From Longimicrobiales bacterium (GTDB taxonomy: Bacteria > Gemmatimonadota > Gemmatimonadetes > Longimicrobiales > RSA9): a DNA stretch of 64,000 nucleotides. The position numbers were made by a program, and so were the translations under genes. This document shows positions 1-64,000 of the stretch, in pieces. Below the pieces are notes generated by a model. It did not search any database, was not told the DNA's origin, and saw only the letters and a list, made by a program, of their open reading frames with translations. Numbering within the stretch: position 1 is the first letter of the stretch; each line of letters opens with the position of its first letter. Where the stretch lies: assembly GCA_035513345.1 (NCBI GenBank), contig DATKCF010000172.1, positions 24,043 through 88,042 of the forward strand, written 5' to 3'.

Positions 1-975
1 AAGGCCTCGCCATGGGAACTCGAGGACGCCGAGGAAGAACGCGTCGAGATCGTCGAGTACCACTCCCCGACGCGATTCGTCTTCGAGGAAGGCAGGCTCG
101 CGGGGATGGAGTTCGATGTCGTCGAATGGTACGACGACGGCGGCCGCCAGAAGGCCCGCACACTCGACACCGTCATCATTCCCTGCGATTGCGTCATCCT
201 CGCGATCGGCCAGGACAACGCGTTTCCGTGGATCGAGCGTGACATCGGCATCGAGTTCGGCCAGTGGGACATGCCCGTCGTCGATCGCACCACGTTCCAG
301 TCCACTCGCGACGGCGTGTTCTTCGGCGGCGATGCCGCGTGGGGCCCCGAGAATATCATCTGGGCCGTCGAGCACGGTCACCAGGCGGCAATCTCGATCC
401 ACAACTACTGCAACGGCATCCCGTTGACCGAGCGCGCGCCGTGGGGCATGAATCTCGCCTCGATGAAGATGGGCATGCACCAATGGAGCTACAGCAATTA
501 CTACGACACGGCGCAGCGCGCGAAGATGACCCACGTCGACCTGCGCGAGCGCTTCGAGAAGTTGAACATCGAAGTCGAGGTGGGCTTCAACGCCGAGCAG
601 ACCGCACGCGAAGTCGAGCGCTGCCTGAACTGCGACGTGCAGACCCACTTCACGACCGAGCTGTGCATCGAATGCGACGCGTGCATCGACGTCTGTCCCG
701 TCGACTGCCTGACGATGACCGCGAACAGCGAGGAACCGGTTCTGCGCGAGCAACTGACCGCGCCCGCCCGCAACCTCCAGCAACTGCTTTTCGTGTCCGA
801 CGACCTGCCGCAGACCGGCCGCGTCATGGTGAAGGACGAGGACCTGTGCCTGCACTGCGGCCTCTGTGCCGAACGCTGTCCGACAGCTGCCTGGGACATG
901 CGCAAGTCAGAGCTTCTCATCCCGTACGCGGGCAGGCCCGTACCCACGCGGCGCAGCCCGCAACCCGTTTCGTGA
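1..975 (+). CDS. GltD-like FAD/NAD(P)-dependent oxidoreductase fused to a C-terminal 2x[4Fe-4S] ferredoxin domain; 5' end lies outside the window
   Basis: Frame 1 is open from base 1 (KASPWELEDAEEERVEIVEY...) and continuous with ORF 106..975. FFGGDAAWGPENIIWAVEHGHQAA resembles the C-terminal FAD-binding end of glutamate-synthase-small-subunit-like oxidoreductases. Ferredoxin Cys motifs CIECDACIDVCP and CLHCGLCAERCP. Confidence 0.8.
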   Translation, partial: KASPWELEDAEEERVEIVEYHSPTRFVFEEGRLAGMEFDVVEWYDDGGRQKARTLDTVIIPCDCVILAIGQDNAFPWIERDIGIEFGQWDMPVVDRTTFQSTRDGVFFGGDAAWGPENIIWAVEHGHQAAISIHNYCNGIPLTERAPWGMNLASMKMGMHQWSYSNYYDTAQRAKMTHVDLRERFEKLNIEVEVGFNAEQTAREVERCLNCDVQTHFTTELCIECDACIDVCPVDCLTMTANSEEPVLREQLTAPARNLQQLLFVSDDLPQTGRVMVKDEDLCLHCGLCAERCPTAAWDMRKSELLIPYAGRPVPTRRSPQPVS

Positions 976-1021
976 GCCGCGGAACCGACACGGCGGCCGA
1001 CCTGCGGACCGACACCGGAAC

Positions 1022-2869
1022 ATGAAAGTCAACGACTTCGCCTTCAGGATCGCCACGGTCAATGGCACCGGCTCGGCCAGCGCGAACGGCCTGCTCATGC
1101 AGGCCATCTTCCGCATGGGCATTCCGGTATCCGGCAAGAACGTGTTTCCGTCCAACATCCAGGGCCTGCCAACCTGGTACGAGATCCGCGTCAACCACCA
1201 CGGGTACACGGCGAGAACTCCCGAATTCGATCTCGTCGTCGCCATGAACTCGTCGACCTACGATCGCGATGTCGCCGACCTCGAGCCCGGCGGCTGGCTG
1301 ATCTACGACTCGACCTGGCCCATGCCGAAGGCACTCGACCGACCCGATATCACAACCCTCGGGATCCCGCTCGCCGGCATGTGCAACGAAGCGTTCGAGG
1401 GCAGTCGCGAACGTATCCTGATGAAGAACATCGCCTATGTCGGCGCGCTCGCGGCACTCATCAACATCGACCTCGGTATCATCGAGCAACTCCTCGAGGA
1501 ACAGTTCGGCAGCAAGAAGCGCGCACTGCTCGATTCCAACTACAGGGCGCTTCGCATCGGATACGACTACGCAAGGTCCAGCTTCGACTGCCCGCTGCCG
1601 ATCCGCCTCGAGAAGATGGCGCCGCCCGATGACTGGATCCTCATCGACGGCAACACCGCCGCCGCCCTCGGATGCGTCTACGCTGGCGCCACCGTCGGCG
1701 CATGGTATCCGATCACGCCCTCGACGTCCCTCATGGACGCGTTCCGCGGCTTCTGCGAACGGTTCCGCAAGGATCCCGACACCGGGAAGAACCGTTTCAT
1801 TGTCGTTCAGGCCGAGGACGAACTGTCCGCCGCAGGCATTGTCATCGGCGCGAGCTGGGCCGGCGCACGCTCGTTCACGCCCACCAGCGGGCCCGGCATC
1901 TCGCTCATGAGCGAGTTCATTGGCCTCGCGTACTATGCCGAGGTTCCCGCCGTGTTCTTCAACGTGCAGAGGACCGGACCGTCCACCGGCATGCCCACAC
2001 GGACCCAGCAGGGCGACCTGCTGCTCTGCGCGTTCGCCTCACATGGCGACACCAAGCACCCGCTCCTGTTTCCGGCAGACCCGCACGAGGCGTTTCATTT
2101 CGCCGTCGATGCGTTCGACATCGCCGAGCGCTTCCAGACGCCCGTGTTCGTGCTTTCCGACCTCGATATCGGCATGAACGACTGGATGGTCCGCCGCTTC
2201 CAATGGGATGACGCCCGGCAACCGGATCGCGGAAAGGTGCTTACTGGCGAACAGCTCGACGAAATCGCCGTGTTCCACCGGTATCTCGATGTCGATGGCG
2301 ATCATATCGCCGCGCGTACGCTGCCCGGTGTGCACCCGAAGGGCGCCTACTTCAACCGCGGCTCGGGTCACAACAAGTGGGGCGCCTACACCGAGGATTC
2401 CGACGAGTACATCGAGGTCGTCGACAGGCTCAAACGCAAGATCCAGAGCGTGGCGGACGCCGTGCCCGCACCCGTCGTTCGCACGAATGATGGCGCCACG
2501 ATCGGCATCATTTCGATCGGCGGCTGCGATGGCGCCGTCATCGAGGCCATCGACTGGCTCGCCAACCGCGGCATCCCCACCGACTACATGCGCGTCCGCG
2601 GGTTCCCGTTTCCCGACAGCGTTCGCGACTTCATCGCCGCACACGCGATCGTATACGTCGTCGAACAGAATCGTGACGCCCAGCTCCGGACGCTGCTCGC
2701 CCTCGAGACCGGCGTCGCCGTCAATTCGCTTCGCTCCGTCTGCCGCTACGGTGGACTGCCAATGAGCCGGAAAGCCGTCGTCGACGGCATCCTCGAACAG
2801 CTCGAGCACCCCGCGGCAGGTGCGCTACTCGCCGATAACCACGGCGCTCGAATGGAGGTGCCAGTGTGA
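1022..2869 (+). CDS. korA: 2-oxoacid:ferredoxin oxidoreductase, fused gamma-alpha subunit (KorA-like)
   Basis: MKVNDFAFRIATVNGTGSASANGLLMQAIFRMGIPVSGKNVFPSNIQGLPTWYEIRV is a typical OFOR gamma domain, followed by alpha-subunit motifs (AWYPITPST, SFTPTSGPGISLM). ATG 1022 chosen because the 52 upstream codons of ORF 866 overlap gene 1 and are Arg/Pro-rich. Confidence 0.88.
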   Translation: MKVNDFAFRIATVNGTGSASANGLLMQAIFRMGIPVSGKNVFPSNIQGLPTWYEIRVNHHGYTARTPEFDLVVAMNSSTYDRDVADLEPGGWLIYDSTWPMPKALDRPDITTLGIPLAGMCNEAFEGSRERILMKNIAYVGALAALINIDLGIIEQLLEEQFGSKKRALLDSNYRALRIGYDYARSSFDCPLPIRLEKMAPPDDWILIDGNTAAALGCVYAGATVGAWYPITPSTSLMDAFRGFCERFRKDPDTGKNRFIVVQAEDELSAAGIVIGASWAGARSFTPTSGPGISLMSEFIGLAYYAEVPAVFFNVQRTGPSTGMPTRTQQGDLLLCAFASHGDTKHPLLFPADPHEAFHFAVDAFDIAERFQTPVFVLSDLDIGMNDWMVRRFQWDDARQPDRGKVLTGEQLDEIAVFHRYLDVDGDHIAARTLPGVHPKGAYFNRGSGHNKWGAYTEDSDEYIEVVDRLKRKIQSVADAVPAPVVRTNDGATIGIISIGGCDGAVIEAIDWLANRGIPTDYMRVRGFPFPDSVRDFIAAHAIVYVVEQNRDAQLRTLLALETGVAVNSLRSVCRYGGLPMSRKAVVDGILEQLEHPAAGALLADNHGARMEVPV

Positions 2870-3924
2870 CAACGTCAATCGTAAAACCCAGGGTCCGCCA
2901 CCCCGGACTGCCCGTCAACGCCATCGGCCTCACCCGCCGCGACTATGAAGGCTCGATGTCCACCCTTTGCGCAGGGTGCGGCCACGATTCCATAACCGGC
3001 GCCATCATCCGCGCGTTCTTCGAGCTCGACATCCCCCCGCACAAGGTCGCCAAGCTCAGCGGCATCGGCTGCTCGTCCAAGACACCCACGTACTTCCTGC
3101 GCGAAGCCCACGGCTTCAACGCCGTCCACGGCCGCATGCCCTCGATCGGGACCGGCGCGTCCGCCGCCCGCCGCGATCTCGTCTATATCGGCGTGTCCGG
3201 CGATGGCGACTCCCTGTCCATCGGACTCGGCCAGTTCTGTCACGTCATTCGACGTAACGTGCAAATGCTCTATATCCTCGAGAACAACGGCGTGTACGGA
3301 CTCACCAAAGGCCAGTTCTCCGCGTCCGCCGACATCGGCTCGAAGCCCAAGCGCGGTGCGCCCAATCGCCAGGCACCCATCGATCCCGTCCTGCTCGCGC
3401 TGACCCTCGGTGCCACGTTCATAGCTCGCAGCTTCTCCGGTGACAAGGAACAGCTCGTCCCCATCATCAAGGCCGGCCTCCGTCACCGCGGCTTCGCTTT
3501 CATCGACGTCATCTCGCCATGCGTCACGTTCAACGACCACGAAGGCTCGACCAAGAGCTACAGCTTCACACGCAACCACATGCGCGAAGTCGTCCACGCC
3601 GACTTCGTCCAGCCACAGACGGAAATTTCCGTCAGCTACGCCCCAGGCGATAGTACCGCCGTCACCATGCACGATGGCTCGACCGTCACGCTCCACAAGA
3701 TCGACAACGATTACGACCCCACCGACCGCGATGCCGCTTACGCCTACATCCGCGCCCGCCAGAACGCCGACGAAGTCACCACCGGACTGCTCTATCTCGG
3801 CAAGGGCGCACCCGAAATGCACGACACCGAGAATACCGTCGATACGCCCCTCGCCGAATTGCCCTTCGATCAGCTCTGCCCCGGCTCCATTGCACTCGGC
3901 CAGCTAATGGATCGGTACCGCTAG
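2866..3924 (+). CDS. korB: 2-oxoacid:ferredoxin oxidoreductase beta subunit (TPP-binding, KorB-like)
   Basis: CAGCGHDSI Cys motif and TPP-binding GDGDSLSIGLGQF...ENNGVYGLTKGQ. GTG start overlaps the korA stop (GTGA) with GGAGG 7 nt upstream. Confidence 0.88.
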   Translation: MTTSIVKPRVRHPGLPVNAIGLTRRDYEGSMSTLCAGCGHDSITGAIIRAFFELDIPPHKVAKLSGIGCSSKTPTYFLREAHGFNAVHGRMPSIGTGASAARRDLVYIGVSGDGDSLSIGLGQFCHVIRRNVQMLYILENNGVYGLTKGQFSASADIGSKPKRGAPNRQAPIDPVLLALTLGATFIARSFSGDKEQLVPIIKAGLRHRGFAFIDVISPCVTFNDHEGSTKSYSFTRNHMREVVHADFVQPQTEISVSYAPGDSTAVTMHDGSTVTLHKIDNDYDPTDRDAAYAYIRARQNADEVTTGLLYLGKGAPEMHDTENTVDTPLAELPFDQLCPGSIALGQLMDRYR

Positions 3925-4036
3925 ACTGGCTCGTCACGCGGGTCGGTAACGATCCACTGGCTCTTGCGCCAGCGCCGCCCACACCCGAAACTCCCCGGCC
4001 AGGGCACCAATCCGCCCAACGCCACAGGAGCAGAAG

Positions 4037-4498
4037 ATGCAGGATCCGTTCGCTTCGTTCTTCTCGACCCGCATGACCCCCATCAAGAACGGTGAAGACC
4101 GCCGCATCGAAGCCATCCGCATCGCCGCATGCGCACTGCTCCTCGAACTCGCATACGCCGACTCGGACTTCAATGACGCCGAACGGCTTCACATCGAAGC
4201 CGTCATGCGCAGACACTTCAACCTCGACGAGACAACCGCCAGGGAGATCATCGAACTGGCAGACGCAGCCCGCGAAAACGAACCCGATGTCCACCGCTTC
4301 GCCGCACTCATCCGCGACAACTACGATATCGGCCAGAAAATGCTGCTCGCCGAGATCATGTGGGGCCTCGTCCTCGCCGATGGCGGCATCGCGCGCCGCG
4401 AAGCCTACCTGCTTCGCCGTATCGCCAACCTGCTCGACCTCGAAGCCGGTTACCTCGACCGCGCCCGCAACTCGGCCGCCGACCGCGTCCAGCACTGA
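4037..4498 (+). CDS. TerB-family (tellurite-resistance-like) protein
   Basis: 153 aa. AACALLLELAYADSDFNDAERLHIEAVM and LAEIMWGLVLADGGIARREAYLLRRIANLL are the paired helical TerB-type repeats. AGGAG upstream of ATG 4037. Confidence 0.7.
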   Translation: MQDPFASFFSTRMTPIKNGEDRRIEAIRIAACALLLELAYADSDFNDAERLHIEAVMRRHFNLDETTAREIIELADAARENEPDVHRFAALIRDNYDIGQKMLLAEIMWGLVLADGGIARREAYLLRRIANLLDLEAGYLDRARNSAADRVQH

Positions 4499-4553
4499 GC
4501 TGCCAGTGGTTCGGTGACGAGCCACCAGGCCCGCACCCGCCGAGCCGGCCGCC

Positions 4554-4949
4554 TCAAACCTTCGGAACTTCGCTCATCAGCGCCAGCACGTTCGACTCCG
4601 TGTCGCGCATGAACGCCAGCCACAATACCCGGTCCCCCAGATCCGCCACCTCGTGTGGCTCCGATTCGAACTCCACACCACGCGCCTTCAGCACGTCCGC
4701 CATGCCCCCGATGTCCGGCACAACGTAGTAGATGATCGACGCCGGATGGTCGAACCGTTCCTCCACCGCCACACCAAGCATCAACCGGATCCCGCTGCAG
4801 TCGAAAAACGCCATCCGCGGCACCTCGAACAGAAACCGCATCCCCAGAACGTCACGGTAGAACGCCACCGCACGCGCCAGGTCGTGTACGTTCACCGCAA
4901 TCTGTCCGATCCGGTCCAGACCACCCGTGCCACCTGCTTCGTCGGTCAT
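4554..4949 (-). CDS. VOC/glyoxalase-bleomycin resistance family protein
   Basis: LDRIGQIAVNVHDLARAVAFYRDVLGMRF is the typical VOC N-terminal beta-alpha-beta motif. Start moved to ATG 4949 because GGAGGGAGGTG lies 5 nt upstream; the track start is 4979. Confidence 0.8.
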   Translation of the reverse strand: MTDEAGGTGGLDRIGQIAVNVHDLARAVAFYRDVLGMRFLFEVPRMAFFDCSGIRLMLGVAVEERFDHPASIIYYVVPDIGGMADVLKARGVEFESEPHEVADLGDRVLWLAFMRDTESNVLALMSEVPKV

Positions 4950-5086
4950 CGGTTCACCTCCCTCCAGTCCGGTTGCCATGACACGCTCCGTTTGCCAGCC
5001 CTCCCGGCCGGCCGCCAGGATCTCCTTGCGGGCCCGCCCGGTCAGGCCCCGCCGTACCAGCCGACCGGCCCGGGCCCTTGCATTAG

Positions 5087-5103
5087 TTAGTTAGTGTAAC
5101 TAA
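5087..5103. promoter_or_regulatory. Perfect 7-3-7 palindrome TTAGTTA-GTG-TAACTAA; candidate MarR operator in the divergent VOC/MarR intergenic region
   Basis: Read directly. It lies in the only AT-rich patch of this intergenic region and ends 5 nt before the MarR ORF start. Confidence 0.5.
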
Positions 5104-5107
5104 ATAA

Positions 5108-5551
5108 TTGGGGATGACAGAATACGCAAGCCACCACGCCGCCACCGCCTCTCGGCTCCATGCCTTCGCCATCCACCTGCTCCGTCACGTCCGCTCCGCC
5201 GACGCTGATGCCGGGCTGTCCGCCGCCCGGCTGTCCGCGTTGTCCGTGCTCGTGTTTGGTGGTGAGCGGACGATCGGGGAGCTTGCCTCGGCCGAGCAGG
5301 TCAGTGCTCCCACGATGACGCGACTCGTGAGCGCGCTCGAGCGGGACGGGCTTGTCCGTCGCCGCCGATCGGGTCACGACGCGCGTGTAGTGCGGATCAG
5401 CGCGACGGCCAGGGGACGCCGAATGCTCGAAGCGGGCCGGGACCGCCGTGTGGTGCTGGTGACGGAGCTTCTGGCCGGCCTCGACGAAGCGGACCGAGCG
5501 ACAGTGCGGGCGGCACTGGACGTGCTCGAGGGTACCCTCGCGGGCGACTGA
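5108..5551 (+). CDS. MarR family transcriptional regulator
   Basis: 147 aa. LSAARLSALSVLVFGGERTIGELASAEQVSAPTMTRLVSALERDGLVRR is a winged-HTH of MarR type. The track start is TTG 5108; ATG 5114 is an alternative. Confidence 0.85.
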   Translation: MGMTEYASHHAATASRLHAFAIHLLRHVRSADADAGLSAARLSALSVLVFGGERTIGELASAEQVSAPTMTRLVSALERDGLVRRRRSGHDARVVRISATARGRRMLEAGRDRRVVLVTELLAGLDEADRATVRAALDVLEGTLAGD

Positions 5552-5578
5552 GCTCCTGGTGAGAAAATCCGGCTCGGG

Positions 5579-6745
5579 TCAGCTCGAGTAGTACGCGGCG
5601 TTTTCATCGATGTAGCCGGCGGACAGGTCGCAGCCCCATCCGACGGCGCGGCCATCGCCAACGCCGAGCGTAATCGTGATATCGACGGTGTCACCCGCGA
5701 GGGCTTCGCGGACTCTGGCTTCATCGAACGAGGCGCGTACACCGCCGATGACGACGGGTGTGCCGTTGATGGACGCGTCGGTCGAATCCGGAACGATGGT
5801 GCAGTCGAAACACTTGCCGATGGCCATGAGGATACGGCCGACGTTGGGGTCGGCGCCGTGGGCCATGGTCTTGATGAGCGGCGAATTGATGATCGTGCGG
5901 GCGACGTTCCGCGCATCGTCCTCAGAAGTGGCGCCGTCGACGGAAACGCGCAGCAGGCGGGTTGCGCCCTCGCCATCGCGTGCGAGCATCTCGGTCACGC
6001 GGACGCAACCTGCGATGAGGGCGGGCTCGAACTCGCTGGCGGGTACGGGACCAGCCAACCCGTTCGCGAGGATGGCGCAGGTGTCGGACGTGCTGGTGTC
6101 GCTGTCGATGGAAAGCATGTTGAACGATACGTGCACGGCGCGACGCAGCATGCGGTCGAGCGCCGCCGCGTCAAAGGCGGCATCCGTGAAGATGTAGACG
6201 AGCATTGTCGCCATATCGGGCTGGATCATGCCCGCGCCCTTGGCGACCCACGTGATGGTCGCGTTACCGACCCGGGCCGACAGGGCCTTCGGCTTCGTGT
6301 CTGTAGTCATGATGCCTTCCGCTCCGACCACGGGATCATCCTGGAGTGCGGCGGCCATGCCGCGCAGTCCGTTCTCGATCTTCTCGATCGGCAATGGCAC
6401 ACCGATCACGCCGGTCGAGCTGACGAGGACGCGATTCTCGGTCGTGCCGGCTTCGGTCGCTGCGGCGGCCGCCATCCGCTTCGCGTTCTCCAGACCGATC
6501 GGTCCGGTCGCGACGTTGCTGAACCTGCTGTTCGCGACAATGGCGCGAAGCGTTCCTCCGCGTATCGTCTGTCGCCCGAGCAACACTGGCGCACCGGGGA
6601 AGTGGCTGCGTGTGAACACGGCGGCGGCGGCGGCGTCCACTTCACTGGTGAACAGTGTGAGATCGCGGGCGCTCGGCTTCAGCCCGCAGTTCTTCGATGC
6701 GCAGCGGAATCCGCGCGGGAACACGGGCGCTTCGTGGAATTGCAT
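5579..6745 (-). CDS. argJ: Bifunctional glutamate N-acetyltransferase / amino-acid acetyltransferase (ornithine acetyltransferase)
   Basis: PRGFRCASKNCGLKPSARDLTLFTSEV, IMTTDTKPK and the autoprocessing-site region GAGMIQPDMATMLVYIFTDA are ArgJ hallmarks. Start is ambiguous (ATG 6745 or GTG 6802). Confidence 0.9.
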   Translation of the reverse strand: MQFHEAPVFPRGFRCASKNCGLKPSARDLTLFTSEVDAAAAAVFTRSHFPGAPVLLGRQTIRGGTLRAIVANSRFSNVATGPIGLENAKRMAAAAATEAGTTENRVLVSSTGVIGVPLPIEKIENGLRGMAAALQDDPVVGAEGIMTTDTKPKALSARVGNATITWVAKGAGMIQPDMATMLVYIFTDAAFDAAALDRMLRRAVHVSFNMLSIDSDTSTSDTCAILANGLAGPVPASEFEPALIAGCVRVTEMLARDGEGATRLLRVSVDGATSEDDARNVARTIINSPLIKTMAHGADPNVGRILMAIGKCFDCTIVPDSTDASINGTPVVIGGVRASFDEARVREALAGDTVDITITLGVGDGRAVGWGCDLSAGYIDENAAYYSS

Positions 6746-7075
6746 GGATCGCGAGTCGTTCAGGTTCGGGTAGAGGTGGTGGACGAGGTACTCCGGCGCC
6801 ACCTGCGCGCTGCCGGCGTCGGTGCACGACGCGAACCCCGATCACGTGGAATCTGTCACGAAGTCTAGGCGTTCGCGGTGCGCAGCGCCAAGCCCCCCAC
6901 GGCCCGGGGTGCATCGCGGCGCCCGGGAAGATGATGGGGTCTCTGTGGTTCGTCGTCTGGCCGCCGCAACAATGGCTCGCTATTGTAGTCGTTCACAGGA
7001 TCGACCGGTGCGGAATCGGGGTCGGGCGTCCCCGTTCCTTCACGAGCAAGGCTCCGGCAGGGAGGTTGCCGTCGA

Positions 7076-7318
7076 ATGGCGAAGCAGGAAGGAATCGAGA
7101 TGGAGGGTGTGGTCACGGAGGTGCTCCCCGACCGCAACTTTCGCGTGCTCCTGGACAACGGACACACCGTCCTGGCTTACTCGGCCGGCAAGATGTCGAA
7201 GTACAAGATCCGTGTGCTCGTCGGAGACCGGGTGTCCCTCGAGTTGTCGCCCTACGACCTGTCCCGTGGCCGCATCACCTACCGTCACAAAGCCGGCGGC
7301 GGCCCGCCGCCCCGCTGA
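7076..7318 (+). CDS. infA: Translation initiation factor IF-1
   Basis: [70 protein letters not shown] is a near-canonical IF-1 S1 domain. Confidence 0.95.
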
Positions 7319-7342
7319 CGTGACACGAGTCCACGACCGCGC

Positions 7343-7822
7343 GTGAGTCAGCCAGAGGTGCCGTGCGAGCGGCCCGTCACCCCGAACGATCCCGACGACA
7401 GGATTTCTGCGCCTGCACGCTCCGGCCCGAGCCCCGTGGGCAAGGACAGGAACGTCATCATCCGGGACCTGGTCATCTTCCAGATCAAGCTTCTGCTGGA
7501 TGGCCTGAAGGACATTGTGCTGTCGCCGATGTCGATTGTTGCCGCCGCGCTCGACATCCTCTCGCCGACGAAGCAGCGTGGCAAGCGTTTCTACGCCGTG
7601 CTGACGCTCGGTGAGCGGTTCGACAAGTGGCTCAACCTGTTCAACGTTTCAGAACGTGCGGCCGCCCACGAGGAAGGCCTCTTCGGTGCCAGCCGCGCGG
7701 GCGCGAACACGCTGCTCGGCAAACTCGAGCAACTCGTGATCGGCCATGCCGAGGATGATGACAGGAAGGACGGCGAGAGTACGGGTGCCGACGACGACCC
7801 GCCGGCTGAGACACAATCGTGA
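7343..7822 (+). CDS. Hypothetical protein
   Basis: 159-aa ORF with protein-like composition (IIRDLVIFQIKLLLDGLKDIVLSPMSIVAAALDIL). GTG start, no clear RBS, no recognised family. Confidence 0.45.
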   Translation: MSQPEVPCERPVTPNDPDDRISAPARSGPSPVGKDRNVIIRDLVIFQIKLLLDGLKDIVLSPMSIVAAALDILSPTKQRGKRFYAVLTLGERFDKWLNLFNVSERAAAHEEGLFGASRAGANTLLGKLEQLVIGHAEDDDRKDGESTGADDDPPAETQS

Positions 7823-7943
7823 CCGACGCCTCGGTCGCCAGCCCCGTCGCGCGACACTGGCAACGATCTTGCGCTCCGCACACCGGCAGCCTACATCGCC
7901 CGTACGATCATGACATCTCGACTCAGGAGAAAGGACGTTCCCG

Positions 7944-8561
7944 ATGCCACATCCGTTCAAGTTGCCGGATCTGCCATATGCGTTCAACGCGCTCGAGCCG
8001 CATATCGATGCGAAGACCATGGAAATCCACCACGACAAGCATCACGCCGCATACACGAGCAAGCTGAACGAAGCGCTTGACGGCCACGCGTCGTTCCAGG
8101 CCAGGTCGATCGAGGACCTGCTCCGCGGCATTGACGACGTCCCGGACGCGATCCGCACTGCCGTGAGGAACAACGGCGGCGGGTACGCGAACCACGCGTT
8201 GTTCTGGACAATCATGTCGGCCAGCGGCGGCGGCGAGCCGTCGGGCTCAATCGGCGACGCCATCAACTCGAAGTTCGGCTCGTTCGGAGAGTTCAAGTCG
8301 AAGCTGAGCGCCGCGGCGGCCGGCCAGTTCGGCAGCGGCTGGGGCTGGCTCGTTGTCGATGGATCCGGCAACCTCGACGTCTACTCCACGCCGAACCAGG
8401 ACAGCCCGTACATGAAGGGCCACACGCCGATCCTCGGCGTCGATGTCTGGGAACATGCCTACTACCTGAACTACCAGAACCGGCGGCCGGACTACCTTGC
8501 GGCGTGGTGGAACGTCGTCAACTGGCCGGAAGTCCAGAAGCGGTACGACGCGGCGAGGTAA
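7944..8561 (+). CDS. Fe/Mn superoxide dismutase
   Basis: [31 protein letters not shown] and [18 protein letters not shown] are the signature Fe/Mn-SOD motifs. Confidence 0.95.
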
Positions 8562-8600
8562 CAGCCTTCGGGCGGTGACACGCGGAGTCCGGGAAGGGGC

Positions 8601-8623
8601 GGGGCGGCTGGTTCAGCCGCCCC
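8601..8623. terminator. Hairpin between convergent genes (candidate bidirectional terminator)
   Basis: GGGGCGGCTG-gtt-CAGCCGCCCC, a perfect 10-bp GC stem followed by TCTTCGTGT. It overlaps the last codons and stop of the minus-strand gene. Confidence 0.55.
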
Positions 8624-9140
8624 TCTTCGTGTACAGCCCGTCGAACGCGGCGGACCACGTTGCGCCACCGTCGCTGCTCTGCTGCCAGTACTGGCGCACG
8701 CGGTCCGGTGACGTGCCGACCTGCGACCACGTCACCCGGTTCATGATGGTCACGCCGTTGGCACCCAGCGTGTTGCCTTCCAGAACCATCGCGCCATCGA
8801 CGAGCTTGCCTTCCAGTCGCAGCAGAGCGCCGGCATCGCTGACCCATGTCTGGTGCCAGACCTGGCGGGTCCGATCCCAGATATTGTAGCTCTTCCCGGA
8901 CATGCCGCCCGCGCCCGTCCACTCCTCGAGCAGAACGCAGTCCTTGAGGATCAGCGATATGCGGTTCTCCCCCGCCCTGTTTCCGTTCGGCAGAGTAACA
9001 TCCCAGGTCCCGACCCAGAAATCGAACTGCCTGTGCTCCGCCGCACTGCAATCCGGCGGTTGTGGTTGCTGGGCGTCGACGCCGGCGGCGACGGCCAGTG
9101 TGAACACGATCGCACCGCACGCCGCTCGCGCCAGGTGCAT
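8613..9140 (-). CDS. Hypothetical secreted protein
   Basis: Signal peptide MHLARAACGAIVFTLAVAAGVDAQ. AGAGGAGG 5 nt upstream of ATG 9140. No family recognised with confidence. Confidence 0.6.
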   Translation of the reverse strand: MHLARAACGAIVFTLAVAAGVDAQQPQPPDCSAAEHRQFDFWVGTWDVTLPNGNRAGENRISLILKDCVLLEEWTGAGGMSGKSYNIWDRTRQVWHQTWVSDAGALLRLEGKLVDGAMVLEGNTLGANGVTIMNRVTWSQVGTSPDRVRQYWQQSSDGGATWSAAFDGLYTKRGG

Positions 9141-9283
9141 GGAGTCCTCCTCTGTCTGATCCGGAATCGGTAGCCGCCGCACAGGCGGGGGGCCGTCACT
9201 GTGACAACGGACCATCTGACGCGCTCGTGACGCGACCGGTGACGAGCTGCCGCGCGCGCGTGATGGGCAGCTTCCGTCGTGGA

Positions 9284-10105
9284 TCAGCGACCCGCTGGTT
9301 GCGCCGCCGCGTCGGGCACGAACAGCGGACGGCCGACGCGATCGATCCCGAACTCGGCTATCAACTGCTGCGCCGCGTCGCCCGTCAGCCAGTCCGCGAA
9401 CCTCGACGCGCCTTCGGACTGCAACGCATTCGCGACGAGGATCACGGAGTATCGGTTCACCAGCCGTTCGTCGCCGCTCGACAGGATCTCCAGAGCGAGC
9501 CGATCGCGCGCGTACCGGAACGAGGCAATGTCGGTGAGCGTGTATGCTTCGCGCTCGGCCGCGATCCCGAGGGCGTCGGCCATGCCGACGCCCGCTTCCG
9601 CGTACCAGTCGCCGACCGGGTCCGTGCCGGCCGCGAGCCAGACGGAGCGCTCGCGACGGTGCGTCCCGCTGTCATCGCCGCGCGATACGAACGGCAGGCC
9701 CATGGCCGCGATCGCGGCGAACGCAACCGCAGCATCCCGCGTGCCGCGTATGCCGGCCGGATCCGATGGCGGACCGACAATGACGAACTCGTTGTGCATC
9801 ACGGCTCGCCGATCCGTGCCGTGACCGTCGTCCATGAACGCCTGTTCGTCGGCCGGGCTGTGCGCGATGATCGCGTCCACATCGCCTCGCCGGCCCAGCT
9901 CGAGCGCCTGCCCGCTGCCGACTGCCACGTACCGGATCGACCAGCCCGGATTCGCCGACTCGAATGCCGGCACGAGCACATCGAGTAGTCCGCTGTCCTC
10001 GACGGACGTGGTCGTTGCGACGTTGATCGCTTCCGGCGAACTTTCGCCTTCCGCGCATGCCGCGCAAGCCATGACCGCTACGGCCGCCACCGCGGATCGC
10101 CACAT
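9284..10105 (-). CDS. TupA-like periplasmic tungstate/oxyanion-binding lipoprotein (orphan; no permease or ATPase adjacent)
   Basis: Lipobox-like VMACAAC. TTTSVEDSGLLDVLVPAFE, NEFVIVGPPSDPAGI and SRGDDSGTH match the TupA/PBP-like-2 pattern as I recall it. Confidence 0.7.
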   Translation of the reverse strand: MWRSAVAAVAVMACAACAEGESSPEAINVATTTSVEDSGLLDVLVPAFESANPGWSIRYVAVGSGQALELGRRGDVDAIIAHSPADEQAFMDDGHGTDRRAVMHNEFVIVGPPSDPAGIRGTRDAAVAFAAIAAMGLPFVSRGDDSGTHRRERSVWLAAGTDPVGDWYAEAGVGMADALGIAAEREAYTLTDIASFRYARDRLALEILSSGDERLVNRYSVILVANALQSEGASRFADWLTGDAAQQLIAEFGIDRVGRPLFVPDAAAQPAGR

Positions 10106-10110
10106 CGGCG

Positions 10111-12285
10111 CTATCTCCTGTCGCGGCCGAGCCGAACCCTCGCATCCACTGCTATCCCGCCCGACTCGAACACGACGAAGGGATTGATATCCATCTCGAG
10201 CACTTCGGGCCGCTCGCCGACGAGCTGCGATATGCGCTGTATCACTTCGACCAGCGTGGTGGTATCCGATGGCGGCTCGCCGCGCACACCGCGCAACAGT
10301 TGCGCGCCGCGTATCGAGTCCATCATCTCGCGCGCGTCGATGTCCGATACCGGCTGCACGCAGAACACTACATCGCCAAGCGCTTCAACGTAGATTCCGC
10401 CAAGTCCGAACATCAGCACCGGTCCGAACGTCGGGTCGTGGCTCATCCCGATGATGGTTTCGCGGCCGCCCTTCACGAACTGCTCGATCTGCACGCCTTC
10501 GAGGCGGGCATCCGGCGATGCCGCACGGGCCCGTGACATTATCGAATCGAATGCCTTGCGCATCTCATCATCGTCGCGCACGTCGAGCGCAACACCGCCG
10601 ATATCCGTCTTGTGGACGATGTCGGGCGAAACGATCTTCGCCGCCACCGGATAGCCGACATCCCGCGCCGCCGCTACCGCCTCGTCCGCCGTGCCGGCCG
10701 GGCGCGTCGCGATCACCGGAATGCCGTATGCCGCGAGCAGCGCCTGCGCCGCGCTTGCCGGCAGGTAACCGTCGGGTCCGGGCGCGGCCGACAGTGCCCG
10801 CTCCGCCGCGTTCGCGTGGACGTCGAACTCGCGGACCGTGCCGATCGGCCTGCTGAGCCACTTGCGCTGGCGGTTCAATGCGGCGAGCGCACGGGCCGCG
10901 GATTCCGGGAATATGTAGGCCGGGATGCCGGCTTCGCTCAGTTCGGCCCGACCCTGTGGCAGACCCTCACGTCCCATGAGCACAGCCAGAAGCGGCTTGC
11001 CGGGCATGGCCAGGCGAGCCTCGATGATCGCGTTGGCGACGTCGAGCTGGCGAACTCCGAGCGGCGGCACGAAAGCGGCAATCGCAGAACTGACATTCGG
11101 ATCGCCCAGCACGGTCTCGAGCGCGATGCGGTAGTTCTCGGCCGTTGCCGTCGCGATCATGTCGACGGGGTTCCGCACACTCGCTTCCTCGGGCAGGTCA
11201 CGACGCAACTTCGCCTGCGTCTCCGCTGACAGTTCGACAACCCTGAGGCCGGCCGCTTCGCACGCATCCGTGATGATGATGCCGGGCCCGCCTGCGTTCG
11301 TGACGATCGCGACCGTTTCGTCGACGGGCGGAGTGAGATGGCTGAACGCGACTGCGAGGTCGAACAGCTCCTCGAGCCGGTCGACTCGTATGACGCCGCA
11401 TTGCGCGAGCAGCGCGTCAGTCGCTGTATCCAGACCCGCCAGCGCACCGGTATGCGACGACGCGGCCCGCGCACCCGCCGCCGTTCGTCCCGCCTTCACC
11501 ACGAGGATCGGCTTCGAGCGCGTCACACGGCGAGCGATCTTCGTGAACTTCCTCGGGTTCCCGAAGCTCTCGAGGTAGAGCAGGATCACGCCGGTTCCCT
11601 CGTCGTGCTCCCAGTACTCGATCAAATCGTTGCCGCTCACGTCCGCCTTGTTGCCGACGGATACGAAGTGGTGAATGCCGATCCCGAACTCGGCCGCATA
11701 GTCGAGGATCGTCACGCCCATTGCGCCCGACTGGCTCATGAAGCTCACGTTGCCGGGTGGCGGCATGCTGGGCGCGAACGTCGCGTTCATCATGACGTCC
11801 GCGCTCGTGCTGACAACGCCCAGACAGTTCGGGCCGACAATGCGCATTCCGTGGCGCCGCGTGACCGCCAGCAGTCGATTCTCCCTTTCGATACCCTCGC
11901 CACCGACTTCCTTGAAGCCGGCCGATATCACGATCACCGCCTTGACACCGCACGCCGCGCATTCCTCGGTCACAGCCTCGACATGTCCCTTCGGAACTGC
12001 GATCACGGCCAGATCGATGTCGGCCCGGATCGCGCCGACTGACGCGAACGCCGGTACGCCGTGAACCGCCCTCGCCTTCGGATTGACCGGATAGATCGCA
12101 CCCGTGTATCCGTGGCGGAGCAGGTTGTCGATGATCATCCAACCGATCGTGGCCGGTGTGCGGCTGGCGCCGACGACTGCAATCGATGCCGGCTGGAAGA
12201 ACGGGTCGAGCGTGCTGGACAAGGTCGGCTCTGTTGTCAGGGGTTCAGTCGATGGGTTCGACCAGGATCGTGCCGCATATCTCAC
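10111..12285 (-). CDS. ADP-forming acyl-CoA synthetase (acetate--CoA ligase family; CoA-binding + ligase + ATP-grasp domains), paralog 1
   Basis: PASIAVVGASRTPATIGWMIIDNLLRHGYTGAIYPVNPKA (CoA-binding), SSHTGALAG (phosphohistidine loop), C-terminal ATP-grasp (KIVSPDIVHKTDIGGV). The annotated start overlaps the DtxR gene by 41 nt; an in-frame TTG at 12222 would remove the overlap. Confidence 0.85.
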   Translation of the reverse strand: MRYAARSWSNPSTEPLTTEPTLSSTLDPFFQPASIAVVGASRTPATIGWMIIDNLLRHGYTGAIYPVNPKARAVHGVPAFASVGAIRADIDLAVIAVPKGHVEAVTEECAACGVKAVIVISAGFKEVGGEGIERENRLLAVTRRHGMRIVGPNCLGVVSTSADVMMNATFAPSMPPPGNVSFMSQSGAMGVTILDYAAEFGIGIHHFVSVGNKADVSGNDLIEYWEHDEGTGVILLYLESFGNPRKFTKIARRVTRSKPILVVKAGRTAAGARAASSHTGALAGLDTATDALLAQCGVIRVDRLEELFDLAVAFSHLTPPVDETVAIVTNAGGPGIIITDACEAAGLRVVELSAETQAKLRRDLPEEASVRNPVDMIATATAENYRIALETVLGDPNVSSAIAAFVPPLGVRQLDVANAIIEARLAMPGKPLLAVLMGREGLPQGRAELSEAGIPAYIFPESAARALAALNRQRKWLSRPIGTVREFDVHANAAERALSAAPGPDGYLPASAAQALLAAYGIPVIATRPAGTADEAVAAARDVGYPVAAKIVSPDIVHKTDIGGVALDVRDDDEMRKAFDSIMSRARAASPDARLEGVQIEQFVKGGRETIIGMSHDPTFGPVLMFGLGGIYVEALGDVVFCVQPVSDIDAREMMDSIRGAQLLRGVRGEPPSDTTTLVEVIQRISQLVGERPEVLEMDINPFVVFESGGIAVDARVRLGRDRR

Positions 12286-12901
12286 GGCCGAGCATGTGCG
12301 AACGTTTGCCGACGCGAACGGTCAGTGGCCCGTTGAACGGCGCCCGCTCGATCACAGCGATGTCAGCGCCGGGCGTCAGGCCGAGTTCGGCAAGATACCG
12401 GAGCGCATCCGGATCGGCATCGCGGACACGGCGCAGTACAGCCGACCGGCCGGCATCCAGATCGGCCAGCACAGGCCAGCTCGCCGCGCGCAACCGTCCG
12501 TCAGCCGCCGGGATCGGCGAGCCGTGCGGGTCCGTGAGCGGCTCGCCCAGCAGCTTGGCCATCCGGTCGACCAGGTCGTCCGACGCGGCATGCTCGAGTC
12601 GCTCGGCCTCGTCATGCACCCGGTCCCACGTGTAGCTCATCACCTCGACGAGGAACAGCTCGATCACGCGGTGCCGCCGGATCAGACGAAGTGCGCTGCT
12701 GCGACCCTCCGGAGTCAGCGTCGCGCCACGGTAGCGGACGTGTTCGACCAGGCCCTGCTCCGACAGTCGCTTCAGCATGCCTGTGACCGAACCGGCCGCG
12801 ACGGCGAGCCGCTCGGCGATCGCCGATGTGCTCACTGGCCCGTCGCTTTCGCCGAGCTGGTAGATCGCCTTGAGATAGTCTTCGACAGCCGGCGTGGTCA
12901 T
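12245..12901 (-). CDS. DtxR/MntR family metal-dependent transcriptional regulator with C-terminal FeoA/SH3-like domain
   Basis: MTTPAVEDYLKAIYQLGESDGPVSTSAIAERLAVAAGSVTGMLKRLSEQGLVEHVRYRGATLTPEG is canonical DtxR N-terminus. AAGGA 6 nt upstream of ATG 12901. Confidence 0.88.
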   Translation of the reverse strand: MTTPAVEDYLKAIYQLGESDGPVSTSAIAERLAVAAGSVTGMLKRLSEQGLVEHVRYRGATLTPEGRSSALRLIRRHRVIELFLVEVMSYTWDRVHDEAERLEHAASDDLVDRMAKLLGEPLTDPHGSPIPAADGRLRAASWPVLADLDAGRSAVLRRVRDADPDALRYLAELGLTPGADIAVIERAPFNGPLTVRVGKRSHMLGREICGTILVEPID

Positions 12902-12954
12902 GCGTTTCCTTCGCTGCGGCCCGCTTCGCCGGTCATGGAGCGCGGACCCGGGCG

Positions 12955-12969
12955 TGGCACCAAACATGC
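12955..12969 (+). promoter_or_regulatory. Candidate sigma-54 promoter (TGGCAC-N5-ATGC) upstream of the enoyl-CoA hydratase operon
   Basis: TGGCACcaaacATGC has correct GG-N10-GC spacing and a perfect -24 element; the -12 element has A instead of T. It lies in the intergenic region about 140 nt before ATG 13106. Confidence 0.3.
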
Positions 12970-13105
12970 CTGCGCCAACATGGCCGTGCAACCCGGCCAT
13001 GCTCCCGCTTGCAGCGCGTGCCGGTGAAGGGTCAACTTGCGTGGCATCTCTGCGCCGCGTCCGGATGACGTGGCGCCATTGCTCCGGACGGAATGGAATA
13101 CGTGC

Positions 13106-13903
13106 ATGAGCGACCCGACGGCCGAGTCACCGATCCTCCACGACGCCTCCGATCGCGTTTCCCGGATCACGCTCAATCGGCCGGCCCGTCTCAACGCAGT
13201 CGGCCCGGGTCTCTATCGCGCACTCTCGGACGCGATCGCCACGGCGGAGCGTGACGATGCCGTGCGTGCTCTCGTCCTGACGGGCCAGGGGCGCGCCTTC
13301 TGCGCGGGCGCCGACCTCAAGGCGCACGCGGAATCGACAATGACACGCGCAGACCGACGCGACTACGCGCGGGCCGCGCAACGCGCGAACCTCGCATTGC
13401 AGCGGTGCGCAAAGCCTGTAGTCGCCGCTGTCAACGGCGCCGCCGTTGGAGCCGGCCTCGAGCTTGCCCTTTCCTGCGATTTCATTGTCGTATCGGAGGA
13501 CGCCAGGCTCAGACTGCCCGAGGTCTCGCTGGCCACGTTCCCCGGCGGCGCCGTGATGCACACACTGCCCGAACGTGTCGGCGCGGGAAAGGCTCGAGAG
13601 ATCATCCTGCTCGGCGATTTCTTCTCCGGGCGTGACGCGCTCGAGATGGGGCTCGCCTGCCGCGCCGTGCCCACTGCAGACGTCATGGCGGAAGCGTGCG
13701 CGCTTGCCGGTCGGCTGGCCGCGCAGGCGCCGCTGTCGATGTTGCTCGCTCGGCGGCTCCTGCGCAGAGCACCTCGCATGCGCCGGCGTCAGGTCATGGC
13801 TGCGGAGGCCGGTGCGCTCGAGCGATGCATGGCAACGGAAGACTGGCGTGAAGGCGTGATGGCGGCCCGCGAGAAGCGCACACCGTCGTACACCGACCGA
13901 TGA
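13106..13903 (+). CDS. Enoyl-CoA hydratase/isomerase (crotonase) family protein
   Basis: RITLNRPARLNAVGPGLYRALSDAIATAERDDAVRALVLTGQGRAFCAGADLKAH is the crotonase oxyanion-hole region. Confidence 0.85.
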   Translation: MSDPTAESPILHDASDRVSRITLNRPARLNAVGPGLYRALSDAIATAERDDAVRALVLTGQGRAFCAGADLKAHAESTMTRADRRDYARAAQRANLALQRCAKPVVAAVNGAAVGAGLELALSCDFIVVSEDARLRLPEVSLATFPGGAVMHTLPERVGAGKAREIILLGDFFSGRDALEMGLACRAVPTADVMAEACALAGRLAAQAPLSMLLARRLLRRAPRMRRRQVMAAEAGALERCMATEDWREGVMAAREKRTPSYTDR

Positions 13904-16185
13904 TTCCCGAACCCGCGGACGCTCTTCAGGAGGAGAGGACGGCGGGCGGCGGCCTGAGACCGATCCTCGACCCGTCGTCGATCGCGATCATCGGCGCGTC
14001 GGCCGACCCCACAAAACGCGGACACCAGGCGCTACGTGCCCTGCTCGAGAGCGGGTTCCGCGGTCGTATCGTGCCGGTTCACCCGGCTGGCGGTGAACTC
14101 CTCGGCCTGCCCGTCATCCGTTCGCCGGCCGAACTCGATTCGCCACCCGACCTGATCCTCGTCTGCACTCCCGCATCGGGCGTGCCCGGCGTGCTCGAGG
14201 AATGGGGCCGGGCGGGCGCACGCGGCGCGGTCGTGCTGGCGTCCGGGTTCCGCGAGACCGGCGAAGCCGGCGCGTCACTCGAAGGTGCGATCCGTCGCGT
14301 AACGGCCGAGACCGGGATCCGCGTTATCGGGCCCAACACGTCCGGCATCCTCAATGTACCGCTCGGCCTGAACCTGATCGGTATCCGCGGCGTGCGCGCG
14401 GGCTCGCTCGCGCTGCTCGTGCAGAGCGGCAACATCACTCTGCAACTCGTGACCGAGGCCATGTCGCGGACCGGGCAGGGGTTCACGTACTGTATCGGCG
14501 TCGGCAACAAGATCGACATCGGGTTCAGCGAGTACATCGCGTTCCTCGGCGCCGATCCGGCGACACGCGCGATCATGATGCACGTCGAGGGGTTCCGCAA
14601 CGGCAGCGCGTTCCTCGAAACCGCGCGCACGGTTTCGCCCGACAAGCCGATCGTGCTGCTCAAGGCCGCACGGACCAGGGCGGGCGGCGAAGCCGCGAGA
14701 TCGCACACGGGCGTGATGGCCGGCTCGTACGACGTTCTGCGCGCCGGACTCCGTCAGGCTGGCGTCGTCGAGGTACATCGGACCGACGAGTTGCTGCACG
14801 TCGCCGAAACCCTCGCGACACAGCCGCCGGTCGAGCCCGGCCGCGGCATTGTCCTGCTGTCGGACGGCGGTGGCCATGCGACCATCGCTGTCGACGCACT
14901 GCACGACCGCGCCGCGCCACTGGCCGAACTCGGCACGGCAACCCGCAATGCGCTCCGTGCACTGCTCGGCACCGGCGCCGCCATCGCCAACCCGATCGAT
15001 CTCGCCGGCGCCGCCGACCGCTCACCGACCGTATTCGCCCGAACACTGCGCATCCTCGCCGACGACCCGAATGTCGGCGCGGTCCTCGTCGTCGGCCTCT
15101 TCGGCGGCTACGCGATCCGCTTCGCCGAGTCGCTGCTCCACGCGGAGAACGACGCCGCCGCCGAGATGGCGGAAATCGCAGCGCAGAGCGGAACCGCGCT
15201 CGTCGTACACTCGCTCTACGCTCGACACCGGTCTGAACCGTTGCGCGCATTGACCGATGCTGGCGTGCCGGTCGTCGAATCGCTCGATGTCGCATGCGCG
15301 TGCATCGCAGCACTCACCGATCGCGGTGCGACGTTGCGCCGCCTGGCCGACACGCCCAATGCATGGGCCATGGGCGCGCGCAGGCTCGAAGAAAAGATAC
15401 GGCTGGGCAACTCGAGCCTGCCCATACCCGGCCTCCGCCCCGACGCCACCGTCGGCGCGGAAGTCACGCGCGCAATCGGCGCCGCACGGGCCGAGCGACG
15501 GGCCACGCTGCTCGAGACCGAGACGCGCGCGATCCTGGCCGCGTTCGGCGCACCGCTCGTGCCCGCCACGTTCTGCGCGAACGCGGGCGCCGCCGCACGG
15601 GCGGCAGACGACGCACAGACGCCGGTCGCCGTACGCGTGATCTCGCCATCCGTGCCTCACAAGACGGAGGCAGGCGGCGTCATGCTCGGCATCGAGGGCA
15701 GACAAGCCGCCGCGGCCGCTTTCGAAAAGATCGTCGATTCGGTGCGACGCTTCACCCGCGAGCGCGACCTGCCCGACGATGTGCGCGGCGTCCTCGTTTC
15801 ACCCATGCAGCCACACCCCGTCGCTCAGCTCATCGTCGGCGTCATCCGCGATCCGATGTTCGGACCAGTCCTCACTGTCGGCGCGGGCGGAACCGCGGTC
15901 GAGGTGCTGCGTGACGTGTCGCTCCGCGTGCTGCCCGTCACCGCCGACGAGGTCCGCTCGATGCTCGCGGAGCTGCGCGTTGGGCCCGTGCTCCACGGCA
16001 TCCGCGGCAAGCCGGGCGCCGACATCCCGGCAATCGTCGATGCGGCCCTGGCCGTCGCTGCGGCCGCCTTCGAGAATGAGTCCATCGCCGAAATCGAGGT
16101 CAACCCGTTGTTCGCATGGCCTCATGGGTGTCTGGCGCTGGACTCGAGAGCGTATCTGAGCCACGGACCGGACACGGCACTTTGA
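13900..16185 (+). CDS. ADP-forming acyl-CoA synthetase (acetate--CoA ligase family), paralog 2
   Basis: PSSIAIIGASADPTKRGHQALRALLESGFRGRIVPVHPAG, ARSHTGVMAG, C-terminal ATP-grasp (RVISPSVPHKTEAGGV). ATGA overlap with the upstream stop. Confidence 0.85.
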   Translation: MIPEPADALQEERTAGGGLRPILDPSSIAIIGASADPTKRGHQALRALLESGFRGRIVPVHPAGGELLGLPVIRSPAELDSPPDLILVCTPASGVPGVLEEWGRAGARGAVVLASGFRETGEAGASLEGAIRRVTAETGIRVIGPNTSGILNVPLGLNLIGIRGVRAGSLALLVQSGNITLQLVTEAMSRTGQGFTYCIGVGNKIDIGFSEYIAFLGADPATRAIMMHVEGFRNGSAFLETARTVSPDKPIVLLKAARTRAGGEAARSHTGVMAGSYDVLRAGLRQAGVVEVHRTDELLHVAETLATQPPVEPGRGIVLLSDGGGHATIAVDALHDRAAPLAELGTATRNALRALLGTGAAIANPIDLAGAADRSPTVFARTLRILADDPNVGAVLVVGLFGGYAIRFAESLLHAENDAAAEMAEIAAQSGTALVVHSLYARHRSEPLRALTDAGVPVVESLDVACACIAALTDRGATLRRLADTPNAWAMGARRLEEKIRLGNSSLPIPGLRPDATVGAEVTRAIGAARAERRATLLETETRAILAAFGAPLVPATFCANAGAAARAADDAQTPVAVRVISPSVPHKTEAGGVMLGIEGRQAAAAAFEKIVDSVRRFTRERDLPDDVRGVLVSPMQPHPVAQLIVGVIRDPMFGPVLTVGAGGTAVEVLRDVSLRVLPVTADEVRSMLAELRVGPVLHGIRGKPGADIPAIVDAALAVAAAAFENESIAEIEVNPLFAWPHGCLALDSRAYLSHGPDTAL

Positions 16186-16216
16186 ACAGCGCGATCATGA
16201 TGGTACTCTTCCAGCC

Positions 16217-17929
16217 ATGATCCCAGGTAATGGCAGCGATCTCGTCGATCTGATCCGGTCCTCGATCATTGGCGAGGGCGAAGCGGTCTGCGGCCCGTTC
16301 GGGCCGCGGAGGGTGACGTACGCGGACTACACGGCGTCCGGCCAGTCGCTTTCGTTCATCGAGGACTACATCCGCGATGCGGTCCTGCCACTCTACGCGA
16401 ACACCCACACGGAAAGCTCGGGCACCGGCCTTCAGACCACGCGGTTCCGGGAGGAAGCCAGGCAGCTGATCCGCGAATCGGTCGGCGGGACAAAGGACCG
16501 GCACGCGGTGATCTTCTGCGGATCCGGCTCGACCGGTGCGATCGATCGCATGATCGGGATCCTGAACATCCGGATCCCCCACGACCTCGACGTGCAGTAC
16601 AACCTGAGCGACTGCGTTCCGCGCGAGGAACGGCCGGTCGTTTTCGTCGGGCCGTACGAGCACCATTCCAACGAGCTGCCGTGGCGCGAGTCCATTGCCG
16701 ATGTCGTCACGATCCACGAGGATCTCAGCGGCGGCATCGACCTCGGCCATCTCGAGGACGAACTGAAGCGCTACGCGGACCGCCCGCTCCGCATTGGCAG
16801 CTTCTCCGCCGCGTCCAACGTCACCGGCATCGTCTCCGACACCCGCGGCATATCCGTGTTGCTGCACAGGTACGGCGCCCTCTCGTTCTGGGATTTCGCC
16901 GCCGCGGCGCCGTACGTTCGCATCGAGATGGGTCCAGGCGGCGACAATGGCGCTGACGCCCTCGACTACATGGACGCCGTATTCATCTCGCCGCACAAGC
17001 TCATCGGCGGGCCCGGCACCCCCGGTGTGCTCGTCGCGCGCCGCGAACTCTTCCGCAACACCGTTCCCTGTGTCCCGGGCGGCGGCACCGTGTCGTACGT
17101 CAATCCGGAAGGCCATCGGTACCTGACGGACCCCGAACACCGAGAGGAGGGCGGCACGCCGGCGATTGTCGAATCGATCCGCGCCGGTCTCGTATTCCTG
17201 GTCAAGGCGGCCGTCGGAGAGGACCGGATCAGGGAGCGCGAGGAATCGTTCATCCGGCGGGCGATCGCGTCATGGAAACAGAATCCGGATCTCGAGATCC
17301 TCGGCAATTGCGAGGCGGACCGGCTTTCGATCGTCTCGTTCGTCGTTCGTCATGACGGGCAGTACCTGCACCACAACTTCGTCGTCGCGCTGCTCAACGA
17401 CCTGTTCGGTATCCAGTCGCGCGGCGGCTGCTCCTGCGCCGGCCCGTACGGTCATCGTCTGCTCGGCATCGACATCGAGCGGTCCCACGAATTCGAACGC
17501 GAAATCGCCCGCGGCTGCGAAGGCATCAAACCCGGCTGGGTCCGCGTCAACTTCAACTACTTCATCTCCGACGTCGTCTTCGACTACATCCTCGAAGCCG
17601 TCCACACCGTAGCCAACGAGGGCTGGAAGCTGCTCGACGAGTACACGTTCGATGCGCACGCAGGCCTCTGGAGACACCGCGCGGGGACTGTCGAGCCGCC
17701 CATGAGCCTGCGCGACATCCGGTTCGGGCCGAATGGCCTCGTGTACGATCGCGTGCGACGACACGTTCCCGAGACCGCGCTCGCCGAGTACCTGACCGAC
17801 GCCCGCCGTATCCTCGACGAAGCAAGGCCGCACCCCGCGCGCTTCGATCGGGCCGACCTCACCGCGGACTTCGAACACCTGCGCTGGTTCCCGTTGCCCG
17901 GCGAAGTACACTCGCCAGTGGCGGACTGA
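16217..17929 (+). CDS. Class V-fold PLP-dependent aminotransferase/desulfurase-like enzyme (long, 570 aa)
   Basis: YADYTASGQSLSFIEDYIRDAVLPLYANTHTE and the PLP-lysine motif FISPHKLIGGPGTPGVLV. Confidence 0.8.
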   Translation: MIPGNGSDLVDLIRSSIIGEGEAVCGPFGPRRVTYADYTASGQSLSFIEDYIRDAVLPLYANTHTESSGTGLQTTRFREEARQLIRESVGGTKDRHAVIFCGSGSTGAIDRMIGILNIRIPHDLDVQYNLSDCVPREERPVVFVGPYEHHSNELPWRESIADVVTIHEDLSGGIDLGHLEDELKRYADRPLRIGSFSAASNVTGIVSDTRGISVLLHRYGALSFWDFAAAAPYVRIEMGPGGDNGADALDYMDAVFISPHKLIGGPGTPGVLVARRELFRNTVPCVPGGGTVSYVNPEGHRYLTDPEHREEGGTPAIVESIRAGLVFLVKAAVGEDRIREREESFIRRAIASWKQNPDLEILGNCEADRLSIVSFVVRHDGQYLHHNFVVALLNDLFGIQSRGGCSCAGPYGHRLLGIDIERSHEFEREIARGCEGIKPGWVRVNFNYFISDVVFDYILEAVHTVANEGWKLLDEYTFDAHAGLWRHRAGTVEPPMSLRDIRFGPNGLVYDRVRRHVPETALAEYLTDARRILDEARPHPARFDRADLTADFEHLRWFPLPGEVHSPVAD

Positions 17930-18002
17930 CTTCGACAAGCGGCACTTCGCAGGAACCTGAAGCCGGATCGCACGAACCGTGGCGGCCCGCGCACGTCGAG
18001 AC

Positions 18003-18995
18003 CTACTGCTCCGGCTGGCTGCCCGTCGTGGATTGTCCGGCCGGACCGGTCCGTTCGACCCATGCCCGCGCGCTGTCGTGCAACGGCACCGGCGAGGCGA
18101 ACAGGTTCGTGAGACGGATCTGACCGGCGATCTCGACCGCTTCCCGCAACGCATCCGCGTCCTCGGCCAGGATGTCCAGAACGTGACCGACAACATCGTC
18201 ATCGAGATCATCCAGCGCTACGATCCAGTTCAGCACCGACACCGTCGGGACCGCCGCGTCGACGCCCGGATAGACGCCCGCCGGGATCGTGGCGCTCGAG
18301 TAGTATGGCCATGTCTCCGTCATCTGCTCGATGCGCGGGCCGTCGATCGGCACCAGCCGGATGCGGCCGGTCGTCATCGCCTCCAGGACCGCCGAGGCCG
18401 GATAACCGACGGACAGGATCGCCGCGTCGATCGCGCCGTCCGCCAGCGCGGATGCGGACTCCGTGAACGACAGGTAGCGCACGGCAATGTCGTCGTACGC
18501 CAGGCCGTACGCTTCGAGCAACTGACGCGAGACCTGTTCGGTTCCGCTGCCCGCGGCTCCGACCGACACGCGCATGCCGCGGAACCCGTCGATCGATGTG
18601 ATGTTCGCGCCGTCGCGCACCAGCACGTGCGTCAGGTTCGGGTAGAGCGGCGCAACCGTGCGCAGCCGCGTCTGCGGCTGCACGAAGTCCCGGCCGCCGT
18701 GGTACGCTTCATGGATCGTCGTGCCGATCGCCATCGCCAGATCGACCTCGCCGCGGACCAGCCGCTGGATGTTCTCGACGGAACCGCCCGTCACCTCGGC
18801 GGTCCACGTCCGGCCCGTGTCACGAGCCGTGAGGCGGCTGGCCAGGGCACCGCCGATCGGGTAGTACAGCCCGCCCGTGCCCGCGGTCGCGAGGCTCATG
18901 AACTGCCGGCGGGGCCCCGCGTCCCCGTTACAGCCGGCGATTGCGGTCGCGACCGCCAGCATGATGGCGAACAACCGGCAGAAGCGGCTCTTCAT
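18003..18995 (-). CDS. TAXI-family TRAP transporter solute-binding lipoprotein
   Basis: Lipobox AIAGC. LATAGTGGLYYPIGGALA and VTGGSVENIQRLVRGEVDLAM are TAXI hallmarks. Confidence 0.85.
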   Translation of the reverse strand: MKSRFCRLFAIMLAVATAIAGCNGDAGPRRQFMSLATAGTGGLYYPIGGALASRLTARDTGRTWTAEVTGGSVENIQRLVRGEVDLAMAIGTTIHEAYHGGRDFVQPQTRLRTVAPLYPNLTHVLVRDGANITSIDGFRGMRVSVGAAGSGTEQVSRQLLEAYGLAYDDIAVRYLSFTESASALADGAIDAAILSVGYPASAVLEAMTTGRIRLVPIDGPRIEQMTETWPYYSSATIPAGVYPGVDAAVPTVSVLNWIVALDDLDDDVVGHVLDILAEDADALREAVEIAGQIRLTNLFASPVPLHDSARAWVERTGPAGQSTTGSQPEQ

Positions 18996-19023
18996 CGGTT
19001 TCTGTCCTCCCTCTCGTGTCGCC

Positions 19024-20901
19024 TCAGTCGTCGGAAGATACCAGCCGGGTGCGCGATTCGCCCGGCAGCATGAACGCGGCGACGCCGGCCAGCCCCAGAC
19101 CGTCAGTCCACCAGCCAGGGAAGATCAGCAGGAACGCCGCAACCGCGAGTGCCAGCCGTTGCCATGCCGGCAGGCGCCGTCTGGCCTGTCCGATGATCGC
19201 CGCCGCGAGACCGGTCACGCCGACCAGCGCCGTCAGAACCGCCAGCCCGACCTGCACGGCCGATCCGACCAGCAACAGCGGCGGGCCGTACACGAACATG
19301 AACGGTACGATGAACCCGGTCGCCGCGAGCGCCATGGCGGTGCCTGCCGTGCGGACCGGCGGGGAGCCGGCAATGCCGGCCGCGGCGTACGCCGCGAGCG
19401 CTACGGGCGGCGTCACGTTCGAGATGCAGCCGAAGTAGAAGATGAAGAGGTGCGCGGCCAGCACGGGCACGCCCAGCGAAACGAGCGCGGGTGCGCCGAG
19501 CGCGGCCAGTACCACGTACGCGGCAGTCGTCGGCAGGCCCATGCCGAGCACGATCGAGCCGATCGCGGTCAGGCCGAGCGCGGCGAAGAGATTGCCGCCG
19601 GAAACCGTCACGATCAGGTCCGACATGCGCAACCCGATGCCGGTAAGTGAGGCGACACCGACCACGATACCCGCCGTCGCGCACGCCGCCGCCACCTGCA
19701 CCGTGCTGCCGGCACCGGCAAGCAGCGCCCTGCCGAGTCTGGCCGGATCCGGCCGCGTCTCGCGCCGCAGCATCGCTGTCGCAATCGCCGTCACGACCGC
19801 CCAGAACGCCGCTCGCATCGGGGACCGCCCCGCCGCCAGCAGGGCCACGACGACGCCGAGCGGCACGAGCAGGTGCAGCCGACGAACGACCGGCTCGACA
19901 GGAAGGTCGCCGCCCCGCGGCAGATTCATCTTCACCGCGCGGAACCGTATCGCCGCGAACAGCGCCGCGTAGTACAGCAGCGCGGGCACGACGGCGGCCA
20001 GCGCGACCTGCGCGTACGGTATGCCCGTCCACGTCGCGAGAATGAACGCGCCCGCGCCCATGACCGGCGGCGTGATCTGGCCGCCCGTGCTCGCTGCCGC
20101 TTCGATCGCCGCCGCAAACGATGGCTTGAACCCCGCCCGCTTCATCAGCGGGATCGTGAATGTGCCGGTCGTCACCACGTTCGCGACCGCACTGCCCGAC
20201 AGTGAGCCCATGAGCGCGCTCGCAACCGCCGCCGTCATCGCTGGCGCTCCGCGCATCCGGCCGGCCACCCGCGACGCGAGTGAAATCAGCAGCGCGCCGC
20301 CACCCGACATCTCGAGGATCGCGCCGAACAGCACGAACAGGTAGACGAAATCCGCCGAAACGCCGAGCGGAATGCCCCAGATGCCCTCGGCACTCAGGTA
20401 CAGGTGCTCGATGAGCCGGCGAGGCGAGTAGCCGCGGTGCGCCAGGAAACCCGGCATCCACGGCCCGGCCCACGCATACACCAGTGCGGACAGGGCAACG
20501 ACGACCAGGCCGGGTCCCGTCGCGCGTCTCGCCAGCTCCAGAACGACAATGATCGCGATCGCGCCCGCAACCAGATCGATCGAAGTCGCCGCCCCCGACC
20601 GCCGGACCAGCGATTCCTGCTCGATCGCGATGTACAGGAATGAGAATAGCGACGCGACGATCAGCGCCGCACGGACGAAACGGGCCGACGCGTGCACTGC
20701 CGCCGCGTCGTCGCCTTCGCCCAGACCCACCCGCCGTATCGTGCCGACGCCGAGGAACGCCAGCAATGCCATGAACAGCAGGTGGATCGGCCGCTGCACG
20801 AGAGCGGTGAACGGACTGACGCCCGCGGCCCACAGATGGAAACCGGCCGCGGCCGTCGCGATCACGACGGCGGCACGGCCGGCTGCTGTTCCCCGGATCA
20901 C
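19024..20901 (-). CDS. TRAP transporter fused (small+large) permease, TAXI-associated type
   Basis: 625-aa polytopic membrane protein directly upstream of the TAXI binding protein on the same strand. Confidence 0.85.
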   Translation of the reverse strand: MIRGTAAGRAAVVIATAAAGFHLWAAGVSPFTALVQRPIHLLFMALLAFLGVGTIRRVGLGEGDDAAAVHASARFVRAALIVASLFSFLYIAIEQESLVRRSGAATSIDLVAGAIAIIVVLELARRATGPGLVVVALSALVYAWAGPWMPGFLAHRGYSPRRLIEHLYLSAEGIWGIPLGVSADFVYLFVLFGAILEMSGGGALLISLASRVAGRMRGAPAMTAAVASALMGSLSGSAVANVVTTGTFTIPLMKRAGFKPSFAAAIEAAASTGGQITPPVMGAGAFILATWTGIPYAQVALAAVVPALLYYAALFAAIRFRAVKMNLPRGGDLPVEPVVRRLHLLVPLGVVVALLAAGRSPMRAAFWAVVTAIATAMLRRETRPDPARLGRALLAGAGSTVQVAAACATAGIVVGVASLTGIGLRMSDLIVTVSGGNLFAALGLTAIGSIVLGMGLPTTAAYVVLAALGAPALVSLGVPVLAAHLFIFYFGCISNVTPPVALAAYAAAGIAGSPPVRTAGTAMALAATGFIVPFMFVYGPPLLLVGSAVQVGLAVLTALVGVTGLAAAIIGQARRRLPAWQRLALAVAAFLLIFPGWWTDGLGLAGVAAFMLPGESRTRLVSSDD

Positions 20902-20925
20902 GACAGTGCGCCGTGTCGCCCCGGC

Positions 20926-21831
20926 TCAGCGGTTGCGCGGGTCGATCAGAAGGGGCATGCCGCCCTGCGTCGGGGCGATCACAAGCGACCCCTCCGGCAG
21001 CGTGCCGAGTGCCTCGATATAGCGAAGCATGAGGTACCGGTCCGTCAGATCGACATTGATGATCTTCTGCGCCTCCGCTATGCCCTTCGCTTCCTCGATC
21101 TTCTGTTGCGCGCGTTCCTGTATGATGTCGGTCTGGAACCGCTCCGCCGCCACCTGCTGCTCGCGCGCCAGCTTCTGCTCGATCGCATCCCTGACCGTCG
21201 GCGGTGCCACAATGTCGCGCACGAACACATCCAGCACCTCCATCCGGTCTCCCGCCTTGTCCTGGATCGCTGCCTTCATCGCCACAGCCAGATCACGCCG
21301 GTTCGGCGAGAACACCTCGTTGATCGATTTGGTCGCGATCGCGTCACGGACTCCGTTCCGCACCGCGTTCAGGACGATCCTGTTCTTGATTTCGGACTCC
21401 GAGCCCAGCCGCTGGTACAGCTCCGGCGCGCGCGCGCCGTCGATCCGGTAGAGGATCGCGACCTCGAGCGCCACCGTCAGCTGCTCGCTCGTCTGCGCGT
21501 CCATCCGCTCGACTATGCCATCGCTCGGAAAATGCTGTTCCTGGATCGACATCTGCTCGACGCTCGCGAGCGGATTGATGATGTGCACACCCTGCTCGTG
21601 CACGTCTGGCTTTACCTTCCCCAGAAAGTGCTCGATGCCGACCTGGCCGACATCGATCACGATGACCGTCGAAGCCAGCAGGATCGCGCCGCCCGCAACC
21701 GTCAGAATCCAGCCGCCCAGCCGGATCGCGGCCGGAGAAGTCCGCGTCCGCCCCGTCTGTAGCGATCGCGCCATCAGACGGATGCCCGTACCACCCAGTA
21801 TCATGAGAACGGCAAGCACGACTCCAGTCAT
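20926..21831 (-). CDS. SPFH/Band-7 (prohibitin/HflC-like) membrane protein
   Basis: N-terminal TM (MTGVVLAVLMILGG) followed by an SPFH core and a C-terminal coiled-coil (REQQVAAERFQTDIIQERAQQKIEEAKGIAEAQKI). AAGGAG 7 nt upstream of ATG 21831. Confidence 0.8.
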   Translation of the reverse strand: MTGVVLAVLMILGGTGIRLMARSLQTGRTRTSPAAIRLGGWILTVAGGAILLASTVIVIDVGQVGIEHFLGKVKPDVHEQGVHIINPLASVEQMSIQEQHFPSDGIVERMDAQTSEQLTVALEVAILYRIDGARAPELYQRLGSESEIKNRIVLNAVRNGVRDAIATKSINEVFSPNRRDLAVAMKAAIQDKAGDRMEVLDVFVRDIVAPPTVRDAIEQKLAREQQVAAERFQTDIIQERAQQKIEEAKGIAEAQKIINVDLTDRYLMLRYIEALGTLPEGSLVIAPTQGGMPLLIDPRNR

Positions 21832-22007
21832 CGGAGATCTCCTTGCGTTGGGGTCCCTTGCAGAGATGCGCGCGCCCGAAGGTAGACCGGCGATCGCTCC
21901 TGGGGCCAGCCCGCGGAAGCCGCGTGGCCCATGAGAGAATACGATCGCGAGACGCATCACCTTCGCCGGCCTTGCCACGGGACGCACGAAGGCGAACAAT
22001 CAGGGCC

Positions 22008-23351
22008 ATGCGAATCCTCATCATCGGCGCTGGCGAGGTCGGGTTCCACCTGGCCCAGCGGCTGTCCGAAGAGGGCCAGGACGTCGTCGTCGTCGAGTCC
22101 GACCCGGACCGTGCCGAACAGGTCGCGGGTCTCCTCGATGTCCTCACCATCACGGGTAACGGCGGATCGCTTGCCGTTCTCGAGGAAGCCGGTGTGAGGT
22201 CGGCACAGCTGCTGCTCGCCGTCACCAGCAGGGACGAAGTCAACGTGCTCGCCTGTCTGGCGGCGTCGCGTTACAAGGTCGAGTTCAAGGTCGCCCGCGT
22301 CAGCAACCCGCAGTACTACGAAGCCGGCAGCGTCCTCACTCGTGAGGAACTGGGCATAGATCTGCTGATCAATCCGGAGCGCGAGTGCGCCCACGAAACG
22401 TTTCAGCTTCTTGGCAGCGAGGCCGCGACGGACCTCGCCCAGTTCGCCGATGGAGCCGTCCAGCTCATCGGCCTTCGGGTACGTGAAGGCGCCGACGTCG
22501 CCGGCATCACGCTGGCGGAACTCGACAGCAAGCTGGTCGGACGACACTTCGTGACCGTCGCCATCGTTCGCAAGGGCGTTACCGAAGTGCCGAACGGCAG
22601 CAGCCGCATCGAGGCTGGCGACCAGATCTTCGTCCTCGCGCCAGCCGCTGAGATCAAGGACATCCCGACCATGGCGGGATACGACGATTTCCGGCTCAGG
22701 CGAGTCATGATCGCGGGCGGCTCCGAGGAAGCCGTCCACCTGGCCCGCCTTCTGATCGACAACGACGTGGGCTGCACCATCCTCGACCATGATCGCCGTC
22801 GCTGTCTTGAACTCGCCGGACTGCTGCCCCGCGCGCTGGTGCTCAATGCCGACGCGACCAACCTCGAGATCCTCGAGATGGAAGGCGTCGAGGGCATCGA
22901 CGGCTTCGTCGCATTCACCGGCAGCGATGAGACGAACATGCTCGTGAGCATGCTCGCCAAGGCGAGTGGCGCGCGGAGGGTCATCAATCTCGTGCACCGC
23001 TTCGAGTACATGCGCCTGGTCTCGCGTGTCGGCATCGATGCCGCCGTGTCCGCCAGGCAGTCCGCCGTCAACGCGATCCTCCGCTACGTCCGTCGCGGCG
23101 ACGTGAAGTCCGTCGTCACCCTCAAGGGCATCAGCGCCGAAGCACTCGAGCTGCAGGTACAGGATGGCGCTCTGGCCATCAACCGTCCGCTGGCCGAACT
23201 CGACTTCCCCGACGGCGCTGTGATCGGTGCCATCATTCGCAACGGCAGGGTCATCATGCCGCGTGGCCGTGACGCCGTTCGTCGCAATGATCGCGTTGTT
23301 GTCTTCGCGATGCCCGAAGCCATTCCACGGATCGAACGGCTCTTCGCGTGA
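22008..23351 (+). CDS. trkA: Trk potassium uptake system NAD-binding component
   Basis: MRILIIGAGEVGFHLAQRLSEEGQDVVVVESD plus a second Rossmann repeat (VMIAGGSEEAVHLARLL). Confidence 0.9.
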   Translation: MRILIIGAGEVGFHLAQRLSEEGQDVVVVESDPDRAEQVAGLLDVLTITGNGGSLAVLEEAGVRSAQLLLAVTSRDEVNVLACLAASRYKVEFKVARVSNPQYYEAGSVLTREELGIDLLINPERECAHETFQLLGSEAATDLAQFADGAVQLIGLRVREGADVAGITLAELDSKLVGRHFVTVAIVRKGVTEVPNGSSRIEAGDQIFVLAPAAEIKDIPTMAGYDDFRLRRVMIAGGSEEAVHLARLLIDNDVGCTILDHDRRRCLELAGLLPRALVLNADATNLEILEMEGVEGIDGFVAFTGSDETNMLVSMLAKASGARRVINLVHRFEYMRLVSRVGIDAAVSARQSAVNAILRYVRRGDVKSVVTLKGISAEALELQVQDGALAINRPLAELDFPDGAVIGAIIRNGRVIMPRGRDAVRRNDRVVVFAMPEAIPRIERLFA

Positions 23352-24802
23352 ACGCGCGACACCTGATCCACATCGTCAGCATCATCCTGCTCGCGCTGGC
23401 CATTGCGCTGGCCGTCACGAGCGCAGTGTCAGCGTACTATGGTGATGGCGACACGCTCGCCTTCATCATCTCGACCGTGGTCACCGGGCTTGCCGGATTC
23501 GTCGGGTACCGGCGCTCTTCGCTCGATCGCGACCTCTCAATCCGCGAAGGCTACGCCGTCGTCTCGCTTTCCTGGATCGCGATCGGCATATTCGGCGCGT
23601 TGCCATACCTGTTCACGGGCACTCTCGCTTCGCCCACCGCCGCACTCTTCGAATCCGTTTCCGGCTTCACGACTACAGGTGCCACGGTATTCGCCGAGAT
23701 CGAACCGCTGCCACACGGCATCCTCTTCTGGCGGTCGCTGACACAGTGGATCGGCGGCATGGGAATCATCGTGCTCGGCATCGCCATATTGCCGTTCCTC
23801 GGCGTCGGCGGCATGCAGCTGTTCCGCGCCGAAGTGCCTGGCCCCACGCCCGAACGTCTGCGACCCCGGATCACGCAGACCGCCAAACTCCTCTGGCTCG
23901 TCTACGCCGGCCTCACGATCGCCCAGGTCGTGCTGTACGTCCTCGGCGAAATGCACCCTTTCGAAGCTGTGCTGCACGCCTTCACGACACTCTCGACCGG
24001 CGGCTTCTCGCCGCGTACCGCTTCGATCGGCGCCTATGACTCCGCTTACATCGACTATGTCACCATCATTTTCATGTACCTCGCCGGCATCAACTTCACG
24101 CTCCACTTTCATGCGCTGACCGGCAAACCGAAGCGATACTTCCAGGACGTCGAGTGGCGCGTCTACTCCGCAACCGTCGTCGCCGCTACGCTGCTCGTGC
24201 TCCTGCCCTTCGCTCTCAATGGACACTACGCCGCCCTCGGTTCCGAGCGGGCCATCCGCGACAGCCTGTTCCAGGTCGTGTCCATCAGCACGACAACCGG
24301 CTTCATCACCGAGGATTACGGCCTCTGGCCTGAATCGACTCAGCTCGTGCTGCTCCTCCTGATGTTCATTGGCGGAATGGCCGGCTCGACCGCCGGCGGC
24401 ATGAAGGTCATCCGCGTCCATGCATTCATGCGACAGGGCATCACCGGACTCAAGCGCAGCCTGCACCCGCGCGCCGTGCTCGTCACCCGGGTCGGCCGGA
24501 AGGTGCTGCGCGACGATGACCTGCTCAACATCCTCGGTTTCATCCTGTTGTTCATGCTCTGCTTCGTCGCCGGCGCCCTCGCCCTCACTCTGCTCGGCAA
24601 CGACCTCATCACGTCACTCGGCGGCGCTGCCGCCGCCATCGGCAACATCGGCCCGGGCCTCGGCGCCGTCGGCGCGACCGGCAATTACGGCGGCCTGAAC
24701 GCGCCGACACAGATCGTCCTCATCTTCCTGATGCTGGTCGGCCGCCTCGAGATCTTCACGATACTGCTCCTCTTCCATCGGGATCTCTGGCGGCAACGCT
24801 AG
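23348..24802 (+). CDS. trkH: TrkH-family potassium uptake membrane protein
   Basis: Polytopic. Pore-loop-like motifs SGFTTTGATV, LSTGGFSP, STTTGF, GGMAGSTAGGMK. GTGA overlap with the trkA stop. Confidence 0.9.
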   Translation: MNARHLIHIVSIILLALAIALAVTSAVSAYYGDGDTLAFIISTVVTGLAGFVGYRRSSLDRDLSIREGYAVVSLSWIAIGIFGALPYLFTGTLASPTAALFESVSGFTTTGATVFAEIEPLPHGILFWRSLTQWIGGMGIIVLGIAILPFLGVGGMQLFRAEVPGPTPERLRPRITQTAKLLWLVYAGLTIAQVVLYVLGEMHPFEAVLHAFTTLSTGGFSPRTASIGAYDSAYIDYVTIIFMYLAGINFTLHFHALTGKPKRYFQDVEWRVYSATVVAATLLVLLPFALNGHYAALGSERAIRDSLFQVVSISTTTGFITEDYGLWPESTQLVLLLLMFIGGMAGSTAGGMKVIRVHAFMRQGITGLKRSLHPRAVLVTRVGRKVLRDDDLLNILGFILLFMLCFVAGALALTLLGNDLITSLGGAAAAIGNIGPGLGAVGATGNYGGLNAPTQIVLIFLMLVGRLEIFTILLLFHRDLWRQR

Positions 24803-24810
24803 CCGTGTCC

Positions 24811-24894
24811 CACGCGGACTCCTCCGCGTCAGGTGTTTCACGCGGACTCCTCCGCGCCAGGTGTTTCACGCGGACCCCTCCGCGCCAGGTGTTT
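24811..24894 (+). repeat. Three direct tandem copies of a 28-bp unit CACGCGGAC(T/C)CCTCCGCG(T/C)CAGGTGTTT, each with a CGCGGA/TCCGCG hairpin
   Basis: Units at 24811-24838, 24839-24866 and 24867-24894 were read directly. A fourth degenerate unit starts at 24895. The array begins 9 nt after the trkH stop. Confidence 0.9.
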
Positions 24895-25165
24895 CACGCT
24901 GCGGACGCAGTGGCAACGCAGGGGACGCTGAAGAACAGATATATTTTTCAGGGAGGCAACGTGCGCAGGGCACAGGGGTGAGGACCCGTTCCCGCCTGCG
25001 AGCACCCATCACGCTCAGCCCCTGACAGCCACCCATTCCGGACGGCGACAAGAACAATCAGATCTGTTCCACCCGCGCCCCCTGCGTGACCCCCGCGGCC
25101 CCTGCGTGAACCCCCCCGCGGCCCCTGCGCGAAACACCCTGCGGCCCTGCGTGAAACACCCTGCC
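24811..25165. mobile_element. MITE-like composite inverted-repeat element (putative, non-coding)
   Basis: The left array carries GGTGTTTCACGC. The right side (about 25074-25165) has 3-4 degenerate units CCGCGGCCCCTGCG(T/C)GAAACACCC, which are the inverse complement of the left motif. Inner inverted repeat GAACAGAT (24933-24940) / ATCTGTTC (25062-25069). It shares GTTTCACGC and ACGC(A/T)GGGGACGC motifs with the 43.5-kb repeats. Confidence 0.45.
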
Positions 25166-25341
25166 GAGACTGAGGCGCGAGAGGCGCCAGAGGCTGACCC
25201 CTGAGGGTTCAATCGTTCGAAAGCAGGCGAGCGAGCGGCCCACACCGTATATTTCGATCGATCCTCGGGAGACCGGCACTCCAGCACCCGCGATCGGCCG
25301 ATCTGCCCACGGACCCACAGCTCACCACGGATGAAGAGAAC

Positions 25342-28300
25342 ATGTCCGCTCCCCTCATGCGCATCGCGCTCGCGCTACTGCCGCTCGCCGTTCTCACTTC
25401 GCCTCTGCTCGCTCGCCTGCCGGCCGGTCTGCCGACGATGAGCCTGCCACCGACGGGCCTGTCGACAGAGGTCCGGCTCGTGCCCGTCGATGATGCCGTC
25501 CCGATCCGCTTCATGCGGGATCCTCACATCGCCGATGGCCGGATCGCGTTCTCGTGGCAGGGCGATATCTGGATCACGGACGCGAGCGGCGCGAACCCTC
25601 GTCGCCTGACCGCGCATCCCGGAAGGGACATCGAGCCGCGGTTCTCGCCGGACGGGCAGTGGATCGCATTCGCCAGTGATCGAATGGGCAACATGGACGT
25701 GTACGTCGTGCCGGTGACCGGTGGCGAACCCCGCCAGCTCACGTTCTTCACGGGCGGCGATGGCGTGCAGTACTGGACGCCCGACGGCCGCGGTATCGTG
25801 ATCACGACATCGCGCGGCTCGCACCCGTTCGGATCGCCGCTTCACATAGTGCCCGTTGATGGCGGCCTGCCCGTTCCCATGGACATGGATTTCGCGCGTG
25901 CCGGCATGATCCGCCAGGACGGCGGGGTCGTCGCGTTCAACCGCAACGGGATGAGCGAGACGCGCAAGGGCTATCGTGGCAACAGCAGCACGGACGTATG
26001 GGTGCAGGATCTGGTCACGAAGCAGATCACGCAACTCACGGACACGGACCTGTCGACGTTCCGCGAGCACGTTCAGGACGGCCGCCCGATGTGGGGCGCG
26101 GACGGCATGATCTACTACGTGTCAGAACGCAGCGGCATCTACAACATCTGGAAGATCGCTGCGACGGGCGGCGCGCCGGTCCAGGTCACTCGCCATGACG
26201 CGGGCGGCGTCAAGTATCCGTCGATCAGTCCGGACGGCCGTACGATCATCTACACGCAGGACTACGAGCTGTATACGCTTGACCTGCCGGACGGCCAGCC
26301 GCGAAAGATCGCCGTCGACCTCGCTGCCGACCCGACCGTCACGCGCTTCGAGATCGCCGCGACACAGAATCGGGCTGACGGCTTTTCGCCTTCACCCGAT
26401 GGCAGTCACCTCGCCGTCGACTACCGTGGCGATGTCTTCATCGTGCCGGCCGAGGAGGCCTTCGGCGAAAAGACGCAGGTCACACGGTCCGCGCGGCGCG
26501 ACCGATACCAGCGGTATTCGCCCGATGGCTCGAAGCTCGCCTTCGTGTCCGACGAGTCCGGCGACGAGGAGATCTGGGTCCTCGACATCGCCGAGGGCAC
26601 GCGCACCCGGCTTTCCGATCACCAGTCGCAGAAATCGGACTTCGTGTGGTCACCCGATGGTTCGCGCATCGCTTTCGCCGCGGCGAACCGCCTGTTCGAG
26701 ATCGACGTCGCCAGAGAGTCGCAGCGCGAACTCGCATACAACATTGCCGGCGGCTACGTCATTTCGGCGTATTCGCCCGATGGACAGTGGCTGGTCTACA
26801 ATCGCAGCGACGACGACCAGAACCTGGACGTCTACCTCTACGACATCGGGGCCGGCCGCGAGTACAATGTCAGCGACAACCCGTTCCGCGATTCCGGCGG
26901 TGAGCTGACGGTCGATGGCCGGACTCTCGTGTTCGCATCGAATCGCGATGACGGCACGAACCATCTCTTCGCCGTTTCGCTCGCACGGCTCGATGCGGAT
27001 CCGGATGACCCGCTCGTCCGCGCACGTACTCGCGCATCCACGGGCACGGGCGAAGGCCGTGGCGGCCGCGGCGGCGGCGAAGGCGAGGACACGCCGCAAC
27101 CATCGCCACTCAGTCTCGATGCCGACGGCATTGGCCGGCGAGCAATCCAGCTCACGACCGGCAGCAACGCCGCAGGCAGCTTCTTCCTCTCGCGAGACGG
27201 CCGCACCATCTATTTCACGTCCTCCGATGATGATGGACAGGGCCTCTTCGCCATCGGCATTGACGGCCGTGACCGCCGCAACATCGCGCGCGGCAATTTC
27301 GCCCAGCTCACGCCAACGCACGACCGTCGCTTCGTCTTCTACCGCCAGGGCGGCACTGCCGGCGGCGGCGGCCGCGGTGGTGGCGGTGGCGGCGGCGCCA
27401 ATGCCGACATCTTCCGCATGCCCATTTCCGGACAACGGCCCGCCCGCGTCACGTTCGACCTGGCAGTCGAAGTGGACCGCCGCGCCGAATGGGCACAGAT
27501 CTTCGATGAAGCATGGCGAGTCATGAAGTACAGGTTCTACGACGAGAACATGCACGGCAAGGACTGGGACGCGATACGCGCGCAGTACGAGCCGATGCTG
27601 AGCGATGTCGGCAGCTACGAGGACGTGTACGCACTCGCGAACCACATGATCGGCGAACTCAACGCATCCCATGTCGGCGTCAGCGGACCCGGCAACCTGT
27701 CGCAACCCAACCTCTTCAACAGCCGCTATCTCGGCTTCGAGATGGAACCGGCGGACGGTCGCTACCGCGTCAGCCACATCTATCGCGAGGGCCCTGCCGA
27801 CAAGGAGTGGCTCGACATCGAAACGGGTGATTTCATACTCGCGATCGATGGCAGCGAACTGCGCGAAGGCGACAATTACTGGAGCATACTCAACCGCGCG
27901 CTCAACGAATACGTGCCGGTCCGCGTCGCCGATGACGCGACCGGCCGCAACGAGCGGGTGCTGCGGATCCGTTCCCTCGAATCGATCACGAACGTGCGCT
28001 ACGAGGACTGGGTCGCGCGCAATCGGGAATACGTCGAGCAGCAGACGAACGGTGAGATCGCCTACGTCCACATCCGTGCGATGAACCAGCCGTCACTCGA
28101 ACGCTTCGAGAACGAGATCAACCGGTACTGGAACAGGAAGGGCATCGTCGTCGATATCCGATACAACGGCGGCGGCAACATCGACCAGCAGCTGATCGAT
28201 ATCCTCGAGCGTGAGCCGTACCAGTTCTGGAACAGCCGATGGGGCGCGCCCACATGGGGCCGCCGTCCTCGCCAGGCCATTGCCGGGCCCAAGGTCCTGC

Positions 28301-28674
28301 TCACCAACCACAGGTCGGGCTCCGACAGTGAAGTCACTCCGATGGGGTTCCGTCAGCTCGGCCTGGGCCGGATCGTCGGCAATCCGACCGCCGCGGCCGT
28401 CATTGCGACCGGCAGCTACAGCCTCATCAACGGCGGCTCGATCCGGACACCGGGATCGCTCGTCGTCACCTACGACCCCACAAAGCCGAACAACCACGGC
28501 ATCAACCTCGAGAACTACGGCGTCGAACCCGATGTGATGGTCGAGAACACGCCCGAGGATGAGCTGAACGGGTTCGACCGCGAACTCAAGACCGCGATCG
28601 ATGAGGTGCTCCGAATGCTGCGCGAAGGCAGGTGGCAGTACGTTTCCGATGATGGAGGTGCCGAGCGCCGGTAG
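25342..28674 (+). CDS. Tricorn-like protease (TolB/PD40 beta-propellers + PDZ + S41 peptidase core)
   Basis: 1110 aa. Repeated PD40-type motifs (PRFSPDGQWIAFASDR, PSISPDGRTIIY, YSPDGSKLAFVSDESG, WSPDGSRIAFA). C-terminal S41-like region with ELNASHVGV and NHRSGSDSEV. N-terminal signal peptide. Confidence 0.85.
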   Translation: MSAPLMRIALALLPLAVLTSPLLARLPAGLPTMSLPPTGLSTEVRLVPVDDAVPIRFMRDPHIADGRIAFSWQGDIWITDASGANPRRLTAHPGRDIEPRFSPDGQWIAFASDRMGNMDVYVVPVTGGEPRQLTFFTGGDGVQYWTPDGRGIVITTSRGSHPFGSPLHIVPVDGGLPVPMDMDFARAGMIRQDGGVVAFNRNGMSETRKGYRGNSSTDVWVQDLVTKQITQLTDTDLSTFREHVQDGRPMWGADGMIYYVSERSGIYNIWKIAATGGAPVQVTRHDAGGVKYPSISPDGRTIIYTQDYELYTLDLPDGQPRKIAVDLAADPTVTRFEIAATQNRADGFSPSPDGSHLAVDYRGDVFIVPAEEAFGEKTQVTRSARRDRYQRYSPDGSKLAFVSDESGDEEIWVLDIAEGTRTRLSDHQSQKSDFVWSPDGSRIAFAAANRLFEIDVARESQRELAYNIAGGYVISAYSPDGQWLVYNRSDDDQNLDVYLYDIGAGREYNVSDNPFRDSGGELTVDGRTLVFASNRDDGTNHLFAVSLARLDADPDDPLVRARTRASTGTGEGRGGRGGGEGEDTPQPSPLSLDADGIGRRAIQLTTGSNAAGSFFLSRDGRTIYFTSSDDDGQGLFAIGIDGRDRRNIARGNFAQLTPTHDRRFVFYRQGGTAGGGGRGGGGGGGANADIFRMPISGQRPARVTFDLAVEVDRRAEWAQIFDEAWRVMKYRFYDENMHGKDWDAIRAQYEPMLSDVGSYEDVYALANHMIGELNASHVGVSGPGNLSQPNLFNSRYLGFEMEPADGRYRVSHIYREGPADKEWLDIETGDFILAIDGSELREGDNYWSILNRALNEYVPVRVADDATGRNERVLRIRSLESITNVRYEDWVARNREYVEQQTNGEIAYVHIRAMNQPSLERFENEINRYWNRKGIVVDIRYNGGGNIDQQLIDILEREPYQFWNSRWGAPTWGRRPRQAIAGPKVLLTNHRSGSDSEVTPMGFRQLGLGRIVGNPTAAAVIATGSYSLINGGSIRTPGSLVVTYDPTKPNNHGINLENYGVEPDVMVENTPEDELNGFDRELKTAIDEVLRMLREGRWQYVSDDGGAERR

Positions 28675-28681
28675 CCATCAT

Positions 28682-29581
28682 TCAGCGGGCAGCGGAAAAG
28701 TCGAGGGCGCGAACACCGGCGGCAACGTACTCGGCCCGGTCCGTCTCGATCCCGAACCGGACGTCGGCAATGCCGCGGCAGGCTGCCAGGTAACGTGCGC
28801 GAGCCAGCGTGGCATCGTCGACCGCGCCGCGGTAGCTCGACAGCACCGCATCCAGAAGGCGTGCACCGCCCCAGTGGAAAACGCCGGCCAGGTCGACAGC
28901 CGGGTCTCCGATGGCGACATCGCTCCAGTCGATGACTCCGCAAAGGGACGCGGTCGCGGAATCGTACATGAAGTGCTCGGCCGCAAGATCACCGTGTACC
29001 AGGTTGTCGCTCACGTATGGTTCGTTGCCGCTGGCCGGTGCTTCGGCCAGAGCCTCGATCCACGCGTCTGCAATCAGGTCGGGAGCGACGCGCGCCACGG
29101 TGCCGATGTCCTCGAGCGCCTCGGTCCGGGCTTCAACGATCGCGGAATCGCGACCGAGACGCGGAATACCCTGATCGGCGGCGTGGCCCAGCGGGAACGC
29201 GTGCAGGTGCGAGAGGAACGACGCCAGCTTCGGGGCCAATCGGTCGCGAACGGGGTCGGCATCCAGACCGATAGCCGGCACACCGGCCAGCTTGCGGTAC
29301 CCGCCGAAGTGGCGAGGGAAGAGCCGTGACGGCATTCCATTGAAGCGGTACAGCGGAACCGGCAGCGGCGAATCACTGGCAAGGAGCGGCAGCAGCCGCA
29401 TCTCCATCAGGAGCTGCCGCTCGACATCGCGTCGCTTCGGGAACCGGAACACCCACACGTTGTCGACGTCGAATGCCGTGCTGTCGTACCCTTCGCCCAG
29501 CCATTGCACCCGCCCGGGCCGCACGGTCGGGAACTGGGCCTGGATCACGTTCCGGGCCTGTTCCGCATCGATTCCTGACAT
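28682..29581 (-). CDS. Aminoglycoside/choline-kinase-type phosphotransferase (APH family)
   Basis: LGEGYDSTAFDV near the N-terminus and the catalytic region LVHGDLAAEHFMYD...VIDWSDVAIGDPAVDLA. Confidence 0.8.
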   Translation of the reverse strand: MSGIDAEQARNVIQAQFPTVRPGRVQWLGEGYDSTAFDVDNVWVFRFPKRRDVERQLLMEMRLLPLLASDSPLPVPLYRFNGMPSRLFPRHFGGYRKLAGVPAIGLDADPVRDRLAPKLASFLSHLHAFPLGHAADQGIPRLGRDSAIVEARTEALEDIGTVARVAPDLIADAWIEALAEAPASGNEPYVSDNLVHGDLAAEHFMYDSATASLCGVIDWSDVAIGDPAVDLAGVFHWGGARLLDAVLSSYRGAVDDATLARARYLAACRGIADVRFGIETDRAEYVAAGVRALDFSAAR

Positions 29582-29615
29582 GTCGACTTCGCTCCCGGAA
29601 CCGCGGCGTTCGTGG

Positions 29616-29906
29616 TCACGACCCTGGACGATGGTGCGCGATGATGTCGAAGATGGACAGTTCGGCCGCCGCCCCCACGGCCTCGAACATCTCAACACCC
29701 TTCGGCTTCTCGCCCGAGGCTCGCATCGCCTGCAACGCTTCCTGGCTTTCCCAGACCGTCACGATCCGGTACCGCGTCGACTCCCGAGCGTCGCGCACGA
29801 GGTACGTGTGGAGGATTTCCGGCGGGACCTGCACCTCACGGAACTCCGCCTCGAGATCATCGGCGCGGTCGGCCGCAACCTGAGCTTCCAGTACAGTCAT
29901 CACCAT
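29616..29906 (-). CDS. Antibiotic-biosynthesis-monooxygenase (ABM)-like small protein
   Basis: About 96-aa ferredoxin-like protein (YRIVTVWESQEALQAMRAS). GAGGAG 9 nt upstream of ATG 29906; the track start is 29924. Confidence 0.65.
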   Translation of the reverse strand: MVMTVLEAQVAADRADDLEAEFREVQVPPEILHTYLVRDARESTRYRIVTVWESQEALQAMRASGEKPKGVEMFEAVGAAAELSIFDIIAHHRPGS

Positions 29907-29935
29907 CGCTCCAGGCTCCTCCATGACGGATGTGA

Positions 29936-30160
29936 TTACAGCGAGAAATACCGGAACGCCCAGCCTTCGTGGATCACGACTCTGGACGAATCCTCACCGG
30001 CCCATGGTTCCGCGGCCTCACAGGCCCCTGCGTGTTCGTTGACGATCATGATGACGGAACTGGCTGCGGCGAGAAACCGCCGAGGGCAAGCCGCGAGGAT
30101 GCTGCTGACGAACTCGCCCTTCGCTTCGGCAGACGCCTCTCGATCGAAGCGCACGATCAC
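29936..30160 (-). CDS. Small hypothetical protein (74 aa), translationally coupled to the upstream amidohydrolase
   Basis: GTG start overlaps the amidohydrolase stop (GTGA). Third-position G/C bias and balanced amino-acid composition. No family recognised. Confidence 0.4.
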   Translation of the reverse strand: MIVRFDREASAEAKGEFVSSILAACPRRFLAAASSVIMIVNEHAGACEAAEPWAGEDSSRVVIHEGWAFRYFSL

Positions 30161-31827
30161 TGTCGATTCCTGCCGCCGCTTCTCCCCGCCGGCCTGGGCC
30201 GTACCACGAACGGTTCCGTCACGATGTCCGAGCCGATGCCCTGCTTCGATTCGGCCACGATCCGCTCCACTTCCGCCATGACGCGATTGTTCTCGATCAC
30301 GATCCCGTCCTTGATCGTGTGCAGGATCCCGCGGGTGCGGTACATCTCCCGCGTGTCCGGGTTCATACGAATCGTGCCGAAGGGATAGAGGGTCTTGAAA
30401 TCCTGGGCGGGGTTGCCGTCCACGACGATCAGGTCCGCCACGAAGCCCTCCTGCACCATCCCGAGGTGCGGCTCACCGAGGAACTTTGCGCTGTTCAACT
30501 GCGCGGTCTTCAGCACCTCGAGCGGGTGCATCCCGGATTCGAGCACGAGCTGCAGCTCGCGGACGTTGCCGAACCCGCCGGTCGACCACTGGTAGTTGTC
30601 GTCCGTACCGTACACGATCGTGCCGCCCCGCCTGTTGAACTCGAAGATCATCTTTGCCCACAGGTCGTACATGTACGTCCAGTAGAACTCGTCCATGGAC
30701 GTCCAGTCATACTGGAAGGAGGCATGGTTATCGGGATTCGGCAGATGCCATTCCCACAGCGCCTGGTGCGTGTACTTCTCGTGCCAGGGCCAGCCGTGCG
30801 CCGCCATGATGTTCCGGTTCGCCTCGTAGGTCGCCCGGTTCGGCTGCATCACGACACCGTAATGGACCAGTGAGTCCACCAGCGTGTTCAGCAGGAAGTG
30901 CCGGCTGTCGGGATTGGTGCCGACCTCGTGCCAGACACGGGCCGCCTCCCGAAAGCGGATGTTCTCGTCCTGGTAACGGTAGTTGGCCGGGAAGTCCTGC
31001 ACGCCGCGCGGCAGCGCCGACTCGGCGTACCCGTAGTGGTGCACGATCATGCTCACGCCAAGGCGCGCCGCATCCATCGCGTTCACCACCGACGTGTTCG
31101 ACGGCTGAATGTGCACGGCGGTGACGCCACCGGCCGCCTCGATCGCGCGCGCCGCCGCACCGAACAGATCAGGATTCCAGGTGAGATTGTTGATGTAGAC
31201 CTGCCGGACACCGTTCGCGATCATCGCCCGCGCGATCTCCGGTGCGAGCGTCGTGTCCTGGAGCTGCTCGGGCGTGTAATCCGACCGGCTGCCCCAGCTG
31301 TACAGCGGAAAGAGCCGCGGAGCGAGGATCTCGTTGTTCCGCACCTGCTCCATGATGTCGCGGACCCGTCCCTCCTCGGCGGGACCGACGCTCGTGACGC
31401 CGGTCGCGAGCTGCATGTAGAAGATGTAGTCGAGTGGAAGCTCGTCCTCTCGCAGGTGCAGATGGAGGTTCATGAGGCCGGCCGTCACGTAAATGCCGGG
31501 TCCACCCTCTACGACGCGGTCCGCCTCGACGCTGCGGTCGGGGTCGTGCGAGCGGATGTCGTCGATGACATTGCCCCGGATCAGGATGTCCATCGGCCCC
31601 TGTCCCGGACCGCCGTGGCCGGGCACAAGCATCACGTTGCGGATCAGAAGCGAGCCGTACGGTCCCTCGGCGAGGCCATCATAACTGCGCGTCCGCTGCA
31701 CGTCCGGCCGTGGCTCGGCGCGTTCGAGCTGGGCTTCGGCCGGCTCGGCCAGAATGAGGAACAGGCAAAGAGCGGACAGCATGGCAAGCGAAGCGCGAAC
31801 GGCACGGCACAGCGGAATCCACGTCAT
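30157..31827 (-). CDS. Secreted amidohydrolase-family metallohydrolase
   Basis: Signal peptide MTWIPLCRAVRASLAMLSALCLFLILAEPAEA. LMNLHLHL metal-binding motif, ADLIVVDGNP near the C-terminus. GAAGGAGG upstream of ATG 31827. Confidence 0.8.
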   Translation of the reverse strand: MTWIPLCRAVRASLAMLSALCLFLILAEPAEAQLERAEPRPDVQRTRSYDGLAEGPYGSLLIRNVMLVPGHGGPGQGPMDILIRGNVIDDIRSHDPDRSVEADRVVEGGPGIYVTAGLMNLHLHLREDELPLDYIFYMQLATGVTSVGPAEEGRVRDIMEQVRNNEILAPRLFPLYSWGSRSDYTPEQLQDTTLAPEIARAMIANGVRQVYINNLTWNPDLFGAAARAIEAAGGVTAVHIQPSNTSVVNAMDAARLGVSMIVHHYGYAESALPRGVQDFPANYRYQDENIRFREAARVWHEVGTNPDSRHFLLNTLVDSLVHYGVVMQPNRATYEANRNIMAAHGWPWHEKYTHQALWEWHLPNPDNHASFQYDWTSMDEFYWTYMYDLWAKMIFEFNRRGGTIVYGTDDNYQWSTGGFGNVRELQLVLESGMHPLEVLKTAQLNSAKFLGEPHLGMVQEGFVADLIVVDGNPAQDFKTLYPFGTIRMNPDTREMYRTRGILHTIKDGIVIENNRVMAEVERIVAESKQGIGSDIVTEPFVVRPRPAGRSGGRNRQ

Positions 31828-32473
31828 GGTGACCTCCTTCAGAGGCTGGATCGGTCCGGAAGCGATCGTGCGGCCAGGTCGAACGTTCCGGTCGCCGTTG
31901 CGATCCGCGGCTGCGGCCACGACTCACGGAGCGGCTCGATCGGCCGCGGCCGCATCGCGTCCCCAACGATAGTGTAGCCCCTCGAGCCGACCGACGCACA
32001 CCGCGAGCGCTCGGGGCGCGCAGCTCGTTCGCCGTCAGTTCGGCTGGTTCAGACCAGCCAGCATCCGGCAATCGATGTCACTGTGACACCGGCCTCACCT
32101 GATCGGACTTCATGGCGATGGCACGAAAGGCACCCGCCGCGCCCGTCGGCGGCGACGTTGCGAACATCGCAGACGTGGACGGTGACGACTGCGATGACGG
32201 GATTCGCTGTTCATGAGACGCCGAGTTCCGCAGACGCGTCTGGCGCGCGATTGCGACTGCGGGTTTGGCTGTCATAGTCGCACTCAATTCCACAGGCGCA
32301 CCTGCAACGGGCAGCGACTGCGGGATCGGCAACCAACTCGACCATGCAGCGTGCAATGCGATCCACCGGCGTCGCCAGGTCCTGTGCCAGGTGGTCGACC
32401 CGCAGCCGTTGCGGCCCTCGAACGCACGCGGATGAACGGATTGCGACGCGCGCCGCCGACCAGCGCGGCGTCG

Positions 32474-32935
32474 TTACCCGCGCCCAACTGATTCGTTCAA
32501 GGCGAAGGGCGGCCGGGCGCAGTATCGGAGCAACCGCCCGCGGCCCGCAGAGTCGGAGCCGTCGAGGCGAACGGAGGCATCGAGGGTGAAGCCGCCGCTG
32601 GCCCGCCCGGTGAGCCTGTCGTCGACCGTGTGCTGATCGACGAGCGCGCGACGTACGTCGATCACCGGCCTCGCGATGGGACCGGGAACGGCGGTGCTGC
32701 CAATGTGCTGCATCGCCCCCCGCCAGGCAGGTCCGAGCGCCGATTCGAGAAGGACGCGTTCCTCGTCGAACAGCCGGGGCCACTCCTGGCTGAATCGTAC
32801 GAGACGCCGGCTCTGGCTCAGAGCCGGGACTACTTCAGGGTCCGATAACTGTGTGCATGTGGCTTGATCACGCTGCGGCTGCAGGCGCTCGTCGACATCG
32901 TTGGTCGGCGTTGCTGCGGTGATCGGACTGCGCAA
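32474..32935 (-). CDS. GrpB-family protein; C-terminal half atypical, possibly truncated or decayed
   Basis: VRFSQEWPRLFDEERVLLESALGPAWRGAMQHIGSTAVPGPIARPVIDV matches the GrpB N-terminal half. The usual C-terminal HxH / FRDxLR region is not seen in any frame. Confidence 0.5.
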   Translation of the reverse strand: MRSPITAATPTNDVDERLQPQRDQATCTQLSDPEVVPALSQSRRLVRFSQEWPRLFDEERVLLESALGPAWRGAMQHIGSTAVPGPIARPVIDVRRALVDQHTVDDRLTGRASGGFTLDASVRLDGSDSAGRGRLLRYCARPPFALNESVGRG

Positions 32936-32945
32936 CCCGTTCGGC

Positions 32946-33941
32946 TCAACTCGAGGTCCCGGGCAGGCTCGTCAATTCCTCATCGGCAATGGCGGCGATC
33001 TCTTCCTGCTCCTGCCACACCCGTTCGAGATAGCGAAGTTCGCCCTGGAGTGACTGACGCTCGACGCTGTCGTTGATGGCGATCTCGAGTGCGAGCCGGC
33101 GAGTGGGGCCCAACCGCCACAGCGAGCCCCGCGTGTCGGACAGATTTCGCAGCAACTCCGTCGCCGAGCCGGCCTGTCGGATCGCGGTACCGGCTTCGCG
33201 CAGCGTCAGATCGGATGCGCCGTCGATCTGCTGGTACGCAAGGACGCGGCGAAGAACGTGGGCCGCGTCATCGCCACGGATCTCGTAGATCTTCTCCGGC
33301 GTCCACGGATCGCACCGGTCACAGGGTACGCCAACGGTCAACAGGCCGTTGCGGTCGACACCGGGCTGAAGCCACCACGACAGGTCGAAACGAACGGCCA
33401 GCAGAACGCTGCTGCAATGCTCACAGCGGACCCGTCCGTGCCACGCGGCCCACGGGAACCGGCGCCAGCGCAGAACGTCGACCAACGGGTTGCCGTCCCA
33501 CGCGATCTTGATACCGGTATCGGTCAGGCCGAGCGCTTCGGAAATGGAAGCGAGCGCCGCAAAGCTGTACGCACCGATCCGCGATTCACGTCGCTCGAAC
33601 TGGCGGCGTCGCTTTCGCAGCTCGCGGCCGTAGCGCCACCATGCTTCCTCGGCCAGCTCGACGCGGCCCACGCGCAGGAGAACGCGGTCGGGTGTCCGCA
33701 GGAGCGCCACGTTCGCCGTGCTCGCCAGCAACCGGCCACGGTCCCGCGAGTCCTTCTCGAGGGCGTCGATGACCTCGAGCCGGCCATCGAACGGCGCCAG
33801 TGTCCACTGATGGCACTGGTCGCAGATCGCCCAGAGCCTCGACCGAAGCGGGTCCCACGCCACTCGCCGCCCGCACGCAAACCCGCTATACGACTCAGCG
33901 TCGGGGAACGACTTGTCGCAGAAGATGCAGCGTCGGATCAT
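32946..33941 (-). CDS. Hypothetical protein with two CxxC-x30/31-CDxCxxW zinc-ribbon-like modules
   Basis: CIFC...CDQCHQW and CEHC...CDRCDPW were read directly. Balanced composition. Start ambiguous (ATG 33941 or GTG 33980). Confidence 0.6.
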   Translation of the reverse strand: MIRRCIFCDKSFPDAESYSGFACGRRVAWDPLRSRLWAICDQCHQWTLAPFDGRLEVIDALEKDSRDRGRLLASTANVALLRTPDRVLLRVGRVELAEEAWWRYGRELRKRRRQFERRESRIGAYSFAALASISEALGLTDTGIKIAWDGNPLVDVLRWRRFPWAAWHGRVRCEHCSSVLLAVRFDLSWWLQPGVDRNGLLTVGVPCDRCDPWTPEKIYEIRGDDAAHVLRRVLAYQQIDGASDLTLREAGTAIRQAGSATELLRNLSDTRGSLWRLGPTRRLALEIAINDSVERQSLQGELRYLERVWQEQEEIAAIADEELTSLPGTSS

Positions 33942-34224
33942 GAGGTCCGGGTCGCGGGCTGTGCGTCGAACTGGAGCCACGGCCGCATATGGGCGCGCCG
34001 CACCTCAGCGACAGGTCCGTCTATCATAAAACAACATGGCAGCTTGTGGAACGGCCGCCCGATTTAACGGACCGGCATGCCCCGGCATCCACAATGCAGG
34101 AGCCGGCACCGGAACACAGCCGGCCGGACGCGGGTTCGAAACAGGTGGGTCGTTCAGCCTGCGCCGCGATCGGCTCCCCGGCGTCAGTTCGCAGACCTCG
34201 TCGCAGGATGCATTGGAGGCAGGA

Positions 34225-34866
34225 ATGAACCGCACTCGTTTGCTGGATCGCCGCTATCGTCGGATCCTGTACGGCGGGCTGGCCGTTTCCGTGGGTGTTC
34301 ATGCCGCTTTGATCGGCGTCGGTTTCGATGCGCCGCTCCTGTCCGGCGACACGACAATCGACGTCGAGCGCATCGCGGTCGAAGAGTTCGACGCCGTCGA
34401 GGTCGTTGCGATCCAGGCTGCCTTGACGGCTCCGACAGGCAGCGAGGCGAGTGACTTGGCACCGGCCGGACCCGTCTCCGATGCCTCACCCTCGCCAGCA
34501 GCCCGATCCGCGGCCGCTTCACCGGTCGCCTCCGCGCCGCCTGCACCTGCACCCACGGTCCCCGAAGTCGCTTTCGAGCAACTCACGGTCCTCGATCCAC
34601 TTTCCAGCGCGCCGATCCGGCCGGTCGAGTTCACCACTCTTCGGGTCGCCGTCGCAACACTGCCGGTCGACTCGGAAATGAACGGCCAAGCCGAGGACGA
34701 CGTCGAAGTCTACGTGCCGGGCTCGATCGGTGCCGCCAAGCGGCAGTGGGGCGGCACCGAGGCCTCGAACACGCTCGGTGGCGGCAGCGGAGTCCGCATC
34801 TTCGCCGGTGGCGGCAGTGGCGGCCATTGTCCGATGCCGGGCCGAGCGATTCCGGACTGGCGCTGA
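34225..34866 (+). CDS. Hypothetical membrane-anchored protein with Ala/Pro/Ser-rich linker
   Basis: GGAGG 5 nt upstream of ATG 34225. N-terminal TM (ILYGGLAVSVGVHAALIGVGF) then a low-complexity linker, giving a TonB-like layout without a recognisable TonB C-terminal domain. Confidence 0.55.
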   Translation: MNRTRLLDRRYRRILYGGLAVSVGVHAALIGVGFDAPLLSGDTTIDVERIAVEEFDAVEVVAIQAALTAPTGSEASDLAPAGPVSDASPSPAARSAAASPVASAPPAPAPTVPEVAFEQLTVLDPLSSAPIRPVEFTTLRVAVATLPVDSEMNGQAEDDVEVYVPGSIGAAKRQWGGTEASNTLGGGSGVRIFAGGGSGGHCPMPGRAIPDWR

Positions 34867-34935
34867 CGCATCCGATCCGCCGCATGGCCCGCGGCGGACG
34901 CAACCGCCCGTCACGCCTTCGTGTCTTAATTCCAC

Positions 34936-36105
34936 ATGAGGCGCCGACGGAAACGGTTCCTGCGACTGATCGCGGCCGCGGCGGCTGCCACGGCGTGTGA
35001 CGCCAGTTCATCGACGGATTGGCCGATCCGGTCCGACTCGGCGGGCGTCATGCAGGCGAGGTGGGGCCCGACTGACGTGCCGCTGTCCTGGTCGTTCGAG
35101 CCGGTGGTCGATATCGGAGGCCAGGCAGAGGGCCCTGCGGCATTCGGCCGGGTGATGCCGAGCGGTATCGGCGTGGACGGCGCGGGCCGTATCCACGTTC
35201 TCGACGTGCTGAACTTCCGGGTCTCGGTCTTTGACCGAACGGGCGACTTCATTCGATCCGTGGGCCGTTCGGGTTCGGGTCCCGGCGAGTTCCGGTTCCC
35301 GTCCGACCTCGCCGTCCGCGCGGATGGCGCGATAGCAGTGTTCGACTTCGACCGTCGCGCGTTCGTCGTCTTCGGTGCGGACGGCTCGCCGCTCGACGAG
35401 GTACCGGCGCCGGGTCCGCTCATGAGGCGGGCCGCCTTCGGCGAACACGGGATCACGGGTTCGTATGTGATCGAATCCGGGTCAGGCGACACCGCAACGA
35501 TCCAGCTCACCGTCCGGAACCCGGGCGACACGGGTTCGGCAACGCTCGCGTCGATCGCGGAGACGCCGGTCCATCAGGTCGATTTCGGCTGCGCGGTCGT
35601 CGGGTTCCGGTCGCTGCTCGGGCCTCGGCTCGTCTGGTCCGGCAACGGCCACCGGACCGCGGTCGCCGCCGGCACGAACTACACGATCACGCTCTTCGCC
35701 GGGACGCAGCCGGTCGGTCGCTGGAGCCGGGCGTTCGAGCCGCTTGCCGGGACCGTAACTCTGGCTGCCGCGGAGCTCGGTGGCGACAGCCTCCGGCTTC
35801 CCGGCCCTGGCAGCTGCCGTCTGCCGGTCGCAATGGCGGCCGAACGGATCGGATTCGCGGATACGGCACCGCACATCGTCGACCTCGCCGTGTCGCCTGA
35901 CGGCGGACTCTGGGTGGCTCGCCTCGATCGGGCTGGCGTTCGGTCGATCGATGTGTGGTCGGCCGATGGCGATTACCTCGGGACCCTGCCGCCGACCGCG
36001 CCGTACCCCGCGGCGTTCCGTGGACCGGACGAGATCGTGACAGTCGAGCGCGACTCGCTCGGCGTCGCTCGCGTCCGCGTCTGGCGCATCATCCGGTCGT
36101 CGTGA
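34936..36105 (+). CDS. 6-bladed beta-propeller (NHL-like) lipoprotein, paralog 1
   Basis: Signal/lipobox (LIAAAAAATAC). Repeated blade motifs such as IHVLDVLNFRVSVFDRTGDFIRSVGRSGSGPGEFRFPSDLAV. Confidence 0.7.
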   Translation: MRRRRKRFLRLIAAAAAATACDASSSTDWPIRSDSAGVMQARWGPTDVPLSWSFEPVVDIGGQAEGPAAFGRVMPSGIGVDGAGRIHVLDVLNFRVSVFDRTGDFIRSVGRSGSGPGEFRFPSDLAVRADGAIAVFDFDRRAFVVFGADGSPLDEVPAPGPLMRRAAFGEHGITGSYVIESGSGDTATIQLTVRNPGDTGSATLASIAETPVHQVDFGCAVVGFRSLLGPRLVWSGNGHRTAVAAGTNYTITLFAGTQPVGRWSRAFEPLAGTVTLAAAELGGDSLRLPGPGSCRLPVAMAAERIGFADTAPHIVDLAVSPDGGLWVARLDRAGVRSIDVWSADGDYLGTLPPTAPYPAAFRGPDEIVTVERDSLGVARVRVWRIIRSS

Positions 36106-36251
36106 TCACGACGTAGATCCTTCCACGGTCGCCACCCGTCTGGTTCGACGATGTCGAGGGTTTCGTAGCGCCCTCTCTCGGCTATCTTCCGCGGTCGCCA
36201 TGTGAAACGCTGGTGTGATCGGAAGAGAATGACCGGGATTCGGGGAAGCGC

Positions 36252-37625
36252 GTGAGCTGGCTCCGCTCGCGCGAAGTGTGGCTGTTCGTCGTCGAGGTGA
36301 AACGCCTGCTGCGTCTGGCGGGCCCGATCGTCGTCAGTCAGCTCGGCCAGGTCGGCATGAACACCGCCGACACCGTGATGGTCGGACCGCTCGGCCCCGT
36401 GCCGCTCGCGGCCGCCGGCCTGGGCAGTGCCATGCACTGGCTCGCGACCGTCGTGTGCATCGGCATCCTCGTGGGGATGTCGCCCATGGTCAGCCAGGCG
36501 TTCGGCGCCGGCGACATGGACCGCTGCCGTCGCGTGCTGGTGCAGGGCTCATGGCTGGCGCTGATGCTCGCCGTGCCCGTTACACTGGTGTCGCTCGTCG
36601 GCACCGAACTGGCCCTCGGCCTGGGGCAGGACGCCGCCGTCAGCGACCTGACGGGCGGCTACCTCTGGGCGCTCGCATGGGGCGTCGTCCCGTTCTTCCT
36701 CTTCATGGCCGGCCGCCAGTACCTCGAAGCGACCGGTCACGTCACCGCGCCGATGGTCATCACGTTCATCGGCCTGGCGATCAACATTGTTGCCAACCGC
36801 ATCTTCATTTACGGCGCGGGCGACCTCGTTCCGGCGATGGGCGTCGTCGGCAGTGGCTGGGCTACCACGCTCGTGCGCTGGTCGATGCTCGCAGCAATCG
36901 GAATCTTCATACTCCGCCATCCGAAACTGCGCCCGCACACCGATGAACCGTTCCGGCCCGACGGTTCGGTGATTGGCAGAATCCTGCGCGTCGGCCTGCC
37001 CGTGGGCGGACAGTTCGGCCTCGAGATGGGGCTGTTCGCGTTCGGCGCGTTCATGATGGGCTGGCTCGGCCCGCTCGAGCTGGCCGCGCACCAGGTCACG
37101 ATCAACATCGCATCGACCACGTTCATGGTCGCGCTCGGCACGAGCATGGCCGGCGCGATCCGCGTCGGCCAGCACATCGGCGCCCGCCGCGCCAGACGAA
37201 TGCGACGCGCGGCGCTCGCTACCTACTTCCTTTCCGTCGGCTTCATGGGCCTGTGCGCTCTCGCGTTCGTCGCGTTCCCCGACGACCTGATCCGCCTGTA
37301 CACACGCGACCCCGAGATCATCCGCCTCGGTTCAACGCTGCTCCTCGTAGCTGCCGCGTTCCAGATGTTCGACGGCGGACAGGTCGCGGGCGTGTCCGTT
37401 CTGCGCGGCGCCGCCGACACCCGGACCCCCGCCTTCATCGCCGCCGTCGGCTACTGGGGCATCGGCGTGCCGGTCGGCTACCTGCTCGCGTTCCGGGCCG
37501 GTGCCGGTCCCGTGGGCGTCTGGTTCGGCCTCACCGCCGGCCTGGCTGTGGCCGCAGTCCTGCTCGGCGTCCGGGCGCACCGCGTGCTCTGGCGCACGCC
37601 GATCGATCAACTGGTGTCCGGCTGA
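36252..37625 (+). CDS. MATE family efflux transporter
   Basis: 457 aa with 12 predicted hydrophobic segments. N-terminal LLRLAGPIVVSQLGQVGMNTADTVMVGPLG typical of NorM/MATE. Confidence 0.85.
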   Translation: MSWLRSREVWLFVVEVKRLLRLAGPIVVSQLGQVGMNTADTVMVGPLGPVPLAAAGLGSAMHWLATVVCIGILVGMSPMVSQAFGAGDMDRCRRVLVQGSWLALMLAVPVTLVSLVGTELALGLGQDAAVSDLTGGYLWALAWGVVPFFLFMAGRQYLEATGHVTAPMVITFIGLAINIVANRIFIYGAGDLVPAMGVVGSGWATTLVRWSMLAAIGIFILRHPKLRPHTDEPFRPDGSVIGRILRVGLPVGGQFGLEMGLFAFGAFMMGWLGPLELAAHQVTINIASTTFMVALGTSMAGAIRVGQHIGARRARRMRRAALATYFLSVGFMGLCALAFVAFPDDLIRLYTRDPEIIRLGSTLLLVAAAFQMFDGGQVAGVSVLRGAADTRTPAFIAAVGYWGIGVPVGYLLAFRAGAGPVGVWFGLTAGLAVAAVLLGVRAHRVLWRTPIDQLVSG

Positions 37626-37758
37626 CGCCGCCACGCGCGACGCACGCGGTGTCATGCGTGTCGTCTGCGAGCCGTACCCGTCCCTGGTGCAGGAACCCGG
37701 TTCCGGCGATCGTGTATCGGTTGTCACACAATTTCCACAACGTCCAGCGCGGGCCGGC

Positions 37759-38100
37759 GTGTCGAAGAGAACGCTGAGCAGGCCGAATCGAGGCATCACG
37801 ACGGTAGTCACGGCCATTCTCGTGGCCATGGTCACCGTGTGGCCGTTGCTCGATCTCGGATTCGACGCGACAACGCCCGCGCACATCGAGCTGCCTGACG
37901 GCTCCTCCCCGGTGCACCATTCGGCTCATGATCACGGGCTGTGCGGCGTAATGGGGACGGTCCACCTCATGCCGGTCGAACCGGCGAGGATCGCGCTGGC
38001 CACGCGTGCGGCGAGGGTTCCGCCGCGCTTCGTTCCGTCGGGCCTGCCGACGGCGCTTGTGTACGCCGCCCACAGATCGAGGGCGCCGCCTTCCGTTTGA
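37759..38100 (+). CDS. Hypothetical His-rich membrane-anchored protein at the head of the metal-uptake cluster
   Basis: TM helix TTVVTAILVAMVTVWPLL followed by SSPVHHSAHDHGLCGVMGTVH. Coding-like third-position bias. Start uncertain (GTG 37759 or ATG 37654). Confidence 0.4.
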   Translation: MSKRTLSRPNRGITTVVTAILVAMVTVWPLLDLGFDATTPAHIELPDGSSPVHHSAHDHGLCGVMGTVHLMPVEPARIALATRAARVPPRFVPSGLPTALVYAAHRSRAPPSV

Positions 38101-38189
38101 TTTCCGAAGCGCTCCCGCAACGGGAACCGTGGCATCGGCGCGTCCAGAGGGCCGGATGCGCGAGCCCGGACATCAACGGAGGATTCGAC

Positions 38190-39584
38190 TTGAAAGGAAC
38201 GACCGCAGCATCTGCCGCCATCGTGGCGGCCGCATTGCTGTTTCCGATTGGCGCGAACGGTGTGTCGGCCCAGGTGCCGGTAACCGCGACGGACTCGCTG
38301 CGGATGCGCGTGGACTCGCTCATGCGGCAGCTCGACAGCCTTCGCGCCGTGATCACGACCATCCAGCGACCGGCACCACCGGCATCGCCTGACACACTCG
38401 ACCCGGTCGCGCGGATCCGCGCAGCGGCGGCGGCGGCGGGCGCGGGCCGCGCGGACACGACCGCGGGCGCGCAACAGCCCGAGGAAGCGGTCCAGTTCAT
38501 CGGCAGGCAGCGCAACCTCAATGCGCTCAATCCCGAGATCAGCGTGAGCGGCGACGTGTTCGCGTTCTCACGCTCCGATGATGCGACAGCGGACAACTTC
38601 GCGGCTCGCGAATTCGAGATCAGCTTCGTATCGAATCTCGACCCGTTCTCCCGCGCGAAAGTCTTCGTAGCGCACCATCTCGGTGGCGGCGAGATCCTGC
38701 CGTTCGGCCAGCATGCGCACGAGGAGCCGGGTACGCCAGCGGAGCCGGAGGCCGAAGAGGAAGAAGGCCATGGCGGTGAGACGGAGATCGAGGAAGGCTA
38801 CGTCGAGTGGGTCGGTCTGGCGGGCGGCCTCGGTGTTACGGTCGGCAAGTTCCGTCAGCGGTTCGGCCGGCTCAACCGCTGGCACGCCCACGCGCTGCCC
38901 GGTCAGCAATACCCGTTGCCGGTCCTGGCCTTCCTGGGCGAGGAGGGCCTCGCGCAGCCCGGCGTGTCGGCGCACTGGCTGCTGCCGATCCACGGATTCG
39001 GTACCTGGGAGGTATGGGGCGAACTGACGCGCAGTTCGAGCGAAGTGCTGTTCGGCGAGGACAACGGCTTGAGCGCGCTCGGCCACGTGAACGCGTTCTA
39101 CGAGCTGTCGCCCGCCACTTACCTCGAAATCGGCCTGTCGGCGCTGACCGGCGGTCGTGAAGGCGACCCGTCACCTGACGACGCACCCGTCACCGGCAAT
39201 CGTCTCTTCGGCGCCGATCTGACCTTCGACTGGCGTCCGCCGAGCCAGTCGCGCACTCGCCAGCTGACGGTGACCGGCGGCGCAATGCTCAACCGCCGCG
39301 TATTCGATGGCGCCGATAACCTCGATGCGTGGGGCGCATTCGCGATCGGCGAGTACCGGTTCGCGCAGCAATGGATCGCGGGTGCGCGCTGGGAATGGGT
39401 CGAGAATCCGGACGAGCCGGATGAGAACGCGACCTTGTTCGCGCCATCGCTAACGTGGTGGCAGAGCGAGTACGTCCGGCTGCGCGCCGAGTACGACATC
39501 TTTCGCGGCGTCGAGGACGACTTCGGCCAGTTCGTCCTCCAGATCACCTTCGCCATGGGGCCGCACAAGCATGAGAACTACTAG
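38190..39584 (+). CDS. Putative outer-membrane beta-barrel protein with His/acidic-rich loop (metal-uptake associated)
   Basis: GGAGGA 6 nt upstream of TTG 38190. Signal peptide KGTTAASAAIVAAALLFPIGANGVSAQ. N-terminal coiled region, alternating beta-strand pattern, loop HHLGGGEILPFGQHAHEEPGTPAEPEAEEEEGHGGE, C-terminal aromatic end ...GPHKHENY. Confidence 0.6.
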   Translation: MKGTTAASAAIVAAALLFPIGANGVSAQVPVTATDSLRMRVDSLMRQLDSLRAVITTIQRPAPPASPDTLDPVARIRAAAAAAGAGRADTTAGAQQPEEAVQFIGRQRNLNALNPEISVSGDVFAFSRSDDATADNFAAREFEISFVSNLDPFSRAKVFVAHHLGGGEILPFGQHAHEEPGTPAEPEAEEEEGHGGETEIEEGYVEWVGLAGGLGVTVGKFRQRFGRLNRWHAHALPGQQYPLPVLAFLGEEGLAQPGVSAHWLLPIHGFGTWEVWGELTRSSSEVLFGEDNGLSALGHVNAFYELSPATYLEIGLSALTGGREGDPSPDDAPVTGNRLFGADLTFDWRPPSQSRTRQLTVTGGAMLNRRVFDGADNLDAWGAFAIGEYRFAQQWIAGARWEWVENPDEPDENATLFAPSLTWWQSEYVRLRAEYDIFRGVEDDFGQFVLQITFAMGPHKHENY

Positions 39585-39617
39585 CCGGCGTTTGCCGGCT
39601 CGCATGAAGGAGCACAG

Positions 39618-40664
39618 ATGATCACGACACGATTCACTGCACCGTTGCTCGCGCTGGCGACCATGACGGCGGCCGTGCAACCTCTGGCCGCCGTCCAGGA
39701 TCCGGTCCGCGTTGTTGCGTCGCTGCCCGTCTATGCATCCATCGTCCGCGCGATTGGTGGCAGCGATGTCGCCGTCTCGAGCATCGCCGATCCGCGCGAG
39801 GACGCGCACTTCGTCCGGCCGAAACCGAGCTTCGCCGCTGACATCAGGCGAGCGGACATGTTCATCACAACCGGTCTCGACCTCGAGCTGTGGGTGCCAG
39901 CGCTGCTCGACCGGGCCGGCAATAACAATGTGAGCGAGGGCGGCCCCGGTTACGTTACCGCGTACACTGGTGTGACCCTGCTCGAAGTGCCGGTCAACGC
40001 GGATCGCTCCGCGGGCGACATCCACATTTATGGCAACCCGCACGTCTATACGGATCCGCTCAACGCGATCCAGGTCGCGCGCAACATCACGACAGGTCTG
40101 AAAAAGGTCGCCCCGGACCGCGCCGCCGACTGGGACCGCGGCTTCGCCGCGTTCGCCGATCGCATCTATCGCAAGCTGTACGGCGACCGGCTCGTCGACA
40201 TCGTGACAGGCGAGGGTCTGGCGAACCTGGCACGGCAGGGCAACCTTCTCACCTTCCTCGGCTCCACGCCGTATGAGGGAACGCCGCTCATCGAAATGCT
40301 GGGTGGCTGGATGGCCGAAGCCGCAGTGCTGCGCGGTGCGGAAGTCATCTGCGATCACCGCAACTGGGCCTACTTCACGGACCGGTTCGGCATGGAGTGT
40401 GTCGAGTATCTCGAGCCGAAGCCGGGAATTCCGCCTACACCCGGACACGTCGCGAAACTGATCGACCTGATGAAGACGCGGGAGATCAGGGTGATCGTCG
40501 CGGCCACGTACTTCGGCCGGGACAGGGTCCGGACGGTCGCGGAGCGTGCAGGCGCAACCGCCGTACTGATCCCGTTCCAGACGGGTGACGGCCCGGGACT
40601 CGAGACGTACATGGATCTGGTCGACCGGTGGATAGGCGACCTGGTCAGCGCCGTCGCCTCCTGA
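39618..40664 (+). CDS. ZnuA/TroA-type metal ABC transporter substrate-binding protein
   Basis: Signal peptide. EDAHFVRPKPS, GLDLELW, IHIYGNPHVYTDP, CDHRNWAYFTDRFG fit cluster-A-I metal-binding proteins. GAAGGAG upstream. Confidence 0.8.
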   Translation: MITTRFTAPLLALATMTAAVQPLAAVQDPVRVVASLPVYASIVRAIGGSDVAVSSIADPREDAHFVRPKPSFAADIRRADMFITTGLDLELWVPALLDRAGNNNVSEGGPGYVTAYTGVTLLEVPVNADRSAGDIHIYGNPHVYTDPLNAIQVARNITTGLKKVAPDRAADWDRGFAAFADRIYRKLYGDRLVDIVTGEGLANLARQGNLLTFLGSTPYEGTPLIEMLGGWMAEAAVLRGAEVICDHRNWAYFTDRFGMECVEYLEPKPGIPPTPGHVAKLIDLMKTREIRVIVAATYFGRDRVRTVAERAGATAVLIPFQTGDGPGLETYMDLVDRWIGDLVSAVAS

Positions 40665-40682
40665 ACGACACGGGAAGACGAC

Positions 40683-41543
40683 ATGCTCGACCTCATCCTC
40701 GTCCCGCTCGCCGCGGCGCTCGTGATCCTCGGGATCAACGCGTATTTCGGCCTGCACATCATCCGGCGGGGCGTGATCTTCGTGGACCTCGCGTTCGCGC
40801 AGATCGCGGCGCTCGGCGGCACCGTCGCCTTCATGCTCGGCATTCACGCCGGCGAAACGATGTCATACCTGTTCGCGTTCGGCTTCACGGTGCTGGGCGC
40901 TCTGCTGTTCAGCGTGACGAGGGTCGAACACGGACATGTCTCGCAGGAAGCGTACATCGGCATCAGCTACGTCGTCGCCTCCGCAGCCGTGATCCTGCTC
41001 TCCAGCTTCAGCCCGGAAGGCGCCGAACACGTCAAGGAGACACTCACAGGCTCGCTGATCTGGGTTACGTGGCCGACGGTCGCGAAGATGGCCGGCGTGT
41101 ATGCCCTGATCGCAATTTTCCACTGGTTCGTACGGCACCAGATGATCGCCGTCACCTTCGCGCCGCAGACCGTCCGCAACATCAAGGTATGGGACTTCGT
41201 CTTCTACGTATCGTTCGGCGTTGCCATCACTTTCTCCGTCAATGTCGCCGGCGTCCTGCTCATCTTCAGCACGCTCGTGATTCCGGCCGTGATCGCGTAC
41301 CTCTACACGACGCACTTCATGACGGCGCTCTTCATCGCGTGGATCGCGGGCGCGGTCGCGATCGCAGGCGGCGTAGCAGTCTCGTTCGCGTGGGACATCA
41401 CCACGGGCCCGCTGCTGGTTGTCGCGTTCGGCGTGGTCCTGGTTCTCGCCGTATTGGTGAAGCCGGTGATCGGTCGGCGAGTGGGCGCTCCCATGACCGC
41501 GACGGACGTGCCCGAACCCGTTGGCGGCTCGGCCCACGATTGA
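40683..41543 (+). CDS. Metal ABC transporter permease (ABC-3 / ZnuB-like)
   Basis: 286-aa polytopic protein immediately after the ZnuA-like gene. LGINAYFGLHIIRRGVIFVDLAFAQIAALG is typical of the ABC-3 family. Confidence 0.8.
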   Translation: MLDLILVPLAAALVILGINAYFGLHIIRRGVIFVDLAFAQIAALGGTVAFMLGIHAGETMSYLFAFGFTVLGALLFSVTRVEHGHVSQEAYIGISYVVASAAVILLSSFSPEGAEHVKETLTGSLIWVTWPTVAKMAGVYALIAIFHWFVRHQMIAVTFAPQTVRNIKVWDFVFYVSFGVAITFSVNVAGVLLIFSTLVIPAVIAYLYTTHFMTALFIAWIAGAVAIAGGVAVSFAWDITTGPLLVVAFGVVLVLAVLVKPVIGRRVGAPMTATDVPEPVGGSAHD

Positions 41544-41561
41544 CGCCCTGTCGGCCGGACT

Positions 41562-41729
41562 TCAGACGCCCTTTTTCGGCCGGCTTCCACGCCAGACCAG
41601 GTACGTGAAAGCGATAAGGAGCGCGTATACGACCATGGCCGGCCCGTCGTGCGGGATGTCCCTCAGGATCCTGCCGAGCGTGAGTCCGGACGCCGACGAC
41701 GACTGGACGAGCAGAATGGAATTCAACAC
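41562..41729 (-). CDS. Small membrane protein (55 aa), absent from the ORF track
   Basis: My own translation: (V)LNSILLVQSSSASGLTLGRILRDIPHDGPAMVVYALLIAFTYLVWRGSRPKKGV. GGAGGA 5 nt upstream of GTG 41729. High third-position G/C. One C-terminal TM helix with a basic tail. Confidence 0.35.
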   Translation of the reverse strand: MLNSILLVQSSSASGLTLGRILRDIPHDGPAMVVYALLIAFTYLVWRGSRPKKGV

Positions 41730-41830
41730 GGAATCCTCCGATCACCATCACATGGGTGAGCGCGGACGTCGTGTCCGCGCCGCGGTTCCAGCACCGGCCG
41801 CGCGGTCGTACCGCGAGCCGGCGATGTCGC

Positions 41831-42265
41831 TCAGACCCGTGACGGAGGAGGTGTGTCGCAGTGGAAGGAGGCGTGCCCCGTGAATGCCCGCTCGTGTATC
41901 AGCGCATGGCGGAGCCGGTCGTGCTCGACAGCCCTCGCCCGCGACCGTTCCGCGAGTTGAACGCGTGCCCTGACTGCCGCCAGCCGCGACCGTTCGCGTT
42001 TCCCGCGCGCGGACCCGGTCGGGTCGGCGCCGCCCGTTTCCCGCGGCGCTTCAAACTGTACGCCGCTCGGCGCTGACACACCCGGCAACGCGTGGCCATC
42101 TGCGCCGATGGCAGTGCTGCCATGCCCGCCCGCCACCGCGCCAGAGCCTGTGGTCGGGCCCGTGCCGAACGCCGCAACGCCGAAGAAAACAACGAGCAGC
42201 AACGCGCCCACCGCCCGGGCAAGGGCTCCGCCCGCTGTGCGCGGAGCACAGAAAACGGGAGGCAT
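41831..42265 (-). CDS. Hypothetical membrane-anchored protein
   Basis: GGGAGG 5 nt upstream of ATG 42265. TM helix ALARAVGALLLVVFFGVAAFG. No family recognised. Confidence 0.4.
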   Translation of the reverse strand: MPPVFCAPRTAGGALARAVGALLLVVFFGVAAFGTGPTTGSGAVAGGHGSTAIGADGHALPGVSAPSGVQFEAPRETGGADPTGSARGKRERSRLAAVRARVQLAERSRARAVEHDRLRHALIHERAFTGHASFHCDTPPPSRV

Positions 42266-42318
42266 GGCAGCCTCCCGGACCGGGACAACACGGTTGCGCG
42301 TCATTCAGCATCCAATCT

Positions 42319-42335
42319 CGGCAATGTCATTGTCG
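42319..42335. promoter_or_regulatory. Near-palindrome CGGCAATG-T-CATTGTCG (one mismatch) in a divergent intergenic region; candidate operator
   Basis: Read directly. It lies between the minus-strand start at 42265 and the CaCA start at 42421, in a locally AT-richer stretch. Confidence 0.25.
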
Positions 42336-42420
42336 AAATCAATCGCCTCGACGACGGGGTTGCCAACGGCCGCCGTTCTGTCGATTCTCGACCTTTCCGG
42401 AATCGTAACCGTGAGGTGGT

Positions 42421-43506
42421 GTGGACGCCGGTACTCTCCTGCAGTTCGGGCTCGGCCTCGTTCTGCTCGTTGCAGGCGCGGAATCACTCGTTCGAGGCTC
42501 GGCCCGACTGGCCGCCGCGGTCGGCGTTCCTCCCCTCATAATCGGCCTGACGGTCGTCGCTTTCGGCACCAGTTCGCCGGAGATCGTCGTAAGCGTGCAA
42601 GCCGCCTTCTCGGACCGCGCCGACATTGCGCTCGGCAATGTCATCGGCAGCAACATCTTCAACGTCCTCTTCATCCTCGGCCTGTCTGCCGTCGTGGCCC
42701 CTCTGGTCGTGTCCGACCAGCTCGTTCGCTACGACGTGCCTATCATGATCGGCGCGTCATCGCTCGTCATGCTGCTCGGCATGAACGGCTCGCTGCACCG
42801 CCTCGAGGGTCTGCTCCTGCTCGTCCTCCTCGCTCTCTACATCGCGTTCCTCGCCTGGCTCTCACACAGGCGGGGACATCCACCACCAGGCCTCATCCCG
42901 GATCCGCCGACCGAGTCGAACCGTCTGGTCGATGTGATCCGTATCGCCGCCGGCCTCGCTCTCCTCGTGATCGGGTCACGCTTCCTGGTGAACGGCTCCG
43001 TCGCCATTGCCCGCTTCCTCGGCCTCAGTGAACTCGTCATCGGCCTCACCATCGTCGCGGCAGGAACCTCCCTTCCAGAGGTCGCAACGTCCGTCATTGC
43101 GAGCTACCGCGGCCAGAGAGACATTGCCGTTGGCAACATCATCGGTAGCAACATCTTCAACCTGCTGGCCGTCCTCGGCACCGCCGCCGTGCTGTCACCG
43201 CGCCCGCTCAACGTGTCGGCCGCCGCGCTGACCTTCGATCTGCCCGTCATGGTCGCCGTCGCCATGGCGTGCCTGCCGATCTTCGCCGGCCACCGCATCC
43301 CCCGCTGGATCGGCGTCCTCTTCCTGGCGTACTACGCCACGTATGTCACCTTCCTCGTCCTCGATGCGACCGACCACGAAGCCCTGCCCATCTTCAGCGG
43401 CGTCATGCTCTCCTTCGTCGTGCCGATCACCGTCGTTACCCTCGCGGTCATGCTGATCCGCTCGCGCAGGACCGCTGCCTCCGATCGTGACGGCCCACAC
43501 GGCTGA
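42421..43506 (+). CDS. Ca2+/cation antiporter (CaCA family, YrbG-like)
   Basis: The two alpha-repeat signatures GTSSPEIVVSV...GNVIGSNIFNVLFILG and GTSLPEVATSV...GNIIGSNIFNLLAVLG. Confidence 0.88.
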   Translation: MDAGTLLQFGLGLVLLVAGAESLVRGSARLAAAVGVPPLIIGLTVVAFGTSSPEIVVSVQAAFSDRADIALGNVIGSNIFNVLFILGLSAVVAPLVVSDQLVRYDVPIMIGASSLVMLLGMNGSLHRLEGLLLLVLLALYIAFLAWLSHRRGHPPPGLIPDPPTESNRLVDVIRIAAGLALLVIGSRFLVNGSVAIARFLGLSELVIGLTIVAAGTSLPEVATSVIASYRGQRDIAVGNIIGSNIFNLLAVLGTAAVLSPRPLNVSAAALTFDLPVMVAVAMACLPIFAGHRIPRWIGVLFLAYYATYVTFLVLDATDHEALPIFSGVMLSFVVPITVVTLAVMLIRSRRTAASDRDGPHG

Positions 43507-43509
43507 ACA

Positions 43510-43855
43510 CGCTCGGGGTTTCACGCTGGGGACGCTGGGGGGCGGAGGACGCTGGACGGATTACTCGTTGTTGAACTCACGACGGAGCACGGGTCGACGC
43601 GCACCCGCGCCCGGGATCGACCGCCAGACGTTCCGGCCATGTGGGGTGTCGACACACCGCCGCCCTATCCTGAACTGGCCAGCACCCGGGACCAGGCCCA
43701 GACCCGGAAGAGCCCCAGGAATGTCCCCGGCTGCCCGCCCGGAGTCGGTGCCATCCGGACGGCTGAAGAACAGCCAGCGTCCTCCTCCCCCTCCGCGTCC
43801 CCTGCGTGCAACTGCCGTTCCTACGCTCACGCAGGACGGCTGACTCCGATGTCCG
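43510..43855. mobile_element. MITE-like element, tandem copy A (about 346 bp) with roughly 40-bp imperfect terminal inverted repeats
   Basis: Left arm GGTTTCACGCTGGGGACGCTGGGGGGCGGAGGACGCTGGA (43517-43556) pairs with the reverse complement of CAGCCAGCGTCCTCCTCCCCCTCCGCGTCCCCTGCGTGCAAC (43771-43812). No credible ORF. Confidence 0.5.
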
Positions 43856-44071
43856 CGCTCGGGGTTTCACGCTGGGGACGCTGGGGGAGCGGACACGGGG
43901 ACGGATTACTTGTTGTTGAACTCACGGCCGGGCAGGGGTCGACGCGCCCCGAAGCCCCCAGAAAAAATGTCCGGCTGCCTGCCCGGAGTCGGCGGCATCA
44001 GAGGGCGAAAGAACAGCCAGCGTCCTCCGCCCCCACCGCGTCCCCTGCGTGCAACAGCAGTTCGTTCACGC
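43856..44071. mobile_element. MITE-like element, tandem copy B (about 216 bp; internal deletion relative to copy A)
   Basis: It starts with the same CGCTCGGGGTTTCACGCTGGGGACGCTGGGG, shares GGATTACT(C/T)GTTGTTGAACTCACG and the right arm CAGCCAGCGTCCTCCGCCCCCACCGCGTCCCCTGCGTGCAAC (44014-44055), and lacks roughly 130 bp of copy A's interior. Confidence 0.5.
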
Positions 44072-44093
44072 CGAGGAAACCTGAAAAGCCGGT

Positions 44094-44531
44094 CTATTCC
44101 TCCGCCCGGACCGGGCCACGCTGTTTCTTCTTCTCGCCCTGCCGCTTCTTCTCGCGCAGCCGCTTCTCTTTCACGGCCCGTGACGGCTTCGTCTTGCGAC
44201 GGGGTCGACGGTTCCGCAGTGCGCCGGCAAGGAGTTCGATGAACCGGTCGGTCACGGTTTCGCGGTTCTGGAGCTGGCTGCGGCTGCCGCTTTCCACGAT
44301 ACGGAGTACGCCGCGGCTGTCGATGCGGTTGGCCAGCCGGTCCAGGATGCGGGCGCGCTGCGCGTCGGTCAGAGACGGCGAGCCGGAAACGTCCCATGTC
44401 AGCTCGATCCGGGTCGCGCTCGTGTTCACGTGCTGGCCGCCCGGTCCGCCGGACCGGGTCGCACGGTACGTCAGCTCGGCGGCCGACACGACAAGATCGT
44501 CGTTGATGTGCAGCCCATCGTCGGTCATCAT
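44094..44531 (-). CDS. arfB: Alternative ribosome-rescue factor ArfB (peptidyl-tRNA hydrolase, YaeJ-like)
   Basis: RSGGPGGQHVNTSATRIEL (GGQ motif) and a basic C-terminal tail RRPRRKTKPSRAVKEKRLREKKRQGEKKKQR. Confidence 0.9.
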   Translation of the reverse strand: MMTDDGLHINDDLVVSAAELTYRATRSGGPGGQHVNTSATRIELTWDVSGSPSLTDAQRARILDRLANRIDSRGVLRIVESGSRSQLQNRETVTDRFIELLAGALRNRRPRRKTKPSRAVKEKRLREKKRQGEKKKQRGPVRAEE

Positions 44532-44612
44532 CGCTCCTGCTGCCGGACCCGGGGGTCAGGCATTACACTAACCGGTCGAACGGGGCGCTCGGCCGCGTTC
44601 CACCTGGGGAGG

Positions 44613-45317
44613 TTGCCGCTGACAAGAATCGGCGCCACGACGGTGCTGCTGGTCGTGCTCGGCTGTGGTCCCGGCGATCCGCCGGAGCCCGACCCGGCCG
44701 CCGTCGTGGATACGGTTGCGCCACTGAACGAGCCGCTCCGCACGGAACTGCTCCGGCTCGGGCTCCTCGATCGCACGATCCGCACCGGCTTTGGTCCGGC
44801 GACCGCCAATGACACGGCTTTCGTGCGCGCCTCGCTGGCCATGGATTCGGCGCTCACGCGGCGGCTGCGTGACATCGTCGCACGCCACGGCTGGCCAACG
44901 CGTTCGATGGTAGGCGACGAAGCGGCCGAAGCTGCATCTCTCATCCTCACGCACAGTCCGTCCGACGCATTCCAGCGCGACATGCTGCCGCTTCTCGATT
45001 CGGCGGCGAACGTGGGCGAAGCGTCCGCGAATCACGCCGCCGTACTGACCGACCGTGTTCGCATCATCGAGGGCAAGCCGCAGCTCTATGGTACGCAGTT
45101 CCGCATTGTCGCGGGAACGCTCGTGCCATATCCGATCGATGCGCCGGAACGTCTCGATGCCCGGCGAGTCGCGGCCGGGCTCATGACCATGCAGGAGTAC
45201 GTCGAAGTGTTGCGGGGAACATACGCCGGGCCGGTGCTGTGGCCACTCCGGTCCATGGCGGACCCGACCGGTTCGTCGGGCCCGCCGCCGGACACGATCC
45301 GTCAGCCGTCCGCCTGA
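44613..45317 (+). CDS. Hypothetical lipoprotein
   Basis: Lipobox LLVVLGC shortly after candidate TTG 44613 / CTG 44619 starts next to GGGGAGG. The remainder is helical and protein-like (HGWPTRSMVGDEAAEAASLILTHS). The 5' part of track ORF 44430 overlaps arfB and is rejected. Confidence 0.55.
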   Translation: MPLTRIGATTVLLVVLGCGPGDPPEPDPAAVVDTVAPLNEPLRTELLRLGLLDRTIRTGFGPATANDTAFVRASLAMDSALTRRLRDIVARHGWPTRSMVGDEAAEAASLILTHSPSDAFQRDMLPLLDSAANVGEASANHAAVLTDRVRIIEGKPQLYGTQFRIVAGTLVPYPIDAPERLDARRVAAGLMTMQEYVEVLRGTYAGPVLWPLRSMADPTGSSGPPPDTIRQPSA

Positions 45318-46606
45318 CCTTCGGTCCTGACCGGTGTCGACTCGATGTCGACGCGCAGCATGGTCACGTATTGCACGTCCAGCTCGTCGCGCCACACGCC
45401 CCAGATCTGGTCCCCGATCACGCGCAACGGCTGGTAGCGGTCGGGGAGACGCAGCTCGCCGAGGTATCGGCCGTCGCCGCCGAAAACGTCCCATATCGGT
45501 GAGCCAATGTCCTGAGGGTTGAACTCCGTGATGCCCAGGTCCTCCATGTCCTGGGCGGACGTCACGCGTTGAACCCACAGTGAACCGCCCGGCCCACCCA
45601 TCATGTTCGCAAACGACGGATACTGGTCGGCGAACTCGATGCTGCCCATCACCATCTCCATGGCCTGCTGCGGAACGCCCTGGTCCTGGAACATCCGCGT
45701 CATCGCCTCGCGGATCGCCGTGATGTCTGCCTCCGTGACCGGCTTGCGCGCGACATCCTTGCGGATCACTCGCACGAGCGAACCGTCCGTACCGTACTGG
45801 CCGATGCTGTACTCCGAGTTCATCGCGAAGTAGATCGAGCCGCCTTCGCCCAGACCCCAGACCGGTTCGGCCTCGAACACGCGGATACGCATCGAGTTCG
45901 GTCCCATCTGGAGCGACTCGCCCGACGGCAGCACCATCACCGTATCGCGGATCGCGCCCGTGGGATCCCGCTCGAGCAGCAGGTCCTTCGGCTCGGCCAC
46001 CGTCGTGGCCTGGCCCGGCATGTTCATGATCCGTGTCTGCTGTACGATTCTGCCATCCGGACCGATCTGCCAGCGGATCGGAATGCCCTCGGTCATGGGA
46101 ACCGGGAAGCTGCCGACGGTTTCGCCATCGGCCGTGAACCGCGTGATCCGCTGGTGTCCCATGTCCGGCACAAACAGCGTGTCACCCGCCGTGACCACGA
46201 GCGCCACCAGCAGCTGGCTCAGTTCGCCGGGACCCGAACCGGGTCGGCCGATCGTATGCAGAAAAGTGCCGTCGCGGTCGAACGCGCGGACCTGCTGCGA
46301 CTGCTGGTCCAGAACGTAGATCGTGCCGTCCGATCCGACATCGACGCTCGCGATCGCGCCGAACTGGTATTCCGGATCGCCGCCGGCCGTCCCGATCTTC
46401 AGCTCCTCGATTACGGCCGGTGCCTCGTCCGGACCCCAGATTCCCGTCGCCGGATTCGCCACGATCTCGACGCCCGCACTGTCCGTCAGAGTACCTGCCC
46501 ACGAACCGCCGTCTCCGCCACTGCAAGCCACAAGGAACGGCACCATCGCCGACATCGTCAGACAGGCCCTTCCGATTCGTCCGGTCATATCGTCGATTGC
46601 TCCCAT
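45302..46606 (-). CDS. 6-bladed beta-propeller (NHL-like) lipoprotein, paralog 2
   Basis: Lipobox MVPFLVAC. Blade motif IYVLDQQSQQVRAFDRDGTFLHTIGRPGSGPGEL parallels paralog 1. True start probably an internal Met (46588 or 46555). Confidence 0.7.
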   Translation of the reverse strand: MGAIDDMTGRIGRACLTMSAMVPFLVACSGGDGGSWAGTLTDSAGVEIVANPATGIWGPDEAPAVIEELKIGTAGGDPEYQFGAIASVDVGSDGTIYVLDQQSQQVRAFDRDGTFLHTIGRPGSGPGELSQLLVALVVTAGDTLFVPDMGHQRITRFTADGETVGSFPVPMTEGIPIRWQIGPDGRIVQQTRIMNMPGQATTVAEPKDLLLERDPTGAIRDTVMVLPSGESLQMGPNSMRIRVFEAEPVWGLGEGGSIYFAMNSEYSIGQYGTDGSLVRVIRKDVARKPVTEADITAIREAMTRMFQDQGVPQQAMEMVMGSIEFADQYPSFANMMGGPGGSLWVQRVTSAQDMEDLGITEFNPQDIGSPIWDVFGGDGRYLGELRLPDRYQPLRVIGDQIWGVWRDELDVQYVTMLRVDIESTPVRTEGQADG

Positions 46607-46880
46607 CTGTCAGGTATCGAGGAACGGAACCTCGCGCACGGCCTGCCCGCCAGCTGCCCGGATCGGTTCCGCTGTAATCGGCGGACTGCGAGTGCGCCCA
46701 TATGATAGTATACGTTCGTGACCGGCTCGCGATTCACGAGGCCCGACTTTTGGCCGCATCCGCCGGGTCCGCGCCCGGCACCGAAGCGGGGCACCGCGGC
46801 GAATCGCCATACGCGCCCGCGGCCGTATATTGCTCGCAATCGCCGGCACGTTCCTTCTGTTTTGCCCCGCAACCGGGAAA

Positions 46881-48377
46881 ATGCGACTCAGCACGCGACT
46901 TCTACTTCCGCTCCTGGCTACGGTCGCCATCGTGATGACGGCGTTCGCGACATGGGCCGTGCGCCAGCGCGAGTCCACTCTGACCGAACAGGCGGAGCGC
47001 GAAACGCACGCCTATGCACTCGCGATCGCTCTGGCCGTCGAGTCCGCGTTCCGCGCGCCGACGCCGACGGGCATCCAGGAGATCATCGACAGGATCAGTC
47101 GCGAGCGAACGATCTATGGCGTCCTGGTCTACGGCAGTGACGGCGCCATCCAGTACGCGTCCGATCCACCAGGCCTGCTGGTCGCGGCCGTTCCGGAATC
47201 GATCCGGTCGTCGGTCGCGCTGGGCGAAGTCGTGTCCTTGCGGCGCGAGCTGGATGGTAATGCCGTCTACTCGGTGATCCGTCCGATCCGCGATCCACTT
47301 GCCCGCGTCATGGGCAGTCTCGAGGTGGCGCAACCGCTCGACTTTCTCGACGAGCAGATCGCGCAGACCCGGCAACGTTTCGTCCTCAACACCGTCACCC
47401 TGCTCTTCGCGCTCACGATCCTGATTCTCTGGCTGATCCGCCACATGGTCTCGCGTCCGCTCGGCCGCTTCGTCACAGCCGCCCAGGCGCTCGGGCGAGG
47501 CGAGCTGGCGCACCGCATAGGCCAGCCCGCCGCGGGCCGCGAGCTGGCCGAGCTGGCCGGCGAGATCAACCGCATGGCCGGCCACCTCGAGGCCGCTCGC
47601 GGCCGGCTGGTCAGCGAAGGCGAAGAGCGCGTCGGCCTCGAACGCCGGCTGCGCCAGACCGAGAAGCTCGCCGCTCTCGGCAACCTGTCCGCGGGACTCG
47701 CCCACGAGATCGCCGCCCCGCTCCATGTGATCCGCGGCCGCGCCGAGCTGCTGCTCCGCCGAACCACCGCTGATGACCCCGCCGACCGCAATCTCCGTAT
47801 CATCGTCGAGCAGATCGGCCGGATCACCATCATTGTGCGCAACCTGCTCGATTTCACGAGGCGAAGGGAACCACATCTCGAGGCGATCGATGCCGGCGCC
47901 GTCGTCGCCTCGGTCCTCGAGTTCCTCGACTGGGAACTGGGCCGCGCCGGCATCAGCGTCGTGTGGGACGGCCCGCGCGAAGTCGGTGTACGCGGCGACC
48001 GCGACCTGCTGCACCAGGTCTTCATCAACATCTTCATGAACGCGATCCAGGCTCTCGCCACACTCGAACCCGGCACCGGCCGGATCATGGTCCGCACCTC
48101 GCCGGCGCCCGACGATGAGATGTCGCCTTCAATGGAAGCACGCGCGGTCATCGAGGTCCGGGACAACGGCGCCGGCATCCCCGTGGACGTTCTGCCATCC
48201 GTGTTCGAGGCCTTCGTCACCACCAAGTCGACCGGCGGCACCGGCCTCGGCCTGGCCGTTGCCCGGAGCATCGTCGACGAGCACGGTGGCACGATCACCG
48301 CATCGAACGGCGAATCCGGCGGCGCGGTGTTCACGGTCGAACTGCCCGCCTCACGGACCGCGGCCGCCCATGTCTGA
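46881..48377 (+). CDS. Sensor histidine kinase (2 TM + periplasmic domain + HAMP + HisKA + HATPase)
   Basis: H-box LSAGLAHEIAAPLHVI, N/G boxes FMNAIQA, DNGAGIP, GGTGLGLAVARSIV. HAMP RPLGRFVTAAQALGRGELAHRI. Confidence 0.88.
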   Translation: MRLSTRLLLPLLATVAIVMTAFATWAVRQRESTLTEQAERETHAYALAIALAVESAFRAPTPTGIQEIIDRISRERTIYGVLVYGSDGAIQYASDPPGLLVAAVPESIRSSVALGEVVSLRRELDGNAVYSVIRPIRDPLARVMGSLEVAQPLDFLDEQIAQTRQRFVLNTVTLLFALTILILWLIRHMVSRPLGRFVTAAQALGRGELAHRIGQPAAGRELAELAGEINRMAGHLEAARGRLVSEGEERVGLERRLRQTEKLAALGNLSAGLAHEIAAPLHVIRGRAELLLRRTTADDPADRNLRIIVEQIGRITIIVRNLLDFTRRREPHLEAIDAGAVVASVLEFLDWELGRAGISVVWDGPREVGVRGDRDLLHQVFINIFMNAIQALATLEPGTGRIMVRTSPAPDDEMSPSMEARAVIEVRDNGAGIPVDVLPSVFEAFVTTKSTGGTGLGLAVARSIVDEHGGTITASNGESGGAVFTVELPASRTAAAHV

Positions 48378-49689
48378 TCACATTGTCCTGGCCGAGGACG
48401 ACCGCGAGCTGCGCACGTTCCTCACCGAGGTCCTCGAGGAAGCGGGCTTCGATGTGTCCGCGTTTCCGAACGCCGAGCTGGCACTCGACCACCTGTCCTC
48501 CGACCGACCGGCCGACCTGCTCGTCACCGACCTCATCATGCCCGGCATGCGTGGCCACGAGCTGCTCTCCGAGGCCCGCCGCCGCCGGCCCGAGATCAAC
48601 GTCATTGCCATCACGGCGTTCGGCTCGATCGACTCCGCGATTCAGCTCGTCAAGCAGGGCGCTTATGACTACCTGACCAAACCGTTCGGCAGTGACGAGT
48701 TCGTGCACGTCATCGAACGCGCGCTCGAGGAAAGCCGCACCCGCCGACAACTCGCCGCCGTCACCCGTGACGCGCCGCCGCCCCTGGCCGACTTCATTGG
48801 CGTCAGCCCGCCCATGCAGGAACTCTTCGGACTGATCCGCCGCGCCGGACCCTCAATGCGCTCGATCCTCATTACCGGCGAAACCGGGACCGGCAAGGAA
48901 CTCGTCGCGCGCTCGCTCCACGCCGTTTCCGGCAGACCGAACTTCGTTGCAGTCAACTGCTCCGCGTTCCCCGAGAATCTCCTGGAATCCGAACTGTTCG
49001 GTCACGAGAAGGGCTCGTTCACCGGCGCCGACCGCATGAAGATCGGCCTCTTCGATGCAGCCGATGGCGGCACCCTCTTCCTCGACGAAATCGCCGAACT
49101 GCCCATCGCGCTACAGCCCAGACTGCTGCGTGCCCTCGAGAGTGGCGAGATCCGGCGCGTCGGCGCCACCGCCAATCGATCCGTCGACGTCCGCGTCCTC
49201 GCCGCAACCAATCGCGACCCCGATGAGGAAGTCCGCGCCGGCCGGTTCCGCGAGGATCTCCTCTGGCGACTCAACGTCGTCAACATCGCCGTACCGCCGC
49301 TCCGCGAACGAGCCGCCGATATCCCGCTCCTCGCTCAGCACTTCGCCGGCACACGCACCATCTCGCCCGACGCCATGTCGCTCCTCGTCGGCTACCCCTG
49401 GCCCGGCAACATCCGCGAACTCCGCAACGCCCTCGACCGCGCCGTCGCTCTTTCCCCGGGCGACACCATCCGACCCGACGACCTGCCACCCCGCATCCAG
49501 TCCGCCGGCCGCGCCGCCTACATCGTCGCCGACGCTTCACGCCGACAAGTATCGCTGCGTAACCTCGAACGCGAGTACATCCTCGAGATCCTCCGCCAGG
49601 TCGGTGGCAACAAGAGCCGCGCCGCCGAGATCCTCGGCCTCGACCGCAAGACCCTCTACCGCAAGCTCGACGAGTACGGGCAGCAGTAG
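48370..49689 (+). CDS. Sigma-54-dependent response regulator (NtrC family enhancer-binding protein)
   Basis: Receiver domain ([13 protein letters not shown]), AAA+ Walker A GETGTGKE, sigma-54 contact loop GSFTGA, C-terminal Fis-type [23 protein letters not shown]. Start overlaps the kinase stop by 8 nt. Confidence 0.9.
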
Positions 49690-49723
49690 CCTCGGCCTCT
49701 GACGGGTGGTTCGTCACCGAGGC
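49689..49723 (+). terminator. Candidate terminator hairpin after the response regulator gene
   Basis: GCCTCGG-cctc-TGACG-ggtggtt-CGTCA-CCGAGGC begins at the last base of the stop codon. No clear U-tract. Confidence 0.4.
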
Positions 49724-49785
49724 ATTCTCGACGGCTGCCACGCCACGCCCGGATCGGCAGCCTGTGGGGAGGTCCGGGACAGTGC

Positions 49786-49800
49786 GTGGCTTATTGCCAC
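49786..49800. promoter_or_regulatory. Palindrome GTGGC-TTATT-GCCAC; candidate upstream activator site for the adjacent NtrC-type activator
   Basis: Perfect 5-5-5 inverted repeat about 80 nt upstream of the sigma-54 -24 element, followed by an AT-rich stretch (TATTTATAAGTGATTCAAAGACAACATCTTACG) that could be a bending site. Confidence 0.4.
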
Positions 49801-49876
49801 ACCCCCTCCCTCGGCCGGCGGTCCGTCTCGTATTTATAAGTGATTCAAAGACAACATCTTACGTCATTGTCGCGTT

Positions 49877-49892
49877 CGGCACCGGGCTTGCC
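49877..49892 (+). promoter_or_regulatory. Sigma-54 (-24/-12) promoter, CGGCAC-N5-TTGC
   Basis: cGGCACcgggcTTGCc has GG-N10-GC spacing and matches the TGGCAC-N5-TTGC consensus at 9 of 10 defined positions. It lies about 90 nt upstream of the usp start and directly downstream of a sigma-54 activator gene. Confidence 0.65.
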
Positions 49893-49981
49893 TCTCCATG
49901 TCAACGCCGCAACGGAACGGGTCTGGTGCGGAGCGGCGGACGAAACCGGTCCGCGGGGTGTGAGCGGACGCGGAGCTGGGC

Positions 49982-50425
49982 TTGGTCGTCGGAGTCGACT
50001 TCTCGGATGGCGCGGCAGCGGCGGTTGCCGAGGCGAAGCTGCTGGCGGAGCAACTGGGGCTTGATCCCCTGTTGGTCCATGTGGTCGAGGATGGCGTGGA
50101 AATGCCGGGACCGCTCGAAATCGGAGCGTGGCTGACGGCCCACAATCTGGAGGGGTCGACGATCCAGGTGTTGCGCGGGGTCGCCTGGATCGAGCTGGGC
50201 CGGCTTGCGTCTTCGAGTGCGTCGCGTCTGCTGGTGGTCGGAAGTCATGGGCGGTCGGGGTTCCAGCCACTGGAGCCGGGTCGGACCGCCATGCGACTGG
50301 CTATGCGGAGTCCGATACCGGTGGTGGTGGTTCCGGCGAGCAGGATGATGGTAACCGGCGAGTCGCCGGCTGAGGGACTGATTGAGCACGTACCGGAGGG
50401 GTTCCGGCGGCTCGGTGGGCAGTGA
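49982..50425 (+). CDS. Universal stress protein (UspA family)
   Basis: VVGVDFSDGAAAAV...LLVVGSHGRSGF...TAMRLAMRSPIPVVVVP is the Usp alpha/beta pattern. TTG start with GGAG 6 nt upstream. Confidence 0.8.
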   Translation: MVVGVDFSDGAAAAVAEAKLLAEQLGLDPLLVHVVEDGVEMPGPLEIGAWLTAHNLEGSTIQVLRGVAWIELGRLASSSASRLLVVGSHGRSGFQPLEPGRTAMRLAMRSPIPVVVVPASRMMVTGESPAEGLIEHVPEGFRRLGGQ

Positions 50426-50447
50426 GACTGAACAAGGGGAATCGGCG

Positions 50448-51005
50448 ATGAGCATGAATCGTATGAACGGTGTGGTCGTTCTTCTGGCGGGTATGGCCTT
50501 GGTGGTTGGAGCCTGTGGCAGCAAGGCCGAGCCGGAGATGCCCGCTCCTGCGGGAGCGACGACGACGCAGCCGCCGCGCAACGGCGGTACGGAGGGTCCA
50601 TCGGCATCGGATGCGGAAGCCGCTGTTCGTGCGGCGATCGCGAACCGCCGTGCCGCGATCGAGGACCGTATTCACTTCGGGTACGATCGGGCGGAGCTGA
50701 CGCCCGAAGCGCAGACGGTGTTGCGCGCGAAGATCGAGGCGCTGCGTGCGGAGTCGACAGTCCGTATCCGGATCGAGGGTCATGCGGACGAGCGCGGCTC
50801 GGTCGAGTACAACCTGGCGCTTGGACTGCGACGGGCGCAGGCGGCGCGTGAGTTCCTGGTCGGCTTCGGTCTGGACGCATCGAGGTTCGAAGTAGCGAGC
50901 CACGGCGAGGACCGTCCGTTGGACCGCGGCACGACGGAAGCGGCGTACGCGCGGAACCGTCGAGGCGAGTTCGTCCTCACTGCTGGCACGATCACGGGCC
51001 GCTAG
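50448..51005 (+). CDS. OmpA-domain peptidoglycan-associated lipoprotein (Pal-like)
   Basis: Lipobox LVVGAC. IHFGYDRAELTPEAQTVL...IRIEGHADERGSVEYNLALGLRRAQAAREFLV is the OmpA_C peptidoglycan-binding motif. Confidence 0.85.
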   Translation: MSMNRMNGVVVLLAGMALVVGACGSKAEPEMPAPAGATTTQPPRNGGTEGPSASDAEAAVRAAIANRRAAIEDRIHFGYDRAELTPEAQTVLRAKIEALRAESTVRIRIEGHADERGSVEYNLALGLRRAQAAREFLVGFGLDASRFEVASHGEDRPLDRGTTEAAYARNRRGEFVLTAGTITGR

Positions 51006-51069
51006 GTGTTTCGTCACTTCGGTGACGAGCCACTCCAGGCCTTCCTTCGATCGCGAATCGAGACTGACG

Positions 51070-53226
51070 ATGGTCATGAGCCCGGGCCCGGCTTTCCTGC
51101 TCGCGAGCACGATTGTGCTCGTGGCGGGGCTGCGGTCCGGGCTCGCCACGTCGGGCAACAATATTGGCGCCGACCATACGCCATTCGTGGCCGTGTCCGC
51201 CATGGCTCCTCCTGACTGGTCTCGAGCCATGCAGCTGTCGCCGTACGCGGAACTGCTCGAGTCGGCGAACGGCGACTTCGATGCGGCGGGTGTAGCCGCG
51301 CTGAAGAGGGGTCTCTCGCTGCGAGGCCGGGACGCGCAGGCTGCGTCGCGCGCGTTCGCCGAGGCAGCAAGCCGGTTGCCCGGGCTGTCCGACTGGGCGC
51401 TGCTGCTCGAGGCCGAGGCAACGGCGAAGGCGGGCGACACGGCCACCGTTCGCACACTGCTTGACCGGGTCGAGCCCGGTCTGGTCGTGGTTCGCGGGTG
51501 GCGAGTGCGCGTCGATGCGTGCCGCGCGGCCGGCGATCCGCGATGTGCCGCCATGGAAGCCCAGCGCGCGCTGGACCGCGCGCCGGACGCAACGATCCGG
51601 GCGGCGGCCGCGACGCAGGTCGGGCTGGCACGGCTGCTGCGCGCGGACACGACCGGCGCGATGGCTGCGTTCCGTGTCGCCATCGATGCGTCACCGTCCG
51701 GCGATGCGGCGCTGGAAGCCGGGCGAGCGCTGTCCGCACTGCGGTCGGCAACGCCTGAAGACCGGCTCGCACTCGGCCGTCTGTTCTTCCGCCACGGCAA
51801 TCCGGATCGTGGCACGGCCGGCTTCGACGCCTACCTGGCCCGGTCGGGCGGGAGCGCGGCGGAGCGTGCGGCGGTGGCGCTCGAACTCGCGCGGTCGCTT
51901 CATGCCGCTCGCCGTTACTCGGCAGCGGAGCCGCGTCTGGTTGCCTTGATCCGCGAAGCCGCCGACGCCGCGGTGACGGCCGAAGCGAAGGTCGTTCTGG
52001 GCCGTACTCGCCTGCGACTCGCCCGAACGGATGCGGGCATTGCCATGCTGGAATCCGCGCTCGTGGATCCGGCGCTGCCGACAGCGGCCCGTGCCGATGC
52101 GCTGTTCCTCCTGGCCGACGCGCAGGACGATCGTGGCGCTACCGCGCGCGCCCGGGAACTCTACCACCGGCTGCTCGACGACCACCCGTCGACCGCGGAA
52201 GCCGCTGATGCCGCCATGCGTGTCGGCGGTGCAGCGTTCGCTGCCGGCCGGTATCCGGATGCAGCCGCCATCTTCGACCGGTTCCGCGCCGCGCACCCGG
52301 CAGGGCCGCGGGCGCAGCAGGCGGCGTACTGGTCGGGCCAGGCGCATCTCGTTTCGGGCGACACGGCGGCGGCCGGCGTTCGTTTCGCCGAGGCCCGTGC
52401 CGCCGACCCGACTTCGCTCTACGGTCTGCGGGCCGCCGACCATCTGGCTGTGCCGCTTCGTACGCACCTGTCTGCCCCGCCCGCGACCGATCACGCGGTC
52501 GCCCGCATGGCCGCCGGCGCCGTTGCGCGTATCGCTGTACTGCGCGGAGCGGGTGTGGACGCCGCGGTCGCCACCGAGCTGGGCCGGGCACGTCGTTTCC
52601 TCGGCGCGCGGCCTGACGGACTCTACGCAATCGCCGAAGCTCTGAACGCCGGCGGTATGCCCATCGACGCCGTCCGGTTGGGCCGCGAAGTGCACCGGAT
52701 CGAGAACGGCTGGAACGAGCGGCTGCTTCGCATCGTCTATCCGTTCCCATGGCGAGATGAAATCGTGGCTGCCGCCGACCGGCGAGGTCTCGACCCGTGG
52801 TTCGTGGCCGGGCTGATCCGGCAGGAATCGCTGTTCCTGCCGGCGATCCGGTCGAGCGCAGGCGCCGTCGGTCTGATGCAGGTGATGCCGGCAACGGGTC
52901 GCGAGCTGGCCCGCCGTGACGGCCTGCGCGGCTTCTCGCCTTCCATGCTCACCGACCCGGTCGTGAACATCCGGCTCGGCACCCTGTTCATCGCGGACCT
53001 GCTCCGGCGCCATGATGGCGCCATGCCGTACGCACTGGCCGCCTACAACGCCGGCCCGTCCCGGGTCACGCGCTGGCTGCGCCTTCCCGATAACGGACAC
53101 CCTGACGTGTTCGCCGAGCGGATCCCCTTCCCCGAAACCAGGGACTACGTCCGTCTCGTTCAGCAGAACGCCCGCATCTACGCCGAGCTGTACGGCCCCG
53201 TCGCTTCGGGTAACCAGCAGAACTGA
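51070..53226 (+). CDS. Soluble lytic murein transglycosylase (Slt70-like: superhelical N-domain + SLT catalytic domain)
   Basis: Catalytic region GLIRQESLFLPAIRSSAGAVGLMQVMPATG...ALAAYNAGPSRV. Long Ala/Arg/Leu-rich helical-repeat N-terminal part. Start ATG 51070 or GTG 51022. Confidence 0.85.
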   Translation: MVMSPGPAFLLASTIVLVAGLRSGLATSGNNIGADHTPFVAVSAMAPPDWSRAMQLSPYAELLESANGDFDAAGVAALKRGLSLRGRDAQAASRAFAEAASRLPGLSDWALLLEAEATAKAGDTATVRTLLDRVEPGLVVVRGWRVRVDACRAAGDPRCAAMEAQRALDRAPDATIRAAAATQVGLARLLRADTTGAMAAFRVAIDASPSGDAALEAGRALSALRSATPEDRLALGRLFFRHGNPDRGTAGFDAYLARSGGSAAERAAVALELARSLHAARRYSAAEPRLVALIREAADAAVTAEAKVVLGRTRLRLARTDAGIAMLESALVDPALPTAARADALFLLADAQDDRGATARARELYHRLLDDHPSTAEAADAAMRVGGAAFAAGRYPDAAAIFDRFRAAHPAGPRAQQAAYWSGQAHLVSGDTAAAGVRFAEARAADPTSLYGLRAADHLAVPLRTHLSAPPATDHAVARMAAGAVARIAVLRGAGVDAAVATELGRARRFLGARPDGLYAIAEALNAGGMPIDAVRLGREVHRIENGWNERLLRIVYPFPWRDEIVAAADRRGLDPWFVAGLIRQESLFLPAIRSSAGAVGLMQVMPATGRELARRDGLRGFSPSMLTDPVVNIRLGTLFIADLLRRHDGAMPYALAAYNAGPSRVTRWLRLPDNGHPDVFAERIPFPETRDYVRLVQQNARIYAELYGPVASGNQQN

Positions 53227-53305
53227 GTCCGGGCTCCTGCCGTTGCACGCGTTCGGCGCTTGAGCCATCTTCCGCGCTTCGACGATTCGCCTGCAGGAGG
53301 TACCC

Positions 53306-55018
53306 GTGCTGAAGATCCGGACAGCAACTTCGTTCCTTGCGTTCACAATGATCCTGGCCGCGTGCGGCGGTAGCGATGATGGCGCAGGCGACATGTTATC
53401 GGCAGCGGACATCGCGCCCGCAATCGAGAGCATCACCGCGGCCGATCTCATGCGGCACATCGAGCGGCTCGCGTCGGACGAGTTCGAGGGACGGGCCCCG
53501 GCCACGCCCGGCGAGGATTCGACAGTCGCGTACCTGACATCGGAGTTCCAGCGCATCGGCCTCCAGCCCGGCAACCCGGACGGCACGTTCATCCAGAACG
53601 TGCCGCTGGTCGGCTTCACGGCCGAAGTCGATGCCAGCCTGATCGTTAACGGCCAGCCGGTGTCGTTCGAGGGGCCGCGCGATTTCATAGCGGACACCCG
53701 CCGCGCAACGGAGGTCGTCACGGTCGAGAGTTCGCAGTTCGTTTTCGTCGGGTACGGTGTCGTCGCCCCCGAGTACGACTGGGACGACTACAAGGATGTC
53801 GACGTCACCGGCAAGACGATCCTGATGCTGGTCAACGATCCGCAGATCCCGGACCCGGCCGCTCCGGACGGCCTCGATGCGAGCATGTTCAATGGCAGGG
53901 CAATGACATACTACGGCCGCTGGACCTACAAATACGAGATCGCTGCCGAGAAGGGCGCCGCGGCCGCACTCGTCATTCACGAGACCGGACCCGCGGGCTA
54001 TCCGTTTGAAGTGCTATCCAACGGCTGGGGCAGCGAAGCATTCGATGTACAGTCCGCCGATGGCGGCATGGGCAACGTCGCGGTGCAGGGCTGGCTGCGC
54101 GACACGTTCGTACGCCAGCTCCTCGAATCCACCGGTCACAGCTTCGATGAACTCAAGCAACAGGCGCTGTCGCGCAATTTCCGGCCGATCGAGCTGCCGG
54201 CACAGGCGAGCTTCACCGTTCGCAATACGATGCGCAACGTCGATTCCCGGAACGTCATCGCAAGGCTCGATGGATCCGATCCGGAACTGCGTGACGAGTA
54301 TGTGATCTATACCGCGCACTGGGACCATCTCGGCCGCGACCCGACGCGCGAAGGTGACCAGATCTTCAATGGCGCTCTCGACAACGCATCTGGCACCGCC
54401 GGCGTGCTCGAGCTCGCGGAAGCATTCTCGCTTCTCGATCCCGCGCCCCGCCGCTCGATCCTGTTCCTTGCGGTCACGGCCGAAGAGAAGGGTCTGCTGG
54501 GCGCGAAGTACTACGCCGAGAACCCGCTGTACCCGCTGCCGCGGACCGCGGCGAACATCAACATCGACGGTCTCAACCAGTGGGGCCGCACGAGTGACAT
54601 TGTCGTGGTCGGACTCGGCAACTCGACGCTCGATGACCTGCTGCGCGAAGCTGCATCCGCGGAGGGCCGCACCGTGGCGCCCGATCCGGAATCGGAGAAG
54701 GGCTTCTTCTACCGGTCGGACCACTTCGAGTTCGCCAGGCAGGGCGTGCCGGCACTCTATACGGATCCCGGCGTCGTCTATATCGACAAGCCCGCCGGCT
54801 TCGGCGAGCAGAAGCGCGACGAGTATACCGCCAACGACTATCATGCGGTATCGGACGAGATCAAGCCCGACTGGGATCTGTCGGGTGCGGCCGCAGACCT
54901 CGCCCTGCTGTTCCGCGTCGGCCTCAATGTGGCGCAATCGACGGCGTTCCCCGAGTGGATGCCGGGTACGGAGTTCAAGGCGACGCGTGACGCGATGATG
55001 CGCGGTGCGGGCAACTGA
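53306..55018 (+). CDS. M28 family metallopeptidase with PA domain (lipoprotein)
   Basis: Lipobox [52 protein letters not shown] are M28 zinc-ligand regions. AGGAGG 5 nt upstream of GTG 53306. Confidence 0.85.
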
Positions 55019-55050
55019 TGGAGGCACGGCGATCCGCCGTCGCCTGAGCG

Positions 55051-57159
55051 ATGGCAGGCAAGGACACCCGATACCTCGACCGTGAGCTGAGCTGGCTCGC
55101 CTTCAACGAGCGCGTTCTGCAGGAGGCGGCGGACGCGTCCGTTCCGCTCGGCGAGCGACTCAACTTCCTGGCGATCTTCTCGTCGAATCTCGACGAGTTC
55201 TTCCGCGTCCGTGTCGCATCGCTGCGCAGCCTGCTGCGCCTCAGGAAGAAGAAGGTCGAGCAGCTCGACATTGATCCATCCACTCTGCTGGCCGACATCT
55301 ACCGCGTCGTCGGCGCACAGCAGGAACGTTTCGGCCGTATCTTCCGCGAGGATGTGCTGCCCGCACTGGCCGCGCGCGGCATCCGTCTGCGCACAGGTGC
55401 GGACCTGACTCCGGCACAGCAACGCACCGTCGCTGCATGGTTCGATGAGCACGTCAGGCCGCTCATCGATCCCGTGCTGCTCGACGATGACACTCAGCCG
55501 TTCCTGCAGAACCGGGCCATCCATCTCGTGGTCGAGTTGTGGCCGCGTGAAGGTCGCGGCGTCAGCGCTGTCGCGCCCGACTACGCGCTCGTGCGCGTGC
55601 CCAGTCCGCCACTGCCGCGATTTCTCTCCCTCGACGGCGACGATGGCGCCCGGGACGTCATGTTTCTCGATGACGTGATTCGCGCGAACCTGCCGCGGCT
55701 GTTCGATGCCCACGAGACAGGTGAGGCGTACGCGATCAAGCTGTCGCGTGATGCGGACCTGAACCTCGAAGACGAGTTCGAAGGTGACCGTGTCGCATCG
55801 ATACGGAAAAGTCTGAAGAAACGCGAGACCGGAGCACCCTGCCGTTTCCTGTATGATCTTCAGACACCGGAGCTGCTTGCGAATTTCCTGTGCAGGATCT
55901 TCGAGCTCGAACCCGAGGACCTGATCGCGGGCGGCCGCTACCACAACCTGCACGACCTGAGCGAGTTCCCGCGCGGTGATGACGACAGCGCGATGTACTC
56001 GCCGCTCGAGCCACTGCCGCATCCGGATCTCGAGACCGCGAGGTCTCTCGTCGACGCGATCGAGGAACGAGACCGCCTGCTCCATTTCCCGTACCACCGC
56101 TTCGACTACGTCATCGAGTTGCTCGAGGAAGCCGCGGCGGACCCTGCTGTCGATGCGATCAGCATCACGCTCTATCGTGTGGCCAGAGACTCGGCCGTTG
56201 CCGAAGCGTTGATCCGCGCGGCCCGCGCCGGAAAACGCGTGCTGGCGGTGGTCGAGCTGAAGGCACGGTTCGATGAGGAATCGAACCTCGACTGGTCGGA
56301 GCGCCTCGAACAGGCGGGCGTGCGCATCATACACGGCGTGCGGGGGCTCAAGGTTCATGCGAAGCTTGCGCTCATCGCGAGACGGGATGGCCGGCCCGCG
56401 ATCGGCTACTTCGGTACGGGTAATTTCAACGAGAACACCGCGAGAGTGTACACGGACTACGCGCTGCTCACCGCTGACCCGCGATTGACCGCGGATGCGG
56501 CGCGCGTCTTCGCGTTCCTGGCGGGCGAGAATGACAGTCCGGCGTTCGAGCATCTGCTGGTCGCGCCGTTCACTCTGCGCGATGGGCTCCGTGACCTCAT
56601 CGCGGCGGAGGCGGCAGCGGCGAAAGACGGCGGTACCGGCCGGATCCTGCTCAAGATGAACAGCCTCGAGGACCGGCGTATCATCAACCGGCTCTATCGC
56701 GCTTCGCAGGCCGGCGTGTCGATCGACATGATCGTGCGCGGCATCTGCTGCCTCGAACCGGGCGTGACCGGCGTATCGGACACGATCCACGTACGAAGCA
56801 TTGTCGATCGGTTCCTCGAGCACGGCCGGGTATTCATCTTCGAGAACCGAGGCGAGCCACTGTTCTTTCTGGCTTCCGCCGACTGGATGTACCGCAACCT
56901 CAGCCGCCGTGTCGAGGTGGCGTTCCCGATCTTCGATCCGGACGTGCGGGCCGACCTCGAGTCGTTCCTCGGGCTGCAACTGGCTGACTCGACGAAGGCA
57001 CGGATCATCGATCCGTCGCAAGTCAACGCATATGCGCGGAGCAATGGCGGACCCGCCGTGCGCGCGCAGGTCGAGACGTACCGGCTCCTTGCCTCGAGGG
57101 CGGCGGCGCTACAGCCGGCCCCCGTTCCACGCTCGGCACACGACGACTCACCGACATGA
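55051..57159 (+). CDS. ppk: Polyphosphate kinase 1
   Basis: YLDRELSWLAFNERVLQEA...LNFLAIFSSNLDEFFRVRV and two PLD-like HKD-type regions (KVHAKLALI, RFLEHGRVFIF). Confidence 0.93.
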   Translation: MAGKDTRYLDRELSWLAFNERVLQEAADASVPLGERLNFLAIFSSNLDEFFRVRVASLRSLLRLRKKKVEQLDIDPSTLLADIYRVVGAQQERFGRIFREDVLPALAARGIRLRTGADLTPAQQRTVAAWFDEHVRPLIDPVLLDDDTQPFLQNRAIHLVVELWPREGRGVSAVAPDYALVRVPSPPLPRFLSLDGDDGARDVMFLDDVIRANLPRLFDAHETGEAYAIKLSRDADLNLEDEFEGDRVASIRKSLKKRETGAPCRFLYDLQTPELLANFLCRIFELEPEDLIAGGRYHNLHDLSEFPRGDDDSAMYSPLEPLPHPDLETARSLVDAIEERDRLLHFPYHRFDYVIELLEEAAADPAVDAISITLYRVARDSAVAEALIRAARAGKRVLAVVELKARFDEESNLDWSERLEQAGVRIIHGVRGLKVHAKLALIARRDGRPAIGYFGTGNFNENTARVYTDYALLTADPRLTADAARVFAFLAGENDSPAFEHLLVAPFTLRDGLRDLIAAEAAAAKDGGTGRILLKMNSLEDRRIINRLYRASQAGVSIDMIVRGICCLEPGVTGVSDTIHVRSIVDRFLEHGRVFIFENRGEPLFFLASADWMYRNLSRRVEVAFPIFDPDVRADLESFLGLQLADSTKARIIDPSQVNAYARSNGGPAVRAQVETYRLLASRAAALQPAPVPRSAHDDSPT

Positions 57160-57908
57160 ACGCCGCCAACGACAGCGAACCACAGCGTCGCGATCCGCGC
57201 GGCGCGCAGAACGCCACTGGCCAGCCGGGCCAACCGGAGCAGGCCGGTCCGACGCCGCCGTTCCCCGGTCGACCGGCCGCATCGGCCGTGAATGAGCCCG
57301 GTCCGGAAGGTGGGGGCCTCGGGAAAAAGAAGAAGAAGAAGGCCGGCAAGGACAAGCTCGGTTCATCACGCGGCATCGAGACGATGTTCCGCACGTCCTA
57401 CCGTACACACATCGACATGAGTTCGCTGGCCGACAGCAAGGCGAACATCATGATCAGCATCAACGGCCTCATCATGTCGATCATGATCGCCTCGATCTCG
57501 CCCAAGATCGACACCAATGCGTGGCTGCTGCTGCCGACCAGTGTACTGCTGATCGGCTGCCTCGTATCCATGGTCTACGCCGTGCTCGCCGCCCGCCCGC
57601 GCGTCACGAACCGCGAAATCTCGCTCGACGACGTGCGCAACGACCGCGCGAACATCCTGTTCTTCGGCAATTTCGTGAACATGGACGAAGCGGACTACAC
57701 CGAAGGCATGAAGGAACTGCTGCAGAATCCCGACGCTCTCTACCTGAACATGATCCGCGACATCTACAGCCTGGGCCGCGTGCTGGCGAAGAAGTTCCAC
57801 TACCTGCGGATCTCGTACGCTGTGTTCATGGCAGCGCTCGTCATTGGCGTCTGCTTCTTCCTGCTCGTTCTGCTCACTGTCGTATTGCGGACGGGTCCAA
57901 CGGTCTGA
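57156..57908 (+). CDS. DUF5706 / PycTM-like membrane protein with disordered N-terminus
   Basis: ATGA overlap with the ppk stop. Core RGIETMFRTSYRTHIDMSSLADSKANIMISINGLIMSIMIASI, LLLPTSVLLIGCLVSMVYAVLAARPRV, ANILFFGNFVNM, and C-terminal TM AVFMAALVIGVCFFLLVLL. Recognised from memory as DUF5706 (PF18967); needs an HMM check. Confidence 0.7.
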   Translation: MNAANDSEPQRRDPRGAQNATGQPGQPEQAGPTPPFPGRPAASAVNEPGPEGGGLGKKKKKKAGKDKLGSSRGIETMFRTSYRTHIDMSSLADSKANIMISINGLIMSIMIASISPKIDTNAWLLLPTSVLLIGCLVSMVYAVLAARPRVTNREISLDDVRNDRANILFFGNFVNMDEADYTEGMKELLQNPDALYLNMIRDIYSLGRVLAKKFHYLRISYAVFMAALVIGVCFFLLVLLTVVLRTGPTV

Positions 57909-57913
57909 CGCAA

Positions 57914-57938
57914 GCGGTGCACCCTCCTGGAGCACCGC
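57914..57938. terminator. Hairpin between convergent genes (candidate bidirectional terminator)
   Basis: GCGGTGC-accctcctgga-GCACCGC sits in the 33-nt gap between stop 57908 (+) and stop 57942 (-). Confidence 0.4.
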
Positions 57939-57941
57939 CCG

Positions 57942-60900
57942 TCAGGCGTCCGCAGCCGCCAGCTGCTCGAGCAGCGCGGCGGCATCGCGCAGGTCCGGCA
58001 GTTCGTGGCCCTCGGTGAAGGTCTCGTAGACCGGACGCAGAACGTCGTGTGCTTCGCGGTGCCGGCCGGTCGCGATCAGGATGCGGCCCAGGCTGGTGGC
58101 CGCGCGCAGTTCGGGCGACCGTGCGCTCTGCCGCCGCGCGTCCGCGATTGACTGCCGCAACCAGGACTCCGCTTCCGCCTGCCGGCCATCGATCGACGCC
58201 AGCACCTGTGCCATTAGATGGCAGAACTCGGACTGCCAGCGGAACGCCGACATGACACGCGATTGATTTGTTACGCGGTCCAGGATGCTCAGTGCATCGT
58301 CGATCCGGCCGATGCGGCTGTACACGCGGGCCATCCGCAGGTCGTATTGCGGGTCGGCACCCGAACCCCGGTCGCGGAACAGGCTGGCTGCATGCTCGAT
58401 GCGCTCGACGGCGGCGTCCGCTTTCCCGTTCTCCGACAGGAGGCAGGCCTGCATGAGTAGTGCGTCCGCCTGCCAGTGCTTGAACCGTTGCTCTGTGGCA
58501 AGCGACAGCAGCTCCTCGGCCACGGCCGTGACCGCTTCGGTATCGCGACGCCACAGGTGCTGTGCACCGAGGAACGCGAGCGCCAGCGCAAGGCTGTGAG
58601 GGTGCCCGATGCGACGCGCCAGGTCGACCGCCGCCTCTCCCGTCCGCCGCGACTGAATCGGGTATCCCGCGAACCAGTGGACCGCGCCCAGGTACGCGTG
58701 GCTGACAACGCCGAGGTCGTGACCGAACGACAGGTGCAGCGATGCGTGCCGCTCGGGATCGTAGGTCGCGATCGCGTCATCGAAGTGGCGCCGGGCGACG
58801 GGCAGGTTGCCGCGGTTCAGATGCACGGACCCCTGTGCGGCATTGGCGATCAGGCTGATCTGCTCGGAGCCCGTTGTCGCGGCCAGCTCGGTCAGCTCGT
58901 CGGCCAGACGGCCGGCCTCGCCCAGATCGAGCCGCACGATGTGGTACGCGAACAGGCCGACCGTGACAGCCGCGAGCCGGGCCGGCTCGTTCAGTTCGAG
59001 ACACAGCGACCGAGCTCGTTCGTAGGCGTTGCGGACATCGACGGACGTGTAGCCCTCGGTCGCGATCAGTGCGGTGCCGAGCGCGGCCTGCATCTCGAAC
59101 TCCAGCCGCGTGTGGTCGGCTGATGGCTTCGCCAGAGCGAGTTGCTCGAGGCCCCGCCGCAGATGCGCGACCGCTTCCAGGTTCGCCCATGACCGCATCG
59201 CCCGCACGCCCGCGTCTCGCCAGTACGGTGCGGACAGCTCCGGCAAACCGGCCGCCGCATAGTGCAGCGCGATCGTTTCCGGCTCCGCCGCGGCCCGTTC
59301 CGCGAACCGGTTCACCAGGACATCCGCAATGCGCATGTGATAGCGCTGGCGAGTGCTGCGCAGAAGCGACTCGTACGCCGCTTCCTGGATCAGCGCGTGC
59401 TTGAACGCGTACGTCGCGGTGCCGCCCGACTCGACTTCATGAATGAGTTCCGCGTCCACGAGCCGGTTCAGCGCATCGCGCAGAACGGCTTCGTCGATTG
59501 CCGCAACGGCCATCAGCACGTCATACGAGAACTCGCGGCCGATGGCCGCGCCGAGTTGGGCCATCTCCTTGACCGACGCCAGCCGGTCGAGCCTCGCCTC
59601 GAGCGAGTCCTGCAGCGTCGCGGGTATCGCGAGCGGCGGCAGAGGACCGACGAGTTCGTACCGGTCGGCGTGCTCTACCAGCAGGCCGGACTGAAGCACC
59701 GTCTTGCTCAGTTCCTCGACGAACAGTGGCACGCCATCGGTGCGCAGCACGATCTGACGGATCACCTCGGCCGGTACCGCCTTCCCGGCTACCGCCAGGA
59801 CGATCCGTTCCGTGTCGCCGGGTGACAGTCGGTCGAGCAAAATGGCGGCCGTGCCGGTCTGGCCGTCCCACGAGGGAGCAAACTCCGGCCGTGTCGTGAA
59901 CAGCGCGAGGACTCGCCTGTCGCCGATCATCGCGGCGAACTGGTCGAGCAGTTCGAGCGTCGACGGGTCCGCCCAGTGGATGTCCTCGACAAGCAGCACG
60001 ACGGGACAGGACTCCGTCGACTTCATCAGCATCTGGATGATCCACGCCCGGGTCCGCTCCTTCAGGGCTTCGGCCGAGGGCGCACCGTCGGACGTTTCGA
60101 AGGGGATGCCGAGCAGTCCGGCGAACGCGGGCAGCGCTTCGCGAACAGGCAGGCCGTCACGGTCCAGCATGGTCTCGAGCGAAAGCAGCGCCTGCTCGCT
60201 GGTCCGGCCGCTCTTCAGGCCCGTTTCCGCTTCCAGCCAGTTGACGATCGGATGGAACGCCGTGTTCCGGTAATAATTCAAGCAGCGGCATTCGACGATG
60301 ACATGGGATGTGCCTGCGAGCGTCGTGAGGAACGCGTCGATCAGGTGCGACTTGCCGATGCCGGCATCGCCGGTCAAGGTGACGGCGACGCCGCGGCCGG
60401 ACAGCACGCCGTCCCATGCGTCGGTCAGAGCGGCCAGCTCGGCTTCCCGGCCGATCAGTTCCGTCCGGCGACCGGCCCGCTGGTCGTCGTGGACGGCATC
60501 CACGCGGTAGACCGAGCCGATGCCGGGCACTCCGCGAAGCGATCGCGGGCCGAGATCGGTCGTATCGAAGCTGCGGGAAACGAGGCGGTGCGTCACGGCG
60601 CTGATGACGACCGTGTTCGGCTCCGCGACCGCCTGAAGCCGAGCGGCAATGTTGGGCGTGCCGCCCAGCGCGAGGTTCTCCCGGCGAGCGCCGCTGCCGA
60701 CTTCGCCGACCACGACCAGGCCAGTGTGGATGCCGACGCGTACCGCCAGGTCCTCGCCCGTTCGGTGGCGCCAGCGCTCACCGAGGCGCCTGACCTCGGC
60801 GGTCACGCCGAGCGCGGCCCGGACCGCGCGCTCGGCTTCGTTCTCGAGGGCCACAGGGTAGCCGAAGTAGGCCAGCACGCCATCGCCGAGGTACTGGGCG

Positions 60901-61289
60901 ATATGACCATCGAACCGTTCGATGGCTCGGCCGCACACCTCCTGGTAGCCGCGCACGAGCTGGTGCAGCTCCTCGGGGTCGAGGTCGAGCGATAACCGGG
61001 TCGAACCGACCAGGTCGCAGAACATGACCGTCAGCTGCCGCCGCTCCGCATCCGGCTCCGCCGGCAGCCGGCCAGCCAGGTGCGGCGACACCGGCTCGAG
61101 CGCAACGCCGCAGCCACCACAGAATCGGAAGCGCGGCGGGTTCCGGGTGCCGCACGCGGGACAGACCACATCGAGTGGCGCACCGCAGCATCCGCAGTAG
61201 CTCAGACCGCGTGGGCTCTCGAAGCCGCAGCGCGCACAACCGGCGCCGGTGTCTTCCGTCGGTTCTCTGCTGTCGGTCGAGATCAGCAC
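57942..61289 (-). CDS. Multidomain signalling protein: double zinc ribbon + class III adenylate/guanylate cyclase + AAA/STAND ATPase + TPR-like repeats
   Basis: CARCGF...YCGCCG...CPACG...FCGGCG; cyclase core LTVMFCDLVGST...GDGVLAYFGYP...RVGIHTGLVVVGEVG...GGTPNIAARLQ; P-loop TGDAGIGKSHL; long helical-repeat C-terminus. AGGAGGAGG 6 nt upstream of GTG 61289; the track ORF extends to 61550. Confidence 0.85.
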   Translation of the reverse strand: MLISTDSREPTEDTGAGCARCGFESPRGLSYCGCCGAPLDVVCPACGTRNPPRFRFCGGCGVALEPVSPHLAGRLPAEPDAERRQLTVMFCDLVGSTRLSLDLDPEELHQLVRGYQEVCGRAIERFDGHIAQYLGDGVLAYFGYPVALENEAERAVRAALGVTAEVRRLGERWRHRTGEDLAVRVGIHTGLVVVGEVGSGARRENLALGGTPNIAARLQAVAEPNTVVISAVTHRLVSRSFDTTDLGPRSLRGVPGIGSVYRVDAVHDDQRAGRRTELIGREAELAALTDAWDGVLSGRGVAVTLTGDAGIGKSHLIDAFLTTLAGTSHVIVECRCLNYYRNTAFHPIVNWLEAETGLKSGRTSEQALLSLETMLDRDGLPVREALPAFAGLLGIPFETSDGAPSAEALKERTRAWIIQMLMKSTESCPVVLLVEDIHWADPSTLELLDQFAAMIGDRRVLALFTTRPEFAPSWDGQTGTAAILLDRLSPGDTERIVLAVAGKAVPAEVIRQIVLRTDGVPLFVEELSKTVLQSGLLVEHADRYELVGPLPPLAIPATLQDSLEARLDRLASVKEMAQLGAAIGREFSYDVLMAVAAIDEAVLRDALNRLVDAELIHEVESGGTATYAFKHALIQEAAYESLLRSTRQRYHMRIADVLVNRFAERAAAEPETIALHYAAAGLPELSAPYWRDAGVRAMRSWANLEAVAHLRRGLEQLALAKPSADHTRLEFEMQAALGTALIATEGYTSVDVRNAYERARSLCLELNEPARLAAVTVGLFAYHIVRLDLGEAGRLADELTELAATTGSEQISLIANAAQGSVHLNRGNLPVARRHFDDAIATYDPERHASLHLSFGHDLGVVSHAYLGAVHWFAGYPIQSRRTGEAAVDLARRIGHPHSLALALAFLGAQHLWRRDTEAVTAVAEELLSLATEQRFKHWQADALLMQACLLSENGKADAAVERIEHAASLFRDRGSGADPQYDLRMARVYSRIGRIDDALSILDRVTNQSRVMSAFRWQSEFCHLMAQVLASIDGRQAEAESWLRQSIADARRQSARSPELRAATSLGRILIATGRHREAHDVLRPVYETFTEGHELPDLRDAAALLEQLAAADA

Positions 61290-61470
61290 AGTGCCCCTCC
61301 TCCTGTTTACGACAGGTGCACGCGGTGGCTGCCGCGTCCCTCTGATGGTATCGTGGGCACACGTGGCACGGCCACCCGCCCGACGGCCGGTCGGTCCGTG
61401 TCTGCCGTCAGGATTGGATCCGTCCACCATCCGGACATCGCGCCCGGCGAAACGAGACGCCACACCGGAA

Positions 61471-61513
61471 GGTGCAACGAAGTTGAACACCGGAGGTGCA
61501 ACGACGTTGAACG
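61471..61513 (+). repeat. Two direct copies of GGTGCAACGA(A/C)GTTGAAC spaced 24 bp apart, just upstream of the SdiA-regulated-domain gene
   Basis: Copies at 61471-61489 and 61495-61513, 17 of 19 identical, each preceded by CCGGA(A)G. They lie in the divergent intergenic region 61290-61530. Confidence 0.6.
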
Positions 61514-61530
61514 TGAAAGCCCAGGCTCTG

Positions 61531-62463
61531 ATGGGACGCCGCAGGACCATCCTGGCATTCGAGCGATACCCGACGACCTTGTATCTCCTGACGATTGGTG
61601 CGCTGGCGCTCTCGGCCGGCGTTGCGGTCGCGGCAAACGCGACCTGTGCGCTGACAGGCGACCAGGCTCCGAGCGCGCTCGCGGGCTACGACTTCAGTGC
61701 GGACGATGTCCGCCACATCGAACTGCCCCGCCCGCTCCACGAGATCTCCGGTCTGGCGCTCGACGCCACTGACGGCCTGTTCGCGCATCATGATGAACGG
61801 GCGACAGTGTTCCGGCTCGATCCGGCGGATGGCCGGATCCTGTCATCATTCAACCTCGGCCGCCGTGGGCGCGCGGGCGATTTCGAAGGCATCGCGCTGG
61901 CCGGCTCGCGCTTCTTTCTGGTCACCAGTGATGGCCGACTGCTCGAGTCCGGCCACGGCGAAGATGGCGCCACGGTGGAGTTCGACGAGATCAGGATCGC
62001 GTCGCGCCGGGTCTGTGCCGAGATCGAAGGCCTCGAATACGATGCGCCCGGCAACGCGCTGCTGCTCGCCTGCAAGTTCACCGAAGGCCGGGCCCTTCGC
62101 GACCGGCTCGTCATCCTGCGATTCTCGCTCCGCTCCCGCACGCTCGACGCCGAGCCGTTCATTTCGTTGCCGGTCGAATCGCTCGAACCGTTCGGCCTCG
62201 GCTCCACCATCAATCCGTCCGGCATCGCGATCCATCCGCTCACCGGTACGATCATCGTGCTGGCTGCTCGCCAGCGTGCGATCGTCGAGCTGGACCGCAA
62301 CGGCAGCGTGCTCGGTGCCGCCAGGTTGCGACGCCGCTACCACGCGCAGGCCGAAGGCATCGCGGTCACCCGTGACGGCACACTGATCATCGCCGATGAG
62401 GGCGACTCCGGCACCGCGAAACTGACGTATTATGCATACCGGCCGGTGGCCGGCGGACGATGA
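61531..62463 (+). CDS. SdiA-regulated-domain (YjiK-like) beta-propeller protein, membrane-anchored or secreted
   Basis: N-terminal RRR + hydrophobic segment (TTLYLLTIGALALSAGVAVAA). EISGLALD, DFEGIALAG, EIEGLEYD, NPSGIAIHP, AQAEGIAVTRDGTLIIADEGD follow the YjiK blade pattern. Alternative TTG start at 61507. Confidence 0.7.
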   Translation: MGRRRTILAFERYPTTLYLLTIGALALSAGVAVAANATCALTGDQAPSALAGYDFSADDVRHIELPRPLHEISGLALDATDGLFAHHDERATVFRLDPADGRILSSFNLGRRGRAGDFEGIALAGSRFFLVTSDGRLLESGHGEDGATVEFDEIRIASRRVCAEIEGLEYDAPGNALLLACKFTEGRALRDRLVILRFSLRSRTLDAEPFISLPVESLEPFGLGSTINPSGIAIHPLTGTIIVLAARQRAIVELDRNGSVLGAARLRRRYHAQAEGIAVTRDGTLIIADEGDSGTAKLTYYAYRPVAGGR

Positions 62464-64000
62464 GGCTGGCGCTTCTGCTGCTCCTGGTGCCGGGGCTCGC
62501 CCATGCACAACTGCCACCCGCAGACTCCTCGCCTGCGCGGCCTCGGCGATCGTACGAGGCCGGCCCCGTTCACCGGTTCCTCCTCGGCTCGAATCATCGC
62601 GAACTCTGGGGCCTCACCATCAATGCCGAGGTGCTCGACCTCGGTACGTTTGCGGGCGGCATCGTGCCTACCGTGCTCGGCGGTGGGCAGCAGACGCTGT
62701 CCCTGCGTTTCGAGGATGCACGCGGCGTCGAGTACGCGTTCCGTGCGATCGACAAGGATGCTTCGCGTACGCTCGACCCCGAACTCCGCCAGAGCATTGC
62801 CGCGCGCGTTCTTCAGGACCAGATCTCGGCGCTCCTGCCGGCCGCATCACTGGTCGTGTCGCATCTGTTGAGCGCGGCCGATGTCCTGCACGCGCCACCT
62901 CGCCTCTTCGTGATGCCGGACGATCCCAGACTCGGCGAATATCGCGAGCGGTTCGCCGGCCTGCTCGGCACCATGGAGGAGCGGCCGAACGAGGGACCCG
63001 ACGGCGAACCCGGCTTCGCCGACGCAACCCTCATTGTCGGCACCGAAAGCTTTCTCGACCGACTCGAAGACGATCCCTCGAACTGGCTCGATCAGGACGC
63101 ATACGTCCGCGCTCGCCTGCTCGACGCATTCGTCGGCGACTGGGATCGCCATCCCGACCAGTGGCGCTGGGCCGGGTTCTCCGAGAATGGTGGAATGCGC
63201 TGGATGCCGATCCCCCGCGACCGCGACTGGGCGCTTGCTCGCCTCGAGGGCGTATTCATCTGGATGGCGGGTTTCGCGTTCCCGAATTATGTCGGCTTCG
63301 ATGACGACTATCCGTCCGCGTTCCGTCTGAGCTGGACCGCTCGCACGCTCGATCGCCGGCTGCTGTCCGGTGCGTCAGTTATGACCTGGGACTCGGTTGC
63401 CGCCGACATTGTACGCCGCGTCGACGATACCACCATTGACGAGGCCGTGCGACGACTCCCCGACGAGTACCACGATCGTATCGGCAACGACCTCGCCGCT
63501 GCGCTGCGTTCGCGGCGTGATGACCTGCCCCGCCTGGCCCGCGAGTTCTACCGGCTCCTTGCCGGCTGGGTCGATGTGCACATGACCGATGTCGATGAGT
63601 TCGCAACTGTCGATCGCTTCGATGACGGGCGCGTCCACCTCACTGTCGCACGCCGGGAAGGCGACACGGCAGCCGCAGCGCCTCACTTCTCCAGAACGTT
63701 CGATCCGACCGAAACACGTGAGATCCGGCTGGACATGCGTGGCGGAGATGACCACGTGACCGTGCGCGGTCGCAATGGCGGCATCACCATTCGCGTCGAG
63801 GGCGGCGGCTCCGACGACACGCTGGTCGATGAGACCGATGGCGCCAACGTCTACTTCCATGACGACCGTGGCGACAACACCATTGTCGCGGCCCGCGGTA
63901 CGCGCGTGGACGAATCCGAGTATGACGAGCCCGAACCGGATGAGGATACGGCCCAGGCCATGCCCCGGGACTGGGGTTCCTGGTGGATTCCCGTTCCCTA
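62460..64000 (+). CDS. Secreted hypothetical protein with kinase-like motifs (GGGQQT...FRAIDK; GDWDRHPDQWRW; IPRDRDW); 3' end outside the window
   Basis: Not in the ORF track because no stop is reached. My translation from ATG 62460 (ATGA overlap with the upstream stop) is open to base 64000: MRLALLLLLVPGLAHAQLPP... It has high third-position G/C and balanced composition. The competing track ORF 62432..63304 is Arg-rich. Confidence 0.7.
   Translation, partial: MRLALLLLLVPGLAHAQLPPADSSPARPRRSYEAGPVHRFLLGSNHRELWGLTINAEVLDLGTFAGGIVPTVLGGGQQTLSLRFEDARGVEYAFRAIDKDASRTLDPELRQSIAARVLQDQISALLPAASLVVSHLLSAADVLHAPPRLFVMPDDPRLGEYRERFAGLLGTMEERPNEGPDGEPGFADATLIVGTESFLDRLEDDPSNWLDQDAYVRARLLDAFVGDWDRHPDQWRWAGFSENGGMRWMPIPRDRDWALARLEGVFIWMAGFAFPNYVGFDDDYPSAFRLSWTARTLDRRLLSGASVMTWDSVAADIVRRVDDTTIDEAVRRLPDEYHDRIGNDLAAALRSRRDDLPRLAREFYRLLAGWVDVHMTDVDEFATVDRFDDGRVHLTVARREGDTAAAAPHFSRTFDPTETREIRLDMRGGDDHVTVRGRNGGITIRVEGGGSDDTLVDETDGANVYFHDDRGDNTIVAARGTRVDESEYDEPEPDEDTAQAMPRDWGSWWIPVP

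Follow-up and report, generated by a model that had tools for sequence, protein, structure and literature searches.

We asked what occupies the 587-nt (~590 bp) intergenic gap at 43507-44093 between two convergent genes of a Longimicrobiales MAG (Gemmatimonadota), and how it came to be there. The gap lies within a 64 kb stretch of DNA, the whole of which is referred to here as the window. It is bounded by the gene for a CaCA/Na_Ca_ex antiporter (42421-43506, + strand), whose protein is an exact match to HUF70131.1, and by arfB (44094-44531, - strand), whose RF-1 domain product is an exact match to HUF70132.1; the TrkH (HUF70116.1) and S41/tricorn protease (HUF70117.1) proteins of the window are also exact matches to this source. 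An original prediction had interpreted the gap as two tandem copies of a MITE-like element or, alternatively, of a structured RNA gene. We find that the gap is filled by a previously undescribed repeat family, which is of a known general kind, an ordinary repeat of selfish or structural character, and is not a gene. We consider it probable that this is a lineage-specific, non-autonomous palindromic ("foldback") intergenic repeat family of Longimicrobiales, similar in kind to MITEs, REPINs and BIMEs.

Two non-coding units with inverted arms fill the antiporter-arfB gap

The gap contains, in order, copy A (43510-43821), a 34-nt spacer (43822-43855), copy B (43856-44064) and a 29-nt trailer (44065-44093), all read on the + strand, with nothing else left over. 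Copy A is a full-length unit of 312 nt (nhmmer score 347) in which the left end CGCTCGGGG is followed by a left arm (43518-43555; GTTTCACGCTGGGGACGCTGGGGGGCGGAGGACGCTGG, with an internal 17-nt repeat of GGACGCTGG), an AT-rich core (43558-43581; GGATTACTCGTTGTTGAACTCACG), an interior of ~190 nt, a right arm (43774-43812; CCAGCGTCC...GCGTGCAAC) and a right end that closes in ..AACTGCCGTTCC. Copy B is 209 nt long and matches A in its ends, in its arms, which are at 43864-43893 and 44017-44055, and in its core, at 43903-43926, and is without 101 nt. The full unit of ~310 nt can be described as two ~40-nt imperfect inverted arms, a conserved AT-rich core and asymmetric conserved ends, with GTTTCACGC and GGACGC(T/G)GG motifs as the building blocks of the arms.

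The original prediction had described two head-to-tail units with the same start, a shared core pattern, a common right end and imperfect inverted arms of ~40 nt at ~80% identity, together filling the whole gap, and each of these features was recovered. An identical 31-mer, CGCTCGGGGTTTCACGCTGGGGACGCTGGGG, opens both A (43510) and B (43856), the pattern GGATTACT(C/T)GTTGTTGAACTCACG has two matches (43558-43581 and 43903-43926) against none expected in shuffled sequence, and both copies finish CCAGCGTCC...GCGTCCCCTGCGTGCAAC. Arm complementarity in A and B is 80-94% when measured piecewise and 31/35 in a gapped alignment. Copy B was also expected to lack ~130 bp of the interior of A; an interior deletion is present, but its size is 101 nt, equivalent to A 43602-43702, and the larger figure arose because the 34-nt spacer had been counted into unit A.

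The two copies differ by indels of 1, 2, 19 and 101 nt, and units across the family range from 209 to 322 nt. These indels break every frame, so that no reading frame is kept between copies, in agreement with the prediction that the gap holds no credible ORF. A coding reading of the core, which gives DGLLVVELTAEQ in one frame with synonymous-looking changes, was rejected on finding that the frames differ between copies. Inside copy B, on the - strand, which is the sense strand of arfB, a small, terminator-like GC hairpin is followed by CATTTTTTCT (43970-43987); the T run after the hairpin is found only in some copies, namely B, the L011-type copies and, weakly, L009.

The 48 ORFs of the window, when scanned against Pfam, are ordinary metabolic, transport and signaling genes. 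No transposase, recombinase, integrase or Y1/HUH domain was found among them, as had been expected for transposases, and no RAYT (Y1_Tnp domain) was present among the window ORFs either. Two features of the gene content stand apart from the repeats. The ORF at 57156-57908 (+), which overlaps the end of the polyphosphate kinase gene by 4 nt, specifies a PycTM (Pycsar effector) domain protein and converges with a gene at 57942-61550 (-) for a 1202-aa protein with adenylate/guanylate cyclase, AAA_16 and TPR domains; these two genes may form a cyclic-nucleotide defense or signaling pair. Additionally, our crude ORF picker called no gene at 48380-49980, a position at which L012 and L017 have a sigma-54 response regulator after the histidine kinase, and the empty interval reflects either an ORF miscall or a frameshift in the MAG.

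Copies of the unit occur at unrelated loci

Scanning metagenomes for the core motif yielded seven contigs, five of which (L004, L005, L007, L008 and L009) contain true copies at loci without the antiporter or arfB; of the other two, L006 shared the 21-nt query motif alone and L010 lacked any wider match. The dispersed copies align across the whole unit with nhmmer E values from 1e-26 to 1e-112. They represent at least three further loci, one shared by L005, L007 and L008, one in L009 and one in L004 (the same as L030, with a 92%-identical ortholog in L029), and at least four unrelated loci were counted in metagenome contigs. Identity from lineage to lineage is 75-87% in a star-like pattern, and is ~80% over the full 310-nt unit at unrelated loci. 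In ~150 kb of related contigs, copies were found only at the sites described here. The claim of an inverted-repeat element family is thus upheld by a non-coding unit with inverted arms at the L004/L029/L030, L005/L007/L008 and L009 loci.

A scan of species-representative genomes with GAGTTCAACNACNAGTAATCC, a narrow pattern that would not match the TTCTTG of the L011-type core, gave only two matches, L002 (Flavisolibacter) and L003 (Huijunlia). In L002, only the 25-nt core matched by blastn and nhmmer, and L003 had no match to the unit in blastn. The plasmid collection contained no match to the unit in the distant mode of BLASTN, and viral contigs contained no match to the arm pattern or the core pattern.

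No copy overlaps coding sequence, and where the neighboring gene was identified, in four cases, the copy starts within a few nucleotides of its stop codon; copy A begins 3 nt past the antiporter TGA. Half-copies are present at L004 and L029. Both orthologous contigs at the L004 gene are filled, and the exact inserted segment is therefore not delimited at this locus by an empty site. Several side observations were made at these loci. Between L029 and L004 (92% protein identity), an 880-nt segment differs (L029 3135-4000 versus L004 1376), contains a reverse-strand ORF of 176 aa and is placed precisely where the half-element is truncated on its inner side. The gap with the element in L029 and L004 is upstream of a tricorn-protease paralog, as is a second repeat of the window, element C, described below. 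In L005 (~120-150 and 500-530, reverse strand view), and also in L008 and L007, an extra 26-nt inverted repeat, GGGGATGTGGAGACATGAACGGCGAT / ATCGCCGTTCGAATCTCCACATCCCC, surrounds the unit, and this nesting could reflect a composite element of larger size or an insertion into a hairpin that was already there.

The dispersed copies bear directly on whether the gap simply holds immobile DNA that evolved in place as regulatory or structural sequence, such as an array of binding sites, a bidirectional terminator or an invertible switch. The GGACGC(T/G)GG and GTTTCACGC motifs of the arms look like binding sites, the position between convergent genes suits a terminator, and the hairpin on the arfB strand is terminator-like. 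However, a ~80%-identical unit of 310 nt at unrelated loci largely refutes this explanation, as local evolution does not account for the full-length unit there; we regard it as highly improbable. An invertible switch is further opposed by the orientation of the interior relative to the arms, which is the same in all of at least 20 copies, and a promoter switch would be senseless between two 3′ ends, where no promoter was found. An inverton was accordingly rejected, with a single orientation in all copies from more than 10 metagenomes and no promoter-like site. Two known site types were compared with the unit by eye and were also rejected. The arms do not conform to the RYYYAAC/GTTRRRY motifs of integron attC sites, and the length of the unit is too great for one; the motif bound by IHF is WATCAANNNNTTR, and the core contains no match to it.

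Structural variation at the antiporter-arfB site

Gene order around the gap is conserved in relatives, with ZnuA, ABC-3, two small ORFs, the antiporter, arfB, DUF6624 and DUF5128. In syntenic but more distant relatives, whose antiporter proteins are 76-77% identical to that of the window, the antiporter-arfB gap is 9 nt (L012) or 49 nt (L013) compared with 587 nt in the window. The unit is therefore absent at the same syntenic site, in support of the earlier reading of an inverted-repeat element family. L014, which is close to L012, has a different insert after the antiporter (4190-4330), in which a 23-nt repeat occurs five times in tandem (CCTCTGCGGCCTTGATACGACGA) ahead of a diverged arm of the family, GGGGTTTCACGCGCC...GGGGGACGGAATTTCGG; this contig ends before arfB.

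Close strains, with flanking genes at 94-98% DNA identity to the window, show five structural states at the site. L011 and L015-L019 have one full unit; L023-L026 have a 17-nt stub of the left end, then a 34-nt module, a single unit and the trailer; L028 has two full-length units, its B copy being without the deletion; the window has A and the deleted B; and L001 has A without its left arm plus a remnant of B. We conclude from these five states among close strains that the site is structurally unstable. Orthologous copies are 75-82% identical, and we estimate flank synonymous divergence at ~0.1-0.2. Replacement of resident copies by paralogs was considered and is not required, as 75-82% is close to the expected neutral divergence. 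As a separate observation, in L001, the ArfB of which is identical to that of the window, the left arm of A is replaced at 3860-3918 by unrelated, AT-richer sequence, ..GCAGTGGATAACTCCTGGCATACCTATAA; the contig ends at the replaced arm, which suggests another repeat or IS there.

The spacer argues against two independent insertions. The last codons of the antiporter gene (43459-43485, +; CGCTCGCGCAGGACCGCTGCCTCCGAT, encoding ..RSRRTAASD..) are the source of a copy within the spacer at 43824-43850, with 24 of 27 positions identical. This sequence is native to the antiporter, since the IRSR motif (..IRSRR..) is conserved in distant homologs. A homologous spacer, TCCGCTCGCGCAATACAGTGCCGG, separates the two copies of L028. 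The trailer (TTCACGCCGAGGAAACCTGAAAAGCCGGT) abuts the arfB stop codon, and the TTCACGCCGAGGA with which it begins is identical to the left-arm variant of L007 over the first 13 nt of the trailer; it is present in L001 and L022-L028 and absent from L011-type strains. From this similarity, we read the trailer as a putative stub of a third unit. Because the spacer holds a copy of the gene tail and because relatives vary between a single copy, a copy with a stub and two copies, we conclude that A and B arose by local tandem duplication or unequal recombination of the gene tail together with the unit. The tandem duplication is older than the split of the window, L001 and L028 lineages.

Ends and flanks of the copies

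The left end of all copies is CGC(T/C)CG(G/A)G(G)TTTCACGC, and the right end is ..AAC(A/T)G.. followed by GTTC, which is found in 7/8 variants, with GTTA in L005 and L008. The outermost conserved bases, CGCTCGGG on the left and AGNNGTTC on the right, lie outside the inverted repeat and are not symmetric, and the inverted repeat is consequently subterminal. MITEs are characterized by terminal inverted repeats; the arms here, of ~40 nt at 80-89%, are subterminal.

Target-site duplications and a cognate transposase had both been named as checks on the MITE-like reading, and neither emerged. The junctions of A, B, L011, L005 and L024 show no direct repeat. The sole candidate is a 10-nt direct repeat, GAAGTGCGAG, in L009 (~155-165 and 590-600), which brackets not a single unit but a composite of leader, unit, CGCTCGGGG stub and leader; by our own estimate, made before correction for multiple looks, the probability of this repeat by chance is ~0.01. 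Neither the window nor the plasmid collection nor the viral contigs yielded a transposase, RAYT or integrase whose ends match. The MITE-like reading is partly supported, namely in the non-coding, armed and dispersed character of the unit.

Short "leader" modules recur beside the left end at different loci. The gene-tail leader TCCGCT(C/T)GCGCAGGAC is found in both the window and L028 and also at unrelated L005, where the antiporter-tail sequence TCCGCTCGCGCAGGAC is placed just upstream of the copy (15/16, E = 0.005 in a small flank database). A second leader, ..CCCACACTTCTTCCGATATCCGG (..CCCACA(C/T)TTCTTC(C/T)G(A/G)TATCCGG), recurs in L004 and L009 and at the antiporter locus in L023-L026. These mosaics of leaders and units, which resemble BIME-like clusters, show that flanking DNA was copied along with units or was swapped among units by ectopic recombination. 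Classical cut-and-paste transposition is not favored, given the lack of target-site duplication, the subterminal repeats and the flanking tags that move with copies; RAYT-like, rolling-circle or site-specific spreading are candidate routes.

These observations raise the possibility of a miniature element moved by a non-classical mechanism, either rolling-circle or one-ended copying (IS91-like) or site-specific recombination at the 3′ ends of genes. Such movement would explain co-transfer of flanks, tandem arrays and absent target-site duplications, and is consistent with the antiporter-tail 16-mer adjoining the copy at unrelated L005, the ..CCCACACTTCTTCCGATATCCGG leader common to L004, L009 and the L023-L026 antiporter locus, the tandem units and stubs of the window, L028 and L009, and the placement of units directly past stop codons, as in the 3 nt that follow the antiporter TGA. 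IS91 inserts beside GTTC or CTTG without duplication, and the GTTC at the right end of 7/8 variants fits this pattern; however, the likeness to IS91 is based on four bases. Additionally, no gene for a Rep/HUH protein or an integrase was seen, the leader modules are short and diverged, and unequal recombination with ectopic gene conversion could give the same mosaics. We consider such a mechanism unlikely as the explanation for the family.

RNA structure and conservation of the core

The AT-rich core is the best-conserved block over all family members. In three family alignments, its columns are largely invariant with few substituted positions, and the core and several short blocks of the interior are near-invariant compared with an overall divergence of ~20%, which is roughly the neutral level inferred from the flanks, given their DNA identity of 94% and our estimate of ~0.15-0.2 for synonymous divergence. 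In a pure MITE, it would be unusual for the core to be better conserved than the arms, and this pattern hints at a function at the level of the host or of RNA.

The alternative offered by the original prediction was that the units are structured ncRNA genes, to which we add RNAs derived from 3′ UTRs, in which the stem and core would act as RNA and spreading would be secondary. The fold of copy A is better than that of shuffled sequence (RNA, z = -4.35; DNA, z = -2.75), its 24-nt core is near-invariant in all copies at ~20% neutral divergence, four interior pairs show double changes, and the elements are in 3′ regions that are probably transcribed. Against this, copy B folds no better than shuffles (z = -1.07), and the four double-change pairs do not exceed the shuffle control (90/500). 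The RNAalifold covariation term was unfavorable with both 5 copies (+4.92) and 11 copies (+3.62), although this test is weak since only about six independent lineages are available. Among 32 arm pairs, 23 are invariant, 3 are changed in one partner, 6 have lost pairing and there is no compensated pair, and the predicted structure of the interior differs between two alignments. No sigma-70-like promoter was found, and the losses that have been tolerated include the 101-nt deletion, the left arm of L001 and the missing halves at L004 and L029. Rfam 15 gave nothing at the gathering threshold over the whole window and no family match to the unit even at E <= 10, with only chance miRNA-type matches (E > 0.3) in 43000-44600. 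We find no support, in a test of low power, for a structured RNA beyond a simple long hairpin, and consider RNA genes a doubtful explanation of the family.

A second repeat in the window

A match of the family profile at 24877-24928 led to a second repeat, element C (24803-25165, +), which belongs to a related subfamily and occupies ~360 nt of the gap between the TrkH and tricorn/S41 protease genes. Its left side consists of three 28-nt units in tandem, all of which contain GGTGTTTCACGC and a small hairpin, and its right side of four ~23-nt units with the inverse GCGTGAAAC, in addition to an inner stem; its DNA fold has a z of -5.1. By eye, element C and the main family have CCGGACGGCG.AAGAACA in common, and the exact sequence GTTTCACGC occurs six times in the 64 kb, only at the A/B locus and in element C. 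L020 and L021 also have element C at this site, where it differs in the number of units and by an indel of 83 nt in the interior. Nine other intergenic gaps had no clear long inverted repeat, three of them containing single 20-21-nt pairs with 71-90% complementarity.

Discussion

The evidence points to a non-autonomous palindromic intergenic repeat family of Longimicrobiales. Copies would have reached new loci as DNA, presumably through an enzyme acting in trans that recognizes the arm motifs and is encoded elsewhere in the genome, such as a transposase, a RAYT-like enzyme or a recombinase. After settling just past stop codons, the long GC-rich hairpins may persist as largely neutral DNA. At the antiporter-arfB site, the family now appears to undergo tandem amplification, deletion and recombination, and one copy type, seen in B and the L011-type copies, seems to have gained the hairpin and T run on the arfB strand. 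It is plausible that the hairpins end or stabilize the transcripts of the convergent flanking genes.

We have considered whether the family is something more novel, either an undescribed miniature mobile element of Gemmatimonadota that is copied along with the DNA next to it (through a rolling-circle or one-ended process, or by a site-specific one at 3′ gene ends) or a repeat whose core is a new structured RNA or protein-binding module. Copying with adjacent DNA is prompted by the gene-tail tag at an unrelated locus, the tandem arrays with stubs and the lack of target duplications. We think it improbable that either version is correct, and favor the non-autonomous palindromic repeat family.

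As far as our literature search shows, this is the first such repeat family for a phylum with none described: searches for Gemmatimonadetes with "miniature inverted-repeat" gave nothing relevant, and the arm sequence likewise. The family explains breaks and variation in metagenome assemblies of soil Longimicrobiales at such sites, and the antiporter-arfB gap can serve as a strain-level marker, since it has at least five structural states at 94-98% flank identity. It also exemplifies the duplication of a host gene's 3′ end by an element. Constraint is stronger on the core than on the arms, and this, if functional, could point to a host factor or a new mobilizing enzyme.

Several known systems share features with the family. 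Bacterial MITEs, such as Correia/NEMIS of Neisseria and Nezha of cyanobacteria, are likewise non-coding elements of ~200-350 nt with inverted-repeat arms that can form a long hairpin, are dispersed between genes, and vary among strains in presence and through internal deletions. In contrast to MITEs, no target-site duplication was detected for the Longimicrobiales family, its repeats are subterminal and its outer ends asymmetric, there is no known parent IS whose ends match, its core is more conserved than its arms, and leaders and a piece of a host gene tail move along with it.

Tn3-derived TIMEs are also reminiscent of the family, in that the left arm starts GGGGT.T.ACGCT and the arms are ~38-40 nt long. 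The Tn3 inverted repeat is GGGGTCTGACGCT, and TIMEs have 38-bp inverted repeats that start GGGG at either end, plus a 5-bp duplication. Assignment to the TIMEs was rejected, as the reverse complement of the right end, GGAACGGCAGTTGCACGC, is without the GGGG start and no 5-bp repeat is present; unlike TIMEs, the unit also has no ..TAAG inner end. The ERIC/IRU repeats of enterobacteria are imperfect palindromes in transcribed intergenic regions that vary at orthologous sites and form size variants through internal indels, all of which they share with the Longimicrobiales family, although they belong to another phylum, show no sequence similarity to it and are smaller.

The REP/BIME sequences and RAYT-mobilized REPINs differ from the main family in having units of ~35-110 nt, compared with a unit of 310 nt that has a long conserved interior, and the main family has no GTAG-type 5′ tetranucleotide and an apparently low copy number in available DNA. 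They are alike in being extragenic palindromes just past stop codons or between convergent genes, with alternating orientation, mosaic clusters, a strain-variable number of units and no target-site duplication, and element C, with its hairpin units of 23-28 nt, three direct and four inverted, extends this likeness.
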